Source: a bacterium (lineage in GTDB: Bacteria > Zixibacteria > MSB-5A5 > GN15 > FEB-12). From it: a stretch of 55,492 nucleotides of DNA. The notes below the pieces were generated by a model. The model was not told the DNA's origin. It searched no databases and saw only the letters and a program-made list of their open reading frames with translations. Made by a program: the position numbers and the translations under genes. The stretch lies in NCBI GenBank assembly GCA_043811375.1, contig JBDRNJ010000010.1, positions 1 through 55,492 on the forward strand, in the 5' to 3' direction. This document shows, piece by piece, positions 1 to 55,492 of this stretch; position 1 is the first letter of the stretch; every line of letters begins with the position of its first letter.

Positions 1-39
1 ATCAAGGGAAACGCCCAGTATTGGACACCTTCAGCCGAG

Positions 40-693
40 GTGATAGCGCAGCGACTGGAGGCGTTCCAGGGTGGTTGGCTCGATCAAATGAGCGAACGGG
101 TATCGGGAGCACTCATGTTGCACACGTTTATCTATCTGGTATTCGGCGTCTGGCGCACGGTCGGTGTTATGCTCGCCGGCATGGCGCTGATGAAGTGGGG
201 CATAATCTCAGCCGAGAAATCGAGTCGATTCTATACAGTGACGCTCTTGATAGGGCTTGTGATTGGCTTACCCCTGATTGGGTACGGGGCCAGCCAGCAT
301 ATCGCTCATGATTGGTCAATGAAGTACTCACTTTTCGGCGGAACGCTGCCCAACTACTGGGGTTCTCTGCTGGTAGCGGCGGCCTATCTGTCGTTCTGGA
401 TGCTATCGTGTAAAAACCAATGGTTGGGCGGAATCCAACGCTCACTGGCCAGGGTCGGCCGGATGGCGTTCTCCAACTACATCTTGCAGACGCTTATCTG
501 CACCACTCTGTTCTACGGGCATGGATTCGGCCTGTTCGGACAGGTACCGCGGTGGGGTCAGTTGGCGATTACGGTAGCGATCTGGGTGGTACTGATTATT
601 GCGTCAAACTTGTGGATGACCCGTTTCCGTTTCGGCCCGCTCGAATGGCTCTGGCGAACGTTAACCTACGGCAAACGCCAACCGATGCGGTAG
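40..693 (+). CDS. DUF418/YeiB-family membrane protein (probably 5'-truncated by the window edge)
   Basis: Hydrophobic ORF with the family C-terminal motifs GRMAFSNYILQT and FRFGPLEWLWRTLTYG; the frame appears open upstream of 40. Confidence 0.85.
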   Translation: MIAQRLEAFQGGWLDQMSERVSGALMLHTFIYLVFGVWRTVGVMLAGMALMKWGIISAEKSSRFYTVTLLIGLVIGLPLIGYGASQHIAHDWSMKYSLFGGTLPNYWGSLLVAAAYLSFWMLSCKNQWLGGIQRSLARVGRMAFSNYILQTLICTTLFYGHGFGLFGQVPRWGQLAITVAIWVVLIIASNLWMTRFRFGPLEWLWRTLTYGKRQPMR

Positions 694-807
694 GTGGCAA
701 GTAGACGGGTGTCCCACCGCATGCGGTAGTTCGCATCGGGCTGAAAGTCCATAAGCGGCGTGGATGATACTCTAACCGGCAGCAGCAGGTGGGATTCGAG
801 TAGTCAT

Positions 808-870
808 GTCCGGACCGCAGGGGTCCGGACCTACAAGACTGCTGGGGCAGATGAGGACATCTGCCGCCCA
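808..870. repeat. Two REP-like hairpins in the convergent intergenic gap
   Basis: gtccggacc-gcagg-ggtccggac-ctac (808-834) and tggggcagatg-agga-catctgccgcccac (843-870); relatives at 6726-6756 and 6867-6895. Confidence 0.75.
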
Positions 871-892
871 CAAATTGCCGCGCGCGGTTGTT

Positions 893-1795
893 TTACACCT
901 CTGAAAAAATCACGCCGCCAACAGTGATCACACCCCCGATTACAAACGACCAGCCCAGCGGTTCGTTGAGCATGAAGTAAGCTACACCGGCAACAACGAC
1001 CGGCTGGAGGTTGTGATATATCGCCAGCCGCGAGGCTTCCATCCGTTTGAGCAGCCAATACCACAGCGAGTAGGCAATGACGGACGTGCCGATGGCAACA
1101 TACAGCACCGTGAGCCAGTCGGTAGTGGTAGTGCCGGAGTAGTCAAACTCGATAGCCCGGTAAAGACCGAACGGGAAATAAACCACCGACCCGGACACCA
1201 GCGCCCAGGCCGTCGTGCGAAAGACACCGTACTTTTGCACCAGCGGTTTACCCAGCACCGTGTAATAAGCCCAGGCAATCACCGCCAGAAGAATCATCAG
1301 ATCACCCAGCAGGTACTCTGTGCCTGTCTTGACGGCGCCGGCGGTAATGACTATGAAAACACCGATCAGCGCGATCACCAGGCCGACTATTCGTCGCCAG
1401 TGCAGTTTTTCTTTTAAGTGGATTACCGCCAGGATGAATATCCACAGCGGCACCGTGGCAAACAAAACCGCCCCATGTCCGGCGGCGGTGAGTGACTGCC
1501 CGAATAAATAGGCGGTCTGGTTGAGAATGATTATCAGAAGACCCAGACCGATCAGTTTTGGGTAATCGCCCCGTTCGATGGGACGATCGTAGCGACGGCA
1601 TCGCACAATAAGAATCAGAAACACCGATGAGATGCCGTAACGAAAGAAAGCGAACGTGAACGGCTCAATCGCCGCCAGCCCGTATTTGGCAATGGGGAAA
1701 GTAAGCGCCCCCAGCAGTTGCTGAACCAGTAGGACAGTCAGTATCAGGCCCAGACTGTGCCGGGTGTCACTTCCCTGGGACAGTGTTGGTGTCAC
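893..1795 (-). CDS. DMT/EamA family transporter
   Basis: About 10 TM segments in two EamA repeats (FAFFRY, LKEKL, GDLMILLAVIAWAYY, LNEPL). Confidence 0.92.
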   Translation of the reverse strand: MTPTLSQGSDTRHSLGLILTVLLVQQLLGALTFPIAKYGLAAIEPFTFAFFRYGISSVFLILIVRCRRYDRPIERGDYPKLIGLGLLIIILNQTAYLFGQSLTAAGHGAVLFATVPLWIFILAVIHLKEKLHWRRIVGLVIALIGVFIVITAGAVKTGTEYLLGDLMILLAVIAWAYYTVLGKPLVQKYGVFRTTAWALVSGSVVYFPFGLYRAIEFDYSGTTTTDWLTVLYVAIGTSVIAYSLWYWLLKRMEASRLAIYHNLQPVVVAGVAYFMLNEPLGWSFVIGGVITVGGVIFSEV

Positions 1796-1874
1796 CGCTG
1801 CCGCCGCTGCCGGTCACGGGCTGTTGTGTTCGATGTCGTCGACCACACCTGCTGCCCCGACACCGACTGTCTGC

Positions 1875-2654
1875 TCATATCAGGGCTTTGTTGAGGCCAC
1901 CGTCGACGGGGATCGATGTCCCGGTTATGTAGGCAGCTCGGTCACTGGCTAGGAAGGCTATCAGGGCGGCCAGTTCCTGAGGTTTGCCTATCCGTCGAGA
2001 CGGGCAGGCGGTTGCAAAACCGGCCATTACCTCCCCGGCCGTTCGGTCGGAATCTTCAGACAGTTTACCGGCCAGTTGCGACAGCCGCTCGGTGGCGGTA
2101 TACCCGGGACAGACACAATTGGCGGTAATGCCATACTGCGCGTAGTTGTTGGAGATCGTCTTACAGAAGGCTGTTACACCGGCCCGAAAGGTGTTGGAAA
2201 GAATCAGGCTGTCGACCGGCTGTAACACGCCTATCGATGTAATGTAGATCAGGCGTCCCCAACCCCGTTCCTTCAAACCGCCGATAACGGCTCGTGTCAA
2301 GCTGATAGCCGAATGAAGCACCAGTTCTCCGGCTTCCTGCCAGCGCTCGGCGGGATGGTCGGCTACGTCGCCCGGCGGCGGGCCGCCACCGTTGGAGACC
2401 AGTATGTCTATTTCACCCGCCGTCTGAACGATTTTGGAGATGTCATCGGCACGGGAAATGTCACCAACCGACAACCTCGGGCTAACGCCGGTAGCAGAGT
2501 GAATACTCGCAGCAGTTTTTTCAAGTCGCTTGAGATCACGGCCGTTAATGACAACCTCGACCCCTTCCTGAGCCAGAGCCATTGCTGCCGCCGCGCCTAA
2601 TCCGGCCGAGGAACCGGTCACCAGCGCCCGTCGTCCTTTCAGACCGAGATCCAT
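1875..2654 (-). CDS. SDR family oxidoreductase
   Basis: MDLGLKGRRALVTGSSAGLG, DILVSNGGGPP, CPGYTAT, VDGG; the ATG at 2654 overlaps the upstream stop (TAATG). Confidence 0.93.
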   Translation of the reverse strand: MDLGLKGRRALVTGSSAGLGAAAAMALAQEGVEVVINGRDLKRLEKTAASIHSATGVSPRLSVGDISRADDISKIVQTAGEIDILVSNGGGPPPGDVADHPAERWQEAGELVLHSAISLTRAVIGGLKERGWGRLIYITSIGVLQPVDSLILSNTFRAGVTAFCKTISNNYAQYGITANCVCPGYTATERLSQLAGKLSEDSDRTAGEVMAGFATACPSRRIGKPQELAALIAFLASDRAAYITGTSIPVDGGLNKALI

Positions 2655-4021
2655 TACCGTTTCACTCCGGCCAGTTCCACCGGCAGTGCTGCTGCAGTGC
2701 GGCAACCCCGCTCAAAATCGATTATGCGGAATCGTTCGTTGGGGGAGTGGACATTGTCATCGTTCTGACCAAGACCTATCAACAGCGTGTCGATACCGAG
2801 GATGCTCTTGAAATCAGCAACCACCGGAATCGAACCACCTTCCCGCATAAATACCGGGGTCTTGCCGAAACCGGTCTTGACGGCACGTGCGGCGGCACCC
2901 AGCCAGGGTCCGTCAGTGGGTATCATCACAGCTCTGCCGCCGCCATGTTTGATTACTTTCACACGAACCGATTTGGGAGCGATCTTTTTCAGATGCTTCT
3001 CAATCTTGTTGCATATGTCTTTGGGGTCCATGTCCGGTACCAGCCTCATGGTAATCTTGCAGGAAGCCATAGCCGGAATGATTGTCTTGCCGCCTTCGCC
3101 CTGGTAGCCACCGGCGATACCGTTGATATCCAGCGTGGGACGCGCCCAGCATCGCTCCATAGTGGTGTAACCTTTCTCACCGTGTAATGCCGGAACACGC
3201 AGAGACTTTTTGTAAGCCGTTTCGTTGAACGGGAGTTTCTTGAACTGCCGGCGTTGCCACTGGCTGACCGGCTTGACATCCCGATAGAAACCCGGGATCG
3301 CTATTTTACCGTTCTTGTCATGCAACTGCCCGACCATATCGCACAGGACGTTGACCGGGTTGGCGATTGTACCACCAAAACCGCCGGAGTGAACATCACG
3401 GTCGGGACCATAGACAAACAGTTCCACGAAGGCGATACCGCGCAGACCGAACGTCACCGCCGGTAACGTCTTGCTGAACTGAGACGTATCGGAAACTACG
3501 GCGATGTCGGATTTTAGCAGTTTCTTGTTCTTGCGGATGAACCTGGGGAGGTTTTCCGAGGCTGTTTCTTCTTCGCCCTCAATAAGCAACCTGACGTTGA
3601 TCGGTAATGTGCCGGTTGTTTCCAGCACCGCCTGGAGGCCTTTAATCTGGGCGAACACCTGACCTTTGTCATCGCAGGCACCCCGGGCATAGATGTAGCC
3701 CTTGCGAACTACCGGCTTGAACGGAGCCGACTGCCACAGGTTGAGCGGCTCCGGTGGTTGCACGTCGTAGTGGCCATAATACAACACCGTGGGTGCGTTG
3801 CCGTCGGCTTTGTATTCAGCATAGACTACCGGATGCCCGCCGGTGAGCATGGTGCGAGCCTTGAAGCCGATCCCCTTGAGATGCCGGGTCAGCCACCGGG
3901 CACAGGCAATCATGTCTTTTTTGTGTTCCGATTTGGCCGATACTGACGGAAACCTCAGGAATTCAAACAGGTCCCGCTGTCTTTGTTTTTCTGTCTTCTT
4001 GAGATACTGAAAGGGGGTCAT
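2654..4021 (-). CDS. M20 family dipeptidase (CNDP/Dug1-like)
   Basis: YGHYDVQP, ARGACDDKGQ, EGEEE, DVHSG, NVHSPNE; likely start MTPFQY at 4021. Confidence 0.93.
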   Translation of the reverse strand: MTPFQYLKKTEKQRQRDLFEFLRFPSVSAKSEHKKDMIACARWLTRHLKGIGFKARTMLTGGHPVVYAEYKADGNAPTVLYYGHYDVQPPEPLNLWQSAPFKPVVRKGYIYARGACDDKGQVFAQIKGLQAVLETTGTLPINVRLLIEGEEETASENLPRFIRKNKKLLKSDIAVVSDTSQFSKTLPAVTFGLRGIAFVELFVYGPDRDVHSGGFGGTIANPVNVLCDMVGQLHDKNGKIAIPGFYRDVKPVSQWQRRQFKKLPFNETAYKKSLRVPALHGEKGYTTMERCWARPTLDINGIAGGYQGEGGKTIIPAMASCKITMRLVPDMDPKDICNKIEKHLKKIAPKSVRVKVIKHGGGRAVMIPTDGPWLGAAARAVKTGFGKTPVFMREGGSIPVVADFKSILGIDTLLIGLGQNDDNVHSPNERFRIIDFERGCRTAAALPVELAGVKR

Positions 4022-4225
4022 TCGACAAGCTCCTATGTTATACGTGCGTAGTTTTACTAAATATACACTGAGGTTCATACACTGTAAAGGAGATTGGATA
4101 CGGCACAGGCTCGCTGACGGCTTTCCAGGTGCAATTCCTTGCGCAGAAATATGTTGACTTCGCCAGGTAATGACAATAAATTGCCGCAACTCGTAGAGTA
4201 AATCATACTCCCTGGTGAGATTCCG

Positions 4226-4959
4226 ATGAAACAATTCGCTTTCATATGCGTCCTTCTGGTACCGGTCGTCCTTATGACCTGCAGGTTATCAAACAACCCG
4301 GTAGAAGGACCGCTTTTTTCGCTGAGAGTTGTTGATACTGCGGGCACGGCTATGACCAATCTTCGTGTGGGAAGCATCAATCATTCCAGTTACTTGTCAA
4401 AGCGGTCAGCCCCGCAAAAAGTTTGTCCCACTACCGGAATCGACTTTGACCTGCCTTTTGCAGCACAGGTAACACTTGAAATCGTTAATTATTACGGTGG
4501 ACATGTGGCTTCGCTGCTGGACAGTACCAACATTGAAGCTGGGGGGCACGTTATCGAGTGGGATGGACGAGATGATACTGGTGAACAGGTCCTTAGTGGG
4601 TATTACCGATATCAGCTCACCGCCTGGGACAGCGACACGGTTCTGCTCACTACAGCCACTGGATGGTTTTGGAGCTTGGTCCGGATCCGGCACAGACAAT
4701 AATCGGCAGAACCGGCGACCAAGGCCGGTTTGTCACCAACGATACCCTCCTCTTTCCCTGCCTGCTGGGAGCAGTACCTGAGATCACTCTAACCGATGAC
4801 ACCGGGCTGGTGATTACTATCTATGATTTTTATCAGGATACAGTAACGATCACACTGTCCGATACCATCCGGCCGGATCGATTCATGTATTTCAATAAGG
4901 GACTGGTCACCGAAGGCAACCGCTTCGAACTGGTGTGGGATTCATCGCTGGCGTATTAG
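4226..4959 (+). pseudogene. FlgD Ig-like domain lipoprotein split by a frameshift (4226-4702 / 4663-4959)
   Basis: Lipoprotein-like signal (LMTC) and FlgD_ig motif (TGIDFDLP..VTLEIVN..WDGRDDTG..SGYYRYQL); a second overlapping frame continues with plausible beta-rich sequence. Confidence 0.6.
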
Positions 4960-4983
4960 GAACGATTCCGACCCGGAAGCACT

Positions 4984-5775
4984 TTAGTAGTTCTTGCGTT
5001 TGAAGACGACTACCGCCAGCACCGTGCAGGCAAAGGCGAACATCAACGAACTGTACAGTGGCAGCCAGCTCTCGACCGGTTTGCCCAGAGCCAGGGTGTC
5101 GATCAGACTGGCCAGTTCGCCAGTTTTGGGTACGATATAGTAGAGGGTGTCGATTACATAACTGACCGGTTGGGAATCGACGAAGGCGTTAATCTCTTCA
5201 TGGAAGTGCAGTATCTTCTGAGCTACCCAGACCAGGAAGGCCGACATCATGGCAATGGCCGTCGATCCGGAAACGACCCCGACCGTTATGGTGACACTGA
5301 GCCAGATAAACAGGCTGACCAGATAGAGACCGAACAGATACAACACCCGCCAGTCGAAGAAACCATGCACCAGTACCAGGGTCACATAACAAATAACACC
5401 ACATAATAAGATCATAGCGCCATATACGAGCCAGATGGCCAGTGTCTTGTTCAGCAGGAGGCCAGCTCTTGAGATCGGTTTGGACAGGTAGTAATCGGCC
5501 CGGCCGCGCACCAACATGGTCGGTATCACACCGGCGGTGGCCAGGACCGTCAGGAAAACGACAAACGCCAGAAAGCCGCTTAGCGCCATAGTGACCGGGT
5601 TGCGCAGGTAGTCACCCAGGGAACCAAAATCCATATCCCCCTCCATGCGGATCTCCATATCCACTTGTGGTGTGAGCACTGCCACCACGACTCCGATCAG
5701 CGTCACCGCCAGGAATATCCAGACCGTTTTGCGGTCAAACATCTCCACCAGGCTGTCACGGACAAGACCCCTCAT
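4984..5775 (-). CDS. ABC-2 type transporter permease
   Basis: 6 TM segments, GRADYYLSKPISR motif, coupled to the ATPase gene. Confidence 0.88.
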   Translation of the reverse strand: MRGLVRDSLVEMFDRKTVWIFLAVTLIGVVVAVLTPQVDMEIRMEGDMDFGSLGDYLRNPVTMALSGFLAFVVFLTVLATAGVIPTMLVRGRADYYLSKPISRAGLLLNKTLAIWLVYGAMILLCGVICYVTLVLVHGFFDWRVLYLFGLYLVSLFIWLSVTITVGVVSGSTAIAMMSAFLVWVAQKILHFHEEINAFVDSQPVSYVIDTLYYIVPKTGELASLIDTLALGKPVESWLPLYSSLMFAFACTVLAVVVFKRKNY

Positions 5776-6704
5776 GGACTGGTTTCCTTCGTCGCGGTGA
5801 TAGTTTCCAGGAACGACTGCTCCAGTGAGACTTTTCTTGGCTGCACTGATTTGATTCTGATCTGCTTCATGCGCATCTGGTCGATTATGTAGTTTATAGC
5901 CGCTTCCTCGACCAACTCGACAACGAGGTTCTTCGAAGAGACGGTGATAATCTTGCCGACCTTGGCAGGTATCTCGATGACATGGTTGCCGATCTCAGCC
6001 TCGACTTCGTACTGACTGGCCCTGATGGTCAACTCCTCGACGCTGCTGATCTTGATCAACTTGCCCCGCGACAGGATAGCCACCCGGTCGGCGACAGCTT
6101 CCACTTCGGACAGCAGGTGCGAGTTGAGCACAATCGACTTGCCTTCCGAACGCACTTTCTTGAGCACGTCGCGAATTTCCATCTTGCCCACCGGATCAAC
6201 CCCGTCGGTCGGCTCATCCAGCAGCAGAATATCGGGGTCACATATCAGCGATTGTGCCAGGCCGATTCGTTGCGACATCCCCTTGGAGTACTTCCTGATC
6301 CTGGTGTTGGCCCAGCGATCCATACCGACCAGCTCCAGCAACTCGTCGGTGCGCTCATCGATCTGTGCATGCGACATTCCGTACATGCGACCGGTAAACT
6401 CCAACAGTCCCAGCCCGGTCAGGTGCGATGGGAAACGGTGGTTTTCGGGCAGATAGCCGACTTTCTGGCGTGACAACGGGTCATCGGATCCCAGCCCGCC
6501 GATAGTGGCGCTGCCGGAATTGGCGTGGGTTATACCCAGCAGCACTTTCAGGAAAGTCGTCTTGCCGGCCCCGTTGGGTCCCAGCAGGCCAAACACTTCC
6601 CCCTGCTCCACGGAGAGAGTGACATTGTCGAGCGCGACGACACCCTTCTTCCTGACGCCACCGGGGTATACCTTGGACAACTGTTGGACGTCAACGATGT
6701 TCAT
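5772..6704 (-). CDS. ABC transporter ATP-binding protein
   Basis: Walker A GPNGAGKTT, signature YSKGM, Walker B LLLDEPT, SH; likely start MNIVDV. Confidence 0.95.
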   Translation of the reverse strand: MNIVDVQQLSKVYPGGVRKKGVVALDNVTLSVEQGEVFGLLGPNGAGKTTFLKVLLGITHANSGSATIGGLGSDDPLSRQKVGYLPENHRFPSHLTGLGLLEFTGRMYGMSHAQIDERTDELLELVGMDRWANTRIRKYSKGMSQRIGLAQSLICDPDILLLDEPTDGVDPVGKMEIRDVLKKVRSEGKSIVLNSHLLSEVEAVADRVAILSRGKLIKISSVEELTIRASQYEVEAEIGNHVIEIPAKVGKIITVSSKNLVVELVEEAAINYIIDQMRMKQIRIKSVQPRKVSLEQSFLETITATKETSP

Positions 6705-6725
6705 CTTACAACCTGCTGCATAGTC

Positions 6726-6756
6726 ATTCGTCAGGACCACAAGGGTCCTGACCTAC
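6726..6756 (-). repeat. GTAG-type REP-like palindrome
   Basis: attcgtcaggacc-acaag-ggtcctgacctac; near-identical copies at 24460-24490 and 47179-47209. Confidence 0.85.
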
Positions 6757-6972
6757 GATTCTGTGTTAATTTGTAATAATTGATACGTGTTTGTAAAGCA
6801 TAAGTTTAAGGCTTCGCCTTTCTTGTGGGCTTCGCCCCTTTTACCACCGGTCGCGCCCACTATTCTGTGGGCGGCAGATGACCACATCTGCCCCATTCTT
6901 TGAACAGATGTACCAGCGGGTGGGTTTATCACGAATGGGAAGCCGTCCAGTCGAATCAAGACCGATCTGATA

Positions 6973-7103
6973 GGGCTTGTTGAAAAAGTCCCATTCACGT
7001 CACTGCGAGCGACAGCGTGGCAATCTCGGATATTGAATGTCAACGAGATAGCCACGTCGCTTCGCTCCTCGCTATGACGTTTGTTAGGTTTATCAACAGG
7101 CCT
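6973..7103 (+). mobile_element. 131-bp MITE-like element, copy A
   Basis: Terminal inverted repeats GGGCTTGTTGAAAAA...TTTATCAACAGGCCT with an internal palindrome (cgtcactgcgagcgacagcgtggcaatctc...gagatagccacgtcgcttcgctcctcgctatgacg); near-identical to 24255-24385 and 25667-25797. Confidence 0.85.
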
Positions 7104-7166
7104 GAAAGGTGGGGTACAAGTCAATTCTCCCTGGAAACAGGTTTGGAGGAACTACCCTTCGTACAT

Positions 7167-7439
7167 TCAGTCAATGTTCAATTGTCCCCAGAATGGAGTC
7201 CCAAGAGCAATAAACGTGTTATGTTGCTCCTGCGAGTAGAATTCAGTCTGCGCAGAATCAGGTATCTGCCAAGTTGCAGTGTCCGAACCGTGATCATAGT
7301 GGACAGGTCCAGCATTGCTTACTGCCAACGGCCCATACATTATTACAAAGCAGCCCAATGCACATACAATGTTTTCACTAATTCCCATTACTTCATCCTC
7401 CCATAAAAGCTTGAATCTCGAAATGCATCCACTTCCCAC
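7167..7439 (-). CDS. Short hypothetical protein or gene remnant
   Basis: AT-richer ORF with a signal-peptide-like segment (MGISENIVCALGCFVIMYGPLAVSNA), ending near MITE A; no motif recognised. Confidence 0.3.
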   Translation of the reverse strand: MGSGCISRFKLLWEDEVMGISENIVCALGCFVIMYGPLAVSNAGPVHYDHGSDTATWQIPDSAQTEFYSQEQHNTFIALGTPFWGQLNID

Positions 7440-7474
7440 ACAGACCAGGACACTAACCTCGCACGATGCTCTGG

Positions 7475-8470
7475 CTACTTAGATGTATTCATGTCCACAT
7501 ATATGAATTCATCTGAGAAAAGAACGTCTCTATCAACATACGTCCTGAATAGGTCAAACGAGCGCGAAAGAGATTCATCACCTAGGACATGATACCAAAG
7601 GCTGTCCTCCTGAGTGAAAGAATAATAGACACCCATGACGAAACCACAAACCCTCTCGCCATAATATTCGGCGTTAATATCTATTGAAGAAACAGGACCC
7701 TCATGAACTAAGCCCGGCTCGCAAGGTCCAGTCACGTAGTAATCAGCAATATGGTCGTCACTTGTATCAATGCCTACGCGGATCTTCTCCATCGGGTAGA
7801 GAAGAATGGTGTGGTCCTTGGTTTCATTATGTATTCTACCACTTGGTGTCCAGCTTGACACAGGTGCACTCTGATGAAACTCCGTAACAGAAAGACCTGA
7901 CGAAGTAGCGAACTTGAAACTATCAGTGGGTGTCAAGAAGAACATTAGCTTTTCAATTTGAACTGGAGAAATGTGGACCCATTCTGTATCCGTGCTTCCG
8001 GCAATCTGATAACTAACGCCCCATTCCTGACTAATGAGTGCAGGTTCATATGTGAAAATCCCTCCGAGATCTGTAGAATAACCTATTACACTATCTTTAT
8101 GTACATCACGTGCCAACACCCTGATCGGCGCTGTCTCGATTGATCCTCGAAGCCCGAACTTCCCGTTTTCAATACCTAGTATTTGGATAGTCCTGTCTAC
8201 TTCATCTTCATTGAAAATGCGAAATCTGATTTTTAACTTGGCCGCTTCAGCTGGACGAGTTCGTGACAGCAATATTGAATCAACCAATACTCTGCAATCA
8301 GGCTCCGAAAACCAGCCATAAACCGATTCACTGATATTCTCGATAATGGGCCTGAAGAATGTTCCCAAGAAGAAGACAATAATCCCTGTGAGGACACTGG
8401 CTGGTACCCAAACCGGCAGCTTCTTCTTTTTTACCTGTGTTTTATTAGTCATCTTCATCTTTGACAACAA
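7475..8470 (-). CDS. Hypothetical protein with an N-terminal membrane anchor
   Basis: 331-aa ORF with a basic N-terminus, one TM helix and a beta-rich remainder; visibly lower GC than neighbours. Confidence 0.7.
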   Translation of the reverse strand: MLSKMKMTNKTQVKKKKLPVWVPASVLTGIIVFFLGTFFRPIIENISESVYGWFSEPDCRVLVDSILLSRTRPAEAAKLKIRFRIFNEDEVDRTIQILGIENGKFGLRGSIETAPIRVLARDVHKDSVIGYSTDLGGIFTYEPALISQEWGVSYQIAGSTDTEWVHISPVQIEKLMFFLTPTDSFKFATSSGLSVTEFHQSAPVSSWTPSGRIHNETKDHTILLYPMEKIRVGIDTSDDHIADYYVTGPCEPGLVHEGPVSSIDINAEYYGERVCGFVMGVYYSFTQEDSLWYHVLGDESLSRSFDLFRTYVDRDVLFSDEFIYVDMNTSK

Positions 8471-8479
8471 CTGCTTCCC

Positions 8480-9433
8480 TCACTCCCACTCCTCCAACAT
8501 CTTCTTCTGCTCCTCAGTCAGCGTCTTAGGTATCTCGACTTTGATTTCGACATAAAGGTCGCCCGGGGAACCGCTGACAGCCAGGCCCTGACCCTTAAGG
8601 CGCATCGTCGTGCCCGGTTGCGTGCCCGGAGGGACAGTCAGGGCTACCTGTTTGGTGAGTGTCTTGACGTTCACCTTGCAGCCGAGAATCGCCTGCTTGA
8701 ACGAAATCGTCACAGTGGTGTAAATGTCGTTTCCCTTGCGCTCGAAGTTTTGATCCGGCATAACCTGCACCGTTATTATCAAGTCACCATTCTGGGCGCC
8801 TGGCGCCCCTTTTGGCCCCGGCATCCCCTGCCCGGCCAGACGAATCCTGCCGCCATTGTCGATACCGCGCGGAATCTTCACGGACAACGCCTTGCCAGTC
8901 TGCGGAATCCGCAACTTCCGTTTGGCGCCGTTGACCGCTTCCATAAACGACACCGACAGGGTAGTTGTCAAGTCCGCGCCTTTCTGAGCCTGTGGTCGCC
9001 CTCGTCCGCCAAAGGGATCCTGACCGCCACCACCACCCCGGCGACCGAAGAACGAGGCCATAATGTCATCGAGACCATTCATCCCCGATGAACTGAAACG
9101 AAACGTCTGGAAGCCGCCCCGGCCACCGGCGCCCTGGCGGAAGAGATCGGAGAAATCGAAATTGGCACCGCCCGTTCCCGGCCCGCCTCCCGGTCCGGCA
9201 CCGGCACCGGTGAAGGCGCCATACTTGCGCATGGTGTCATACTGCGACTTTTTTTTGATGTCGGAGAGGGTGTCGTACGCCTCGGAGATTTCCTTGAATT
9301 TCGCTTCGGCCGTTTTGTTGCCCTGGTTGCGGTCGGGGTGATACTTCTTGGCCAGAGTGCGGAAGGCACGTTTGATCTCTTCGGGTGAGGCGTTATCGCC
9401 GACGCCGAGTGTGTCGTAGTAGTTTTTACCCAT
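8480..9433 (-). CDS. Class B J-domain co-chaperone (DnaJ/CbpA-like, no zinc finger)
   Basis: J domain with HPD, G/F-rich linker, DnaJ_C domain; no CxxCxGxG repeats. Confidence 0.93.
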   Translation of the reverse strand: MGKNYYDTLGVGDNASPEEIKRAFRTLAKKYHPDRNQGNKTAEAKFKEISEAYDTLSDIKKKSQYDTMRKYGAFTGAGAGPGGGPGTGGANFDFSDLFRQGAGGRGGFQTFRFSSSGMNGLDDIMASFFGRRGGGGGQDPFGGRGRPQAQKGADLTTTLSVSFMEAVNGAKRKLRIPQTGKALSVKIPRGIDNGGRIRLAGQGMPGPKGAPGAQNGDLIITVQVMPDQNFERKGNDIYTTVTISFKQAILGCKVNVKTLTKQVALTVPPGTQPGTTMRLKGQGLAVSGSPGDLYVEIKVEIPKTLTEEQKKMLEEWE

Positions 9434-9462
9434 AGGTTGTTCGTTTCACTTCCGGTCTAATT

Positions 9463-9603
9463 GGCAGGTCTCTGCGAGACCTTCCCTACAAACTACTGCC
9501 TATCGTCATCAATGTCAGCCAGAGTCGGCTGACACCACTTGTAGACACTACTCGCAGGTCGGGTTCCGGTGGTATCGCCACCCTTATGAGAAACCCGACC
9601 TAC
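9463..9603. repeat. Cluster of REP-like hairpins between dnaK and the J-protein gene
   Basis: ggcaggtctc-tgc-gagaccttccctac (9463-9489, same family as 47219-47346); tgtcagcc..ggctgaca (9513-9534); gcaggtcgggtt...aacccgacctac (9554-9603). Confidence 0.7.
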
Positions 9604-9606
9604 TGC

Positions 9607-11514
9607 CTACTTCACTTCCTCAAAATCGGCGTCAACCGCGTCACCAGTGGCATCGCCACTAGTGGTATCGCCACTGCCATTACCACCTGCACACGAAGCT
9701 CCAGCCTGTCCGGCACCGGCCTGCTGATACATCTGAGCTGAGGCCTGCTGCCATACCTGGTTTAACGCTTCGGTGGCCGACGTCATCTCCTCCGGGTTGT
9801 CGCCGTTGAGCGCCTCTTTGACGCGGCTCACGGCAGCTTCGATCTTCGACTTGCCGTCGGCATCGAGTTTGTCACCATATTCCTTAAACTGTTTCTCGCT
9901 CTGGAAGACGGCGGCATCAGCCCGGTTGCGGGCTTCGATCCGTCGCTTCTTGTCGCGGTCGTCGGCCTCGTGGGTTTTAGCATCGTCGACCATCTTCTCA
10001 ATCTCCTGCTGCGTCAGCCCGGAGGAAGCCTCGATACGGATGTTCTGCGACTTGCCGGTAGCCATGTCTTTGGCCGACACGTTCAGGATACCGTTGGCAT
10101 CGATATCAAACGTCACTTCAATCTGCGGTAAACCCCGAGGCGCCGGCGGAATACCATCGAGAATAAAGCGGCCGATGGTTTTGTTGTCAATGGCCATCTC
10201 GCGCTCACCCTGCAGGACATGGATATCCACCTGCGGCTGGTTGTCGGAAGCCGTTGAGAACGTCTGCGACTTTTTGGTCGGAATGGTCGTGTTGCGCTCA
10301 ATCAACCGGGTCGTAACTCCTCCGATGGTCTCAATTCCCAATGACAGGGGAGTGACATCCAGGAGCAGTACGTCGTTGACGTCACCGGACAGCACACCGC
10401 CCTGAATGGCGGCACCCATAGCGACCACCTCGTCCGGATTGACGGCGTGACTTGGCTCCCGCCCGAAGAAAGCTTTGACCAACTCACGCACTTTCGGCAT
10501 ACGGGTCATGCCGCCGACGAGGATGATATCGTCGATCTGGTTGATCTTCAAGTCGGCGTCTCTGAGTGCCTGTTCCACCGGCTTCATCGAGCGTTGGAGA
10601 AGATCGTCGACCAACTGCTCGAATTTGGCCCGTGTCAGCGTCATATTGAGATGTTTGGGGCCGGAGCTGTCGGCCGTAACGAACGGCAGGTTGATGGTCG
10701 TCTGCAACGTGGAACTGAGTTCCATCTTGGCCTTCTCGGCTGCTTCCTTCAGCCGCTGTATGGCCATCGGATCCTTCGACAAGTCGATACCATCGGACTT
10801 TTTGAACTCATCGACTAGCCAGTCGATTATACGCTTGTCGAAGTCATCACCGCCAAGATGGGTGTCGCCATTGGTCGAGAGGACCTCGAAAACGTCGTCG
10901 TTCAATTCGAGGATCGAAATATCGAAGGTGCCGCCGCCCAGGTCGTACACGGCGACTTTGCCGGCATTCTTCTTGTCCAAACCGTAGGCGAGCGCCGCCG
11001 CCGTCGGTTCATTGATAATGCGCTTGACCTCAAGCCCGGCGATCTTGCCGGCATCCTTGGTCGCCTGACGCTGGCGGTCGTTGAAGTAGGCCGGAACAGT
11101 AATGACCGCTTCCCGGACGGAATGGCCGAGATATTCCTCGGCGGTCTTTTTCATTTTGGCCAGCACCATAGCCGATATCACCTGCGGATGGTACTGTTTA
11201 CCGGCCATCTCGATTACCAGCTCGCCGGAATTGTCGGCGGTTACTTTGTAGGGGAAGTTCTTGATTTCCTGCTCTACCTCGCCGAAAGTCCGCCCCATCA
11301 GTCGTTTGACGGAAAAGACCGTATTGAGCGGATTGGAAACCGCCTGACGTCGAGCCACAGTACCGACCAGACGCTCACTGTTTTTGTCAATAGCCACCAC
11401 CGAAGCGGTGGTGCGCCCACCCTCGGAATTGGTTATCACCTGCGGTTCGCCGTTTTCCACAACGGCCACGACGCTGTTGGTAGTGCCCAGGTCTATGCCG
11501 ATTATCTTACTCAT
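9607..11514 (-). CDS. dnaK: Molecular chaperone DnaK (Hsp70)
   Basis: [35 protein letters not shown]-terminal DADFEEVK. Confidence 0.99.
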
Positions 11515-11545
11515 GATTTTTTCTCCTTTTATAAGCCGGCGTTAG

Positions 11546-11578
11546 AAAAAAAGCCAGTCGATCCGACCGGCTTTTTTC
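11546..11578 (-). terminator. Intrinsic terminator-like hairpin between hsp20 and dnaK
   Basis: A7-gccagtcg-atc-cgaccggc-T6; U-tract on both strands. Confidence 0.75.
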
Positions 11579-11618
11579 TTGTTTTGCCGAGACCGGTCTG
11601 CACCGGCAGGGCAGCCGC

Positions 11619-12047
11619 TTAGCCTACTTTGACTTCAATTTCTTTGGGTTTCACTTCTTCCTTTTTGGCCAGCTTGATTTCAAGCATACCGTTGTTGTAG
11701 TCAGCCGAAACCTTTTCGGCGTCAACCGTGTCGGGAAGAGTGAATGATCGCGAGAAAGACCCGCCGATGATCTCGGACCGAACATAGCCGTCTTTCTCTT
11801 GTTCGGACTTGAAACTCCGCTCGCCGGATACGGTCAGGACATCATCTCTGAATATCACCTTGATGTCTTTTTTCTCCAGGCCGGGCAGCTCAAACAACAG
11901 GGAAACATCCTCATCGGTCTCCCTGATATTGACCCTCGGCATGAACTCGCGATTGACGCGGCTTCTGACAGTCGGGAAACTGAAGAAGCTGTCGAACAGA
12001 CCATCGATTTCCCGCGTGATCCTGTTGGTTGGCACTAAGTAAGTCAT
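11619..12047 (-). CDS. Hsp20/alpha-crystallin small heat shock protein
   Basis: PRVNIRE, ELPG, FSRSFTLP, A.Y.NGML; strong SD AAGGAGGT. Confidence 0.96.
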   Translation of the reverse strand: MTYLVPTNRITREIDGLFDSFFSFPTVRSRVNREFMPRVNIRETDEDVSLLFELPGLEKKDIKVIFRDDVLTVSGERSFKSEQEKDGYVRSEIIGGSFSRSFTLPDTVDAEKVSADYNNGMLEIKLAKKEEVKPKEIEVKVG

Positions 12048-12100
12048 TTGATACCTCCTTGGGTTCTTTCTTTTAGTTTCTGCATTCTGACCAAAGAGTA

Positions 12101-12117
12101 ATCAAACGGTGTGCCGA
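12101..12117 (-). promoter_or_regulatory. Possible sigma54 (-24/-12)-like promoter of hsp20-dnaK
   Basis: Minus strand TCGGCACACCGTTTGAT = GG-N10-GA, with a mismatch at the conserved -12 GC. Confidence 0.4.
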
Positions 12118-12269
12118 AACGGATAAGTTGCTATTATACAGCAAGATAGTGTTTTTTGTTAGTAGGGTATCGAGAGGATTATGCCACACAGGCATACCGA
12201 CACTGTCGTATTGGCGGTGTGTTAATGTTATTCTGGCAGGAGACTGCCAAACCGGCGGGTGGTGACTGC

Positions 12270-14501
12270 TCAGTGCCGCGAAAGTATCTCTGTGAGCGCT
12301 TTGTTGACCGCTGAATTCTTGAAAAACATTTTTTGAGTAGTCGAGAGACTGCTTTTGAAACCTTTCAGCGCCTCAATTGATCTGGCATCACCGATTTTTC
12401 CCAGAGATTCAATCGCGGCCAGCCGCAATTCTTCTTTTGAGGCCTGTTCGGATGTCAACTCTGCCAGTTCCTGATCGTTCTCCAGTAATCTAATAATAAA
12501 TGAGCGAGCTTCCTCGCCGCCGATTTTTCCCAGCGAATTCAGTGCTCTGACGGCTACAGCAGGTCGGCGTCGGGCCAGATCGGCCAATTGGGGAGCCATT
12601 GATGGTGTCCCGATATGACCAACGGCGACTACTGCTCTCTCGCGAATCTCCCTGACCGGATCGGCTGCCATCATCAGCAACAAGTCGCAGGCATCTTCGC
12701 CACCGATTTTTTCCAGCGCCGTCACTATTTCGCGTCTGACCCTGACGTCGCTGTCGTTAAAGCGCAGGCGAAGCGCCGGTACCCCCTCAGGGTCCTTCAG
12801 TGTTCCCAGCACAAAGATAGAGTTACGGACCACGTACCACTTGTTGTCGGCCAGTTCGTGACGACCGTTTTCCCTTTCAAACATGCTTTCGTCGGCCAGG
12901 ATGCGGGCAAACACCGCCTGCGACGCTTTCCCCAATTCGCCCAGTACTCTCAGGGCATGTTGTCGTACCTGCCTGAGCGGGTGCGAAATGATATGCGACA
13001 GCGCCACCGCCACTTCCTCGGAGCCGATTGCAATCAGTATCTCTCGAATACAACATGCCGTTTCGTGGTCGGATCGGATCATCTCATCGATCAGCCCCTG
13101 GATGGATTGCTCTTGATTGAGATTATCCAGCACCTTTTTCACGGCTACGGAGTCATAGACGGCTACGTTGCCGTCGTACCGTCTTCGTCGAGCCACCGAG
13201 TCGGCCAACCGCGCCATCTGCTTAAACCGTCGCTGGCTCCACGTCTTTTGAAGCATCTGCCAGATAACTTCGGAATACTCGTAGGTCTCCTGCCCGGCAG
13301 CGACATCCGTCATCACCTGCGAAGCAGTCGTCTCGAAAACGTCGATGTCCGTCGTCATATCAAAGCTGGTGATGGAACTCAATAGTAGCTGCAGCGCTCG
13401 CTGCCGGATACCGCCATCGGGATTGGTCAGCAACTTCAGCAGCCTTTGCATGACTTCGGTAGCTTTGGATTGCTGGCCCGTTTTCAGTAGTTTTTGAAAT
13501 GCCCGGCAGAACTCATCGATAGGCAACGGCGAGTTTGTTGAATCGAAAAAGCTTTGCAACAGACTGTCAATCTTTTCACGAGAAGCGATTCTGATGGCGC
13601 CGGCTTCGGTGCTCAGTTCGCGGATAGTCTCCGGATCCAGCCGGTTACTGCTGAGATGCCTGTCCAGTTCGGCCGTGATTGCGGCCCGTTTCGGGTGGTA
13701 ATCAATCAACTTGGTGAGGGTTCGGCAGGCTTGAAGCAGTTCGGTTCTTTCTTCGTCGTTGTCGGGAAGGGCGCGCACCCGGTCGGTCATCGCCTTCATT
13801 GTCCTGATTACCTCATCCTGTGGGAAGGCCATCACTTTTTCTGACAACAGGTAATCAATGATATCCTGCCGGAAATCAATGCCATGTTCTTCGAACGCCT
13901 GCTGCGGGCGGCAGCCGATATCCGCTATGGTCTGAAGACTATCTCCCAGTTGAGTGAGAACTATGTGCCTGACGCTGAAATCAGTGTGGATGTCACCGCG
14001 GTATTGTTTCTGCACATCAAAGAGGCGAAACGCCTTCTCAGAGTTGACCTCAATGGAAGTGATATGGGTTTTCTCCAGATAAGTGCTTAACAGGTTGTCG
14101 TGGCGCGACAGGTCGACCCGTTTGACCAGTCGATCAATGAAGGTGGTCAGTTCCGCCATAGTGACACGTCGCTCAATCAGCACCGCTTCAGTTTCGAGAA
14201 TGTGCAGGTAGCGCTGAATCTCTTCGGTAAACAGGCTGGGTTTCAGGCGGATATTGAGCACGTACAGGAAGCCGCCGTGCAGGTTGACGTTGACGTGATT
14301 ACGGAAGCGAAAAATGTCATCGAGGGCAAAGAAGGGTTTCTCCACGGCCTTGCCGCCCATCGGGTGTTGAGGTCCGTAGACGGACATCTTGCGGCAGGCC
14401 ATCGCCAGTTCACGAGCGAAAGCGTGAGCCAGTTCGTTGAGACTTGTGGCCAGGGCCGCTTCACTGATCGTCGTGTTTGCTGTCGTCATGTCTCCGTCCA
14501 A
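12270..14501 (-). CDS. HEAT/PBS-lyase repeat protein
   Basis: C-terminal HEAT repeats (WYVVRNSIFVLG, VRVRREIVTALEKIG, AAIESLGKIGD); N-terminal YGPQHP motif. Confidence 0.85.
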   Translation of the reverse strand: MDGDMTTANTTISEAALATSLNELAHAFARELAMACRKMSVYGPQHPMGGKAVEKPFFALDDIFRFRNHVNVNLHGGFLYVLNIRLKPSLFTEEIQRYLHILETEAVLIERRVTMAELTTFIDRLVKRVDLSRHDNLLSTYLEKTHITSIEVNSEKAFRLFDVQKQYRGDIHTDFSVRHIVLTQLGDSLQTIADIGCRPQQAFEEHGIDFRQDIIDYLLSEKVMAFPQDEVIRTMKAMTDRVRALPDNDEERTELLQACRTLTKLIDYHPKRAAITAELDRHLSSNRLDPETIRELSTEAGAIRIASREKIDSLLQSFFDSTNSPLPIDEFCRAFQKLLKTGQQSKATEVMQRLLKLLTNPDGGIRQRALQLLLSSITSFDMTTDIDVFETTASQVMTDVAAGQETYEYSEVIWQMLQKTWSQRRFKQMARLADSVARRRRYDGNVAVYDSVAVKKVLDNLNQEQSIQGLIDEMIRSDHETACCIREILIAIGSEEVAVALSHIISHPLRQVRQHALRVLGELGKASQAVFARILADESMFERENGRHELADNKWYVVRNSIFVLGTLKDPEGVPALRLRFNDSDVRVRREIVTALEKIGGEDACDLLLMMAADPVREIRERAVVAVGHIGTPSMAPQLADLARRRPAVAVRALNSLGKIGGEEARSFIIRLLENDQELAELTSEQASKEELRLAAIESLGKIGDARSIEALKGFKSSLSTTQKMFFKNSAVNKALTEILSRH

Positions 14502-15642
14502 AGCATATGGTTGTACCGGACTGGGTGGCTACAAACACCCGTTGGCCATCGCTGACCGGGGGCCAGGCCACCGCTGAGCCCAATTGACGCCGGTCAACTA
14601 CCCGGCCGTCATCGGCATCCAGCGAAAACAGGCTTCCCGCCATCGTACCCACAATCACGTAACCGTCAACCACAATGGCCGAAGCTCTGATTACCTCGTC
14701 GGCGTCAAAGCGCCATAACACTCGTCCATCGACGGCATCCAGCGCCACCAGCCTGCCGCCACTGTGGCCGACGAAGAGGCGGTCGTCGCCGACAGCCGGT
14801 GTCGTCCAGATGGGACCATCCAGGCGGGTGTCCCAGGCTATCCGGCCGTCTTGAGGTTCAATTCCGTAGACGTGACCGGACATATCGGCGGCAAAGACCA
14901 GGTCGGACACCGCCACGGCACCGACCCTGGGGCTGTTACCGGTCACCCGATAGAGTTCCGAGCCGTCTTCCGGCGAGATTGCATACAGCGTGCCGTCATC
15001 GGACGGCTGGAAGATACGTCCATCGGCATAACTGACCGGCGCCGCCAGACCGCCATCAGTCTGGAAGGTCCAGATGACACTACCATCCTGAATGCTACAG
15101 GCCAGCAACTGACCGTCCATCGAGCTAACAATCAGCCTGTTATCCAGTAATATCGACCCGGCGGCGGCGTCCTTTATATGGCGTTTCCACAGCAGTTTTC
15201 CCGATCGGAGGTTGACACAGCGTAACCAGGCCCGGCGCGGAGAGGTGGCAAAAAAGGCCAGGCTGTCCTGGATCACCAGCCCGGTATGGGCTACCCCGTG
15301 AGATTTCAGCGAACCCAGCAGGCGCCCGGTAACAGTATCGTAAAAGCGTATCTTGTTCCTGGAGCCGGGGAGAATTAGGCAACCCTGCCGGATCGTAAGC
15401 GGACCGACCGGTTTTTCACCACGGCGCGTCTCCCAGACAATATCCAGCTTGCCCTCGAAACCGCTTTCCCGAACAGATCCCTGAGAAGCAAGTCCGCCGT
15501 GGTGATACGGCCAGGGTGAAGGGAGTTGTTGCCGCTCGGGGGAGGAGCGGTAGCTTCTGGTACAAGAGACCGTCAATACCGGAATTATCGCCATCAGACA
15601 CAGTATTATCAGACGTGAACGGCTTACCATTAGAAATTCCAC
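14461..15642 (-). CDS. PQQ-like beta-propeller lipoprotein (BamB-like)
   Basis: Lipobox TVSC; repeated A.D..DG...W motifs. Confidence 0.87.
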   Translation of the reverse strand: MEFLMVSRSRLIILCLMAIIPVLTVSCTRSYRSSPERQQLPSPWPYHHGGLASQGSVRESGFEGKLDIVWETRRGEKPVGPLTIRQGCLILPGSRNKIRFYDTVTGRLLGSLKSHGVAHTGLVIQDSLAFFATSPRRAWLRCVNLRSGKLLWKRHIKDAAAGSILLDNRLIVSSMDGQLLACSIQDGSVIWTFQTDGGLAAPVSYADGRIFQPSDDGTLYAISPEDGSELYRVTGNSPRVGAVAVSDLVFAADMSGHVYGIEPQDGRIAWDTRLDGPIWTTPAVGDDRLFVGHSGGRLVALDAVDGRVLWRFDADEVIRASAIVVDGYVIVGTMAGSLFSLDADDGRVVDRRQLGSAVAWPPVSDGQRVFVATQSGTTICFGRRHDDSKHDDQ

Positions 15643-18440
15643 CCGAAAAAGAAGTCAAAATCGGTCTGCGAACTGATGGTTTTGAAATTAGTAGTCCGGG
15701 AAAAATCGAAGCGCAGAATCACCAGATAACCCAGCGCAACACGGAAACCGGCCCCGAACGAACCGCGAAAACGATCGAGAACATCGTCCCAGCCGGCGCC
15801 GGCATCAAAGAAGAGTGCTCCGCGTATCTGTGAGAAAGCCATCGTCCCAAAAGGAAAACCCAGCACCAGGTTGTCCATCAGCGGAAACCGAAGTTCGTTG
15901 GATGCAAACAGGATGTTGCGATTGTAGAATTCCCGCCGACTGTAGCCACGGAAAGACCAACTGCCTCCAAAGTAGATTCTTTGTGGTTCGATTCCCGATG
16001 ACGAGTAGGCAAACAGTCGGTTAGCCAGAGCCGAATGCCGTCCCAGTCGAAAGTAGTGCCGCACGTCGGCCATAGCCAGGCGGCTGAAGCTCCGAAGCTG
16101 ATCCATCCGGACAGTAGTGCCGATCGTAATATTGTAGCGCCGACCTTCGATGGGGCCGGTGATTTCCCACAGTGAGTTATCGAATACCCAGCTGAGATAG
16201 TTCGTCAGCAGGAAGGCTTCCCGGCCGTGAGAACGGATGGTTTTGGTGCGCTTGGAATACTTTGCCAGAGATACCAGGTCGAGCCGTTGGAACTTCGACA
16301 GAGGATATCTCACCAGCGACAACAACCCCGCCTGGCGCTCGGTATAAAAGACGTCATAATCATTGTAGTACTCGTCGAAGAGATGGAAAGCACCCATGCC
16401 CCAATTGATCCGCCGTTCACGGTTGATATAAGTGACACCAACATTGAACGATTCCATTAATTTATCCTTGGTGCCGGCAGTATTGGTCAGCAGGAAGTGA
16501 AAGGCGTGATTGCCCAGCATATCGGAAGCCATTACCTGCAGTCCACCCAGCGAGCCGTAAACCGGATCGTAGCCGACCGATGATTGGGCAATATCCAGCG
16601 AGTAGCTGGTGTTGTATCTCACCGAGGAGTGCTTGTACTTGCTCTCCAGTCGCCGGGGTTGCCAGCTCGACACAACCTCAGGCGGAGTCGGTGCCACAAC
16701 CGGTGCTTCCGTGGGCAGGTCCATCTGAAATATCTGAAAGGCCATGTTCTGGAAACCGGTGTAGTACAGTCGCTCGCCGTCGGGAGACAGACGCGGTTGC
16801 AGGGCACCGGTGACGTAACTCGATTGCCGGGTCAGTGTCCCGGAATCGTCATGAAGATAAAGATTGAATGTTCCCTCACGGTCCGACGAAAAGAACACCC
16901 CGCGATCCGTCCAGCAGGGAGAATCATCGCGACCGGCACCGAAGGTGAGCTGTGTCAGACGACCGGTGGCTATATTGACCGTAAACAGGTTCAGTGCTCC
17001 CCGGTAACCATCGGCGCCCCGGTCAGAAGCAAACACAACCCGGCGGCCATCGGGTGAAAACGCCGGTGACACGTCATGGTAGATGTCGTCGGTGAGTGGC
17101 CGGTAATCCCCGGTGACCGGGTCAAGCAGATACAAATTGCTGAAACCGTCAATGCCGACTCCGGAAAAGACAACCCCGGATGCGTCGGGTGAGAAACGTG
17201 GGGATCGAGCCGCCACCAGATCGTCAAACTCGTAGACGCGAGTTACCCGCCGTTCATCGAGTTCGTAGATGTAGATGACGTCCTTCTCGCGGGATTTGGC
17301 GGAGAAGATGATTAACCCTGAGTCGTTGGCGTCGATTCCCGAGCGCATAAGGTGCAGCGACTCAAAATCGGTCGATCGTTCCCCTTTGAGCAGGACTTTG
17401 GCACGGTGCCCCTCTCCATCGGCCGGTATCATGTAGATGCCGGTGTATCCCAACCGATTGGCAGTGAATATCAACCATTGACGGCGACCGTCGCCGTCAT
17501 CAAAACTTATCGGCACGCCGCTGACGGAAAAACCGCCCCTGGTTACCTGGCGTGATTCCATGATCGGCAAACCCTGACCGAGCAACTTCGGGTAGTACCG
17601 CTTGCGTAGAGAATAGTGCCAGCGCTGCGACAATTTCTCAAGATCTTCTCCCAGCGTGATCTTGACGATGTGAGCGAAACTGCGTCCTTTGTGCCAGTTC
17701 TCAAGCATCCTGACGAGCTTGTCGGAGCCGTAGGTGGAGTCAATAAAGTGGCATAACGATTCCCCCAGCTTGTACATCAGGTAGCTGCCGCGTATCTGGT
17801 ACATTTGATCGATAGACGGCAGCCGGCCACTGATGACAACATCGCCGACAATCATGTCCGCCCCGGGGTCCCACTGCTTGGACCAGTACTCGGCGAGGCC
17901 TTCCGTGAACCATAACGGCGGTGACATATATCGAACATAGCGGTGCTTCTTCAGGACCGATTCGAGCTTGGACAACATGAACACATGCACCAGTTCGTGC
18001 CGAATGACTTGATCGAAATCGTGGTAAGACCCATGGAACGGCACCACCACCCGCCCCTTCATAAATTCCGTAAATCCGGCTACCGACTCGGGCAACAGGC
18101 CCGGAATAACGTTGGTCTGCGAAAAGTAACCGGGCGACGAGTATATAATGAGGGGAATCTTGTCGATTACCTCGTGATTGAACCTAGCCGACAGTTCTCG
18201 GTAGGAGTCCTCGGCCAGGCCGGCCGCGATGCCGGTAATATCGTATTCGCTGGTGTAGAAGTAGATGTGAAAGTGGTCGGTCGTCATGACCTGCCAGTCG
18301 AATTTCGTGTACTGGACCTTGTTCTTGCCGAAATAGAACTGGGCACCGGCGGTGTCCGGCCAGACGACCATAACCGCGATCGTCACGACTAAAGCTCGAA
18401 CAAGCCACCGTAGTTGTCTCAAGGTGTATATCAACATCAA
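15630..18440 (-). CDS. Gluzincin peptidase-like + PD40/TolB propeller + BamA/TamA-type C-terminal barrel protein
   Basis: Signal peptide, FGKNKVQY, HELVH...WFTEGLAE, SP.FSPDG repeats, FRGY..., ELRFP, FFDAG, terminal FFFGWNF. Confidence 0.88.
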   Translation of the reverse strand: MMLIYTLRQLRWLVRALVVTIAVMVVWPDTAGAQFYFGKNKVQYTKFDWQVMTTDHFHIYFYTSEYDITGIAAGLAEDSYRELSARFNHEVIDKIPLIIYSSPGYFSQTNVIPGLLPESVAGFTEFMKGRVVVPFHGSYHDFDQVIRHELVHVFMLSKLESVLKKHRYVRYMSPPLWFTEGLAEYWSKQWDPGADMIVGDVVISGRLPSIDQMYQIRGSYLMYKLGESLCHFIDSTYGSDKLVRMLENWHKGRSFAHIVKITLGEDLEKLSQRWHYSLRKRYYPKLLGQGLPIMESRQVTRGGFSVSGVPISFDDGDGRRQWLIFTANRLGYTGIYMIPADGEGHRAKVLLKGERSTDFESLHLMRSGIDANDSGLIIFSAKSREKDVIYIYELDERRVTRVYEFDDLVAARSPRFSPDASGVVFSGVGIDGFSNLYLLDPVTGDYRPLTDDIYHDVSPAFSPDGRRVVFASDRGADGYRGALNLFTVNIATGRLTQLTFGAGRDDSPCWTDRGVFFSSDREGTFNLYLHDDSGTLTRQSSYVTGALQPRLSPDGERLYYTGFQNMAFQIFQMDLPTEAPVVAPTPPEVVSSWQPRRLESKYKHSSVRYNTSYSLDIAQSSVGYDPVYGSLGGLQVMASDMLGNHAFHFLLTNTAGTKDKLMESFNVGVTYINRERRINWGMGAFHLFDEYYNDYDVFYTERQAGLLSLVRYPLSKFQRLDLVSLAKYSKRTKTIRSHGREAFLLTNYLSWVFDNSLWEITGPIEGRRYNITIGTTVRMDQLRSFSRLAMADVRHYFRLGRHSALANRLFAYSSSGIEPQRIYFGGSWSFRGYSRREFYNRNILFASNELRFPLMDNLVLGFPFGTMAFSQIRGALFFDAGAGWDDVLDRFRGSFGAGFRVALGYLVILRFDFSRTTNFKTISSQTDFDFFFGWNF

Positions 18441-18583
18441 TCCAATAGCAAAACCAGCCGGAATGGACTGTTGGGCGCAAACAATCCCTTATATGACGCG
18501 GAAACCCGCGTATAAGTCAAATCCAAATTTGGCGCCAGGGCTCTGTTGTTTCTGATTATCGGACGACAACCGGACATCACCAC

Positions 18584-19573
18584 CTATCGGATGATCCCCG
18601 TTTCCCCGCCGCAGGCCGAACAGCGACCGTTTTTCAGCCCGGTGACGGCGGTATGAAAGCCACTGCGCTCAATCAATAGCTCGCCACAATCGGGACAGCG
18701 GGTGTCGGAACAACCCGGCAGTAATATGTTGCCGGTATACACCCAGGGCAGTTTCTGCCGGGCCATCCGGTGGGCACGCATCATGGTTTCGGTGGGAGTG
18801 GCTTCGATTTTCATCTTGTAGCTGGGATGGTAGGCGGAAAAATGAAGTGGAATCATCTCCGAGACTGAAGCCACAAAATCGATCAGGTCGCGCAGGTCTT
18901 CATCACTGTCGTTCAATCCCGGTATCAGCAGGTTAGTGATCTCCAGATGAATCCCGGCGGCAGCCAGGCGCCTGATATTTGTCAGGACCGGTTGGAGTTT
19001 CGCTTTGCAGATTTTTTTATAGAAAGCCGGGCGAATTGATTTCAGATCGACGTTGACGGCATCGATAAACGGCAGCAAATCCTCGAGGGGTTCCGGGCTG
19101 ATATAGCCGTTGGAAACCAACACTGTTTTCAAACCGGCCCGCTGCAGGAGCGGGGCAGTATCCATCAGGTACTCAAACCAGACCAGCGGCTCGGTGTAGG
19201 TGAAGGCAACTCCCAGCGAGTCACAGGACTCAGCGGTCCGGGTCAGTTTGTCAGGCGAGTAATAGACGGTTGTGGTTTTTTTATGGGATATAGTCCAGTT
19301 CTGGCAATTGAGACATCCCAGGTTACAACTGTTGGGTCCGGTGGACAAAATATCAGCCATTGGGTAGAAATGATACAACGGCTTTTTTTCGATGGGATCA
19401 ACCGCCAGTGATACCAGTTCGCCGTAGTTGTCGGTTACCAACTCGCCATCCCGATTGAAGCGGGACTTGCAGATACCGATCTTGCCTACTGTCAGGAGAC
19501 ACTCCGCCGGACAGAGGAGACAGCGGACTTTTTTGCCGCCGAGAGGTTGCGAATATGCCGCCGGTTTAATCAC
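18584..19573 (-). CDS. amrS: AmmeMemoRadiSam system radical SAM enzyme
   Basis: CLLCPAEC...GIC, DPIEKKPLYHFYP, CNLGCLNCQNW, FTYTEP, C-terminal CPDCG/CSACG. Confidence 0.93.
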   Translation of the reverse strand: MIKPAAYSQPLGGKKVRCLLCPAECLLTVGKIGICKSRFNRDGELVTDNYGELVSLAVDPIEKKPLYHFYPMADILSTGPNSCNLGCLNCQNWTISHKKTTTVYYSPDKLTRTAESCDSLGVAFTYTEPLVWFEYLMDTAPLLQRAGLKTVLVSNGYISPEPLEDLLPFIDAVNVDLKSIRPAFYKKICKAKLQPVLTNIRRLAAAGIHLEITNLLIPGLNDSDEDLRDLIDFVASVSEMIPLHFSAYHPSYKMKIEATPTETMMRAHRMARQKLPWVYTGNILLPGCSDTRCPDCGELLIERSGFHTAVTGLKNGRCSACGGETGIIR

Positions 19574-21156
19574 TGTCTTTCGAGTTTCCGAATTCTTTCT
19601 ACCGCCGCCGCGAGATTGTCACACACCGTCACGCGCTCACTGCCGGTCGACAGCAGAGGTTCCTGGTTGCGCCCGTGTCCGGTTTCGACCAGAAAGGCCC
19701 GGGCGCCGATCACGCGGCCCAGGTTGACGTCATCCGCCTTATCACCTATAACGTACGAACGACGCAGGTTGATTCCAAGTTGACGAGCCGCTTCTTCGGC
19801 CATAGCCGGAGCCGGTTTGCGGCACCGGCAACGAGTGGCGAATTCTTCGACCACCCCCCCTGCGTAATGGGGACAGTAGTACAACCCGGCAATCTCCACA
19901 CCCGCTGCTGCCAGCATCGACAGGAGGCGTTCGTTTACGCGCTCGACAGTATCGAGACCAAACCGCCCACGAGCGACTCCGGATTGATTGGACAGGATGA
20001 CCAGCTTAAATCCCATCGCCTGAGCTTTCCGCAGGGCGTCGATAGCTCCAGATTCAAACTCGATTTCATCGGGATCCGCCAGGAACTCTTTCTCCACAAT
20101 AATGGTTCCGTCACGGTCGACAAAAAGCGCCCGAGCGGAATTGACGGCAACATCCAACAGTTCGCCGGCCATTTCAGACACCATCTCCGGTGAGATGCGC
20201 GTAAAACAGAAACGCTCGCTGCGGTAACAGGGTTTCTTTCCGTGCAACGAGCAGGGTCGGCACGACTCCTCCACCTCGACCACCCGGTCAAATAAGCCGC
20301 GAGGTGCAAAACCCAGGGCCGGATGAGTGGGTCCAAACAGAGACAGCACCGGCGTACCGACGGCCGAGGAAAGATGGGCTACCCCGGAGTCATTGGCAAT
20401 GGTAAGGTCGGCCTTCTCCAGCACCGCCGCCAGGTCGGTGATCGGGCAGTCGACCAGTTCGACGAAGTGCCGGGGATCGATCCGTTCAGCAAGTGACACC
20501 TTCCCCCGGTCGGCAGCGGTGATGGCCCAGATGATTGCCACACCATGCGATCGGTGCAACGTCGTCGCGACTTCGGCAAATCTCTCCAGCAGCCATTGCT
20601 TATTGGGGTGGGCCGCTCCGGGGGCAATTACGACCTGCCGACCGGGGTCGGAGGTTGCCGACAATTTGTTCGGCGGCGACGTTGTCGTACCGGGAGCATT
20701 GATCACCGGTCGCCGACAGAGTGCAATTCCGCCAAGCTGCTCAACACAGTCGTTGTATAGATCAATAGTGTGGGGCCAGACAAGCAGCAGGTGATGCTTT
20801 CTCACAATCTGTAGCCGCTCCCAACGTCGCTTGGGGTAAACCGTTTTAGCACCGGCCGTGACAATCTTACGAGCCAGCCAGGAACGGATGCTGCCGTGCA
20901 GATCAATGACGGTGTCAAATTGCCGTTCATCCAGATCCAGCAGGAAATTGAAATAGTCCCTGCCACCACATGGTTGCGGCAACGTTACAATCTCGTCGAC
21001 ACAGCCGAACAGCTTCACGATGGGCTGGTAGGCGGCTTTGGTCAGGAAGACCAGGCGGCTGTCAGGATAGAGCAGTTTCAGGTTGAGTACGGTCGCTGAG
21101 GTCAGGACGACATCGCCCAACGAACTGAAACGGATAACCAGGAGGTGTCGCTTCAT
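19570..21156 (-). CDS. Fused GT9 lipopolysaccharide heptosyltransferase + GmhB-like HAD-IIIA phosphatase
   Basis: N-terminal IRFSSLGDVV, PGAA..K.W, NDSG..H, LFGPT; C-terminal FVDRDGT, SNQSG, YCPH, CRCRKP, IGDKADD. Confidence 0.92.
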   Translation of the reverse strand: MKRHLLVIRFSSLGDVVLTSATVLNLKLLYPDSRLVFLTKAAYQPIVKLFGCVDEIVTLPQPCGGRDYFNFLLDLDERQFDTVIDLHGSIRSWLARKIVTAGAKTVYPKRRWERLQIVRKHHLLLVWPHTIDLYNDCVEQLGGIALCRRPVINAPGTTTSPPNKLSATSDPGRQVVIAPGAAHPNKQWLLERFAEVATTLHRSHGVAIIWAITAADRGKVSLAERIDPRHFVELVDCPITDLAAVLEKADLTIANDSGVAHLSSAVGTPVLSLFGPTHPALGFAPRGLFDRVVEVEESCRPCSLHGKKPCYRSERFCFTRISPEMVSEMAGELLDVAVNSARALFVDRDGTIIVEKEFLADPDEIEFESGAIDALRKAQAMGFKLVILSNQSGVARGRFGLDTVERVNERLLSMLAAAGVEIAGLYYCPHYAGGVVEEFATRCRCRKPAPAMAEEAARQLGINLRRSYVIGDKADDVNLGRVIGARAFLVETGHGRNQEPLLSTGSERVTVCDNLAAAVERIRKLERQ

Positions 21157-21930
21157 TTATAAGAAAAGATACAGTCCGACAGCAGCGGCGGCAAAGCAAT
21201 AATAAGCAAAGAAATCGAGTCGCCCGCGCCTTACAATCGCCATCAGCAGATGGACCGCCACCAGCCCCAATAGAAACGACAGCAACGTGCCGACCAGATA
21301 TGGCCCGGCGAGTGAGGTATCAATCGTTAACAGTTCCCCGAAATTGAGCACCATGGCCCCGCCGATAGCCGGGATGGCCAGCAGGAAAGAGAACTCGGCC
21401 GCTCGCGATGGTCGCACTCCGGCAGCCATTCCGGCGGCAATCGTAATGCCGGAGCGGGATATCCCCGGAAGCAGCGCCAGTGACTGAGCCACGCCGATAA
21501 CCACCGCCGTAACTACGCCCACCGTCCCGTCACCCCGTTTGAAGAACCGAGTAGCGAGCAGAATCAATCCTGTTAACGCCAACATGACAGAGGTTATCAG
21601 CGGCCGGGAGAATGCTGCTTCAATTTCGTCTTTGAACAACAATCCCACCACAGCCGCCGGAACCGTTCCCAGCAACAGATAACCGATCAGTGCCCGGTCA
21701 TCCTTCCGGGAAGAGTCGAAAACAGACCTGATCAGCCCGCCGATCTGCGAGCGGAAATAGACCAGGACCGCCAGCAGAGTCCCGAAGTGTACCAGTACTT
21801 CAAACGACACCCCCGATTGCTTCACACCTAAAATTGCCTGCACCAGGACCAAATGTCCCGAGGATGAAACCGGGAGGAATTCAGTGAGTCCCTGCAGAAT
21901 GCTCAGCAGTATGGAATCGAAGTATGTCAC
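21157..21930 (-). CDS. uppP: Undecaprenyl-diphosphate phosphatase
   Basis: QGLTEFLPVSSSGHL, HFGT, LLPGISRSG, AEFSFLLAIP. Confidence 0.96.
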   Translation of the reverse strand: MTYFDSILLSILQGLTEFLPVSSSGHLVLVQAILGVKQSGVSFEVLVHFGTLLAVLVYFRSQIGGLIRSVFDSSRKDDRALIGYLLLGTVPAAVVGLLFKDEIEAAFSRPLITSVMLALTGLILLATRFFKRGDGTVGVVTAVVIGVAQSLALLPGISRSGITIAAGMAAGVRPSRAAEFSFLLAIPAIGGAMVLNFGELLTIDTSLAGPYLVGTLLSFLLGLVAVHLLMAIVRRGRLDFFAYYCFAAAAVGLYLFL

Positions 21931-21956
21931 AAGAAAAGGCCCCGTAATTCGGGGCC
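21931..21956 (-). terminator. Intrinsic terminator after the outer-membrane protein gene
   Basis: Minus strand ggccccg-aatta-cggggcc-ttttctt. Confidence 0.7.
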
Positions 21957-21981
21957 ATAATATCGAGAATCAAACCGGAAA

Positions 21982-22626
21982 CTAAAGGACACTGAAGTCG
22001 ATACCCAGGAAAACGCCGTCGTTGCCATCTAACTGGAATTCGCCGTACAGGGTGACTGTCGGACTGACCTGCCAGGCGGCGCCACCATTGAGGCCGAACT
22101 CCAGTTCCGAGTCGGATTCACTGGAAGGCGGAACATCAAGGCTCCTGCTTTCCAGCCGCACATTGAACCGGCCATAGGGTGACAGGGTCGTGCCGTTTTG
22201 CAGAAGGAAGGGATAGGAACCGATCACGTTTCCCCCGATCTGAAAGATTGAAGCAACCCCATAGTCGACATACTCAATAAAACCACCAACAGCCATATCA
22301 ATCGCGTTGGGAACGGTACCCTCCACCGACCAGAACTGATACTTAAAATCGGCTCCTAAAGAAATCTCCGTATCGCTGCCGTCGTTGTCGACAAGACCAA
22401 GTTTCAGGCGACCGTCGATATAGTCGGACATGCCGTATCCGAACCAGCCCACAATCGAGGTAGCATCGGCAATACCGACCCCACCTCCAAAAACGCCACT
22501 TCCCTGACCAAGAGCCTTAGCCGTGGTGAAAGTACCGAAAACTGATCCGGCCGAGCTGTCGGCCATAACACCGGACACCGCCAATATCACCAGCACAGCC
22601 GTCAAGACAATAACCTTTTTCATCAC
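21982..22626 (-). CDS. Putative small outer-membrane beta-barrel protein
   Basis: Signal peptide, alternating Gly/aromatic beta strands, C-terminal LGIDFSVL. Confidence 0.7.
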   Translation of the reverse strand: MMKKVIVLTAVLVILAVSGVMADSSAGSVFGTFTTAKALGQGSGVFGGGVGIADATSIVGWFGYGMSDYIDGRLKLGLVDNDGSDTEISLGADFKYQFWSVEGTVPNAIDMAVGGFIEYVDYGVASIFQIGGNVIGSYPFLLQNGTTLSPYGRFNVRLESRSLDVPPSSESDSELEFGLNGGAAWQVSPTVTLYGEFQLDGNDGVFLGIDFSVL

Positions 22627-22830
22627 ATATCCCTGTTATTAGTCAATGATTTTCCTTTACTACTTGTCGAACCTATCTTTGTCACTGCAATCGGTCAACA
22701 AAAAACAAGTATGCAACCGGATTATTTGTTGACATCACAGCAATTAGCGGCGTTTCTTGGCCGAAGTTTCGCGTTCATGGTTAGCGACAGACGAGCATCA
22801 GCAAATGTAGTCCGGACAGGAGAACATACT

Positions 22831-24231
22831 ATGGTAGACTCTGAGACCACAGAATTTCCCCCAGACGGATCAATAATCAACAGCACGGCAACCGGGCGCG
22901 GTCAATGGGGCACGCGCATGGGATTCATTCTGGCCGCGGCCGGATCGGCAGTCGGGCTGGGTAATATCTGGAAATTTCCCTATATCACCGGCGAGTATGG
23001 CGGAGGAGCCTTTGTGCTGGTGTACCTGGGGGCGGTAGTGATCGTCGGTCTGCCGCTGATGATCGCCGAGCTTATGATGGGTCGCCGGGCTAAGCAGAAC
23101 CCGGTGGGCGCCTTCCAGCGTCTGCATCGTCCGGGCAGCCCGTGGCAACTGGTCGGCTGGCTGGGGGTGGCATCGGGATTTGTTATTCTGTCTTACTATA
23201 GTGTGGTGGCCGGCTGGGCGCTGGCATACGTGTTTAAGTCCATTGTCGGTTTCAGCGGTACGGCCGAACAGATACAATCGCAGTTTACAAACCTGGTTCT
23301 CAGTCCCCGCGACACCATACTCTGGCACACGGCCTTTATGGCCTTGTGCATCGCCATTGTCTACGGAGGTATTCAACGCGGAATTGAGCGTTGGTCGAAG
23401 ATACTGATGCCGGCCCTGCTGGTCATTTTGCTGGGATTGATGCTCTACGGCTTGCTGGGAACGACAGGCGGCAGCCGGGCCATAGCATTTCTATTTGAGC
23501 CGGATTTCTCCAAGCTGTCGGCTGAGGGCGTCCTGTCGGCTCTGGGCCATGCTTTCTTCACCCTGTCGTTGGGAATGGGGGCCATGATAACTTACGGCTC
23601 CTATATGAAACGAGAGGCCAACCTGGTGCGGGACGCGATCACGATTTCCGTCCTGGATACCGTCATCGCCCTGATGGCCGGGATAGCCATTTTCTCACTC
23701 GTCTTCCACTACGGTATGGAACCGGGTCAGAGTGTCGGCCTGATTTTCAAAACGTTGCCGGTACTGTTTGCCGAGACCGGACCGATCATATCCATACCTT
23801 TCTTCATTTTGTTGTCGTTTGCTGCTCTGACATCGGCTATCAGCCTGCTGGAAGTAGTTGTGTCATACTTTATCGACAAACGAGGCTGGAGCCGCCGCAC
23901 GGCAACCCTGGTTTTGGGATCGGCCATCTATCTGTTCGGTTTCCTTTCGGCCAATGCCGCCTGGACAATCCCTTTTAGGGGCAAACAACAGGGTTTCTTT
24001 GACATATTCGATTTTGTCAGCACCAACTACATGCTGCCCGTCGGCGGTTTTCTTACCTGCCTGTTTGTAGCCTGGGTGATGAAAGAAAAAGACCGGGGCG
24101 AGGAATTCGGATCATCAGGCAGTCTGTTTGTGGGTTTTAAGACAGTGCTGAGGTTCGTAGCGCCCGTGGCGGTCCTGTTAGTGCTCCTGCATGGCCTGGA
24201 GCTGCTTCCGTGGGTTGACTATGGCAAGTGA
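22831..24231 (+). CDS. Sodium-dependent transporter, NSS/SNF family
   Basis: GFILAAAGSAVGLGNIWKFPY, GGGAF, AFFTLSLGMG; GGAGAA precedes the ATG at 22831. Confidence 0.95.
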   Translation: MVDSETTEFPPDGSIINSTATGRGQWGTRMGFILAAAGSAVGLGNIWKFPYITGEYGGGAFVLVYLGAVVIVGLPLMIAELMMGRRAKQNPVGAFQRLHRPGSPWQLVGWLGVASGFVILSYYSVVAGWALAYVFKSIVGFSGTAEQIQSQFTNLVLSPRDTILWHTAFMALCIAIVYGGIQRGIERWSKILMPALLVILLGLMLYGLLGTTGGSRAIAFLFEPDFSKLSAEGVLSALGHAFFTLSLGMGAMITYGSYMKREANLVRDAITISVLDTVIALMAGIAIFSLVFHYGMEPGQSVGLIFKTLPVLFAETGPIISIPFFILLSFAALTSAISLLEVVVSYFIDKRGWSRRTATLVLGSAIYLFGFLSANAAWTIPFRGKQQGFFDIFDFVSTNYMLPVGGFLTCLFVAWVMKEKDRGEEFGSSGSLFVGFKTVLRFVAPVAVLLVLLHGLELLPWVDYGK

Positions 24232-24254
24232 TGTGTCGAAGAAACCCACCTGAA

Positions 24255-24385
24255 GGGCCTGTTGAAAAAGTCCTATTCTCGTCATTGCGAGCGACAGCGT
24301 GGCAATCTCGGATATTGAATTTCAACGAGATAGCCACGTCGCTTCGCTCCTCGCTATGACGTTTGTTATGTTTATCAACAAGCAC
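24255..24385 (+). mobile_element. 131-bp MITE-like element, copy B
   Basis: Same termini and core as copy A; flanked by cccacc-tgaa / gaaa-ggtggg. Confidence 0.85.
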
Positions 24386-24415
24386 GAAAGGTGGGCCACC
24401 GTTATTGTAGTAATT

Positions 24416-24490
24416 GTAGGTCAGGAGTCTTGTACTCCTGACTATTATGTCCACGCCCCATTCGTCAGGACCGCAAGGGTCCTGACCTAC
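24416..24490. repeat. Inverted pair of GTAG-REP palindromes (REPIN/BIME-like)
   Basis: gtaggtcaggag-tcttgta-ctcctgac (24416-24442) faces gtcaggacc-gcaag-ggtcctgacctac (24464-24490). Confidence 0.8.
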
Positions 24491-24502
24491 GATTCTACAA
24501 TT

Positions 24503-25624
24503 CTACGATTCTTCCGGTGCCCTGAGGTACAGAATCGCTTCCCGCTTAAGGCGTTCGATATCAAACCCGGTCAGATCGACCGCGTTAAGAAACTCTATAA
24601 AACCGGTGTCAAGACGGCCGATGGCTGTGCGTCCTATCGAGACTGCGGATTCGTCGTCAGCCGTTCTCTCGAAAGTTATATTCAGGTCGAAGGAATTGTG
24701 TCGCAGATCATTGACAACCGCAACCGGCATAGTTTTTAGTGTCTCCTCGGTGACACCCGTAACCCTGAGGCGGACGATTTTGTCGGAACCGTCGACCTGT
24801 GTAATTTTGTCCTGCAGAATGGACGCCAGTTGATCACCGCGGTACCCGGTGGCATCAATAATGGGCAGGTCCACCATGTCGCGACAACGGACTTCATGGA
24901 AGGTTATCCGAAAAGGCTCCATATCCACCTCCGCAAACCCCTTGGCGGCCGCTCTTTCCGCCTGCGACAATCGTTCCGTAGAACCGGCATAGCAGGCGCG
25001 CTCAGCCACCCGGCTGTAGTTGTGAAAATGTCCCAGGGCGGCGTAGTCGAAGCGATTGATAATATCGAGGGGGATTTCCTGTTCGCCCAGTTCAGCCATG
25101 GCAAACCGGGGCATCCCGGCCACAATACCGTGGGCAGTCAGGATATTAAAGGCAGCGTCGCTATCCGGTTGACACCTTTCCAGTTCATTTTGCAGAACAT
25201 CGGTCGTCACGCAATGAGGCAGGGCAAGAATCCTCGCCTGCCGAACCTGAAAAACCTGCCGGCTGCTGCCGGACGCCACGTATAGATTGTCAAACTGCCG
25301 GAAGACGTCGATAGCCGCTCCGATATGGGGTTGCCGGGGCGCATCGTGGTTGCCGGCGATAATGACCGTCGGAATACTCTCGATCTCGGCCAGACGATGT
25401 AATTGCTCACCGGCTATAGCCATTATTCGGTTGGTAGGCCGCACCGCGTCAAAGAGGTCACCCGAATGAATACACAGGTCCGGCCGGATGGCAATTATTT
25501 TATCGATCGCTTCGGTGAAGCTGTTGACGATATCTTCCTGCCGTTCGGTCAGGCCACTTTTCCCTCGTTTCGTATGACCGGCGCCGGCACCGAGATGACT
25601 GTCGGACAGGTGGCAAATCTTCAT
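24503..25624 (-). CDS. SbcD/Mre11-like DNA repair exonuclease (metallophosphoesterase)
   Basis: HLSDSHLG, SGDLFD, AGNHD, YAALGHFH, YAGSTER. Confidence 0.9.
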   Translation of the reverse strand: MKICHLSDSHLGAGAGHTKRGKSGLTERQEDIVNSFTEAIDKIIAIRPDLCIHSGDLFDAVRPTNRIMAIAGEQLHRLAEIESIPTVIIAGNHDAPRQPHIGAAIDVFRQFDNLYVASGSSRQVFQVRQARILALPHCVTTDVLQNELERCQPDSDAAFNILTAHGIVAGMPRFAMAELGEQEIPLDIINRFDYAALGHFHNYSRVAERACYAGSTERLSQAERAAAKGFAEVDMEPFRITFHEVRCRDMVDLPIIDATGYRGDQLASILQDKITQVDGSDKIVRLRVTGVTEETLKTMPVAVVNDLRHNSFDLNITFERTADDESAVSIGRTAIGRLDTGFIEFLNAVDLTGFDIERLKREAILYLRAPEES

Positions 25625-25666
25625 GTCACAATATAGCCCGTTCGTTGCAGAAATAGTATCACTTAT

Positions 25667-25797
25667 GGGCTTGTTGAAAAAGTCCCATTCTCGTCATTGC
25701 GAGCGACAGCGTGGCAATCTCAGATATTGAATGTTAACGAGATAGCCACGTCGCTTCGCTCCTCGCTATGACGTCTGTTATGCTATTCAATAGGCAC
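25667..25797 (+). mobile_element. 131-bp MITE-like element, copy C, with 4-bp duplication TTAT
   Basis: TTAT at 25663-25666 and 25798-25801 flank the element. Confidence 0.87.
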
Positions 25798-25863
25798 TTA
25801 TGGGAGAGTGGCAGGACCGGGCGATGCCCGGACAAAATGAGATTCGGACCGGACTCAGGGCGA

Positions 25864-27294
25864 TCAGTAGATGTTGTAGCGGGAAATGCGGTCTCGGAGG
25901 GTGTTGCGCGAGATACCCAGAGTTTCGGAGGTCTTGACCTGATTGCCGTTAAAATGCTTCAGACAGGAAGAAATGACAGCCCTCTCAAAGGCACCCTCAA
26001 GGAAGTGAAATATCTGTCCGGGAGAGTTGGCAATCAGCCTGGGCATAATCGGTTCAATGATCTTCTTGAAGGAATCGGTATAGTCATCCTCGAGCACGTC
26101 CAGATCGACATTAGTCTTGCCGCTGTCCTCAGAGAAGATGGGGAAATCTTCCGGTTGCAGGGTGTCGGCCCTGGACATAACCAGGGCGGTATGGATATTG
26201 TTTTCCAGTTCCCGAACATTACCCGGCCAGTTGTGTCTGGTCAGCATCTGGATTGTCTTTTTGGAAATACCCTTAATCGGCTGCGACAGTTGGTCGGCGA
26301 ATTTCCGGCAGAAGTGATCCACCAGCAGCGGGATATCGGCGCGACGTTCCCTGAGAGGTGGAATGTAGATGGAAAAGACCTTCAACCGGTAGAAGAGATC
26401 GACCCGGAAGGAACCTTCTTTCATACATTGCACCAGGGATTTGTTAGTGGCGGCAATTATGCGGACATTGACATCGATCGATTCATTGCCCCCGACTCGT
26501 TCGATGACTTTTTCCTGAAGCACCCGCAGCAATTTCGATTGTGTCAGGACCGACATGTCACCGATTTCGTCCAGAAAGAGGGTGCCCCGGTCGGCCTGTT
26601 CGAATTTGCCGATCCGTTTGAAATAGGCCCCGGTGAAAGCTCCTTTTTCGTGACCGAATAATTCCGATTCCAGCAGCGTTTCGTGCAGGGCGGCGCAGTT
26701 CACCGACAGAAAAGCATTGGCATAACGCTTGGAATTGCGGTGTATGGCATGGGCCACCAGTTCCTTACCGGTACCGGATTCACCAAAAATCAACACCGCC
26801 GCATCGGTCTTGGCCACCTGACCTATCAACTTGGCGATCTCCATGATCTCCGGCGACTGACCGACGATTTCGTTGATACCGTGGACCTGGGTTTCTTCAT
26901 TGGGCAGCACGCGCGTACTACTGACTTTGGCACTGTAGCCACAAGCCTTGTTGACGGTATCAATAAGCTTGTCGATTTGGAACGGTTTGGTCAGGTACTC
27001 AAAAGCCCCCTCCCGCATCGCCTCGATGGCGTCCTCGGTGGACACAAAACCTGAAATGACAATTACCGGCAGACTATCGTTACTCTGCCTGATCTGCTTA
27101 AGAACTTCCAGCCCGGACATGGTGGGCAGGTTGACATCGAGCATGACCAGATCCAGGTTCTCATGCTCGTTTACAAACTGCTCGACATTGGCGCCGTCGT
27201 CCAAAATCGAGAAGTTGAATTTGTCGGAGTCAAACAGGTTAGCGAGCGACTGCGACAAATCTTTATCGTCATCGACCAGTAATATATTTTTCAT
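25864..27294 (-). CDS. Sigma54-dependent response regulator (NtrC family)
   Basis: REC domain (LLVDDD, LDVNLP, KP), GESGTGKE, ESELFGHEKGAFTGA, WPGNVREL, Fis-type HTH. Confidence 0.96.
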   Translation of the reverse strand: MKNILLVDDDKDLSQSLANLFDSDKFNFSILDDGANVEQFVNEHENLDLVMLDVNLPTMSGLEVLKQIRQSNDSLPVIVISGFVSTEDAIEAMREGAFEYLTKPFQIDKLIDTVNKACGYSAKVSSTRVLPNEETQVHGINEIVGQSPEIMEIAKLIGQVAKTDAAVLIFGESGTGKELVAHAIHRNSKRYANAFLSVNCAALHETLLESELFGHEKGAFTGAYFKRIGKFEQADRGTLFLDEIGDMSVLTQSKLLRVLQEKVIERVGGNESIDVNVRIIAATNKSLVQCMKEGSFRVDLFYRLKVFSIYIPPLRERRADIPLLVDHFCRKFADQLSQPIKGISKKTIQMLTRHNWPGNVRELENNIHTALVMSRADTLQPEDFPIFSEDSGKTNVDLDVLEDDYTDSFKKIIEPIMPRLIANSPGQIFHFLEGAFERAVISSCLKHFNGNQVKTSETLGISRNTLRDRISRYNIY

Positions 27295-27504
27295 GTCTGA
27301 ATATACCTTTAGTGGTATGTCCGTATTATCGGCCGCAACCTGGAATTATATAGGCGGAAATTGGAACTTCCGGTCAACCGGCGAACAGAACATGCAGGGC
27401 CGGTCTCGCAGAGACCCTTCGCCGGGCGGTTGTGCCAACGTCAATATGATGGCAGAAATACCAGAGATTTCTGTCCAGGCACAAACGATAAACCGGCAGG
27501 GGCA

Positions 27505-29541
<2,037 letters not shown>

Positions 29542-29611
29542 TTAAGTACTCGCGGGATCACATCTGTCCGGTCAAGCCCACTTGGGGCTTGACGGGGTGG
29601 CGCACCTCTTG

Positions 29612-29762
29612 GGGTTTGTTGAAAAAGTCCCGTTGGTCGTCATTGCGAGCGACCGAAGGGAGCGCGGCAATCTCATACGTCAAGCCCGACAACGGATTTA
29701 GATTGCCACACCCGCCTACGGCGGGTTCGCAATGACGCAGTCGAGGGTTTATCAACACTCCT
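29612..29762 (+). mobile_element. 151-bp MITE-like element, copy D (variant core), 4-bp duplication CTTG
   Basis: GGGTTTGTTGAAAAA...TTTATCAACACTCCT; flanks cgcacct-CTTG and CTTG-aggtgcg. Confidence 0.85.
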
Positions 29763-29923
29763 CTTGAGGTGCGTTTACAGTTCTTCTTCTACCAATATAC
29801 AAGAAGGAATAGAAACTCACCGCAAGCGGTGAGCCACCCGCTGCCACGCCGCGAGTCGGCGTGACCTACGGCTTGTGTACTACGGTTTACTCCCGCGATC
29901 AGAGATCGCGGTCACACATGCTA

Positions 29924-30454
29924 CTAACTGAACGGCTCCGGCTTGCCGCGCAACTGCTTGCGAAAGGCAGCCATTCGGTGACCGGCGCGGTCTTCACTGA
30001 TGTCGGTTATCCAGACGGCTGCCAGTCGGTTATATTCATCTACCTGGGCCACTACCGACTCGGCCAGAAAGTAGCTTTTCAAATGTGTCCGATCGGTGTA
30101 CTGAATCAGAAGCCGGGTACAACCGGCGACGGTAAGCAGCAGCGGGTTGCTGGTACGAGCCCGGAATCCCAGCCAACGAATACTCGCGGCCTCAATGATT
30201 CGCGGAGGATTCAACTGCGGCACGACCTGCCACCGGCGGCTCGACCGAGCTACCTCAATGAATATCAATCGTCCCTGCCGGTCGATGTCAAAACGGACAT
30301 CATCGGATTCCAGATAGGAAAAGAAACGGCGTTTTTTGGAGAACGGTCCGACCTGAACATAAAGCTCATCTTCCTCCACCTGATAAAAACCCCGACCGGG
30401 CAATATCGGCTCGATCGGGGTTGAAACCTTTACCTTCAGAGTGTCAGATGACAT
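29924..30454 (-). CDS. Hypothetical protein, DUF2283-like tandem repeats
   Basis: FYQVEEDELYVQV...VRFDIDRQGRLIFIEV and a second unit VVAQVDEYNRLAAVWI; 1 bp from the cpoB stop. Confidence 0.65.
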   Translation of the reverse strand: MSSDTLKVKVSTPIEPILPGRGFYQVEEDELYVQVGPFSKKRRFFSYLESDDVRFDIDRQGRLIFIEVARSSRRWQVVPQLNPPRIIEAASIRWLGFRARTSNPLLLTVAGCTRLLIQYTDRTHLKSYFLAESVVAQVDEYNRLAAVWITDISEDRAGHRMAAFRKQLRGKPEPFS

Positions 30455-30455
30455 G

Positions 30456-31226
30456 TTATTTCAGATCCTTGAGTCGCTCCCTGGCCTGTTCGGCCTCAAG
30501 AGTGCCCGGATGGTCATCGACCAATTGCTGAAAAATCCTGATGGCTTCGCTCTTCTTGCCCAGTTCCTGCTGGGAGCGGCCCAGCTTGTACAGAGCACGA
30601 CTGGCGTTTACCGAACTCTTGTAGTTGGTGATCAGATATTGAAACTCGGTCACCGCCTGGTCATACTTCTCCAGCGAGTAATAGCATTCACCAACCCAGT
30701 AGAAAGCATTTTCAACCAGGTCATGTTTTTCGCACAGACTGAGAAACTCACGGAATCCTTCAATAGCCTGATCGTACTCTCCCCTGCGGACGAGGATAAA
30801 GGCATCATCATACTTCTTGTCGCAGTCAACCGAGACCGACTCCTCGACCGGTTGGCCCGGCTCCTGCCGGACGCCGGGTGAACTGCGGATGACGGCCGGC
30901 GCCGATTGCTGCTGACCGAACTTCTCGATACGCTGCATCAGGTCGCTATAGTTTTCCAGAAGAGTTTCGATCCGCTGCTGCAGATCCTGGATAGTGACCG
31001 ACATTTCATTACGCAGCTGTTTGTTGGCCTCGGTATCTTCAGTCAGTACCGAATCGATATGGGCCACCGCCTGCTGTGTCTGTCGGTTCTGCATTTCCAC
31101 TTGCTGCACCTGCGCCTTGATTTCATTGATCATGCGCGGCGTGCAACAGCCGGATAACATCTGGACCAAATACAAAACCGCCATCGAGAGGACGGCGGTC
31201 AGTAAAGCCTTTTTATTGGCTGACAT
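30456..31226 (-). CDS. cpoB: Tol-Pal system protein YbgF/CpoB
   Basis: Coiled coil plus TPRs (NAFYWVGECYY, ALYKLG), downstream of pal. Confidence 0.9.
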   Translation of the reverse strand: MSANKKALLTAVLSMAVLYLVQMLSGCCTPRMINEIKAQVQQVEMQNRQTQQAVAHIDSVLTEDTEANKQLRNEMSVTIQDLQQRIETLLENYSDLMQRIEKFGQQQSAPAVIRSSPGVRQEPGQPVEESVSVDCDKKYDDAFILVRRGEYDQAIEGFREFLSLCEKHDLVENAFYWVGECYYSLEKYDQAVTEFQYLITNYKSSVNASRALYKLGRSQQELGKKSEAIRIFQQLVDDHPGTLEAEQARERLKDLK

Positions 31227-31247
31227 TGTTTACACCTGTAACCCCGG

Positions 31248-31766
31248 TTACTGAGAGATAACCCGGAATTCACAGCGCCGGTTCTTCGACCAGGCTTGCT
31301 CGTTTTGTCCGGATTCAACCGGGCGTTCCTTGCCGTAGCTGATAATCGAGATGCGATTGGGCGCTATACCCAGTCCGACCAGATAATCCTGGGTCGATTT
31401 GGCCCGCTTCTCTCCCAGCGAAAGGTTGTACTCAACCGTTCCACGCTCGTCACAGTGCCCCTCGATCTTGACGATGGCGCTGGAGAATTCCTTCAGCAAC
31501 TCGTAGTTCATGTCCAGAGCCGCCTTGGCATCCGTACGCAGGTTGTACTTATCAAAATCAAAGTAAACTGTCTCGAACTGAGACTCTCTGAGTTTCGGGG
31601 GAGGTGGTGGTGGGGGTTCTTCCTTGACCGGCATAGTGTCGACGGGAGCCGGAGGAGTCGTGTCTATTACCGGCATTTCGTCTGTTTTCTTCGGCCCGCC
31701 GCATGACATATTGACAAACGTCATCGTCAGCATCCCGACGGCAATTAACAACAGGACTTTCTTCAT
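31248..31766 (-). CDS. pal: Peptidoglycan-associated lipoprotein
   Basis: Lipobox MSC, VYFDFD, IEGHCDERGT.EYN..LG.KRA, SYGKERP, NRR. Confidence 0.97.
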   Translation of the reverse strand: MKKVLLLIAVGMLTMTFVNMSCGGPKKTDEMPVIDTTPPAPVDTMPVKEEPPPPPPPKLRESQFETVYFDFDKYNLRTDAKAALDMNYELLKEFSSAIVKIEGHCDERGTVEYNLSLGEKRAKSTQDYLVGLGIAPNRISIISYGKERPVESGQNEQAWSKNRRCEFRVISQ

Positions 31767-31888
31767 CTGCTATCTATCCTCTCTACACGAAAGTTATTGT
31801 TCACTGACAACTCACTGTGGGCTAATCTAACCGATGCCTTCAGAACGGTCAATATAAAAAAGCTTCATTATTTAGACGCACGATTCAC

Positions 31889-32105
31889 GGGCTTGTTGAA
31901 AATGTCACTGTCAGGGGCGGAGGTCTTCCGGTCGATGCGACGCGACAATCTTGTTGAGTGTGTGGCGTATGTTCACATACGCCGCGACCTACCGGCAGAT
32001 GTGGACATCTACCGGTCACAGGATCCAAATTCCGGTAGTAATTTGAGATTGCCACACCCGCCAGGACATGACTCGCCATGACGTGAAACGCAGTTTAATA
32101 AGCCC
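31889..32105 (+). mobile_element. Degenerate expanded MITE-like copy E carrying internal REP-like hairpins
   Basis: GGGCTTGTTGAAAA...TTTAATAAGCCC ends; gagattgccacacccgcc...cgccatgacg right arm as in copy D; internal gcgtatg-ttca-catacgc and ggcagatg-tgga-catctacc. Confidence 0.7.
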
Positions 32106-32711
32106 CATAGGCAGGATGTCCGGAGTTTTTTGAGGTGGTAGCGATTTTTTTCTTTACTATCGCCGGTGGATAGGCTACAATCGATTTAATCGACCGGCGT
32201 TGTTGATGGCGCTTGTTCTTATCGCTGTAACTGCCTGTATTTACATTTGTTACTTACGGTACGAATTCTTCACCTTAGTCAACTTTATTGTTGACAGTGA
32301 GTTAGCAAAGGACTACGGTTAATGTGGTGTTGATGAAAAGACGGTTTCTTATGCTTGAGAATCTGACCGGATTTCCGACAATGTCAGAAAGAGGTCTAAA
32401 AACTGAACGGTGTCTTGTAACCGATTGTCTAATTGTTGGTTACGCAGTATGGCCGGAGGTGGCCGGGAGTTGATGTTCAAAGAGTTCACAATCGGGTTAT
32501 ACGAGGATATGCTGAACCGGCAGACGTTTCCGCCAATTGATTCCGCCAACAGTGTAGCCGGTGTCATAATACTAAGGAATACAGTGGTTTGCGTCGGATA
32601 TTATAGTTCATTCAGAGAATCCGGCCGACCGCCCCGATTGAGTGACGACAGGCACCGGGGTTGCCCCTCTGATGATAGCATAATGTCTATCGGGAAAGGG
32701 GTATTGTAACG

Positions 32712-33659
32712 ATGGATTCGAGAGTTATCAGACGGGTACTGTTGGGATGGATTCTGCTGCTGCTGTTGGTGGCTCTGGCCGGGCGGGTGTCAGTGGCTGC
32801 GACCGGCAGTGGCCGGACGGCTGCTGATTTTCTATCGATCGGAGTTGGCGCAGGAGCCGCGGGAATGTCGGGGGCATATACCGCCGTTTGCGATAACGCG
32901 CTGGCAGCCTACTGGAACCCGGCCGGTTTGACCGGAGTGGTCGGTGGTGAAGCTGCTCTGGGACATTTCGCCTGGTTTCAGGATATCACGTTGGAGCATG
33001 GGACGGTTGCCTACAAAGCGAGTGACCACACGGCCCTGGCGGCGTCCATGACATTCCTTAACTACGGCCGGATCGAAGGATACGATGAAAACGGAGTCGT
33101 CACCGGCGACATCGCTGCTTATGACTGGTGTGGGGCTGTTTCGGTCGGAACAGAGCTGTCTGATAATTTTTCTTTGGGGGTAAGCGGCAAGCTGATCAAT
33201 CAGAAGCTGGACGATCTATCGGGTACGGCACTGGCGGCTGATCTGGGAATCCGGTATCAGACGGATCGTTTAATAGTGGCAGTTGCGGTAGCCAATCTTG
33301 GCACCGACATAACACTCGGCGGCGTCAGTGAGCGGCTCCCGATGACCGTAAGAATCGGCATTGCCGGGCATCCCCTGCATCCGAGCCTGCTGTCATCTCT
33401 GGAGTTGGAACGGAAAGTCTATGGAGAAACGATAGTCCGCAACGGTCTTGAGGCCGGTATTGACGATCGCTATTTTCTGCGAACCGGTATCAGTTACTAT
33501 CCTTCCGTTACCGACCGTCCGCTTGGTCCCGGTATCACTCTGGGGGCAGGTGTACGCCTTGCCTGGGGCCAGATCGATTATGCTTTCACACCCCAGGAGC
33601 AATACTCTTCCGAGACGCTGCATCGTCTGTCGGTATCTTTTAAGTTTAGCCAACACTGA
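32712..33659 (+). CDS. PorV/PorQ-family (FadL-like) outer-membrane barrel
   Basis: Signal peptide, FLSIGVGA.A.GM.GAYTA...YWNPAGL, C-terminal IDYAF...HRLSVSFKF. Confidence 0.85.
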   Translation: MDSRVIRRVLLGWILLLLLVALAGRVSVAATGSGRTAADFLSIGVGAGAAGMSGAYTAVCDNALAAYWNPAGLTGVVGGEAALGHFAWFQDITLEHGTVAYKASDHTALAASMTFLNYGRIEGYDENGVVTGDIAAYDWCGAVSVGTELSDNFSLGVSGKLINQKLDDLSGTALAADLGIRYQTDRLIVAVAVANLGTDITLGGVSERLPMTVRIGIAGHPLHPSLLSSLELERKVYGETIVRNGLEAGIDDRYFLRTGISYYPSVTDRPLGPGITLGAGVRLAWGQIDYAFTPQEQYSSETLHRLSVSFKFSQH

Positions 33660-34077
33660 CCCGGGACTGAAAACACCCGGCATTGACGACAACACTTCCT
33701 TTTAATACGGCTTGTCGCCTTGCCCTCTCACGATAAGTCTGGTCGGAACCCCTTGTGGTTCCGACAGAGACTCGGAAGGTCACACTCGCTGTGCGAGCAA
33801 GACCCGCCACAACGGTATACTTCCGCCCGTCAAAAACCCCATAGAAAGCACAAATACAGTCACATTTTCTCTTCCATCCGGCAATTGTCATCTGCGCAAG
33901 TACTTGCAACTATCCTGTATCGTCCGGCAACATGGTATGGGACATTTCCCGCATTATAAAATGAGCATCTCGATTATTGCCCGTTTACCGTACGATACTA
34001 CAATTTATCGTATTGGGACAGAATGAGTTATGTCGAGATTGTGGATATCTATAGCCATTTAGTACTGAAGTGGTTTT

Positions 34078-34094
34078 TTGGCAGACCTTTTGCT
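34078..34094 (+). promoter_or_regulatory. Sigma54 -24/-12 promoter of the sugar transferase gene
   Basis: TTGGCAGACCTTTTGCT = TGGCA...TTGC with exact GG-N10-GC spacing, 50 bp before the ATG. Confidence 0.7.
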
Positions 34095-34143
34095 GTAACT
34101 GGCACTTAATGCGGCAGAAGTCTGTCGATTTAGGTATATAATT

Positions 34144-35079
34144 ATGGAAAACAGCCCACAGCAACCATATGACTTGGGAAATGAGAATGCGGCGGTTCTC
34201 TCGCGGCAGCAGCTCAGCTATGGTGTAGCCTCGACTACTGAGGTTTCGCTGCCGATATCGCCTTCGGTTGAGACGTGGAGTTTGCTGGAGCAGTTACAAT
34301 ATTTCTATTGCGAACATATCAGGGGTTTGATATTTATAGCTATGTCGCTGGCAATCGTTTTTGCGATTCCGGTGGCTCTGGTGAGACCTGAGAAAATGAG
34401 GGCACTGGTTAACAGATTCGTCAAGCGAGCGATTGATATCGTAGGAGCGATAACCGGGTTGATTTTGTCGCTACCGCTGTTTGTAATTCTGCCCATTCTA
34501 ATCAAGTTAGACTCACGGGGACCGGTGTTCTATACCCAGGTAAGGGTTGGTCTTAACAACCGCAAACGCGATAGGCGTTTCTGCCAGAAAACTGATGTCA
34601 CCGAGCAACGGGCCCGCGATCGTCGTCGACAGGACTCTCAGGGCCGGCTGTTCAGTGTTATCAAGTTTCGGACCATGGTCGCTGACGCCGAGAAGAAATC
34701 CGGTCCGGTCTGGGCCACCAAGAACGACTCACGGGTTACGCGTTTGGGAGCTTTTCTTCGCAAATCCCGACTGGACGAGATACCGCAGTTTATCAATATC
34801 CTCAAGGGCGAGATGTCGCTGGTCGGCCCGCGTCCGGAAAGACCCAGCTTTGTTCGTGATCTGTCTGAGAAAATCGAAGATTACTCAGAGCGCCTGGAGG
34901 TCAAGCCGGGATTGACGGGGCTGGCCCAGGTGGAGAACGGTTACGATACTTCACTGGCATCGGTAGTACGCAAAGTAAACATGGATCGGCAATATATTCG
35001 CACCTGGTCATTGTGGTCCGACATCAAGATACTGGCCCGGACGATAGTGGTGGTACTCACCGGGCGAGGATCCTGCTGA
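34144..35079 (+). CDS. Bacterial sugar transferase (priming phosphoglycosyltransferase, WcaJ/WbaP C-terminal type)
   Basis: KRAIDI, DSRGPVFYTQ.RVG, KFRTM, LDEIPQFINILKGEMSLVGPRPE, KPGLTG.AQV. Confidence 0.95.
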   Translation: MENSPQQPYDLGNENAAVLSRQQLSYGVASTTEVSLPISPSVETWSLLEQLQYFYCEHIRGLIFIAMSLAIVFAIPVALVRPEKMRALVNRFVKRAIDIVGAITGLILSLPLFVILPILIKLDSRGPVFYTQVRVGLNNRKRDRRFCQKTDVTEQRARDRRRQDSQGRLFSVIKFRTMVADAEKKSGPVWATKNDSRVTRLGAFLRKSRLDEIPQFINILKGEMSLVGPRPERPSFVRDLSEKIEDYSERLEVKPGLTGLAQVENGYDTSLASVVRKVNMDRQYIRTWSLWSDIKILARTIVVVLTGRGSC

Positions 35080-35110
35080 ACATACGACCCGGTTTTCGAC
35101 CTGAAATAGC

Positions 35111-35138
35111 GGCCGCGATGAAACTCGCGGCCTTTGTT
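35111..35138 (+). terminator. Intrinsic terminator after the sugar transferase
   Basis: GGCCGCGA-tgaaac-TCGCGGCC-tttgtt. Confidence 0.75.
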
Positions 35139-35228
35139 GTTTTTGGTTCTTGCTTTAGTAATCAATTATTGTATTATTTCGATCAATCCTGCAGGATAAG
35201 CAGGTATATCAAACGAAGGGTGTCGACG

Positions 35229-35960
35229 TTGAAAAGGACTTTGACGGCTGTCCTGGTCATGATACTGGCGCCGCTGGCGGTGTCAGCTCAGAATATACTT
35301 ACCGGGGACGTGGTCGTTCGTTCCACACCGGAAGGTGCCCTGGTCACGATCTCCGGAGACGTGGTGGTGTCCGGCATAACGCCGGCCCGGTTCAGTCATT
35401 TGCTGGTCGGCGACTACCGACTCGTCCTGCAGAAACCGGGTTTCGAACGGTATTCCAGCCGGGTGGTGCTGGACCCGACCCGGCCATCGGAAATCGATGT
35501 CCGTCTTTCCCGCAAGACAACGCTGAAGGCGGCCGGCCGGTCGCTGCTGATCCCCGGCTGGGGACAATTGTATTCTGAGAGGAAGACGAAGGGGTATCTG
35601 TTGGGGTCACTGGCGGTGGTATCGGTACTGGCTTATCTGGCTGCCGATGACGAGTTTGACTACCGCTATGATCTCTACAGGTCAAAGCAGGACCGCTATA
35701 ATGAGTTGCTCACGACCGGCAGACTGGCCGACCTGCGTCGACTCAAGCCGGAACTGGACGAATCCCGGCGGGATGCCTATGATACCGAGAACGTCCGTCG
35801 CGTTACTATCGGTGCCGTTGTTGCCGTCTGGAGTGTGAGCCTGCTGGATGCCCTGTTTTTCCCACCGAAACAAGGGGCTGCCATTTCGATCAAAGGACTG
35901 ACCGTACACCCCGCCGCCAATCCTGACGGCGTGGAACTTACACTTTCGAAACGGTTTTAG
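35229..35960 (+). CDS. PEGA-domain protein with a DUF5683-like membrane segment
   Basis: Signal peptide from TTG 35229; RSTPEGA.V...GITP (PEGA); SLLIPGWGQLY. Confidence 0.78.
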   Translation: MKRTLTAVLVMILAPLAVSAQNILTGDVVVRSTPEGALVTISGDVVVSGITPARFSHLLVGDYRLVLQKPGFERYSSRVVLDPTRPSEIDVRLSRKTTLKAAGRSLLIPGWGQLYSERKTKGYLLGSLAVVSVLAYLAADDEFDYRYDLYRSKQDRYNELLTTGRLADLRRLKPELDESRRDAYDTENVRRVTIGAVVAVWSVSLLDALFFPPKQGAAISIKGLTVHPAANPDGVELTLSKRF

Positions 35961-35972
35961 GGAGAAGACCCG

Positions 35973-36920
35973 GTGTCAAGAAGTTTCATAGTAATCGGGC
36001 TGATTCTGCTGACGGTGGCAGTTGGCTGCAGTCGTTATATCGATTCGCGTGATCCGGTACAGTCGTTGCCGGGCGATCCGCCGGTGCCGACCGGACTCAG
36101 CGCTCGATCAGGCAACGGCCAGGCTGCTATCGCCTGGGAGGTGAGCAACGCCGCTGATATCGCTTTCTACCGTATATTTGTCGCAGATTCAACAGGCACC
36201 GGTTACGCTCTGCTGAATACAACGACGGCCGACAGTATCACCGTTGGGGAACTCATTCCCGGCCGGAGGTATTTCTTCCGAGTCGCGGCCGTGATGACTT
36301 CCGGACTACAGGGCGATATGTCGGCTCCGGTAACGGTGCGGGTGAGGTATCTGTCGATTGCCATCGAGGACGGCAACCGGTTTGCCAATAGCCGCCAGGT
36401 GAAAATCAGGCTGTACACGCAGAATGACGAGACGACGTATTTCATGCTGTCGGAGGATGCCGGATTCGCCGACGCTTCGTATCTGCCCTTTGTCGACACA
36501 GTGGTCAATTTCACTCTCTCCGATGACGATACCACCAAGACCGTTTATGCGCGATTGCTGTTTAGCGACGGTTCGATGTCGGCCGACCCGATTTCAGACG
36601 AAATCATTCTTGATACCCGGGCGCAGATTGATTCGGTCTTCTTCACTTATGATCAAGGCAACGGACTTATCAAATTGGGGCTGGTTACCGGCGAGACTGG
36701 TGGTGTAGCCACTGTTTCATTCGGCAGCGTTACAGACGTGCCGTTGTATGACGACGGCACCTACCCCGGTGACATTCCCAACAATGGTATTTATAACGGC
36801 ATCTGGGTAGTGCCGGCCGGTTTCTCAATATCGAACGGGGTGGTTACCGGTGCTTTCACCGATGCGGCGGGCAATGTGGCGTTTCCGATTTCCGCACAAC
36901 AGTTTCTCAATGTCCCCTGA
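35973..36920 (+). CDS. Fibronectin type III domain lipoprotein
   Basis: Lipobox AVGC; PPVPTGLSA..W...L.PGRRYFFRVAAV; LYDDGT..GD..NNGIY motif. Confidence 0.8.
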   Translation: MSRSFIVIGLILLTVAVGCSRYIDSRDPVQSLPGDPPVPTGLSARSGNGQAAIAWEVSNAADIAFYRIFVADSTGTGYALLNTTTADSITVGELIPGRRYFFRVAAVMTSGLQGDMSAPVTVRVRYLSIAIEDGNRFANSRQVKIRLYTQNDETTYFMLSEDAGFADASYLPFVDTVVNFTLSDDDTTKTVYARLLFSDGSMSADPISDEIILDTRAQIDSVFFTYDQGNGLIKLGLVTGETGGVATVSFGSVTDVPLYDDGTYPGDIPNNGIYNGIWVVPAGFSISNGVVTGAFTDAAGNVAFPISAQQFLNVP

Positions 36921-36995
36921 TCTCTCTGCTCGCGAAAACTGCCTGTTTTCAACCGGCTCCAATCCACGCAACACCAGAGTTCCGTAACAGGATCA

Positions 36996-37844
36996 GTGGT
37001 GGATATTATTACCGGGATAAATCGATTCATCGGCCTGCTGGTGGAGACTGCCCGACAATTCCGCCAAGGGCGCATCTGGTTGTTGCTGCTGGGCTACCTG
37101 GCGGTTAACTGGCTCATCCTGCAGGGATTCCACCAAAGCAGTTGGTCGGTCACCGGTACCCTGGTCACATTCTGGACCGCACTGGTGGATTCTGAGCAGG
37201 CAATCAGATTCACTCACTATCCCGACCACCTGGTGCTGTTGCCTGCTTATTTTGGCTGGGCTAAGCTGTTGCTGGCGTTTTTTGTGGAGGGACCGCTTCT
37301 GGGTGCGCTGGCCATTATGTTCCACGGTAGTTTCATGCATATCCCTTCCGGACAGCAGCATCCGATCAGAAGCGCACTCTCGGCCTGGTTTCATCTGGTC
37401 GCGGCCTGGGTTATAATCTACGGTTTGGTACTGCTGCTCTATCTGCCTCTGCCGCAACTGCTGGCGCCGTTGCTGGCCGGTTCCGGCAAGCGTATGCTGG
37501 CGTTTGAGTTCGTACTGCAACCGGCAGCATTCGCAACTATTCTGGCGCTGTTTTTCTTTGTCATACCCCGCATCGCAGTCTACCGGGAATCGTTACCGAG
37601 GGCACTGGCGCGATCGGTACCGGTCGTGGTCGAGAATCCGATAACCTGTCTGACTCTCGCCGCATTTATCCTGGCTATACCGATCCTGCTGATGAATATC
37701 CTCAACCGCGCCCCTCAGATTGCCGATCGGTTCACCCCGGAGACAGTCTACTGGCTGCTGGCGATCAGCCTGCCGGTCGACACGCTGTTTTATTTCTTCT
37801 GGATGGGCACCGCCGTACGTTTCCTGATCGATGAGGAGCGGTGA
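36996..37844 (+). CDS. Hypothetical integral membrane protein
   Basis: About 6 hydrophobic helices; co-oriented with the upstream genes. Confidence 0.75.
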   Translation: MVDIITGINRFIGLLVETARQFRQGRIWLLLLGYLAVNWLILQGFHQSSWSVTGTLVTFWTALVDSEQAIRFTHYPDHLVLLPAYFGWAKLLLAFFVEGPLLGALAIMFHGSFMHIPSGQQHPIRSALSAWFHLVAAWVIIYGLVLLLYLPLPQLLAPLLAGSGKRMLAFEFVLQPAAFATILALFFFVIPRIAVYRESLPRALARSVPVVVENPITCLTLAAFILAIPILLMNILNRAPQIADRFTPETVYWLLAISLPVDTLFYFFWMGTAVRFLIDEER

Positions 37845-37879
37845 ACACCCGGTAGAGACAATCAGCCCGCTCTACAACA

Positions 37880-37924
37880 GAAACGGCACTCGTCCCGCGA
37901 ACAAGCCGGGGACAAATACCGTTT
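37880..37924. terminator. Hairpin between convergent genes
   Basis: aaacgg..gtccc....gggac..ccgttt imperfect inverted repeat. Confidence 0.45.
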
Positions 37925-37980
37925 CCTGAGATGATCTTCGGCCGCGATCTTCGTCGGCAAAGACTCCTACGTGTCCGGAT

Positions 37981-38583
37981 TCAGTCTTTGGCAGCCAGCC
38001 GCTTCTCCAGGGAGGCGACCGTTTTGGTCAGCTTGTCGAGCTTGGATTCCATCTTCTTCAGATCAACCCGCTTGATCAGCTTGTACTCCCTGACTTCTTT
38101 GGCCAGCCGTGAAACCTCTTTGTGCGCCCTTGATGCCTCCTTAGCAATCCTGTCCCGCATCCCGGCGGTTGATTTCTCGGCTTTATCCAGCAGTTCCATG
38201 ACTGCTTTCTTGCGGTCGGATTTGTCCAGTTCGCCCTTTTTGATCAGATCATCGATGATCTTCTCCGCTCTGGCTTTGGTCACCTGAATGGCTCCAATCG
38301 AAGCCAACACTGTGTTTTTCAGAATAGACATGGACCTGACACCTCCTAATTGAATTATGTTTGAAAAAAGCTTGGTTGTCTGCCTGACATCTCCCCATAA
38401 AGCAGCTTCCGCCAGCACGATCCGGCCCAGAACCTGAAGAGATATATCCTCACCGGTATTTGAGTCCACCACCCGAATCTCAGCACCATCGCGTATAAGA
38501 TCGGCCAGTTCGGCCTGGGTAAGGGTCCGGCTGTCCCGCACATCGTACAGGCGCCGGTTGCTGTATCTTCGAATGATCCTCAT
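37981..38583 (-). CDS. PhaR-type PHA-regulator DNA-binding domain fused to a phasin (PhaF/PhaI-like) domain
   Basis: N-terminal RIIRRYSNRRLYD..S..LT...L.DLIRDG..IRVVD..TGEDIS; C-terminal LASIGA.....AEK..D.L.KKGE coiled coil. Confidence 0.88.
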   Translation of the reverse strand: MRIIRRYSNRRLYDVRDSRTLTQAELADLIRDGAEIRVVDSNTGEDISLQVLGRIVLAEAALWGDVRQTTKLFSNIIQLGGVRSMSILKNTVLASIGAIQVTKARAEKIIDDLIKKGELDKSDRKKAVMELLDKAEKSTAGMRDRIAKEASRAHKEVSRLAKEVREYKLIKRVDLKKMESKLDKLTKTVASLEKRLAAKD

Positions 38584-38596
38584 GTGCCTGTCATAA

Positions 38597-38623
38597 TATA
38601 GTGCACCGCACTATAATTGTCAA
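38597..38623 (-). promoter_or_regulatory. Sigma70 promoter with a palindromic operator (putative PhaR box)
   Basis: Minus strand TTGACA-17nt-TATATT; perfect inverted repeat TATAGTGC-acc-GCACTATA (38597-38615) covers the spacer and -10. Confidence 0.75.
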
Positions 38624-38682
38624 CGTTAAAACCGGTCTTCGGGTTTCAATTATCCTGTCGGAATCAATCCGCCACAATTGAG

Positions 38683-38711
38683 TGGACTCGGAGCTGATGA
38701 TGGCATATAAT
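38683..38711 (+). promoter_or_regulatory. Sigma70 promoter for the M42 peptidase-cysS operon
   Basis: TGGACT-17nt-TATAAT. Confidence 0.6.
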
Positions 38712-38853
38712 TAAGGTTTGCCGTAGTTAGCCTGGAAATCGGCCGGGATCGGGTTTCCCGGGGCGAACCATCCGGGCAACAGTGCGGCCGGGGAGGGTCA
38801 GTGACCGGTTGAGATTGATAACAAATTACTTTTCAGATGAGGATAGATGAACA

Positions 38854-39930
38854 GTGGACAGAGTAGAACTTCTATTGCAGGAAATTACGGAGGCCAACGG
38901 TGTCTCCGGTTATGAGCAGGAAATACGTTCGATATTGGCCCGCGAGCTGGCCGGCACAACCGACAGTGTTGAATACGACCGGCTGGGCTCTATCCTGGGG
39001 CGTAAGCAGGGCGGCAGCGATCGCCCCCGCGTCATGGTGGTGGGTCACATGGACGAAGTCGGTTTTATGGTCAAGGAGATTACCTCCGAGGGTTATATCA
39101 AGTTTCTGCCCCTGGGGGGCTGGTGGGGGCACGTGGCCCTGGGCCAACGGTTGAGGATTATCACTTCCCGGGGTCCGGTGACAGGCGTGGTGGGGTCGCA
39201 ACCGCCGCACCTGCTGACGGAAAAAGACCGCGCCAAGGTAATTGAGATAAAGGATATGTTTATCGACGTCGGCGTGCAGGAAAAATTCGACGTCGCCAAG
39301 AAACTGGGAATCAAGGTAGGCGATCCGATCATACCGGAAAGCCGGTTTACGATCATGGGCAACCGCCGCATGTATATGTCGAAGGCCTTTGATAATCGGG
39401 TTTCCTGCGCCATCATACTTGAGTTGATGCGCAAGTTCCAGAAGGCTAAGCATCCCAACACGATCCTGGGCTGCGCCAGCGTGCAGGAGGAAGTCGGATT
39501 GCGGGGCGCCAGTACGGTAGCTCACGTGGGGGACCCGGACGTCTGTATCGTGGTGGATATCGGTATCGGGCAGGATGTGCCACCTGAGGGCTTCAAGAAA
39601 AAAGAGAAACTCGGCGGCGGTCCGGCCATTCTCATCTACGACGCCCGGATGATTCCCAATATCAAGCTCCGCGACCTGTTTGTCACCACGGCCGAACAGA
39701 AGAAGATCCCCTACCACCTGACCTACATGGAGCGCGGCGCCACCGATGGCGGACCGATCCACCTGAGCCGAGCCGGGGTGCCGTCCATCGTTATTGGGCC
39801 GCCGGTGCGTTACATACACAGCCATAATGGAATACTGAACCGGACCGACTATGATAATACGATTAAGTTGATCGCCGAAGTTATCAAGAAGCTCAACTCC
39901 AGGACGGTAGATTCACTGACGGAGGGATAA
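38854..39930 (+). CDS. M42 family aminopeptidase
   Basis: GVSGYE, GHMDEVG, KAFDNR, VQEEVGLRGA, GATDGG, RYIHS. Confidence 0.95.
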   Translation: MDRVELLLQEITEANGVSGYEQEIRSILARELAGTTDSVEYDRLGSILGRKQGGSDRPRVMVVGHMDEVGFMVKEITSEGYIKFLPLGGWWGHVALGQRLRIITSRGPVTGVVGSQPPHLLTEKDRAKVIEIKDMFIDVGVQEKFDVAKKLGIKVGDPIIPESRFTIMGNRRMYMSKAFDNRVSCAIILELMRKFQKAKHPNTILGCASVQEEVGLRGASTVAHVGDPDVCIVVDIGIGQDVPPEGFKKKEKLGGGPAILIYDARMIPNIKLRDLFVTTAEQKKIPYHLTYMERGATDGGPIHLSRAGVPSIVIGPPVRYIHSHNGILNRTDYDNTIKLIAEVIKKLNSRTVDSLTEG

Positions 39931-39936
39931 GAGGAC

Positions 39937-41331
39937 ATGGCTCTGAGATTCCGCAATACCTTCACCCGGCAGAAGGAAGACTTCAGTCCCCTCGAAACCG
40001 GCAAAGCAGGCATGTATACCTGCGGTCCGACGGTATACGACTACGCCCATATCGGCAACTTCCGCACCTACATGTTCGAGGACCTGCTGCGACGGTACTT
40101 GAAATTCAAGGGTTATGAAGTCACCCAAATCATGAACCTGACCGATGTCGACGACAAAACGATTCGCAACTCGCAGGCCGAAGGGGTACCGTTGCGTGAA
40201 TATACCGATCGTTATACGCAGGCCTTCTTTGATGATCTCGACGCCCTGGGTATGGAAAGAGCCGAGGTATACCCGAGTGCGACAGAGCACATAGCGGAGA
40301 TGGTGGTCATTATTCGTCAGCTCCTCGAGCGCGGCCTGGCCTACGAGGTCGACGGCAACTACTACTTCAAGATCGCTGCTTTTCCCGACTACGGTAAGCT
40401 GGCCAACCTGGATATAGCCGGATTGCGACCGGGGGCGCGTATCGCCACCGACGAATACGAGAAAGATTCCGTGTCGGACTTCGCTCTCTGGAAAGCGTGG
40501 GATCCCGAAGACGGCGACGTTTACTGGGAAACGGAACTGGGCAAGGGTCGGCCGGGCTGGCATATTGAGTGCTCAGCCATGTCGATGAAATACCTGGGGC
40601 AACATTTCGATATCCATACCGGCGGGGTGGATAATATCTTCCCCCATCATGAGAATGAAATCGCGCAATCGGAAGGGGCCACCGGCGAGAAATTCGTCAA
40701 TTACTGGATGCACAGCGAACACCTGATTGTGGAAGGGCAACGGATGGGAAAATCGCTGGGGAATTACTACACTTTGCATGATCTTCTCGAAAAGGGATTT
40801 TCCGGGGTGGCCGTACGCTACCTGCTGATCTCCACCCACTACCGGCAACAATTGAATTTCACGTTCAAGGGGCTAAGTGCCGCCGCCAACGCCCTGGAAC
40901 GTTACACCGACTTCATTGCCAATCTGTCGGATTATCCGGGGGGTAGTTCGGACGGAACAGCCGAGGGTCTGATCGACAAAGCCGCTCAGGGTTTTGAGCA
41001 GGCGCTGGACGACGATCTGAATATCTCGGCCGCTTTAGGAGTTGTGTTTGACTTCATTCGGGATATCAACCGGCTGAAAGCCGAGGATCACCTGTCGAGT
41101 GAAGAACGGAATCGGGCCGTGCAGACGATCCGCCGCCTCGACACCGTGCTGAACTTTACCTACCAACAACAGGACATTGACACCGATATCGAGGCACTGA
41201 TACAGCAGCGAACCGAAGCCCGAGAGCAAAAAGATTTCGCCCTGGCCGACCGGATTCGTGACGATCTACTCTCAAGGGGGATTGTGCTGGAGGATACACC
41301 TCAGGGCGTCAAGTGGAAGCGGAAGATTTGA
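39937..41331 (+). CDS. cysS: Cysteine--tRNA ligase
   Basis: YTCGPTVY, HIGN, DFALWK, GRPGWHIECSAM, FPHHENEIAQ; KMSKS appears as RMGKS. Confidence 0.99.
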   Translation: MALRFRNTFTRQKEDFSPLETGKAGMYTCGPTVYDYAHIGNFRTYMFEDLLRRYLKFKGYEVTQIMNLTDVDDKTIRNSQAEGVPLREYTDRYTQAFFDDLDALGMERAEVYPSATEHIAEMVVIIRQLLERGLAYEVDGNYYFKIAAFPDYGKLANLDIAGLRPGARIATDEYEKDSVSDFALWKAWDPEDGDVYWETELGKGRPGWHIECSAMSMKYLGQHFDIHTGGVDNIFPHHENEIAQSEGATGEKFVNYWMHSEHLIVEGQRMGKSLGNYYTLHDLLEKGFSGVAVRYLLISTHYRQQLNFTFKGLSAAANALERYTDFIANLSDYPGGSSDGTAEGLIDKAAQGFEQALDDDLNISAALGVVFDFIRDINRLKAEDHLSSEERNRAVQTIRRLDTVLNFTYQQQDIDTDIEALIQQRTEAREQKDFALADRIRDDLLSRGIVLEDTPQGVKWKRKI

Positions 41332-41418
41332 TCTGCATTCGGTTGAATCGGCTCTCGGGCACCGTGAAAAACCCTTGACACTTGAAGTGATTATGCTTCC
41401 TTTTTTCAACGTCTGCAA

Positions 41419-41491
41419 GCCGGCGTAACTCAGATGGTAGAGTAGCTGATTTGTAATCAGCCTGTCGGGGGTTCGAGTCCCTTCGCCGGCT
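41419..41491 (+). tRNA. tRNA-Thr (anticodon UGU), CCA not encoded
   Basis: Cloverleaf: acceptor GCCGGCG/CGCCGGC, anticodon stem GCTGA-TT-TGT-AA-TCAGC, T-loop TTCGAGT. Confidence 0.97.
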
Positions 41492-41628
41492 TTTTCCTCG
41501 TTGCGCCGCAATCATCAGCGACACCGGCGCGGGAATTGATAATCCGATACATCGACAGAGCGCCGGAGACAAACACCGACTGTATGTTTTTGTTGTTTTC
41601 CCCATCTTTTCGGCCCAAATAGATACTC

Positions 41629-42183
41629 ATGGCGCGTGTTCAAGAACCGCCCCCGGGGCGGCTGGTGGTTTCGATAATTTATTCGTCATTTGATGCCCTG
41701 GCGGATGCGTTGTCGATCCTGGAAGGACGTTTTGGACGAGTTCAGATTGAAACCACCGAGATTCCCTGTGCCGAAGAAGCCTTTTACAAAGAAGAGATGG
41801 GTGACGGGCTCCTGCGACGGTTTTTTTGTTTTGAGCGACCGGTTTCGCGGGCTGCCCTGGTTGATCTCAAACGAACCTGCAGCAAAATCGAACCGAGGTT
41901 TGCCGATCATAGCGGCGACTATATCTTCCGAACGGTAAATATCGACCCGGGCATTATGTCCCCGGCCAACCTGGTGATGGCTTCGCACCGCGAATATAAC
42001 CACCGAGTTTACCTCAGGGATGGCGTGTACGCGGAGACGACACTGGTCTATGCGCGGGATCGATTTGTCCGTCTGCCGTGGACCAGCCCTGATTTCTGCC
42101 ACGGGGAAGCGCTCAATTTTTTCCGGCGAGTACACACCGGCTTAGAACTGGTGCAGCAGGAATCCGAGTGTCAGCCAACTTAG
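41629..42183 (+). CDS. DUF4416 family protein
   Basis: Y.EEMG..L.R.F..F, RTVNIDPG, ASHR..HRVYL.DGVYAE, PWT.PDF. Confidence 0.85.
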   Translation: MARVQEPPPGRLVVSIIYSSFDALADALSILEGRFGRVQIETTEIPCAEEAFYKEEMGDGLLRRFFCFERPVSRAALVDLKRTCSKIEPRFADHSGDYIFRTVNIDPGIMSPANLVMASHREYNHRVYLRDGVYAETTLVYARDRFVRLPWTSPDFCHGEALNFFRRVHTGLELVQQESECQPT

Positions 42184-42354
42184 TCGGCTCTGCCGCCTGA
42201 GGCAGTTAATGTAAATTTTGACTTTGTTTTCCGCGCTTCGTTAATCAAATTGGAGAAGAGAACAGTTATCATCAATAGAGACGGCATAATGGTCGACAGG
42301 ATGGGTTGACTCTGATCGACCGACCGTCACCGAACCCGGAGTATTGGATCTGAG

Positions 42355-43617
42355 ATGGACAAATTCGTAGTAGATGGCCCGCGTCAGCTTACGGGCGAAC
42401 TGAAAGTGGACGGCTCCAAGAACGCCGCCCTGCCGATAATCATCGGCTCCTTGTTGGCCGACAAGGGTGAGACTATTATTCGAAACGTTCCTCCCCTGAG
42501 AGACATATTCACTGTTGTCAAGGTTATGGAGCATCTGGGAGCGAAAGTTTCCTTTGATGTCGAGGCGCAGGTTATGACGGTTGATGCAACCAACCTGACT
42601 GAGAATACGGCTCCCTACGATCTGATGCGCCAGATGCGAGCGTCATTTCTCGTACTGGGCCCCCTGCTGGCCCGGCTGGGCGAGGCTCGGGTGTCGTTGC
42701 CGGGAGGCTGTGTGCTGGGATCGCGACCGGTTGATTTTCACATCAAGGGTTTCGCCGCCCTGGGTGCCACGGTGTCCGAAGAAGCCGGATATGTACTGGC
42801 GGAAGGTAAAACCCTTACCGGCGGCGCCGTCTACTTTGATCGACCGTCTCACACCGGAACCGAGAATATCCTTTTCGGAGCCGTCATGGCTCAGGGCAAA
42901 ACTGTCATCAATAACGCCGCCTGCGACCCGGAAGTGGTTGATGTGGCCAATTATCTCAATAAGGCCGGAGCCAGGATATCCGGCGCCGGTACCCCCATAA
43001 TCGTGGTCGAACCGATCAAAAACATTCGGGGAATCGACTATACCGTGTCCGGAGATCGGCTGGTAGCAGGAACTTACTTGATCGGGGCGGCTGTTTCCGG
43101 CGGACAGGTGAAAGTTACCGGATGTGATCCGGCTCACTTGACGATGGTGTCTCACAAACTGTCGGAGATGGGCTGCCGGCTCGTGATCGATGACACCGGC
43201 ATAACCGTAATCGGGCCGAAACGGCTGAAGGCAATCTCAGCCACGACCTTCCCACACCCGGGATTCCCGACCGATTTGCAGGCCTGTCTGATGGCAGCCA
43301 CCTGCCTGGCAGCGGGAACTTCGCGTATCAAGGAGACTGTTTTTGAAGACAGGTTTACACATACGATGGAAATGCGGCGTTTGGGAGCAGATATAACGGT
43401 TTCCAGCGATGAGGCCATTATCAATGGTGTCGAGGAACTCCGAGGCGCCAAGGTCATGGCTTCGGATATCCGGGCCGGAGCCGGGATTCTACTGGCCTGT
43501 ATAGCCGCTCAAGGCAAATCGGAAGTGTTGCGAGTCTATCATATTGATCGAGGGTATAACCGAATAGAGGAAAAGCTCACTTCGTTAGGAGCCGATATTG
43601 TCAGGGTAAGGGCCTGA
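42355..43617 (+). CDS. murA: UDP-N-acetylglucosamine 1-carboxyvinyltransferase
   Basis: GSKNAALP, MRASFLVLGPLL, LPGGC.LG.RP, PGFPTDLQ, HIDRGY. Confidence 0.98.
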   Translation: MDKFVVDGPRQLTGELKVDGSKNAALPIIIGSLLADKGETIIRNVPPLRDIFTVVKVMEHLGAKVSFDVEAQVMTVDATNLTENTAPYDLMRQMRASFLVLGPLLARLGEARVSLPGGCVLGSRPVDFHIKGFAALGATVSEEAGYVLAEGKTLTGGAVYFDRPSHTGTENILFGAVMAQGKTVINNAACDPEVVDVANYLNKAGARISGAGTPIIVVEPIKNIRGIDYTVSGDRLVAGTYLIGAAVSGGQVKVTGCDPAHLTMVSHKLSEMGCRLVIDDTGITVIGPKRLKAISATTFPHPGFPTDLQACLMAATCLAAGTSRIKETVFEDRFTHTMEMRRLGADITVSSDEAIINGVEELRGAKVMASDIRAGAGILLACIAAQGKSEVLRVYHIDRGYNRIEEKLTSLGADIVRVRA

Positions 43618-43686
43618 CCCGTCGCCACGGATCGGCGGCGGTGGCCAATGGTGGCCCAATACTCGGAGTAAGAAGGACGTATTGAC

Positions 43687-46600
43687 ATGAGAAGAGTTGT
43701 GGTCGTTGCGCTGGTTCTACTGATCATGGCGGGTGCTCTGGTCGAAGCGCAGGAAACATACTTTGGCAAGAACAAAGTCAGGTACAAAGATTTCGATTGG
43801 AGCTACATTCAGACACGCCATTTTGACATCCATTTCTACGAAAACGCCTATCCCACCGCCAAGTTTGCCGCTACCGTGCTGGAATCGGCCTACATGGAGA
43901 TTACTAATGAACTCAACTACTACATCCAGCGGCGCATACCGGTGTTCGTTTACAATTCCCACAATGATTTCCAGCAAACCAATATCATTTCTTCGCTGAT
44001 TCCGGAAGGCGTCGGCGGGTTCACCGAGGCTTTCAAAAACAGAATTGTTATTCCTTTCACGGGTTCCTATGAGGATTACCGTCACGTGCTGCACCATGAG
44101 TTAACGCACGCCGTGATCTATGATATGCTCTATGGCAACGCGCTGGCATCGCTGCTTTCCCGGAACCGTCTTTTCAATCTGCCGTTATGGTTCGCCGAAG
44201 GCTATGCGGAGTACTCCTCACGACACGGCTGGGACGCATTCTCCGATATGTACATGCGAGACGCTACCATCAACAACTACATGGCGCCACCTCGGGTGCT
44301 GGGGGGATTCCTGGCCTACAAACAGGGACAGGCGATGGTGAAATACATTGCCGATAAATACGGTGAAGAAAAGCTGGGGACTATCCTGCGCAAGGGGAAA
44401 ATTCACCTGACGATGAACCGGGCTCTTAAGGAGGCAATCGGAGTCGACGAGGAAGATTTTTTCAAGGAATTCTCCAAGGAGATGAAGCGCCGCTACTGGC
44501 CGGACATAGCTGTTCGTCAGGAAGCCTCCGAGATCGCCCGGCAGTTGACCCACTCCCGGGAGGATGGCTCGTATTTCAACGAAAAACCGGTCTTCACGCC
44601 TGACGGCGGCCGACTGGCTATCTTCACCGACAAATCCGACTACACCGAGATCGTCCTGATCTCGGCCGACGACGGTCACGTGATCGATCGTCTGGTGAAA
44701 GGCGAGCGTTCCGGTGACCTGGAATCGCTGCACTGGTATGTCTCCGGCATTTCGTTCTCACCCGATGGGCGGAACATGGTATTTGTGGCCAAATCGGGAG
44801 GCCATGATGCCATCATGCTGTACGACCTCTCGCGAAAAAAGGTCTACAAGAAAAAGAAGCTTGATTTCTACAATGTGCTGTCCCCGTCATGGTCGCCCGA
44901 CGGCCGGATGATAGCTTTTTCGGCGCTGCAGGGACACCAGCGGGATCTTTTCCTGTATACCATTGAGTCGGACAATGTGCAGCGATTAACCGATGATCGA
45001 TATGACGATACCGATCCCTGTTGGTTACCCGGCTCCGATGAACTGGTATTCTCGTCCGATCGGCCACATCACCGCAACACCATAATGGACGCCGGTGACA
45101 ACATCTACTCCGGCGAGGGCGCTTTCATGCCGGGTGATCTTGATTACGGTTACTATAATCTCTTTCGTCTGAGCATCACCGATCGACATATGTCACCGCT
45201 GGATGTCGGCCCCGGTGCCAACCACTCACCGGCCGTCAGTCCGGACGGCAAAAAAGTGGTTTTCATTTCCGGTCGCAACGGGATTGACAATATCTATATC
45301 GGCTACCTGGACAGTGTCGGGTCGTATCCGGTAACCGATCTCCTGACCGGCGCCAGTTTTGTATCATGGTCACCCGATGGCCATCAGGTGGCTTTTTCAG
45401 CCTTCAGCAAAGGCGGCTTTGACATTTTTATCCTTAAGGACTTCGTCCCGGTCGGCGAGGACGGCGTTCTGACAGCGACCAACTTCATGTTAGGCAAGTA
45501 CGATCTGCTGAAAAGCCGGCAGGCCTCTGAGATACTCGCATCGCATCGCCGGAGAACCACCGAGCACACCAAGCAATCACTTCCAGCTGATACCGCCACG
45601 GTCGAAGTCGACACGATTAGTGAAGCCGGTCACCCCGACTCTTCAGCCGCCGACTCCAGTAACGGCGATCCCGAATCCGGTTCGCCACCATTCGACGTGC
45701 CTGACAGCTCGATTGTTACCGAAACCGGAATATATGGTGATGAGTTCGTATTTATTGCATCCGAACAGGCCGATCCGCTTGATTCTCTCCTGATCGATGT
45801 TCCCGAGGACAGTACTGCGGTATATCGGGAGGGGTTAAAGGAGCCGGCGTCGTTTGATTCCATCCCGCTGCCGAGAGCCGGTGGTGATTATGATGTTCGC
45901 AAGTACAAGGTGAGATTTACTCCGGATTTCGTCGGTGGGGGGTTCGCTTATGATTCGTTTTTCGGGCTGCGCGGTCAATCGTATTTCGTTTTCTCCGATT
46001 ACCTGGGCAACCACCAGATTTTCGTGGCCACCGACCTTGTCAACACTATCGATCAGTCCTTCTTACAAGCCTACTATTTCTACAATCGTAATCGCACCAA
46101 CATTGGCGTAGGACTGTTTCATACCAAGAATTTTTATATTCAGACTATTAATGATCGAGATGTCTTGTTTTCCGATCGTTTCTATGGATTACAGTGTTTC
46201 CTAAGCCGTCCTTTTTCAACCTTCACACGCTTGCAGTCTTCAATTTCCCAGTATTTCATTGACCGGGAGTATGTCGTCACGAAAGAGGAACGCGAGGACT
46301 ACGATATATCGCCGAACCGCAGTTCGAAGGTTACCACCGGTGAACTGGCCTGGGTAACGGACAATATAATCTGGGGTATTACCGGTCCGGTCAACGGACG
46401 ACGAGCCAGGCTGGCGGTTTCGGGCGGTGTCAACTGGTTTGACGCTGGCGACATCGGGTTCAGCGCCGTGGATCTTGATTGTCGCAAATACTGGCATTTC
46501 AAGAAGACATTTTCGATGGCCTTCCGTATGGCCGGCGGGGCATCCTTCGGCAAAACACCCAAGCTGTACTTCCTGGGCGGAACCACCAACTGGATCGGCA

Positions 46601-47019
46601 ACCGAACGCTCGATGCCAAGGTATACGAGGTCGAGAATCTCTATTTTGCCGACGTTGTCACACCGTTACGGGGTGTACCTTATTACGAACTGTCGGGCAA
46701 TCGCTACGCTCTCATCAACTGGGAATTCCGCTTTCCGATGATTGAATACTTTGTTATGCGTTTCCCTCTGCCACTGGTCATCAGCCGGGTAGCCGGGGCG
46801 ATGTTTATTGATGCCGGTTCCGCCTGGTACAACGAAGATTTCAAGGGCGGCACCTCGGTCGGTCACAGTCGCCTGTTAGACATTCACACCGGTTTTGGCT
46901 TCGGTATGCGTGCTAATCTCGGATTCGTGGTGCTGCGCTACGACCTGGCCTGGTCAACCGATTTCTACAGAGTCTCCGACAAGCCAACGTACTATTTCTC
47001 ACTTGGCGCGGATTTCTAA
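43687..47019 (+). CDS. Gluzincin peptidase-like + PD40/TolB propeller + BamA/TamA-type barrel protein (paralog of 15630-18440)
   Basis: FGKNKVRY, HELTH...WFAEGYAE, SPSWSPDG repeats, LRG, EFRFP, FIDAG, terminal FSLGADF. Confidence 0.88.
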   Translation: MRRVVVVALVLLIMAGALVEAQETYFGKNKVRYKDFDWSYIQTRHFDIHFYENAYPTAKFAATVLESAYMEITNELNYYIQRRIPVFVYNSHNDFQQTNIISSLIPEGVGGFTEAFKNRIVIPFTGSYEDYRHVLHHELTHAVIYDMLYGNALASLLSRNRLFNLPLWFAEGYAEYSSRHGWDAFSDMYMRDATINNYMAPPRVLGGFLAYKQGQAMVKYIADKYGEEKLGTILRKGKIHLTMNRALKEAIGVDEEDFFKEFSKEMKRRYWPDIAVRQEASEIARQLTHSREDGSYFNEKPVFTPDGGRLAIFTDKSDYTEIVLISADDGHVIDRLVKGERSGDLESLHWYVSGISFSPDGRNMVFVAKSGGHDAIMLYDLSRKKVYKKKKLDFYNVLSPSWSPDGRMIAFSALQGHQRDLFLYTIESDNVQRLTDDRYDDTDPCWLPGSDELVFSSDRPHHRNTIMDAGDNIYSGEGAFMPGDLDYGYYNLFRLSITDRHMSPLDVGPGANHSPAVSPDGKKVVFISGRNGIDNIYIGYLDSVGSYPVTDLLTGASFVSWSPDGHQVAFSAFSKGGFDIFILKDFVPVGEDGVLTATNFMLGKYDLLKSRQASEILASHRRRTTEHTKQSLPADTATVEVDTISEAGHPDSSAADSSNGDPESGSPPFDVPDSSIVTETGIYGDEFVFIASEQADPLDSLLIDVPEDSTAVYREGLKEPASFDSIPLPRAGGDYDVRKYKVRFTPDFVGGGFAYDSFFGLRGQSYFVFSDYLGNHQIFVATDLVNTIDQSFLQAYYFYNRNRTNIGVGLFHTKNFYIQTINDRDVLFSDRFYGLQCFLSRPFSTFTRLQSSISQYFIDREYVVTKEEREDYDISPNRSSKVTTGELAWVTDNIIWGITGPVNGRRARLAVSGGVNWFDAGDIGFSAVDLDCRKYWHFKKTFSMAFRMAGGASFGKTPKLYFLGGTTNWIGNRTLDAKVYEVENLYFADVVTPLRGVPYYELSGNRYALINWEFRFPMIEYFVMRFPLPLVISRVAGAMFIDAGSAWYNEDFKGGTSVGHSRLLDIHTGFGFGMRANLGFVVLRYDLAWSTDFYRVSDKPTYYFSLGADF

Positions 47020-47209
47020 CAGGGTGTTGAAAAACACAGGATGTAAGGTGAAAAGGTTCCTGCCTTGTTTTCTTGTCATTCCCGCGCAGGGGTTTGTCGA
47101 AAAAGTCATTTATGCGCGATCAGGAATCTTTTCCTGACTGCACCAAATGTAGCCGTCACGAAGGTCGTTTTAGCCACTGTAGGTCAGGACCCTTGCGGTC
47201 CTGACGAAT
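47020..47209. repeat. Truncated or nested MITE ends plus a REP
   Basis: cagggtgttgaaaaa (47020), gtcattcccgcgcagg joined to gggtttgtcgaaaaagtc (about 47075-47107), REP gtaggtcaggacccttgcggtcctgacgaat (47179-47209). Confidence 0.6.
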
Positions 47210-47218
47210 GGTGGAATA

Positions 47219-47346
47219 GGCAGGTTTCAAGGAGACCTTCCCTACAAGAAAAAACCACTTGTGGCTGACAGGTCTCAAAGAGACCTTCCCTACAAGAAAA
47301 AAGCCACTTGTGGCCAGGCAGGTCTGTTCTAGACCTTCCCTACAAG
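47219..47346 (-). repeat. Tandem array of three REP-like units (48-50 bp period)
   Basis: caggtYt..agaccttccctacaag x3, separated by aaaaa(g)ccacttgtggc. Confidence 0.88.
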
Positions 47347-47353
47347 TGACGGC

Positions 47354-48637
47354 TTACCCCACCAGCACCTTTTCCAGTCGTTGGACAATGTAGTCGGCAT
47401 CGTTTTCATCTATGATAAGCGGTGGCGAGATGCGAATGGTGTGGCCGTGGCTGTCGTTGGCCAGCAGACCCAGGTCCAGCATCTTGCGGCAGAATGACAT
47501 GGCATCGCCGTTCTTGACTTCAATACCGACAAACAAGCCGCGTCCGCGCACTTCCTTGACGTGCGGTGACCGGGAAGCTATTCGGTCGATCTTGTCCTTG
47601 ATGTAAGCACCGATACGGGTAGAGTTATCGACCAGTTTCTCCTCGATAATGACATCCAGGGCGGCGTTGCCGGCTACCATAGCCAGCGGGTAGCCGCCGT
47701 AGGTGGAGCCCTCTTTCCCGGGAGTAAAGACCATGTCCATGATCGCAGTGTTGGTGACAAAAGCCGACAGCGGCACCAGACCGCCGGAGATAGCCTTACC
47801 CAGGATGATGCCGTCGGGAACAACACCTTCGTGTTCAAAGCCGAACATCCTGCCGGTGCGTCCCAGACCGACCTGGATTTCGTCAAAGAGAAGCAGCAGA
47901 TCGTGCCGGTCGGCGAGATCGCGCAACCCTTTGAGGAATCCCTGCGGCGGGATGTTCATCCCGCCCTCGCCCTGCATCGGCTCCACCAGAATACCGCAGG
48001 TGTTGGGTGTGGTAGCCTGTTCGACCGCCTGAAGATCACCGTACTCGACCAACTTATACCCGGGTGTCAGCGGACCGAACCCCTGGCGATAGCTTTCCGA
48101 GGAGGAGAAGGAAACGATAGAGATCATCCGTCCGTGGAAGTTGTTGTGGAAAACAATCAATTCCTGCTTGCCGTCAGGGATGCCCTTGGCCTTGTAGCCA
48201 TAGTAGCGAGCGGCTTTAATGGCCGTCTCGACCGACTCCACGCCGCCGTTCTTGCACAGCCCTTTGTTGCCGTCAGTACCGAAGCGCGGCCCCATCTGCG
48301 GCACCAGCTCGCACAATCTCTTCAAAAACAGCGCCCGGGAATCGGTGTAAACGACATTGGAGATTACCGATGCAAAGCCACCCTGCATGGCCTCGACCAG
48401 CGCCCGGACGATCCGGGGATGGCAGTGACCCTGGTTGGCGGCGGAGTATGCGGCCAGACAGTCCAGATACTTTTTCCCCTCGACATCATAAAGCCAGATG
48501 CCTTCCGCCCGGCGCACCACCAGTTTCTGGCGACTATAATGGTTGGCGCCAAAGGTATTGTCGTATCCGTATATAACATCATCCGGCATCTGGGAAAATC
48601 CGACGCCTGCCTTGCTGACAGAACTCATATTAGCCAT
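47354..48637 (-). CDS. rocD: Ornithine aminotransferase (class III PLP)
   Basis: GANHY, YLDCLAAYSAANQGHCHP, NFHGR, EPMQGEGG, DEIQVGLGRTG, GKAISGG. Confidence 0.85.
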   Translation of the reverse strand: MANMSSVSKAGVGFSQMPDDVIYGYDNTFGANHYSRQKLVVRRAEGIWLYDVEGKKYLDCLAAYSAANQGHCHPRIVRALVEAMQGGFASVISNVVYTDSRALFLKRLCELVPQMGPRFGTDGNKGLCKNGGVESVETAIKAARYYGYKAKGIPDGKQELIVFHNNFHGRMISIVSFSSSESYRQGFGPLTPGYKLVEYGDLQAVEQATTPNTCGILVEPMQGEGGMNIPPQGFLKGLRDLADRHDLLLLFDEIQVGLGRTGRMFGFEHEGVVPDGIILGKAISGGLVPLSAFVTNTAIMDMVFTPGKEGSTYGGYPLAMVAGNAALDVIIEEKLVDNSTRIGAYIKDKIDRIASRSPHVKEVRGRGLFVGIEVKNGDAMSFCRKMLDLGLLANDSHGHTIRISPPLIIDENDADYIVQRLEKVLVG

Positions 48638-48831
48638 GGCGCAACCTCCAACATAAAAAGACTATCGAAAAAACATATTTTTTCATAATAGCAAATATCG
48701 TCACAGAACTCAACCCCTTTTGTAGAGAAATGTTGTCTTTGGCTCCCGCAACCGGAAAGCATGCTGAAGATCAAAGATATAAAACCACAGGGGGACTGTC
48801 TCAAAAGGTAATAATTACAGCCAGTAGATAG

Positions 48832-49497
48832 TTATCGTAACACGTCAGGTAGAAGTGACTTGTCACTCATAGCGGCAGGATTGATAATCCGAAAGCAATG
48901 GGCGCCATCCCAATCAGGGTTAACATTGCCACCGGTGGTTGCCCAGAGCCAGGTTCCACCCGGCGGGTAGAAGGTTGAATCTAAGCAAATCAACCGGCCG
49001 TGGTAGACCGGATCGATGGGGCCGATACTCACCGAGAAGGCAACCTCGTTGAAACCCGGCGTAAGACCGGGACCAAAAAGTCGAAATCCCCCCACTCCGA
49101 TGGTATCGACAACGGACCCGGTAGTATTGATGGGACTAAAAAAAATGCCGCCGTCGAACTGGGTCCCGCCGACAGCACCGGTGGTGTCGGCAGTCGTCGT
49201 GCCCCACCGGGCACCGTTCGGAGAGTAGACCTCAAAACCGTGCGAGAAAGCAGCGATTGTATGGCTGGTGTTGTTGTTAAGACGGATATGAAAGCGGATG
49301 ATCTCCCCCGTCCGTAAACTGTCGACGGCATTCAGGCCATCGATATGGTCCAGCGTTACCTGTTCACCCTGCCCGCTCTGCCCGCTGTCGAGGACACTGT
49401 CCTGTTCATTATCCTTGCTGCAGGAGCATGCCAGGATAACAGCAACCACAATCGGCACTATAACCAAACATCGCCAGGATTGAATTACGTGTGTCAT
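48832..49497 (-). CDS. Hypothetical lipoprotein with a beta-sandwich domain
   Basis: Lipobox LACSC; beta-rich domain with two C-terminal Cys (ICLDS...AHCF). Confidence 0.7.
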   Translation of the reverse strand: MTHVIQSWRCLVIVPIVVAVILACSCSKDNEQDSVLDSGQSGQGEQVTLDHIDGLNAVDSLRTGEIIRFHIRLNNNTSHTIAAFSHGFEVYSPNGARWGTTTADTTGAVGGTQFDGGIFFSPINTTGSVVDTIGVGGFRLFGPGLTPGFNEVAFSVSIGPIDPVYHGRLICLDSTFYPPGGTWLWATTGGNVNPDWDGAHCFRIINPAAMSDKSLLPDVLR

Positions 49498-49504
49498 TTT
49501 TCAA

Positions 49505-49921
49505 CTAATTCTTTAACAGCAGCGCCACCAGCACTCCCACCACGACTATGACAACGATAACTCCCGCGATTATACCACCCAGACTGCCTTCGCTGATACC
49601 GAAGGTAGTGCGGTAGGGATCAGTTTCAAGCAGATGGTCGTTGGCTCGATTCTCAATTTTTCGCTTGAACCTCAACCGGGAGTCATCAAACTTTTCCACC
49701 AGTTCCCATCCGGCTTTGCTTTCCTCCTGGCAGACCCTCCGGACCTGTTGGTAGTCCTTGAATTTCCTGGTGGCGGAGCGAATTATTTTGAACTCCCAGC
49801 CCTCCAGATCATCTTTCTGATATCTTGTCATGTCTTCCTCCTCTTGCATCATACGGACCCGCCGAGCTCGTGCCGCCGCCGCCGAGGCACCCGCTGATGT
49901 AGCTACAAACGCACCTGACAT
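49505..49921 (-). CDS. Hypothetical membrane-anchored protein
   Basis: Start MSGAF after an AGGAAAGGA-like SD; WEFKIIRS..F, GWELVEKFDDSRLRFKR; C-terminal TM helix. Confidence 0.75.
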   Translation of the reverse strand: MSGAFVATSAGASAAAARARRVRMMQEEEDMTRYQKDDLEGWEFKIIRSATRKFKDYQQVRRVCQEESKAGWELVEKFDDSRLRFKRKIENRANDHLLETDPYRTTFGISEGSLGGIIAGVIVVIVVVGVLVALLLKN

Positions 49922-50103
49922 ATCAGTCCTTTCCTGGTTCAAGCTATTATACGTAAAAGATGCCAACTTATTCATCGGGAAACTGTCATTTATTGTGCCG
50001 GAGGTGGTTCGCGGCCGGTAGTTTTTCCGGCCGCACCCTTGACATACCACTCCTGGCGCGTATATTTACAAGAGGTCGTCTAAATAGAGAGGAGAATTTG
50101 ATT

Positions 50104-51162
50104 ATGCGAACGTGGTTTCAAAGGTTAGTATCACCCGTAATCAGCGCAATTTGTTTGTCGCTGTTTCTTGGCTCTGCGGTCCAGGGTGCGGAACCGGTGC
50201 CGGATCTGGTGACGTCGGGCTATGGCAAGTATGTCCGTGGTCAGTTAGATGATGCGATTGGTATTGGTCAGGCATTGCTCGGACGCGATGACCTTACGTC
50301 TCGTGACAGCATTGCGGTGTTTGAGTTGCTGAGTTTGAGCTTCTACGCCCGCGGTCAAAACTACAGGGACACGGCTTATGGTTACCTGGAACGGATCGCT
50401 GAGGTGGGTCTCTGTTTGAATCGTTTGCCGCAGGAGTTCTGGCCGTCGCAGTTGTGTGATACGTTGTATGGTATCAAGCGGGCACGTAATGTGTTGACCT
50501 GTCCTCGGGATGGTACCTCGGAGATCCGGACGATAGCGTTTTTGCCGTTAGTGAACTATTCGATCGGAGAATACATCGAGAAGAACCGTCTGGTAGGCGG
50601 AGCGCTGTCGGAGTTTTTGGTTTATCATTTTTCATCCTTTGGTGAATTGGACGTAGTGGAGCGGAGTCTGATCGACAATATCATCAAGGAGCACAAGTTA
50701 GTCAGGGACAGTCTGATAGATGCCGGCAGTGCGATTCGAGTGGGCAAGCTTCTTGGTGCACATCTCATGGTTTTCGGAAGTATCACGCAGTTTGATGATC
50801 GTAATGCCCGGATGACGGCCCGGGTGGTGCAAGTAGAGACGGGTCTGATATTGACTATGGTGATCAAAGAAGGGCGACCTGACTTCAAGAAAATGGAGCA
50901 GGAACTGGTTGAGGAACTGGCAGAGAAACTGGAACTGACGTTGACCAAGGAAACCCGCCACAATCTGAAGCAGGGTGGTACGGAATCGATGGACGCGTTG
51001 CAGCATTACGCCGAGGGCTTGCAGTTGATAGATCGTTACGATTACAAGCGCGCCTATGATTGTTTCCGCAAGGCGTTGGAAATGGATAGTACGTTTATAC
51101 AGGCACAGCAAAAGATAGACACCTACCGTCCCCTGGTGGGGGCTGTGGTAGATGCAGGATAA
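50104..51162 (+). CDS. Secreted CsgG/HfaB (TolB-N-like) domain + TPR protein
   Basis: Signal peptide; TIAFLPL.N, VVERS.ID.IIKE..L, AIRVGKLLGA..MVFGS, ARVV.VETG; C-terminal TPR; SD GAGGAG. Confidence 0.82.
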   Translation: MRTWFQRLVSPVISAICLSLFLGSAVQGAEPVPDLVTSGYGKYVRGQLDDAIGIGQALLGRDDLTSRDSIAVFELLSLSFYARGQNYRDTAYGYLERIAEVGLCLNRLPQEFWPSQLCDTLYGIKRARNVLTCPRDGTSEIRTIAFLPLVNYSIGEYIEKNRLVGGALSEFLVYHFSSFGELDVVERSLIDNIIKEHKLVRDSLIDAGSAIRVGKLLGAHLMVFGSITQFDDRNARMTARVVQVETGLILTMVIKEGRPDFKKMEQELVEELAEKLELTLTKETRHNLKQGGTESMDALQHYAEGLQLIDRYDYKRAYDCFRKALEMDSTFIQAQQKIDTYRPLVGAVVDAG

Positions 51163-51192
51163 CATATAACACTATAAGATCAGGATACGAAT

Positions 51193-52518
51193 ATGCGATT
51201 TAACAGAGGCTTAGTGCCGTTGTTGGTGGCAATCCTAGTGTTGGCGGGTTGTTCGCAGAGTCTGTATCTGCGGGGACGCAGTTTGTGCGATGACGGTCAG
51301 CATCGTCAGGCGGTGACAACACTACAGGCGGGCCTTCAGTCCGATGCTGCCGACTATCGGAGTTGGTGTGAGTTGGGCGTGGCCCACTTTGAGTTGGGCG
51401 AGTATGAACTGGCGCTGACGGCCCAGAAGCGTTCGTTGGCATTGCAGCCGACGGCGCGCGCCCAATTGTACGTCGGCATGTGTTACGAGAAACTGGCGCC
51501 CGGAGAGTCGACCCCGGAAGCGAAGGCGTCACGTTATGCATTGGCTCGGGAGGCCTACCGGGCGTCGTTGGGTTTGAATCCGCCGCAAGCGTTGCTTAGG
51601 GGTATTCAGGCTCGCATGGAACGCCTGCTCCGCATTGAGGAAATCCAGAAGGCTCTGTTTAAGGAGAATACTATCGATGCCGACACGATACCGGCCAACA
51701 CGGTAGCGGTGTATGATTTTGATTCCGAGGGATTGCCACCGGAGTTGGCGCCGCTGGCAGTGGGTTTGGCGGAGTTTACGTCGTTGAGTTTAACCAAAGT
51801 GAAGTCACTGCAGGTAGTGGAACGACTTCGAGTGCAGGAGTTGTTACGGGAGATGGAGTGGGTCAAGGAAGGTAAGGTGGATGCCTCGATGGCGCCGCGG
51901 ACAGGGTTATTGCTGGGCAGTAGTCGAGTGGTGACGGGCTGGGTGTCCAATCCGGAAGCTGAGAAAGTGCGCCTGGGCAGCAGTATCCACAATACGGCAG
52001 ACCATTCGGAGGCGACTCCGGACATAGAGGAAGGCAAGCTGCAACGGATCATCACGCTGCAGGTGGCGTTTGTTTACCAGATTCTCAAGGAGTTGGGTGT
52101 GGAACCGACACCAGCCGAGCGTGAGGCGATCGAAGCTCTGCCGACGGAATCGTACGATGCCTTCCTATCTTTCTGTCGTGGTTTACAGTTCAAGGCCGAG
52201 GGCAATTACAAGGAAGCCCAGCAGCAGTTTGAGGCGGCGATAGCGGCCGACGAAGGGTTTACCGAAGCGGCAGTGCAGTCGGAGGAAACGGCATCGCTGG
52301 AAGCGGGTGACAATCTTGAAGTCGATATCATGGTAGCTACGGTGGAGACGCCTGACCTGGGCGCCACACTGGGCGGCCTGGTGGAGAACACGGGCGCTGC
52401 GGAGCCGTCAGCGGATGATGATGATGGTGGCGGCGGTGGCGTGACCGATGATCCGCCACCACCGCCGGAGATACCCAAGGGTTCGGTTATAGTGGAGGGT
52501 ACTTTCGATGGCAACTAA
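51193..52518 (+). CDS. TPR + CsgG/HfaB domain lipoprotein
   Basis: Lipobox LAGC; TPRs; TVAVYDF, LQVVERLRVQELL.E, APRTG.LLG; acidic/Pro-rich tail. Confidence 0.82.
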   Translation: MRFNRGLVPLLVAILVLAGCSQSLYLRGRSLCDDGQHRQAVTTLQAGLQSDAADYRSWCELGVAHFELGEYELALTAQKRSLALQPTARAQLYVGMCYEKLAPGESTPEAKASRYALAREAYRASLGLNPPQALLRGIQARMERLLRIEEIQKALFKENTIDADTIPANTVAVYDFDSEGLPPELAPLAVGLAEFTSLSLTKVKSLQVVERLRVQELLREMEWVKEGKVDASMAPRTGLLLGSSRVVTGWVSNPEAEKVRLGSSIHNTADHSEATPDIEEGKLQRIITLQVAFVYQILKELGVEPTPAEREAIEALPTESYDAFLSFCRGLQFKAEGNYKEAQQQFEAAIAADEGFTEAAVQSEETASLEAGDNLEVDIMVATVETPDLGATLGGLVENTGAAEPSADDDDGGGGGVTDDPPPPPEIPKGSVIVEGTFDGN

Positions 52519-53620
52519 AGTTATAGTTTTCGGCTGGCTGCTGCTGTTGTTTCTGGCGGCGGCGGAAGTATCCTCACAGGTAGTCAAGGATGCTCATCCT
52601 TCATTGCAGACGCGTTTCATCTATAACAGCTGGCAGGTGACTGACAGCAGCGGCAAGGCCACCATCAAGCAGTCGGGCGTTCCGGTGCGTGGTTATATGC
52701 CGCTCCGGAACAATCTGGAGATGGTTTTTTCGACCCAGTTGTCGACCAACGACCTGCAAAGAGACAGCAGCCACAGCCTTTCCGGGGCGGGTGATTTCCG
52801 TGTGCAGGTGAATCAGTCGTTATCCGATGATCGGTTGCTTTTGAGTGCCGGGGTCAACCTGCCCACCGGCAAAAGTGAACTGGGTTACAATAATGACACT
52901 ATGATAGTCAACATGCTGGCACGGGACTATCTCGGTCTTGCCATGCGCCGTTTTGGCCAGGGTTTTGGTTTCAACCTGATGGTGGGCACGGCGGCGATGC
53001 TGGGAGACGTTCGCGGCGGTCTGGGGGTGATGTACGAATACACCGGTGAATATAATCCGTATACCGACATTGGTCGCTACGATCCCGGTAATTCAGCGAG
53101 CTTGACCGTGTCGGGCCTTCGTCAGTTGCGCCGCAGTTCACTGTACGGCGACGCGGTGGTGACGGTGTACGGTTCCGATCGCCTGGATGGCGAGTTGGTG
53201 TATCGTCGGAGTCCGCAGGTGGCGCTTCGCCTTGGAGGTCGTCATAGCTGGGACAAGTATCGTCTTGACGGCCGTATCCGCCTGGTCTGGCGGGGGCTGA
53301 ATCGTGAGTACGGGAACGGTGGTGTGGTGGCCGAGCAGTATCGTCTGTACGGCAACGAGTTTCAGGGTTCATTGTCGTGGCGCTGGTATGTCCGTCCCGA
53401 GTGGTATCTGTCGCCGGGGGTCAACGTCAAGTTGATTGCCGCCAACGACAAGGACCTGGGTTATTCGTACCTGACGGGGGTGGGTGGTACCGTGGGTCGG
53501 ACCATGGGCCGGCACGTTAACCTGCAACTGGGTGGACGCTACTATATGGGTCAGGCCGACGCGGGTGTTATTGATATCGACGGTTATCAGATTGTTGCCG
53601 GCGTGTCGGTGACGTTATGA
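52508..53620 (+). CDS. Putative outer-membrane beta-barrel protein
   Basis: Signal peptide, LSG.GD..V, GVNLPTG motif, amphipathic strands, C-terminal AGVSVTL. Confidence 0.75.
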   Translation: MATKVIVFGWLLLLFLAAAEVSSQVVKDAHPSLQTRFIYNSWQVTDSSGKATIKQSGVPVRGYMPLRNNLEMVFSTQLSTNDLQRDSSHSLSGAGDFRVQVNQSLSDDRLLLSAGVNLPTGKSELGYNNDTMIVNMLARDYLGLAMRRFGQGFGFNLMVGTAAMLGDVRGGLGVMYEYTGEYNPYTDIGRYDPGNSASLTVSGLRQLRRSSLYGDAVVTVYGSDRLDGELVYRRSPQVALRLGGRHSWDKYRLDGRIRLVWRGLNREYGNGGVVAEQYRLYGNEFQGSLSWRWYVRPEWYLSPGVNVKLIAANDKDLGYSYLTGVGGTVGRTMGRHVNLQLGGRYYMGQADAGVIDIDGYQIVAGVSVTL

Positions 53621-53634
53621 GGCAGGGATTGAAT

Positions 53635-55492
53635 ATGAACAAACGGTTTCTCAACTGGATCATGCTGGCGCTGGCATTGCTGACGGCAATGTACCTGCTG
53701 GTCACCTGCGCCGAGAAAGTCATCAACGACGACCACGATACCGCCATCCAGTTCAAAATAGCGGTAGCGAACGCCGGTACCAGCCTGGTAACCCGGTACG
53801 TGGCTACTATTTCGGCGCCGGATATGGACACGGTGACGGCTGAACTGTATCTGAGTGAAGGTATGGTGGTCGGTCGCATTGATAATATCGCGGAGGGCAG
53901 CGGCCGCACTGTCGTACTGGAAGGTATTGACAGCACCGGCACCGTCGTCTACCGCGGCGAAACGACCGATGTGACGGTTTCCGCCGGGACGACCGTCACG
54001 GTCAGTATCCTGATGGAACCGCAGGTGCCGATGATTCGCCTGGCACCGGCGTACACGACCGGGTTTTCTGGCGATTCTATCGTAGTTGATATCAAGGCTT
54101 ACAACCTTGACAACCTAACGATGCTGGAGTTGGCTCTCACCTATGATACTTCATCACTGTCGTTCCGTCAGATTCTGGCACCCTCGGCCGACTCGATCAG
54201 GGTCTGGTACGAAGGCCCAACCTTGATGATAACCTTGTGGGGTGACACGCTGGAGACCATCGGGACCGTCGGGGCGTGTACGTACGACTGTCAGATGCTC
54301 CCCGACTGCCGGACACTAACCGATCTTGGCGTAAACGTGACGGCTATTCAGGCGCTGGGCATTACGAACGTATCTGACGTATATACCGACGGCATGACAG
54401 CCAGAATAAGCAGTTACCGGCTACAGGTAACGGACACGGTGAAGTTTGAATACTCTGTACCCGGTGCCTATCTGTCCGATAAAGCATTTACCGTCAGAGA
54501 GGCGTGCGGCAACGGATCTGTCGACTACAGCCTGGCAGTGCTGGATTCGCCGGATTGGCTGACTTTGAGAGGTACCGCCGCCGGCTCCACACCAGGCACC
54601 CACAACTTAGGGGTAACCACGGCCGGTCTGGACACCAGCCAGGTATATAGCGCTAGGGTTCGGGTTGTTTCTGACAAAGTCGTGGACACTTCATACGTAC
54701 ACGTGAAGCTGAAGTTTGAAGGAGATGGTACCCCATGTGATAGTCTGGTCCGGCGGGCCTGTGATTCGCTGGCAAGAATGATGAACCAGGCAATCAATGT
54801 CACATGGGACGACCCCGATTCCACGTTCCGTCCCGGCGATGTTGACTTTACCGGTGTGCTGGCTCTGTTTGAGCGGGCTTTGTATATGTGCCCGGGCCAT
54901 GATAGTGCCCGATTCGGCGCAGCTTTTTCGGGATTGATGGTTTTCCTGGCCGATCCGGAGCTGAACAACCTGTACGAGAAATTCAAGAATATGCATGACA
55001 CCGGTGGCTTCTTCCCGGTGGCGCCCTACCCGCATATCGGCATCGGCGGCGATCTGGCGCCGGCCGGGATACCGATGACCCCGGTGGCCCTGCCGAAGGT
55101 GTTCACTGACTTCACTCGCCTGCATTCAGTGATGGCCCAGGCGGCCACCACCGATCCGACTATCTCGGAAGTGCAGGATCTTCTGGAGAACTCGTTGATA
55201 CCGAAGCTGGTGCTGGCGCAACAACGAGTAGAGAGTATCATCCAGCACAACCCGCAGTTTAAGTTCAGTATTTCGGCCGCCATGCAGGGGGACCCCGGCG
55301 CACCACCGATAGTGGTTGATCTGCCGGATTTCCGCACGGTACTGGCAACGGCCTACGCCGCTGAGGCTATGATACATATCCTCGTGGCTCGCAATTTCGA
55401 TCTGCCGTCCTATACGATAGACGAAATCGAGGAGGCGGTACAGCAGAGTTCCGACTTCACTGATCTAAAATCAGACGGCCGGGCGCATATGC
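53635..55492 (+). CDS. Large multidomain lipoprotein (Ig-like, cohesin-like, BACON-like, helical), 3'-partial
   Basis: Absent from the ORF track. Manual translation of frame +1 from ATG 53635 (alternative ATG 53617): MNKRFLNWIMLALALLTAMYLLVTCAEK..., no stop found up to the window end. Confidence 0.85.
   Translation, partial: MNKRFLNWIMLALALLTAMYLLVTCAEKVINDDHDTAIQFKIAVANAGTSLVTRYVATISAPDMDTVTAELYLSEGMVVGRIDNIAEGSGRTVVLEGIDSTGTVVYRGETTDVTVSAGTTVTVSILMEPQVPMIRLAPAYTTGFSGDSIVVDIKAYNLDNLTMLELALTYDTSSLSFRQILAPSADSIRVWYEGPTLMITLWGDTLETIGTVGACTYDCQMLPDCRTLTDLGVNVTAIQALGITNVSDVYTDGMTARISSYRLQVTDTVKFEYSVPGAYLSDKAFTVREACGNGSVDYSLAVLDSPDWLTLRGTAAGSTPGTHNLGVTTAGLDTSQVYSARVRVVSDKVVDTSYVHVKLKFEGDGTPCDSLVRRACDSLARMMNQAINVTWDDPDSTFRPGDVDFTGVLALFERALYMCPGHDSARFGAAFSGLMVFLADPELNNLYEKFKNMHDTGGFFPVAPYPHIGIGGDLAPAGIPMTPVALPKVFTDFTRLHSVMAQAATTDPTISEVQDLLENSLIPKLVLAQQRVESIIQHNPQFKFSISAAMQGDPGAPPIVVDLPDFRTVLATAYAAEAMIHILVARNFDLPSYTIDEIEEAVQQSSDFTDLKSDGRAHM

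Follow-up and report, generated by a model that had tools for sequence, protein, structure and literature searches.

A PhaR-phasin-type gene of Zixibacteria with a conserved internal start: possibly a one-gene homeostat for a lipid compartment other than PHA

The locus and its predicted products

The window, that is, the whole 55,492-nucleotide stretch of Zixibacteria DNA that was analysed (contig JBDRNJ010000010.1), holds a single reading frame, flanked by an M42 peptidase gene (divergent) and a membrane-protein gene (convergent), that the initial annotation had read as two proteins in one: a PhaR-type DNA-binding domain joined to a phasin-like domain, the latter with a start codon and Shine-Dalgarno (SD) sequence of its own. 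The elements that it named are in place (Table 1). The near-perfect internal SD, AGGAGGT (38347-38341), is separated by 9 nt from the in-frame ATG at 38331; the upstream ATG at 38583, 11 nt past the end of the -10 box, has no SD and is near-leaderless; and the perfect palindrome (19 bases, TATAGTGC-N3-GCACTATA) sits within the promoter.

Table 1. Features of the gene and of its control region; positions are those of the window
Feature	Position	Strand	Basis
Long product, 200 aa: PhaR-type DNA-binding domain and phasin-related helical part	37981..38583	-	ORF and profile matches
PHB_acc_N (PF07879) DNA-binding domain	38404..38577	-	profile match; AF2 pLDDT 71-92, residues 1-60
Predicted short product, 116 aa (MSILKNTV...): NF047773/PF05597 helical coiled-coil protein	37981..38331	-	profile matches
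Internal SD AGGAGGT, in frame Leu-Gly80-Gly81 (TTA GGA GGT)	38341..38347	-	GGA conserved at Gly80
A/U-rich, weakly structured initiation region around internal start	38305..38370	-	GC3 dip and fold energies
Sigma70-type promoter TTGACA-17-TATATT	38595..38623	-	11/12 consensus matches
PhaR-type operator palindrome TATAGTGC-GGT-GCACTATA, core GTGC-RNY-GCAC	38597..38615	.	fills -35/-10 spacer, overlaps -10

The reading of the two halves is borne out by profile matches. PF07879 is matched over residues 3-59 with 62.6 bits (cut-off 25), and the 116-residue part that begins at M85 is clearly over the cut-off of NF047773 (46.8 bits; cut-off 35) and barely over that of PF05597 (30.1 bits; cut-off 28.8). 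The narrower profiles fail: the whole protein scores 61.2 bits on the PhaR equivalog TIGR01848, which asks for 109.45, and 31 on the phasin profile TIGR01837, which asks for 94.7. NF047773 also has matches in Synechococcus elongatus and Methanosarcina. The AF2 monomer has a mean pLDDT of 61.8 and a pTM of 0.37, and a predicted complex of the long and short forms scores 0.02 against a mark of 0.32 (controls not folded). Foldseek comparison of the structure with the PDB found no match at E<=0.001; a PDB sequence search returned coiled-coil matches only, with the C-terminus weakly resembling GCN4-type coiled coils (E 0.0055 and above). At its N-terminus the short form has 18-mers that are hydrophobic but weakly amphipathic (moment 0.16-0.22). 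An Atlas search led to phasin-family clusters at 0.85 (a lead only) and at 0.90-0.91. A search of viral contigs found no relative of the gene, and a search of sequencing runs found no RNA run among the matches listed.

A missed stop codon between two ordinary genes, the artefact that the initial annotation had itself raised, or a frameshift there, is ruled out by the frame, which is open over all 200 codons with neither stop nor frameshift between the halves, by the relatives, of which 97 among 102 distinct loci are likewise fused, and by one contig of a second metagenome run (X2, 90-95% alike) that covers 37800-38570 and carries the ORF without an indel.

Conservation of the two starts and of the operator

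Within the order, the protein is matched in 50 of 61 genomes. The 130 loci that were gathered came to 102 distinct ones when identical junctions were collapsed: 97 fused, 4 short-only and 1 cut by a contig end. Left out of the counts were L134 (no anchor), L050 and L212 (contig end), L203 (a gap of Ns over the PhaR half, with the operator kept), L206 (an assembly duplicate of L169) and L213 (a truncated second copy). In the phylum at large the phasin-related domain occurs in 162 of 201 sampled genomes and the PF07879 domain, nearly always in single copy, in 143; 40 more distant loci, picked to span families, are all fused. A tree built on the C-terminal part (103 rows, 113 columns, rooted at the midpoint) groups mostly by family, as vertical descent predicts. 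The fusion, as judged from these comparisons, is real and old. The counts overstate independence and significance since kin are not independent, yet separate clades show the pattern anew. There is also one similar fusion that clusters with a protein of Latescibacterota, and the design may on that account extend beyond the phylum. A search for short DNA-binding-only relatives gave a single match, P0309, an 89-residue PF07879-only protein on a 2.8-kb contig with 52% identity over part of the N-terminal half; it may be a truncation.

The proposal of a nested start stood or fell with conservation of the internal SD and Met, and it stands. All 97 fused genes have a start codon at that place (ATG in 95, GTG in 2), and GGAG is found at -20 to -4 of it in 95, compared with 12 of 304 other internal Met codons. 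At the more distant loci the internal start persists in 36 of 40 (35 with start codon and GGAG at the aligned column, 1 with an ATG two codons earlier). The codon for Gly80, which lies under the SD, is GGA in 44 of 44 cases in a 45-gene set, as against 65 of 339 for all other Gly codons and 4-10 of 28-45 at the other conserved Gly columns; GGA makes up 17.8% of Gly codons genome-wide. Over the 97 fused genes that codon (-5) is GGA in 94, against 18% among other Gly codons. Fourfold sites in the 45 genes are near saturation (median identity 0.36). Where Gly80 has become Thr (3 genes) or Gly81 has become Glu (2 genes), GGAG is retained in all five, and where Met85 has become Val, in 11 fused genes of several clades, the codon is GTG in 11 of 11 against a background of 29%. 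The internal SD is weak in two fused genes (L123, L126), and a weaker site goes with Lys81 in two. Because GGA and the start codon persist although synonymous sites are near saturation, the internal start is, by comparative evidence, under selection as nucleotides and not as residues.

The surroundings of the internal start also look like an initiation region. Third-position GC in the 45 genes falls to 0.37 in codons -13 to -7 and 0.44 in codons +1 to +7, compared with about 0.54-0.69 in bins farther away, and 45-nt windows around the start fold at -2.8 to -4.2 kcal/mol. Pairing with a generic anti-SD, used since the 16S 3' end was not found in the source genome, reaches -5 kcal/mol or better at 97 of 97 internal starts and at 19 of 93 upstream ones, with medians of -10.9 and -2.8 kcal/mol, respectively. 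Upstream starts of the relatives resemble that of the window in lying close to the promoter (median 13 nt past the -10 box) and mostly without an SD core (78 of 94). In 31 of 94 the ATG is 8 nt or less past the -10 box, so that such mRNAs would be leaderless or nearly so.

A promoter-like site precedes 88 of the 97 fused genes, and the operator core is found at 96 of these 97 loci and at all 40 distant fused loci, compared with 0 of 15 phasin-only loci. Its centre is RNY in 96 of 96. Core and centre agree with the published PhaR sites, TGC-RNY-GCA, as given in the cited passages for the motif YTKNTGCRNYGCANMAR (PMC12849132) and for that of Sinorhizobium meliloti (PMC12542648). In the window itself the 11-base core occurs once where 0.26 is expected, and 23 of 100 shuffles reach one, which is not beyond chance; the operator's weight therefore comes from its conservation. 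A wider regulon was considered and rejected: counts of the operator pattern in 61 genomes are close to those of a reversed-pattern control, and 12 additional sites, chosen by eye among the matches listed, lie mostly inside ORFs and have no common target. The regulon appears to comprise one gene. Upstream of three metagenome loci of one clade (L217, L218, L220) there is a variant operator, of the type TAACGCA-N-TG(C/T)GTTA and often present twice, over a TTGACA promoter.

Natural variants, neighbouring genes and origin

In 15 relatives the gene is short-only: the DNA-binding half is lost, and the short ORF and its SD are kept. On the tree such losses are scattered over at least six separate positions. 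The pattern of loss, together with the excess of phasin-related over DNA-binding domains in the phylum, indicates that the short protein is the unit that is retained and that the operator travels with the DNA-binding domain. One short-only gene (L047, G028:C44:80429-80860) gained, after loss of the PhaR domain, a Lys/Ala-rich C-terminal tail of about 28 residues that resembles the histone-like DNA-binding tail of PhaF. The converse variant occurs in one family, f13, where the internal start and its SD are lost in 4 of 4 genomes, an SD stands before the first ATG instead (-6.0 to -11.6), and no second phasin-related copy was found. Four lineages (L158, L163, L170, L178) have a strong upstream SD and yet keep the internal start. 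The ratio of long to short product is therefore not universally low, and the trade of starts in f13 is suggestive but neither exclusive nor unique.

Elsewhere in the order the gene has housekeeping genes for neighbours and stands alone among them, with a response regulator gene and smpB upstream and ligA or rlmN downstream. In the window it lies outside this usual neighbourhood, its flanks (36996-39930) being the M42 peptidase gene and a gene for a 282-residue membrane protein without a Pfam match. A long predicted hairpin at 37870-37925, between the convergent genes, is a possible shared terminator that a simple terminator scan did not list; farther along, at 41350-41440, reading frames resemble a tRNA gene read as protein.

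Outside the order the gene has a recurrent neighbour. A first search for ABC1/UbiB kinases, confined to the order, had one full-length match in 61 genomes and suggested no link; the phylum-wide search reversed that. An ABC1 kinase gene lies closely downstream of the fused gene at 4 of 4 loci in family f9 and 4 of 5 in family f14, and likewise downstream of 3 phasin-only loci, 2 second copies and the metagenome locus L214. Outside the order such kinases occur in 67 of the 92 genomes sampled, within it in 7 of 108; none was found in 4 f13 genomes, in 12 f7 genomes or in the source genome. The order that has few of them is also where the nested start is most conserved. Among 80 metagenome loci of unknown taxon that were examined, L214 has two operators and GGAGG with GTG ahead of its kinase gene, L217 and L220 have GGAGG with ATG, and L218 has lost the start; an acyltransferase gene follows at the unplaced L218 and L220, with a patatin gene too at L218. 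This context points to ABC1/UbiB kinases and lipid enzymes in preference to PHA. At L202-L205 and L162-L184 (f9, f14) the conserved gene order is nitrilase, response regulator, TPM/Psb32-like protein, PhaR-phasin gene and ABC1 kinase, with hrcA next in some; at L051 (G035:C37), in a 73%-complete genome without a match to the fusion, a two-piece ABC1 kinase adjoins a patatin gene.

Something can be said about the origin of the junction. The PhaR domain ends in Gly-Gly in 31 of 70 distant PhaR-domain proteins that lack the Zixibacteria type of second half, with GGA as first codon in only 3. In 6 of the 70, GGAG or GAGG precedes a start codon close to the junction, at varying spacing, probably by chance. 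The Gly-Gly motif is, on this comparison, ancestral and older than the SD, which makes these residues, and perhaps Met85, features of the protein as well. Three canonical-looking PhaR proteins (P0238, L254, L291) have Gly-x-x-Met (YG..MQ) at about the position of the junction, and the Met may predate the nested start. The simplest history that we can infer is that a phasin-related gene, one of the phasin-plus-kinase type, acquired a PhaR DNA-binding domain by fusion, with the SD retained in, or taken over by, the codons of the linker.

A proposed circuit, its rivals and its likeness to known systems

One strong promoter and one gene with two in-frame starts are likely to give two nested proteins, and that both are made in vivo we regard as very probable. 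Judging from the ribosome-binding signals, the SD-less first start would yield a scarce 200-residue PhaR-type repressor and the internal SD and ATG an abundant 116-residue phasin-related protein. Repression by the predicted long form of the shared promoter, at the palindrome, is also probable, if slightly less so. Because the whole of the short protein forms its C-terminus, the long form would reach the same surface as the short. Free surface would hold the repressor off the DNA and keep the gene on, with short protein as its main product; when no surface is left uncovered, long form that stays free would shut the promoter. This would be the PhaR-PhaP feedback loop in one reading frame, with sensor and coat sharing a single binding domain. 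That repression is released in this way, by sequestration through the shared domain, has perhaps a slightly better than even chance. The surface is probably not PHA and may be a membrane or a prenyl-lipid or neutral-lipid body, served ancestrally together with an ABC1/UbiB kinase; the odds that a non-PHA lipid surface is what is sensed fall a little short of even. Taken whole, a nested repressor and coat in a sequestration loop on a non-PHA surface is the account that we favour, with some confidence. The fuller formulation, of an ancient one-gene homeostat for a non-PHA lipid compartment whose PhaR domain was grafted on to a phasin-related protein that partnered an ABC1/UbiB kinase, with the ribosome-binding site of that partner kept in frame, is tentative.

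The most serious competitor, although an unlikely one, also has two products but makes the short form an anti-repressor, which would co-assemble with the long form through the coiled coil and dilute its DNA-binding heads, so that the ratio of starts and not a lipid surface sets repression. The short form is indeed the long form minus its DNA-binding domain, its C-terminus weakly matches GCN4-type coiled coils, PhaF and PhaI are described in part of the cited source as likely hetero-oligomers (PMC9049629), and the nested isoforms CheA(L/S) and SpaO(L/S) are described as co-assembling (PMC13515050, cited in part). Retention of the short gene and its SD in the 15 relatives that have neither repressor half nor operator, and the excess of phasin-related over DNA-binding domains (162 against 143 of 201), speak against it and suggest that the short protein has a job of its own; with extra operators at the background rate and no target shared among the 12 sites, a pure anti-repressor would moreover regulate only itself. 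Improbable, too, is a reading in which the internal SD survives as a fossil of the fusion, or acts as a ribosome pause signal, and the 200-residue fusion is the sole product made in useful amounts. Family f13 does live on the fusion alone (4 of 4), and distant fusions retain Gly-Gly without a start, but GGA, start codon and A/U-rich flank persist across families in spite of near-saturated synonymous sites, and a pause signal needs neither an ATG or GTG at fixed spacing nor a Val codon that is GTG in 11 of 11. Hardly any weight, marginally less still, goes to a short form made from its own transcript rather than by internal initiation. Selective decay of the phaQ part of phaQP has been proposed in Bacillus (PMC9049629, in the part drawn on), and mRNA processing or an internal promoter could act here; a weak candidate promoter, CAGACA-17-CATAAT (9/12), does lie at 38382-38354, but such sites occur in 6 of 97 genes where codon-resampled controls have 3.6 +/- 1.7 (maximum 8), and a conserved internal promoter was rejected.

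The PHA granule is the point at which the initial annotation has to be amended. Its one-gene circuit of scarce, granule-tethered repressor and abundant phasin is upheld by comparative sequence as regards the nested start, the weak upstream start and self-repression, and not as regards the granule. Both domains bear PHA-related family names and the operator is the PhaR consensus, so a synthase too divergent to detect, or formerly present in the lineage, would rescue the idea. The synthase, which the initial annotation had already missed in the window, was not found in the genome either: PhaC_N (PF07167) has matches in 0 of 201 phylum genomes, class III PhaC (TIGR01836) in 0 of 61 and class I PhaC (TIGR01838) in 0 of 1, with Caulobacter controls matching. 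PF05233, described in part of the cited source as the PHB-binding domain of PhaR (PMC10888616), is absent from protein and genome, its control matching, and none of the neighbour clusters that recur at the 102 loci was recognised as a pha gene. A wax-ester/TAG synthase profile is over cut-off in 0 of 201 genomes, a count that says little as its control is silent too (0 of 14 genomes). One Zixibacteria MAG has been reported to lack PHA synthesis genes (PMC11704145), and NF047773, as noted, occurs in Synechococcus and Methanosarcina. Of the marks of the PhaR equivalog, PF07879 and the operator are present, whereas the TIGR01848 score, PF05233 and a host PHA synthase are missing. With no synthase found in the phylum sample, coating of PHA granules by the phasin-related protein in vivo is unlikely, and a granule as the sensed surface is about as improbable as the fossil.

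Annotation pipelines call one protein here, often labelled PHA regulator or phasin, and, for most genomes of an entire phylum that is uncultured, probably overlook a second product; the PhaR-type domain is found there in 143 of 201 sampled genomes, and no PHA synthase was found. The gene would show that PhaR-phasin feedback can be reduced to some 600 bases, and nature has supplied the controls, short-only in 15 relatives and long-only in one family. Its kinase and acyltransferase neighbours tie a large class of 'phasin-like' proteins of non-PHA microbes to lipid handling. If the homeostat reading is true, the repressor gauges free surface with the very domain that it dispenses in a single-ORF, self-tuning coat circuit, Zixibacteria have an undescribed lipid or quinone body, and there is a handle on the bacterial ABC1 kinases that do not serve ubiquinone. 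In the literature covered, which takes in few subscription papers and no supplements, there is no report of a nested start in a PhaR-phasin fusion or of the gene in Zixibacteria.

Two N-terminal proteoforms from one gene by way of an internal start are not new, and the long and short forms of AerR reportedly arise in this way. CheA(L/S), SpaO(L/S), ClpB and IF2 are described likewise (PMC13515050, cited in part). Among all these nested isoforms, so far as the descriptions drawn on go, there is no autorepressor that regulates its own nested product. Pseudomonas PhaF and PhaI (PF05597) are likewise a long form that has a DNA-binding part and a short form that lacks it; they share phasin domain and coiled coil, but come from two genes, and the DNA-binding tail of PhaF is C-terminal, histone-like and non-specific (PMC5658603, PMC9049629, as far as the cited passages go). 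On cyanobacterial lipid droplets (cyanoglobules), which the cited passages distinguish from PHA bodies, sit ABC1 kinases and PG18/Sll1769 (PMC12223511, PMC6685665, PMC8956952). The likeness is one of gene context alone, a gene for a small, stand-alone helical protein beside that for an ABC1 kinase (L207, L208) in a non-PHA setting, and the source genome differs in lacking the kinase; the short protein may be compared with PG18/Sll1769 by analogy only.

The closest relatives are the PhaR/AniA-PhaP systems of PHB producers (Ralstonia eutropha, PMC12849132; Sinorhizobium meliloti, PMC12542648; Bradyrhizobium, PMC10888616), which, in the passages cited, have in common with the present gene PF07879, a TGC-RNY-GCA palindrome over a sigma70 promoter and a repressor of a phasin-type gene. 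In Zixibacteria, in contrast, one reading frame serves for both, a phasin-related domain takes the place of the PHB-binding PF05233, no PHA synthase was found, and the sole conserved site is the gene's own promoter, whereas autoregulation of canonical phaR is described as weak or variable (PMC12542648). In phaQ-phaP of Bacillus megaterium one autorepressed transcript likewise gives little repressor and much phasin, but from two ORFs, with an unrelated repressor, a ratio proposed to come from mRNA decay and PHB as inducer (PMC9049629, in the part drawn on). Outside the PhaR family by score, by domain and by the lack of a host synthase, the Zixibacteria circuit would yet work like the PhaR-PhaP loop and like Bacillus phaQP.
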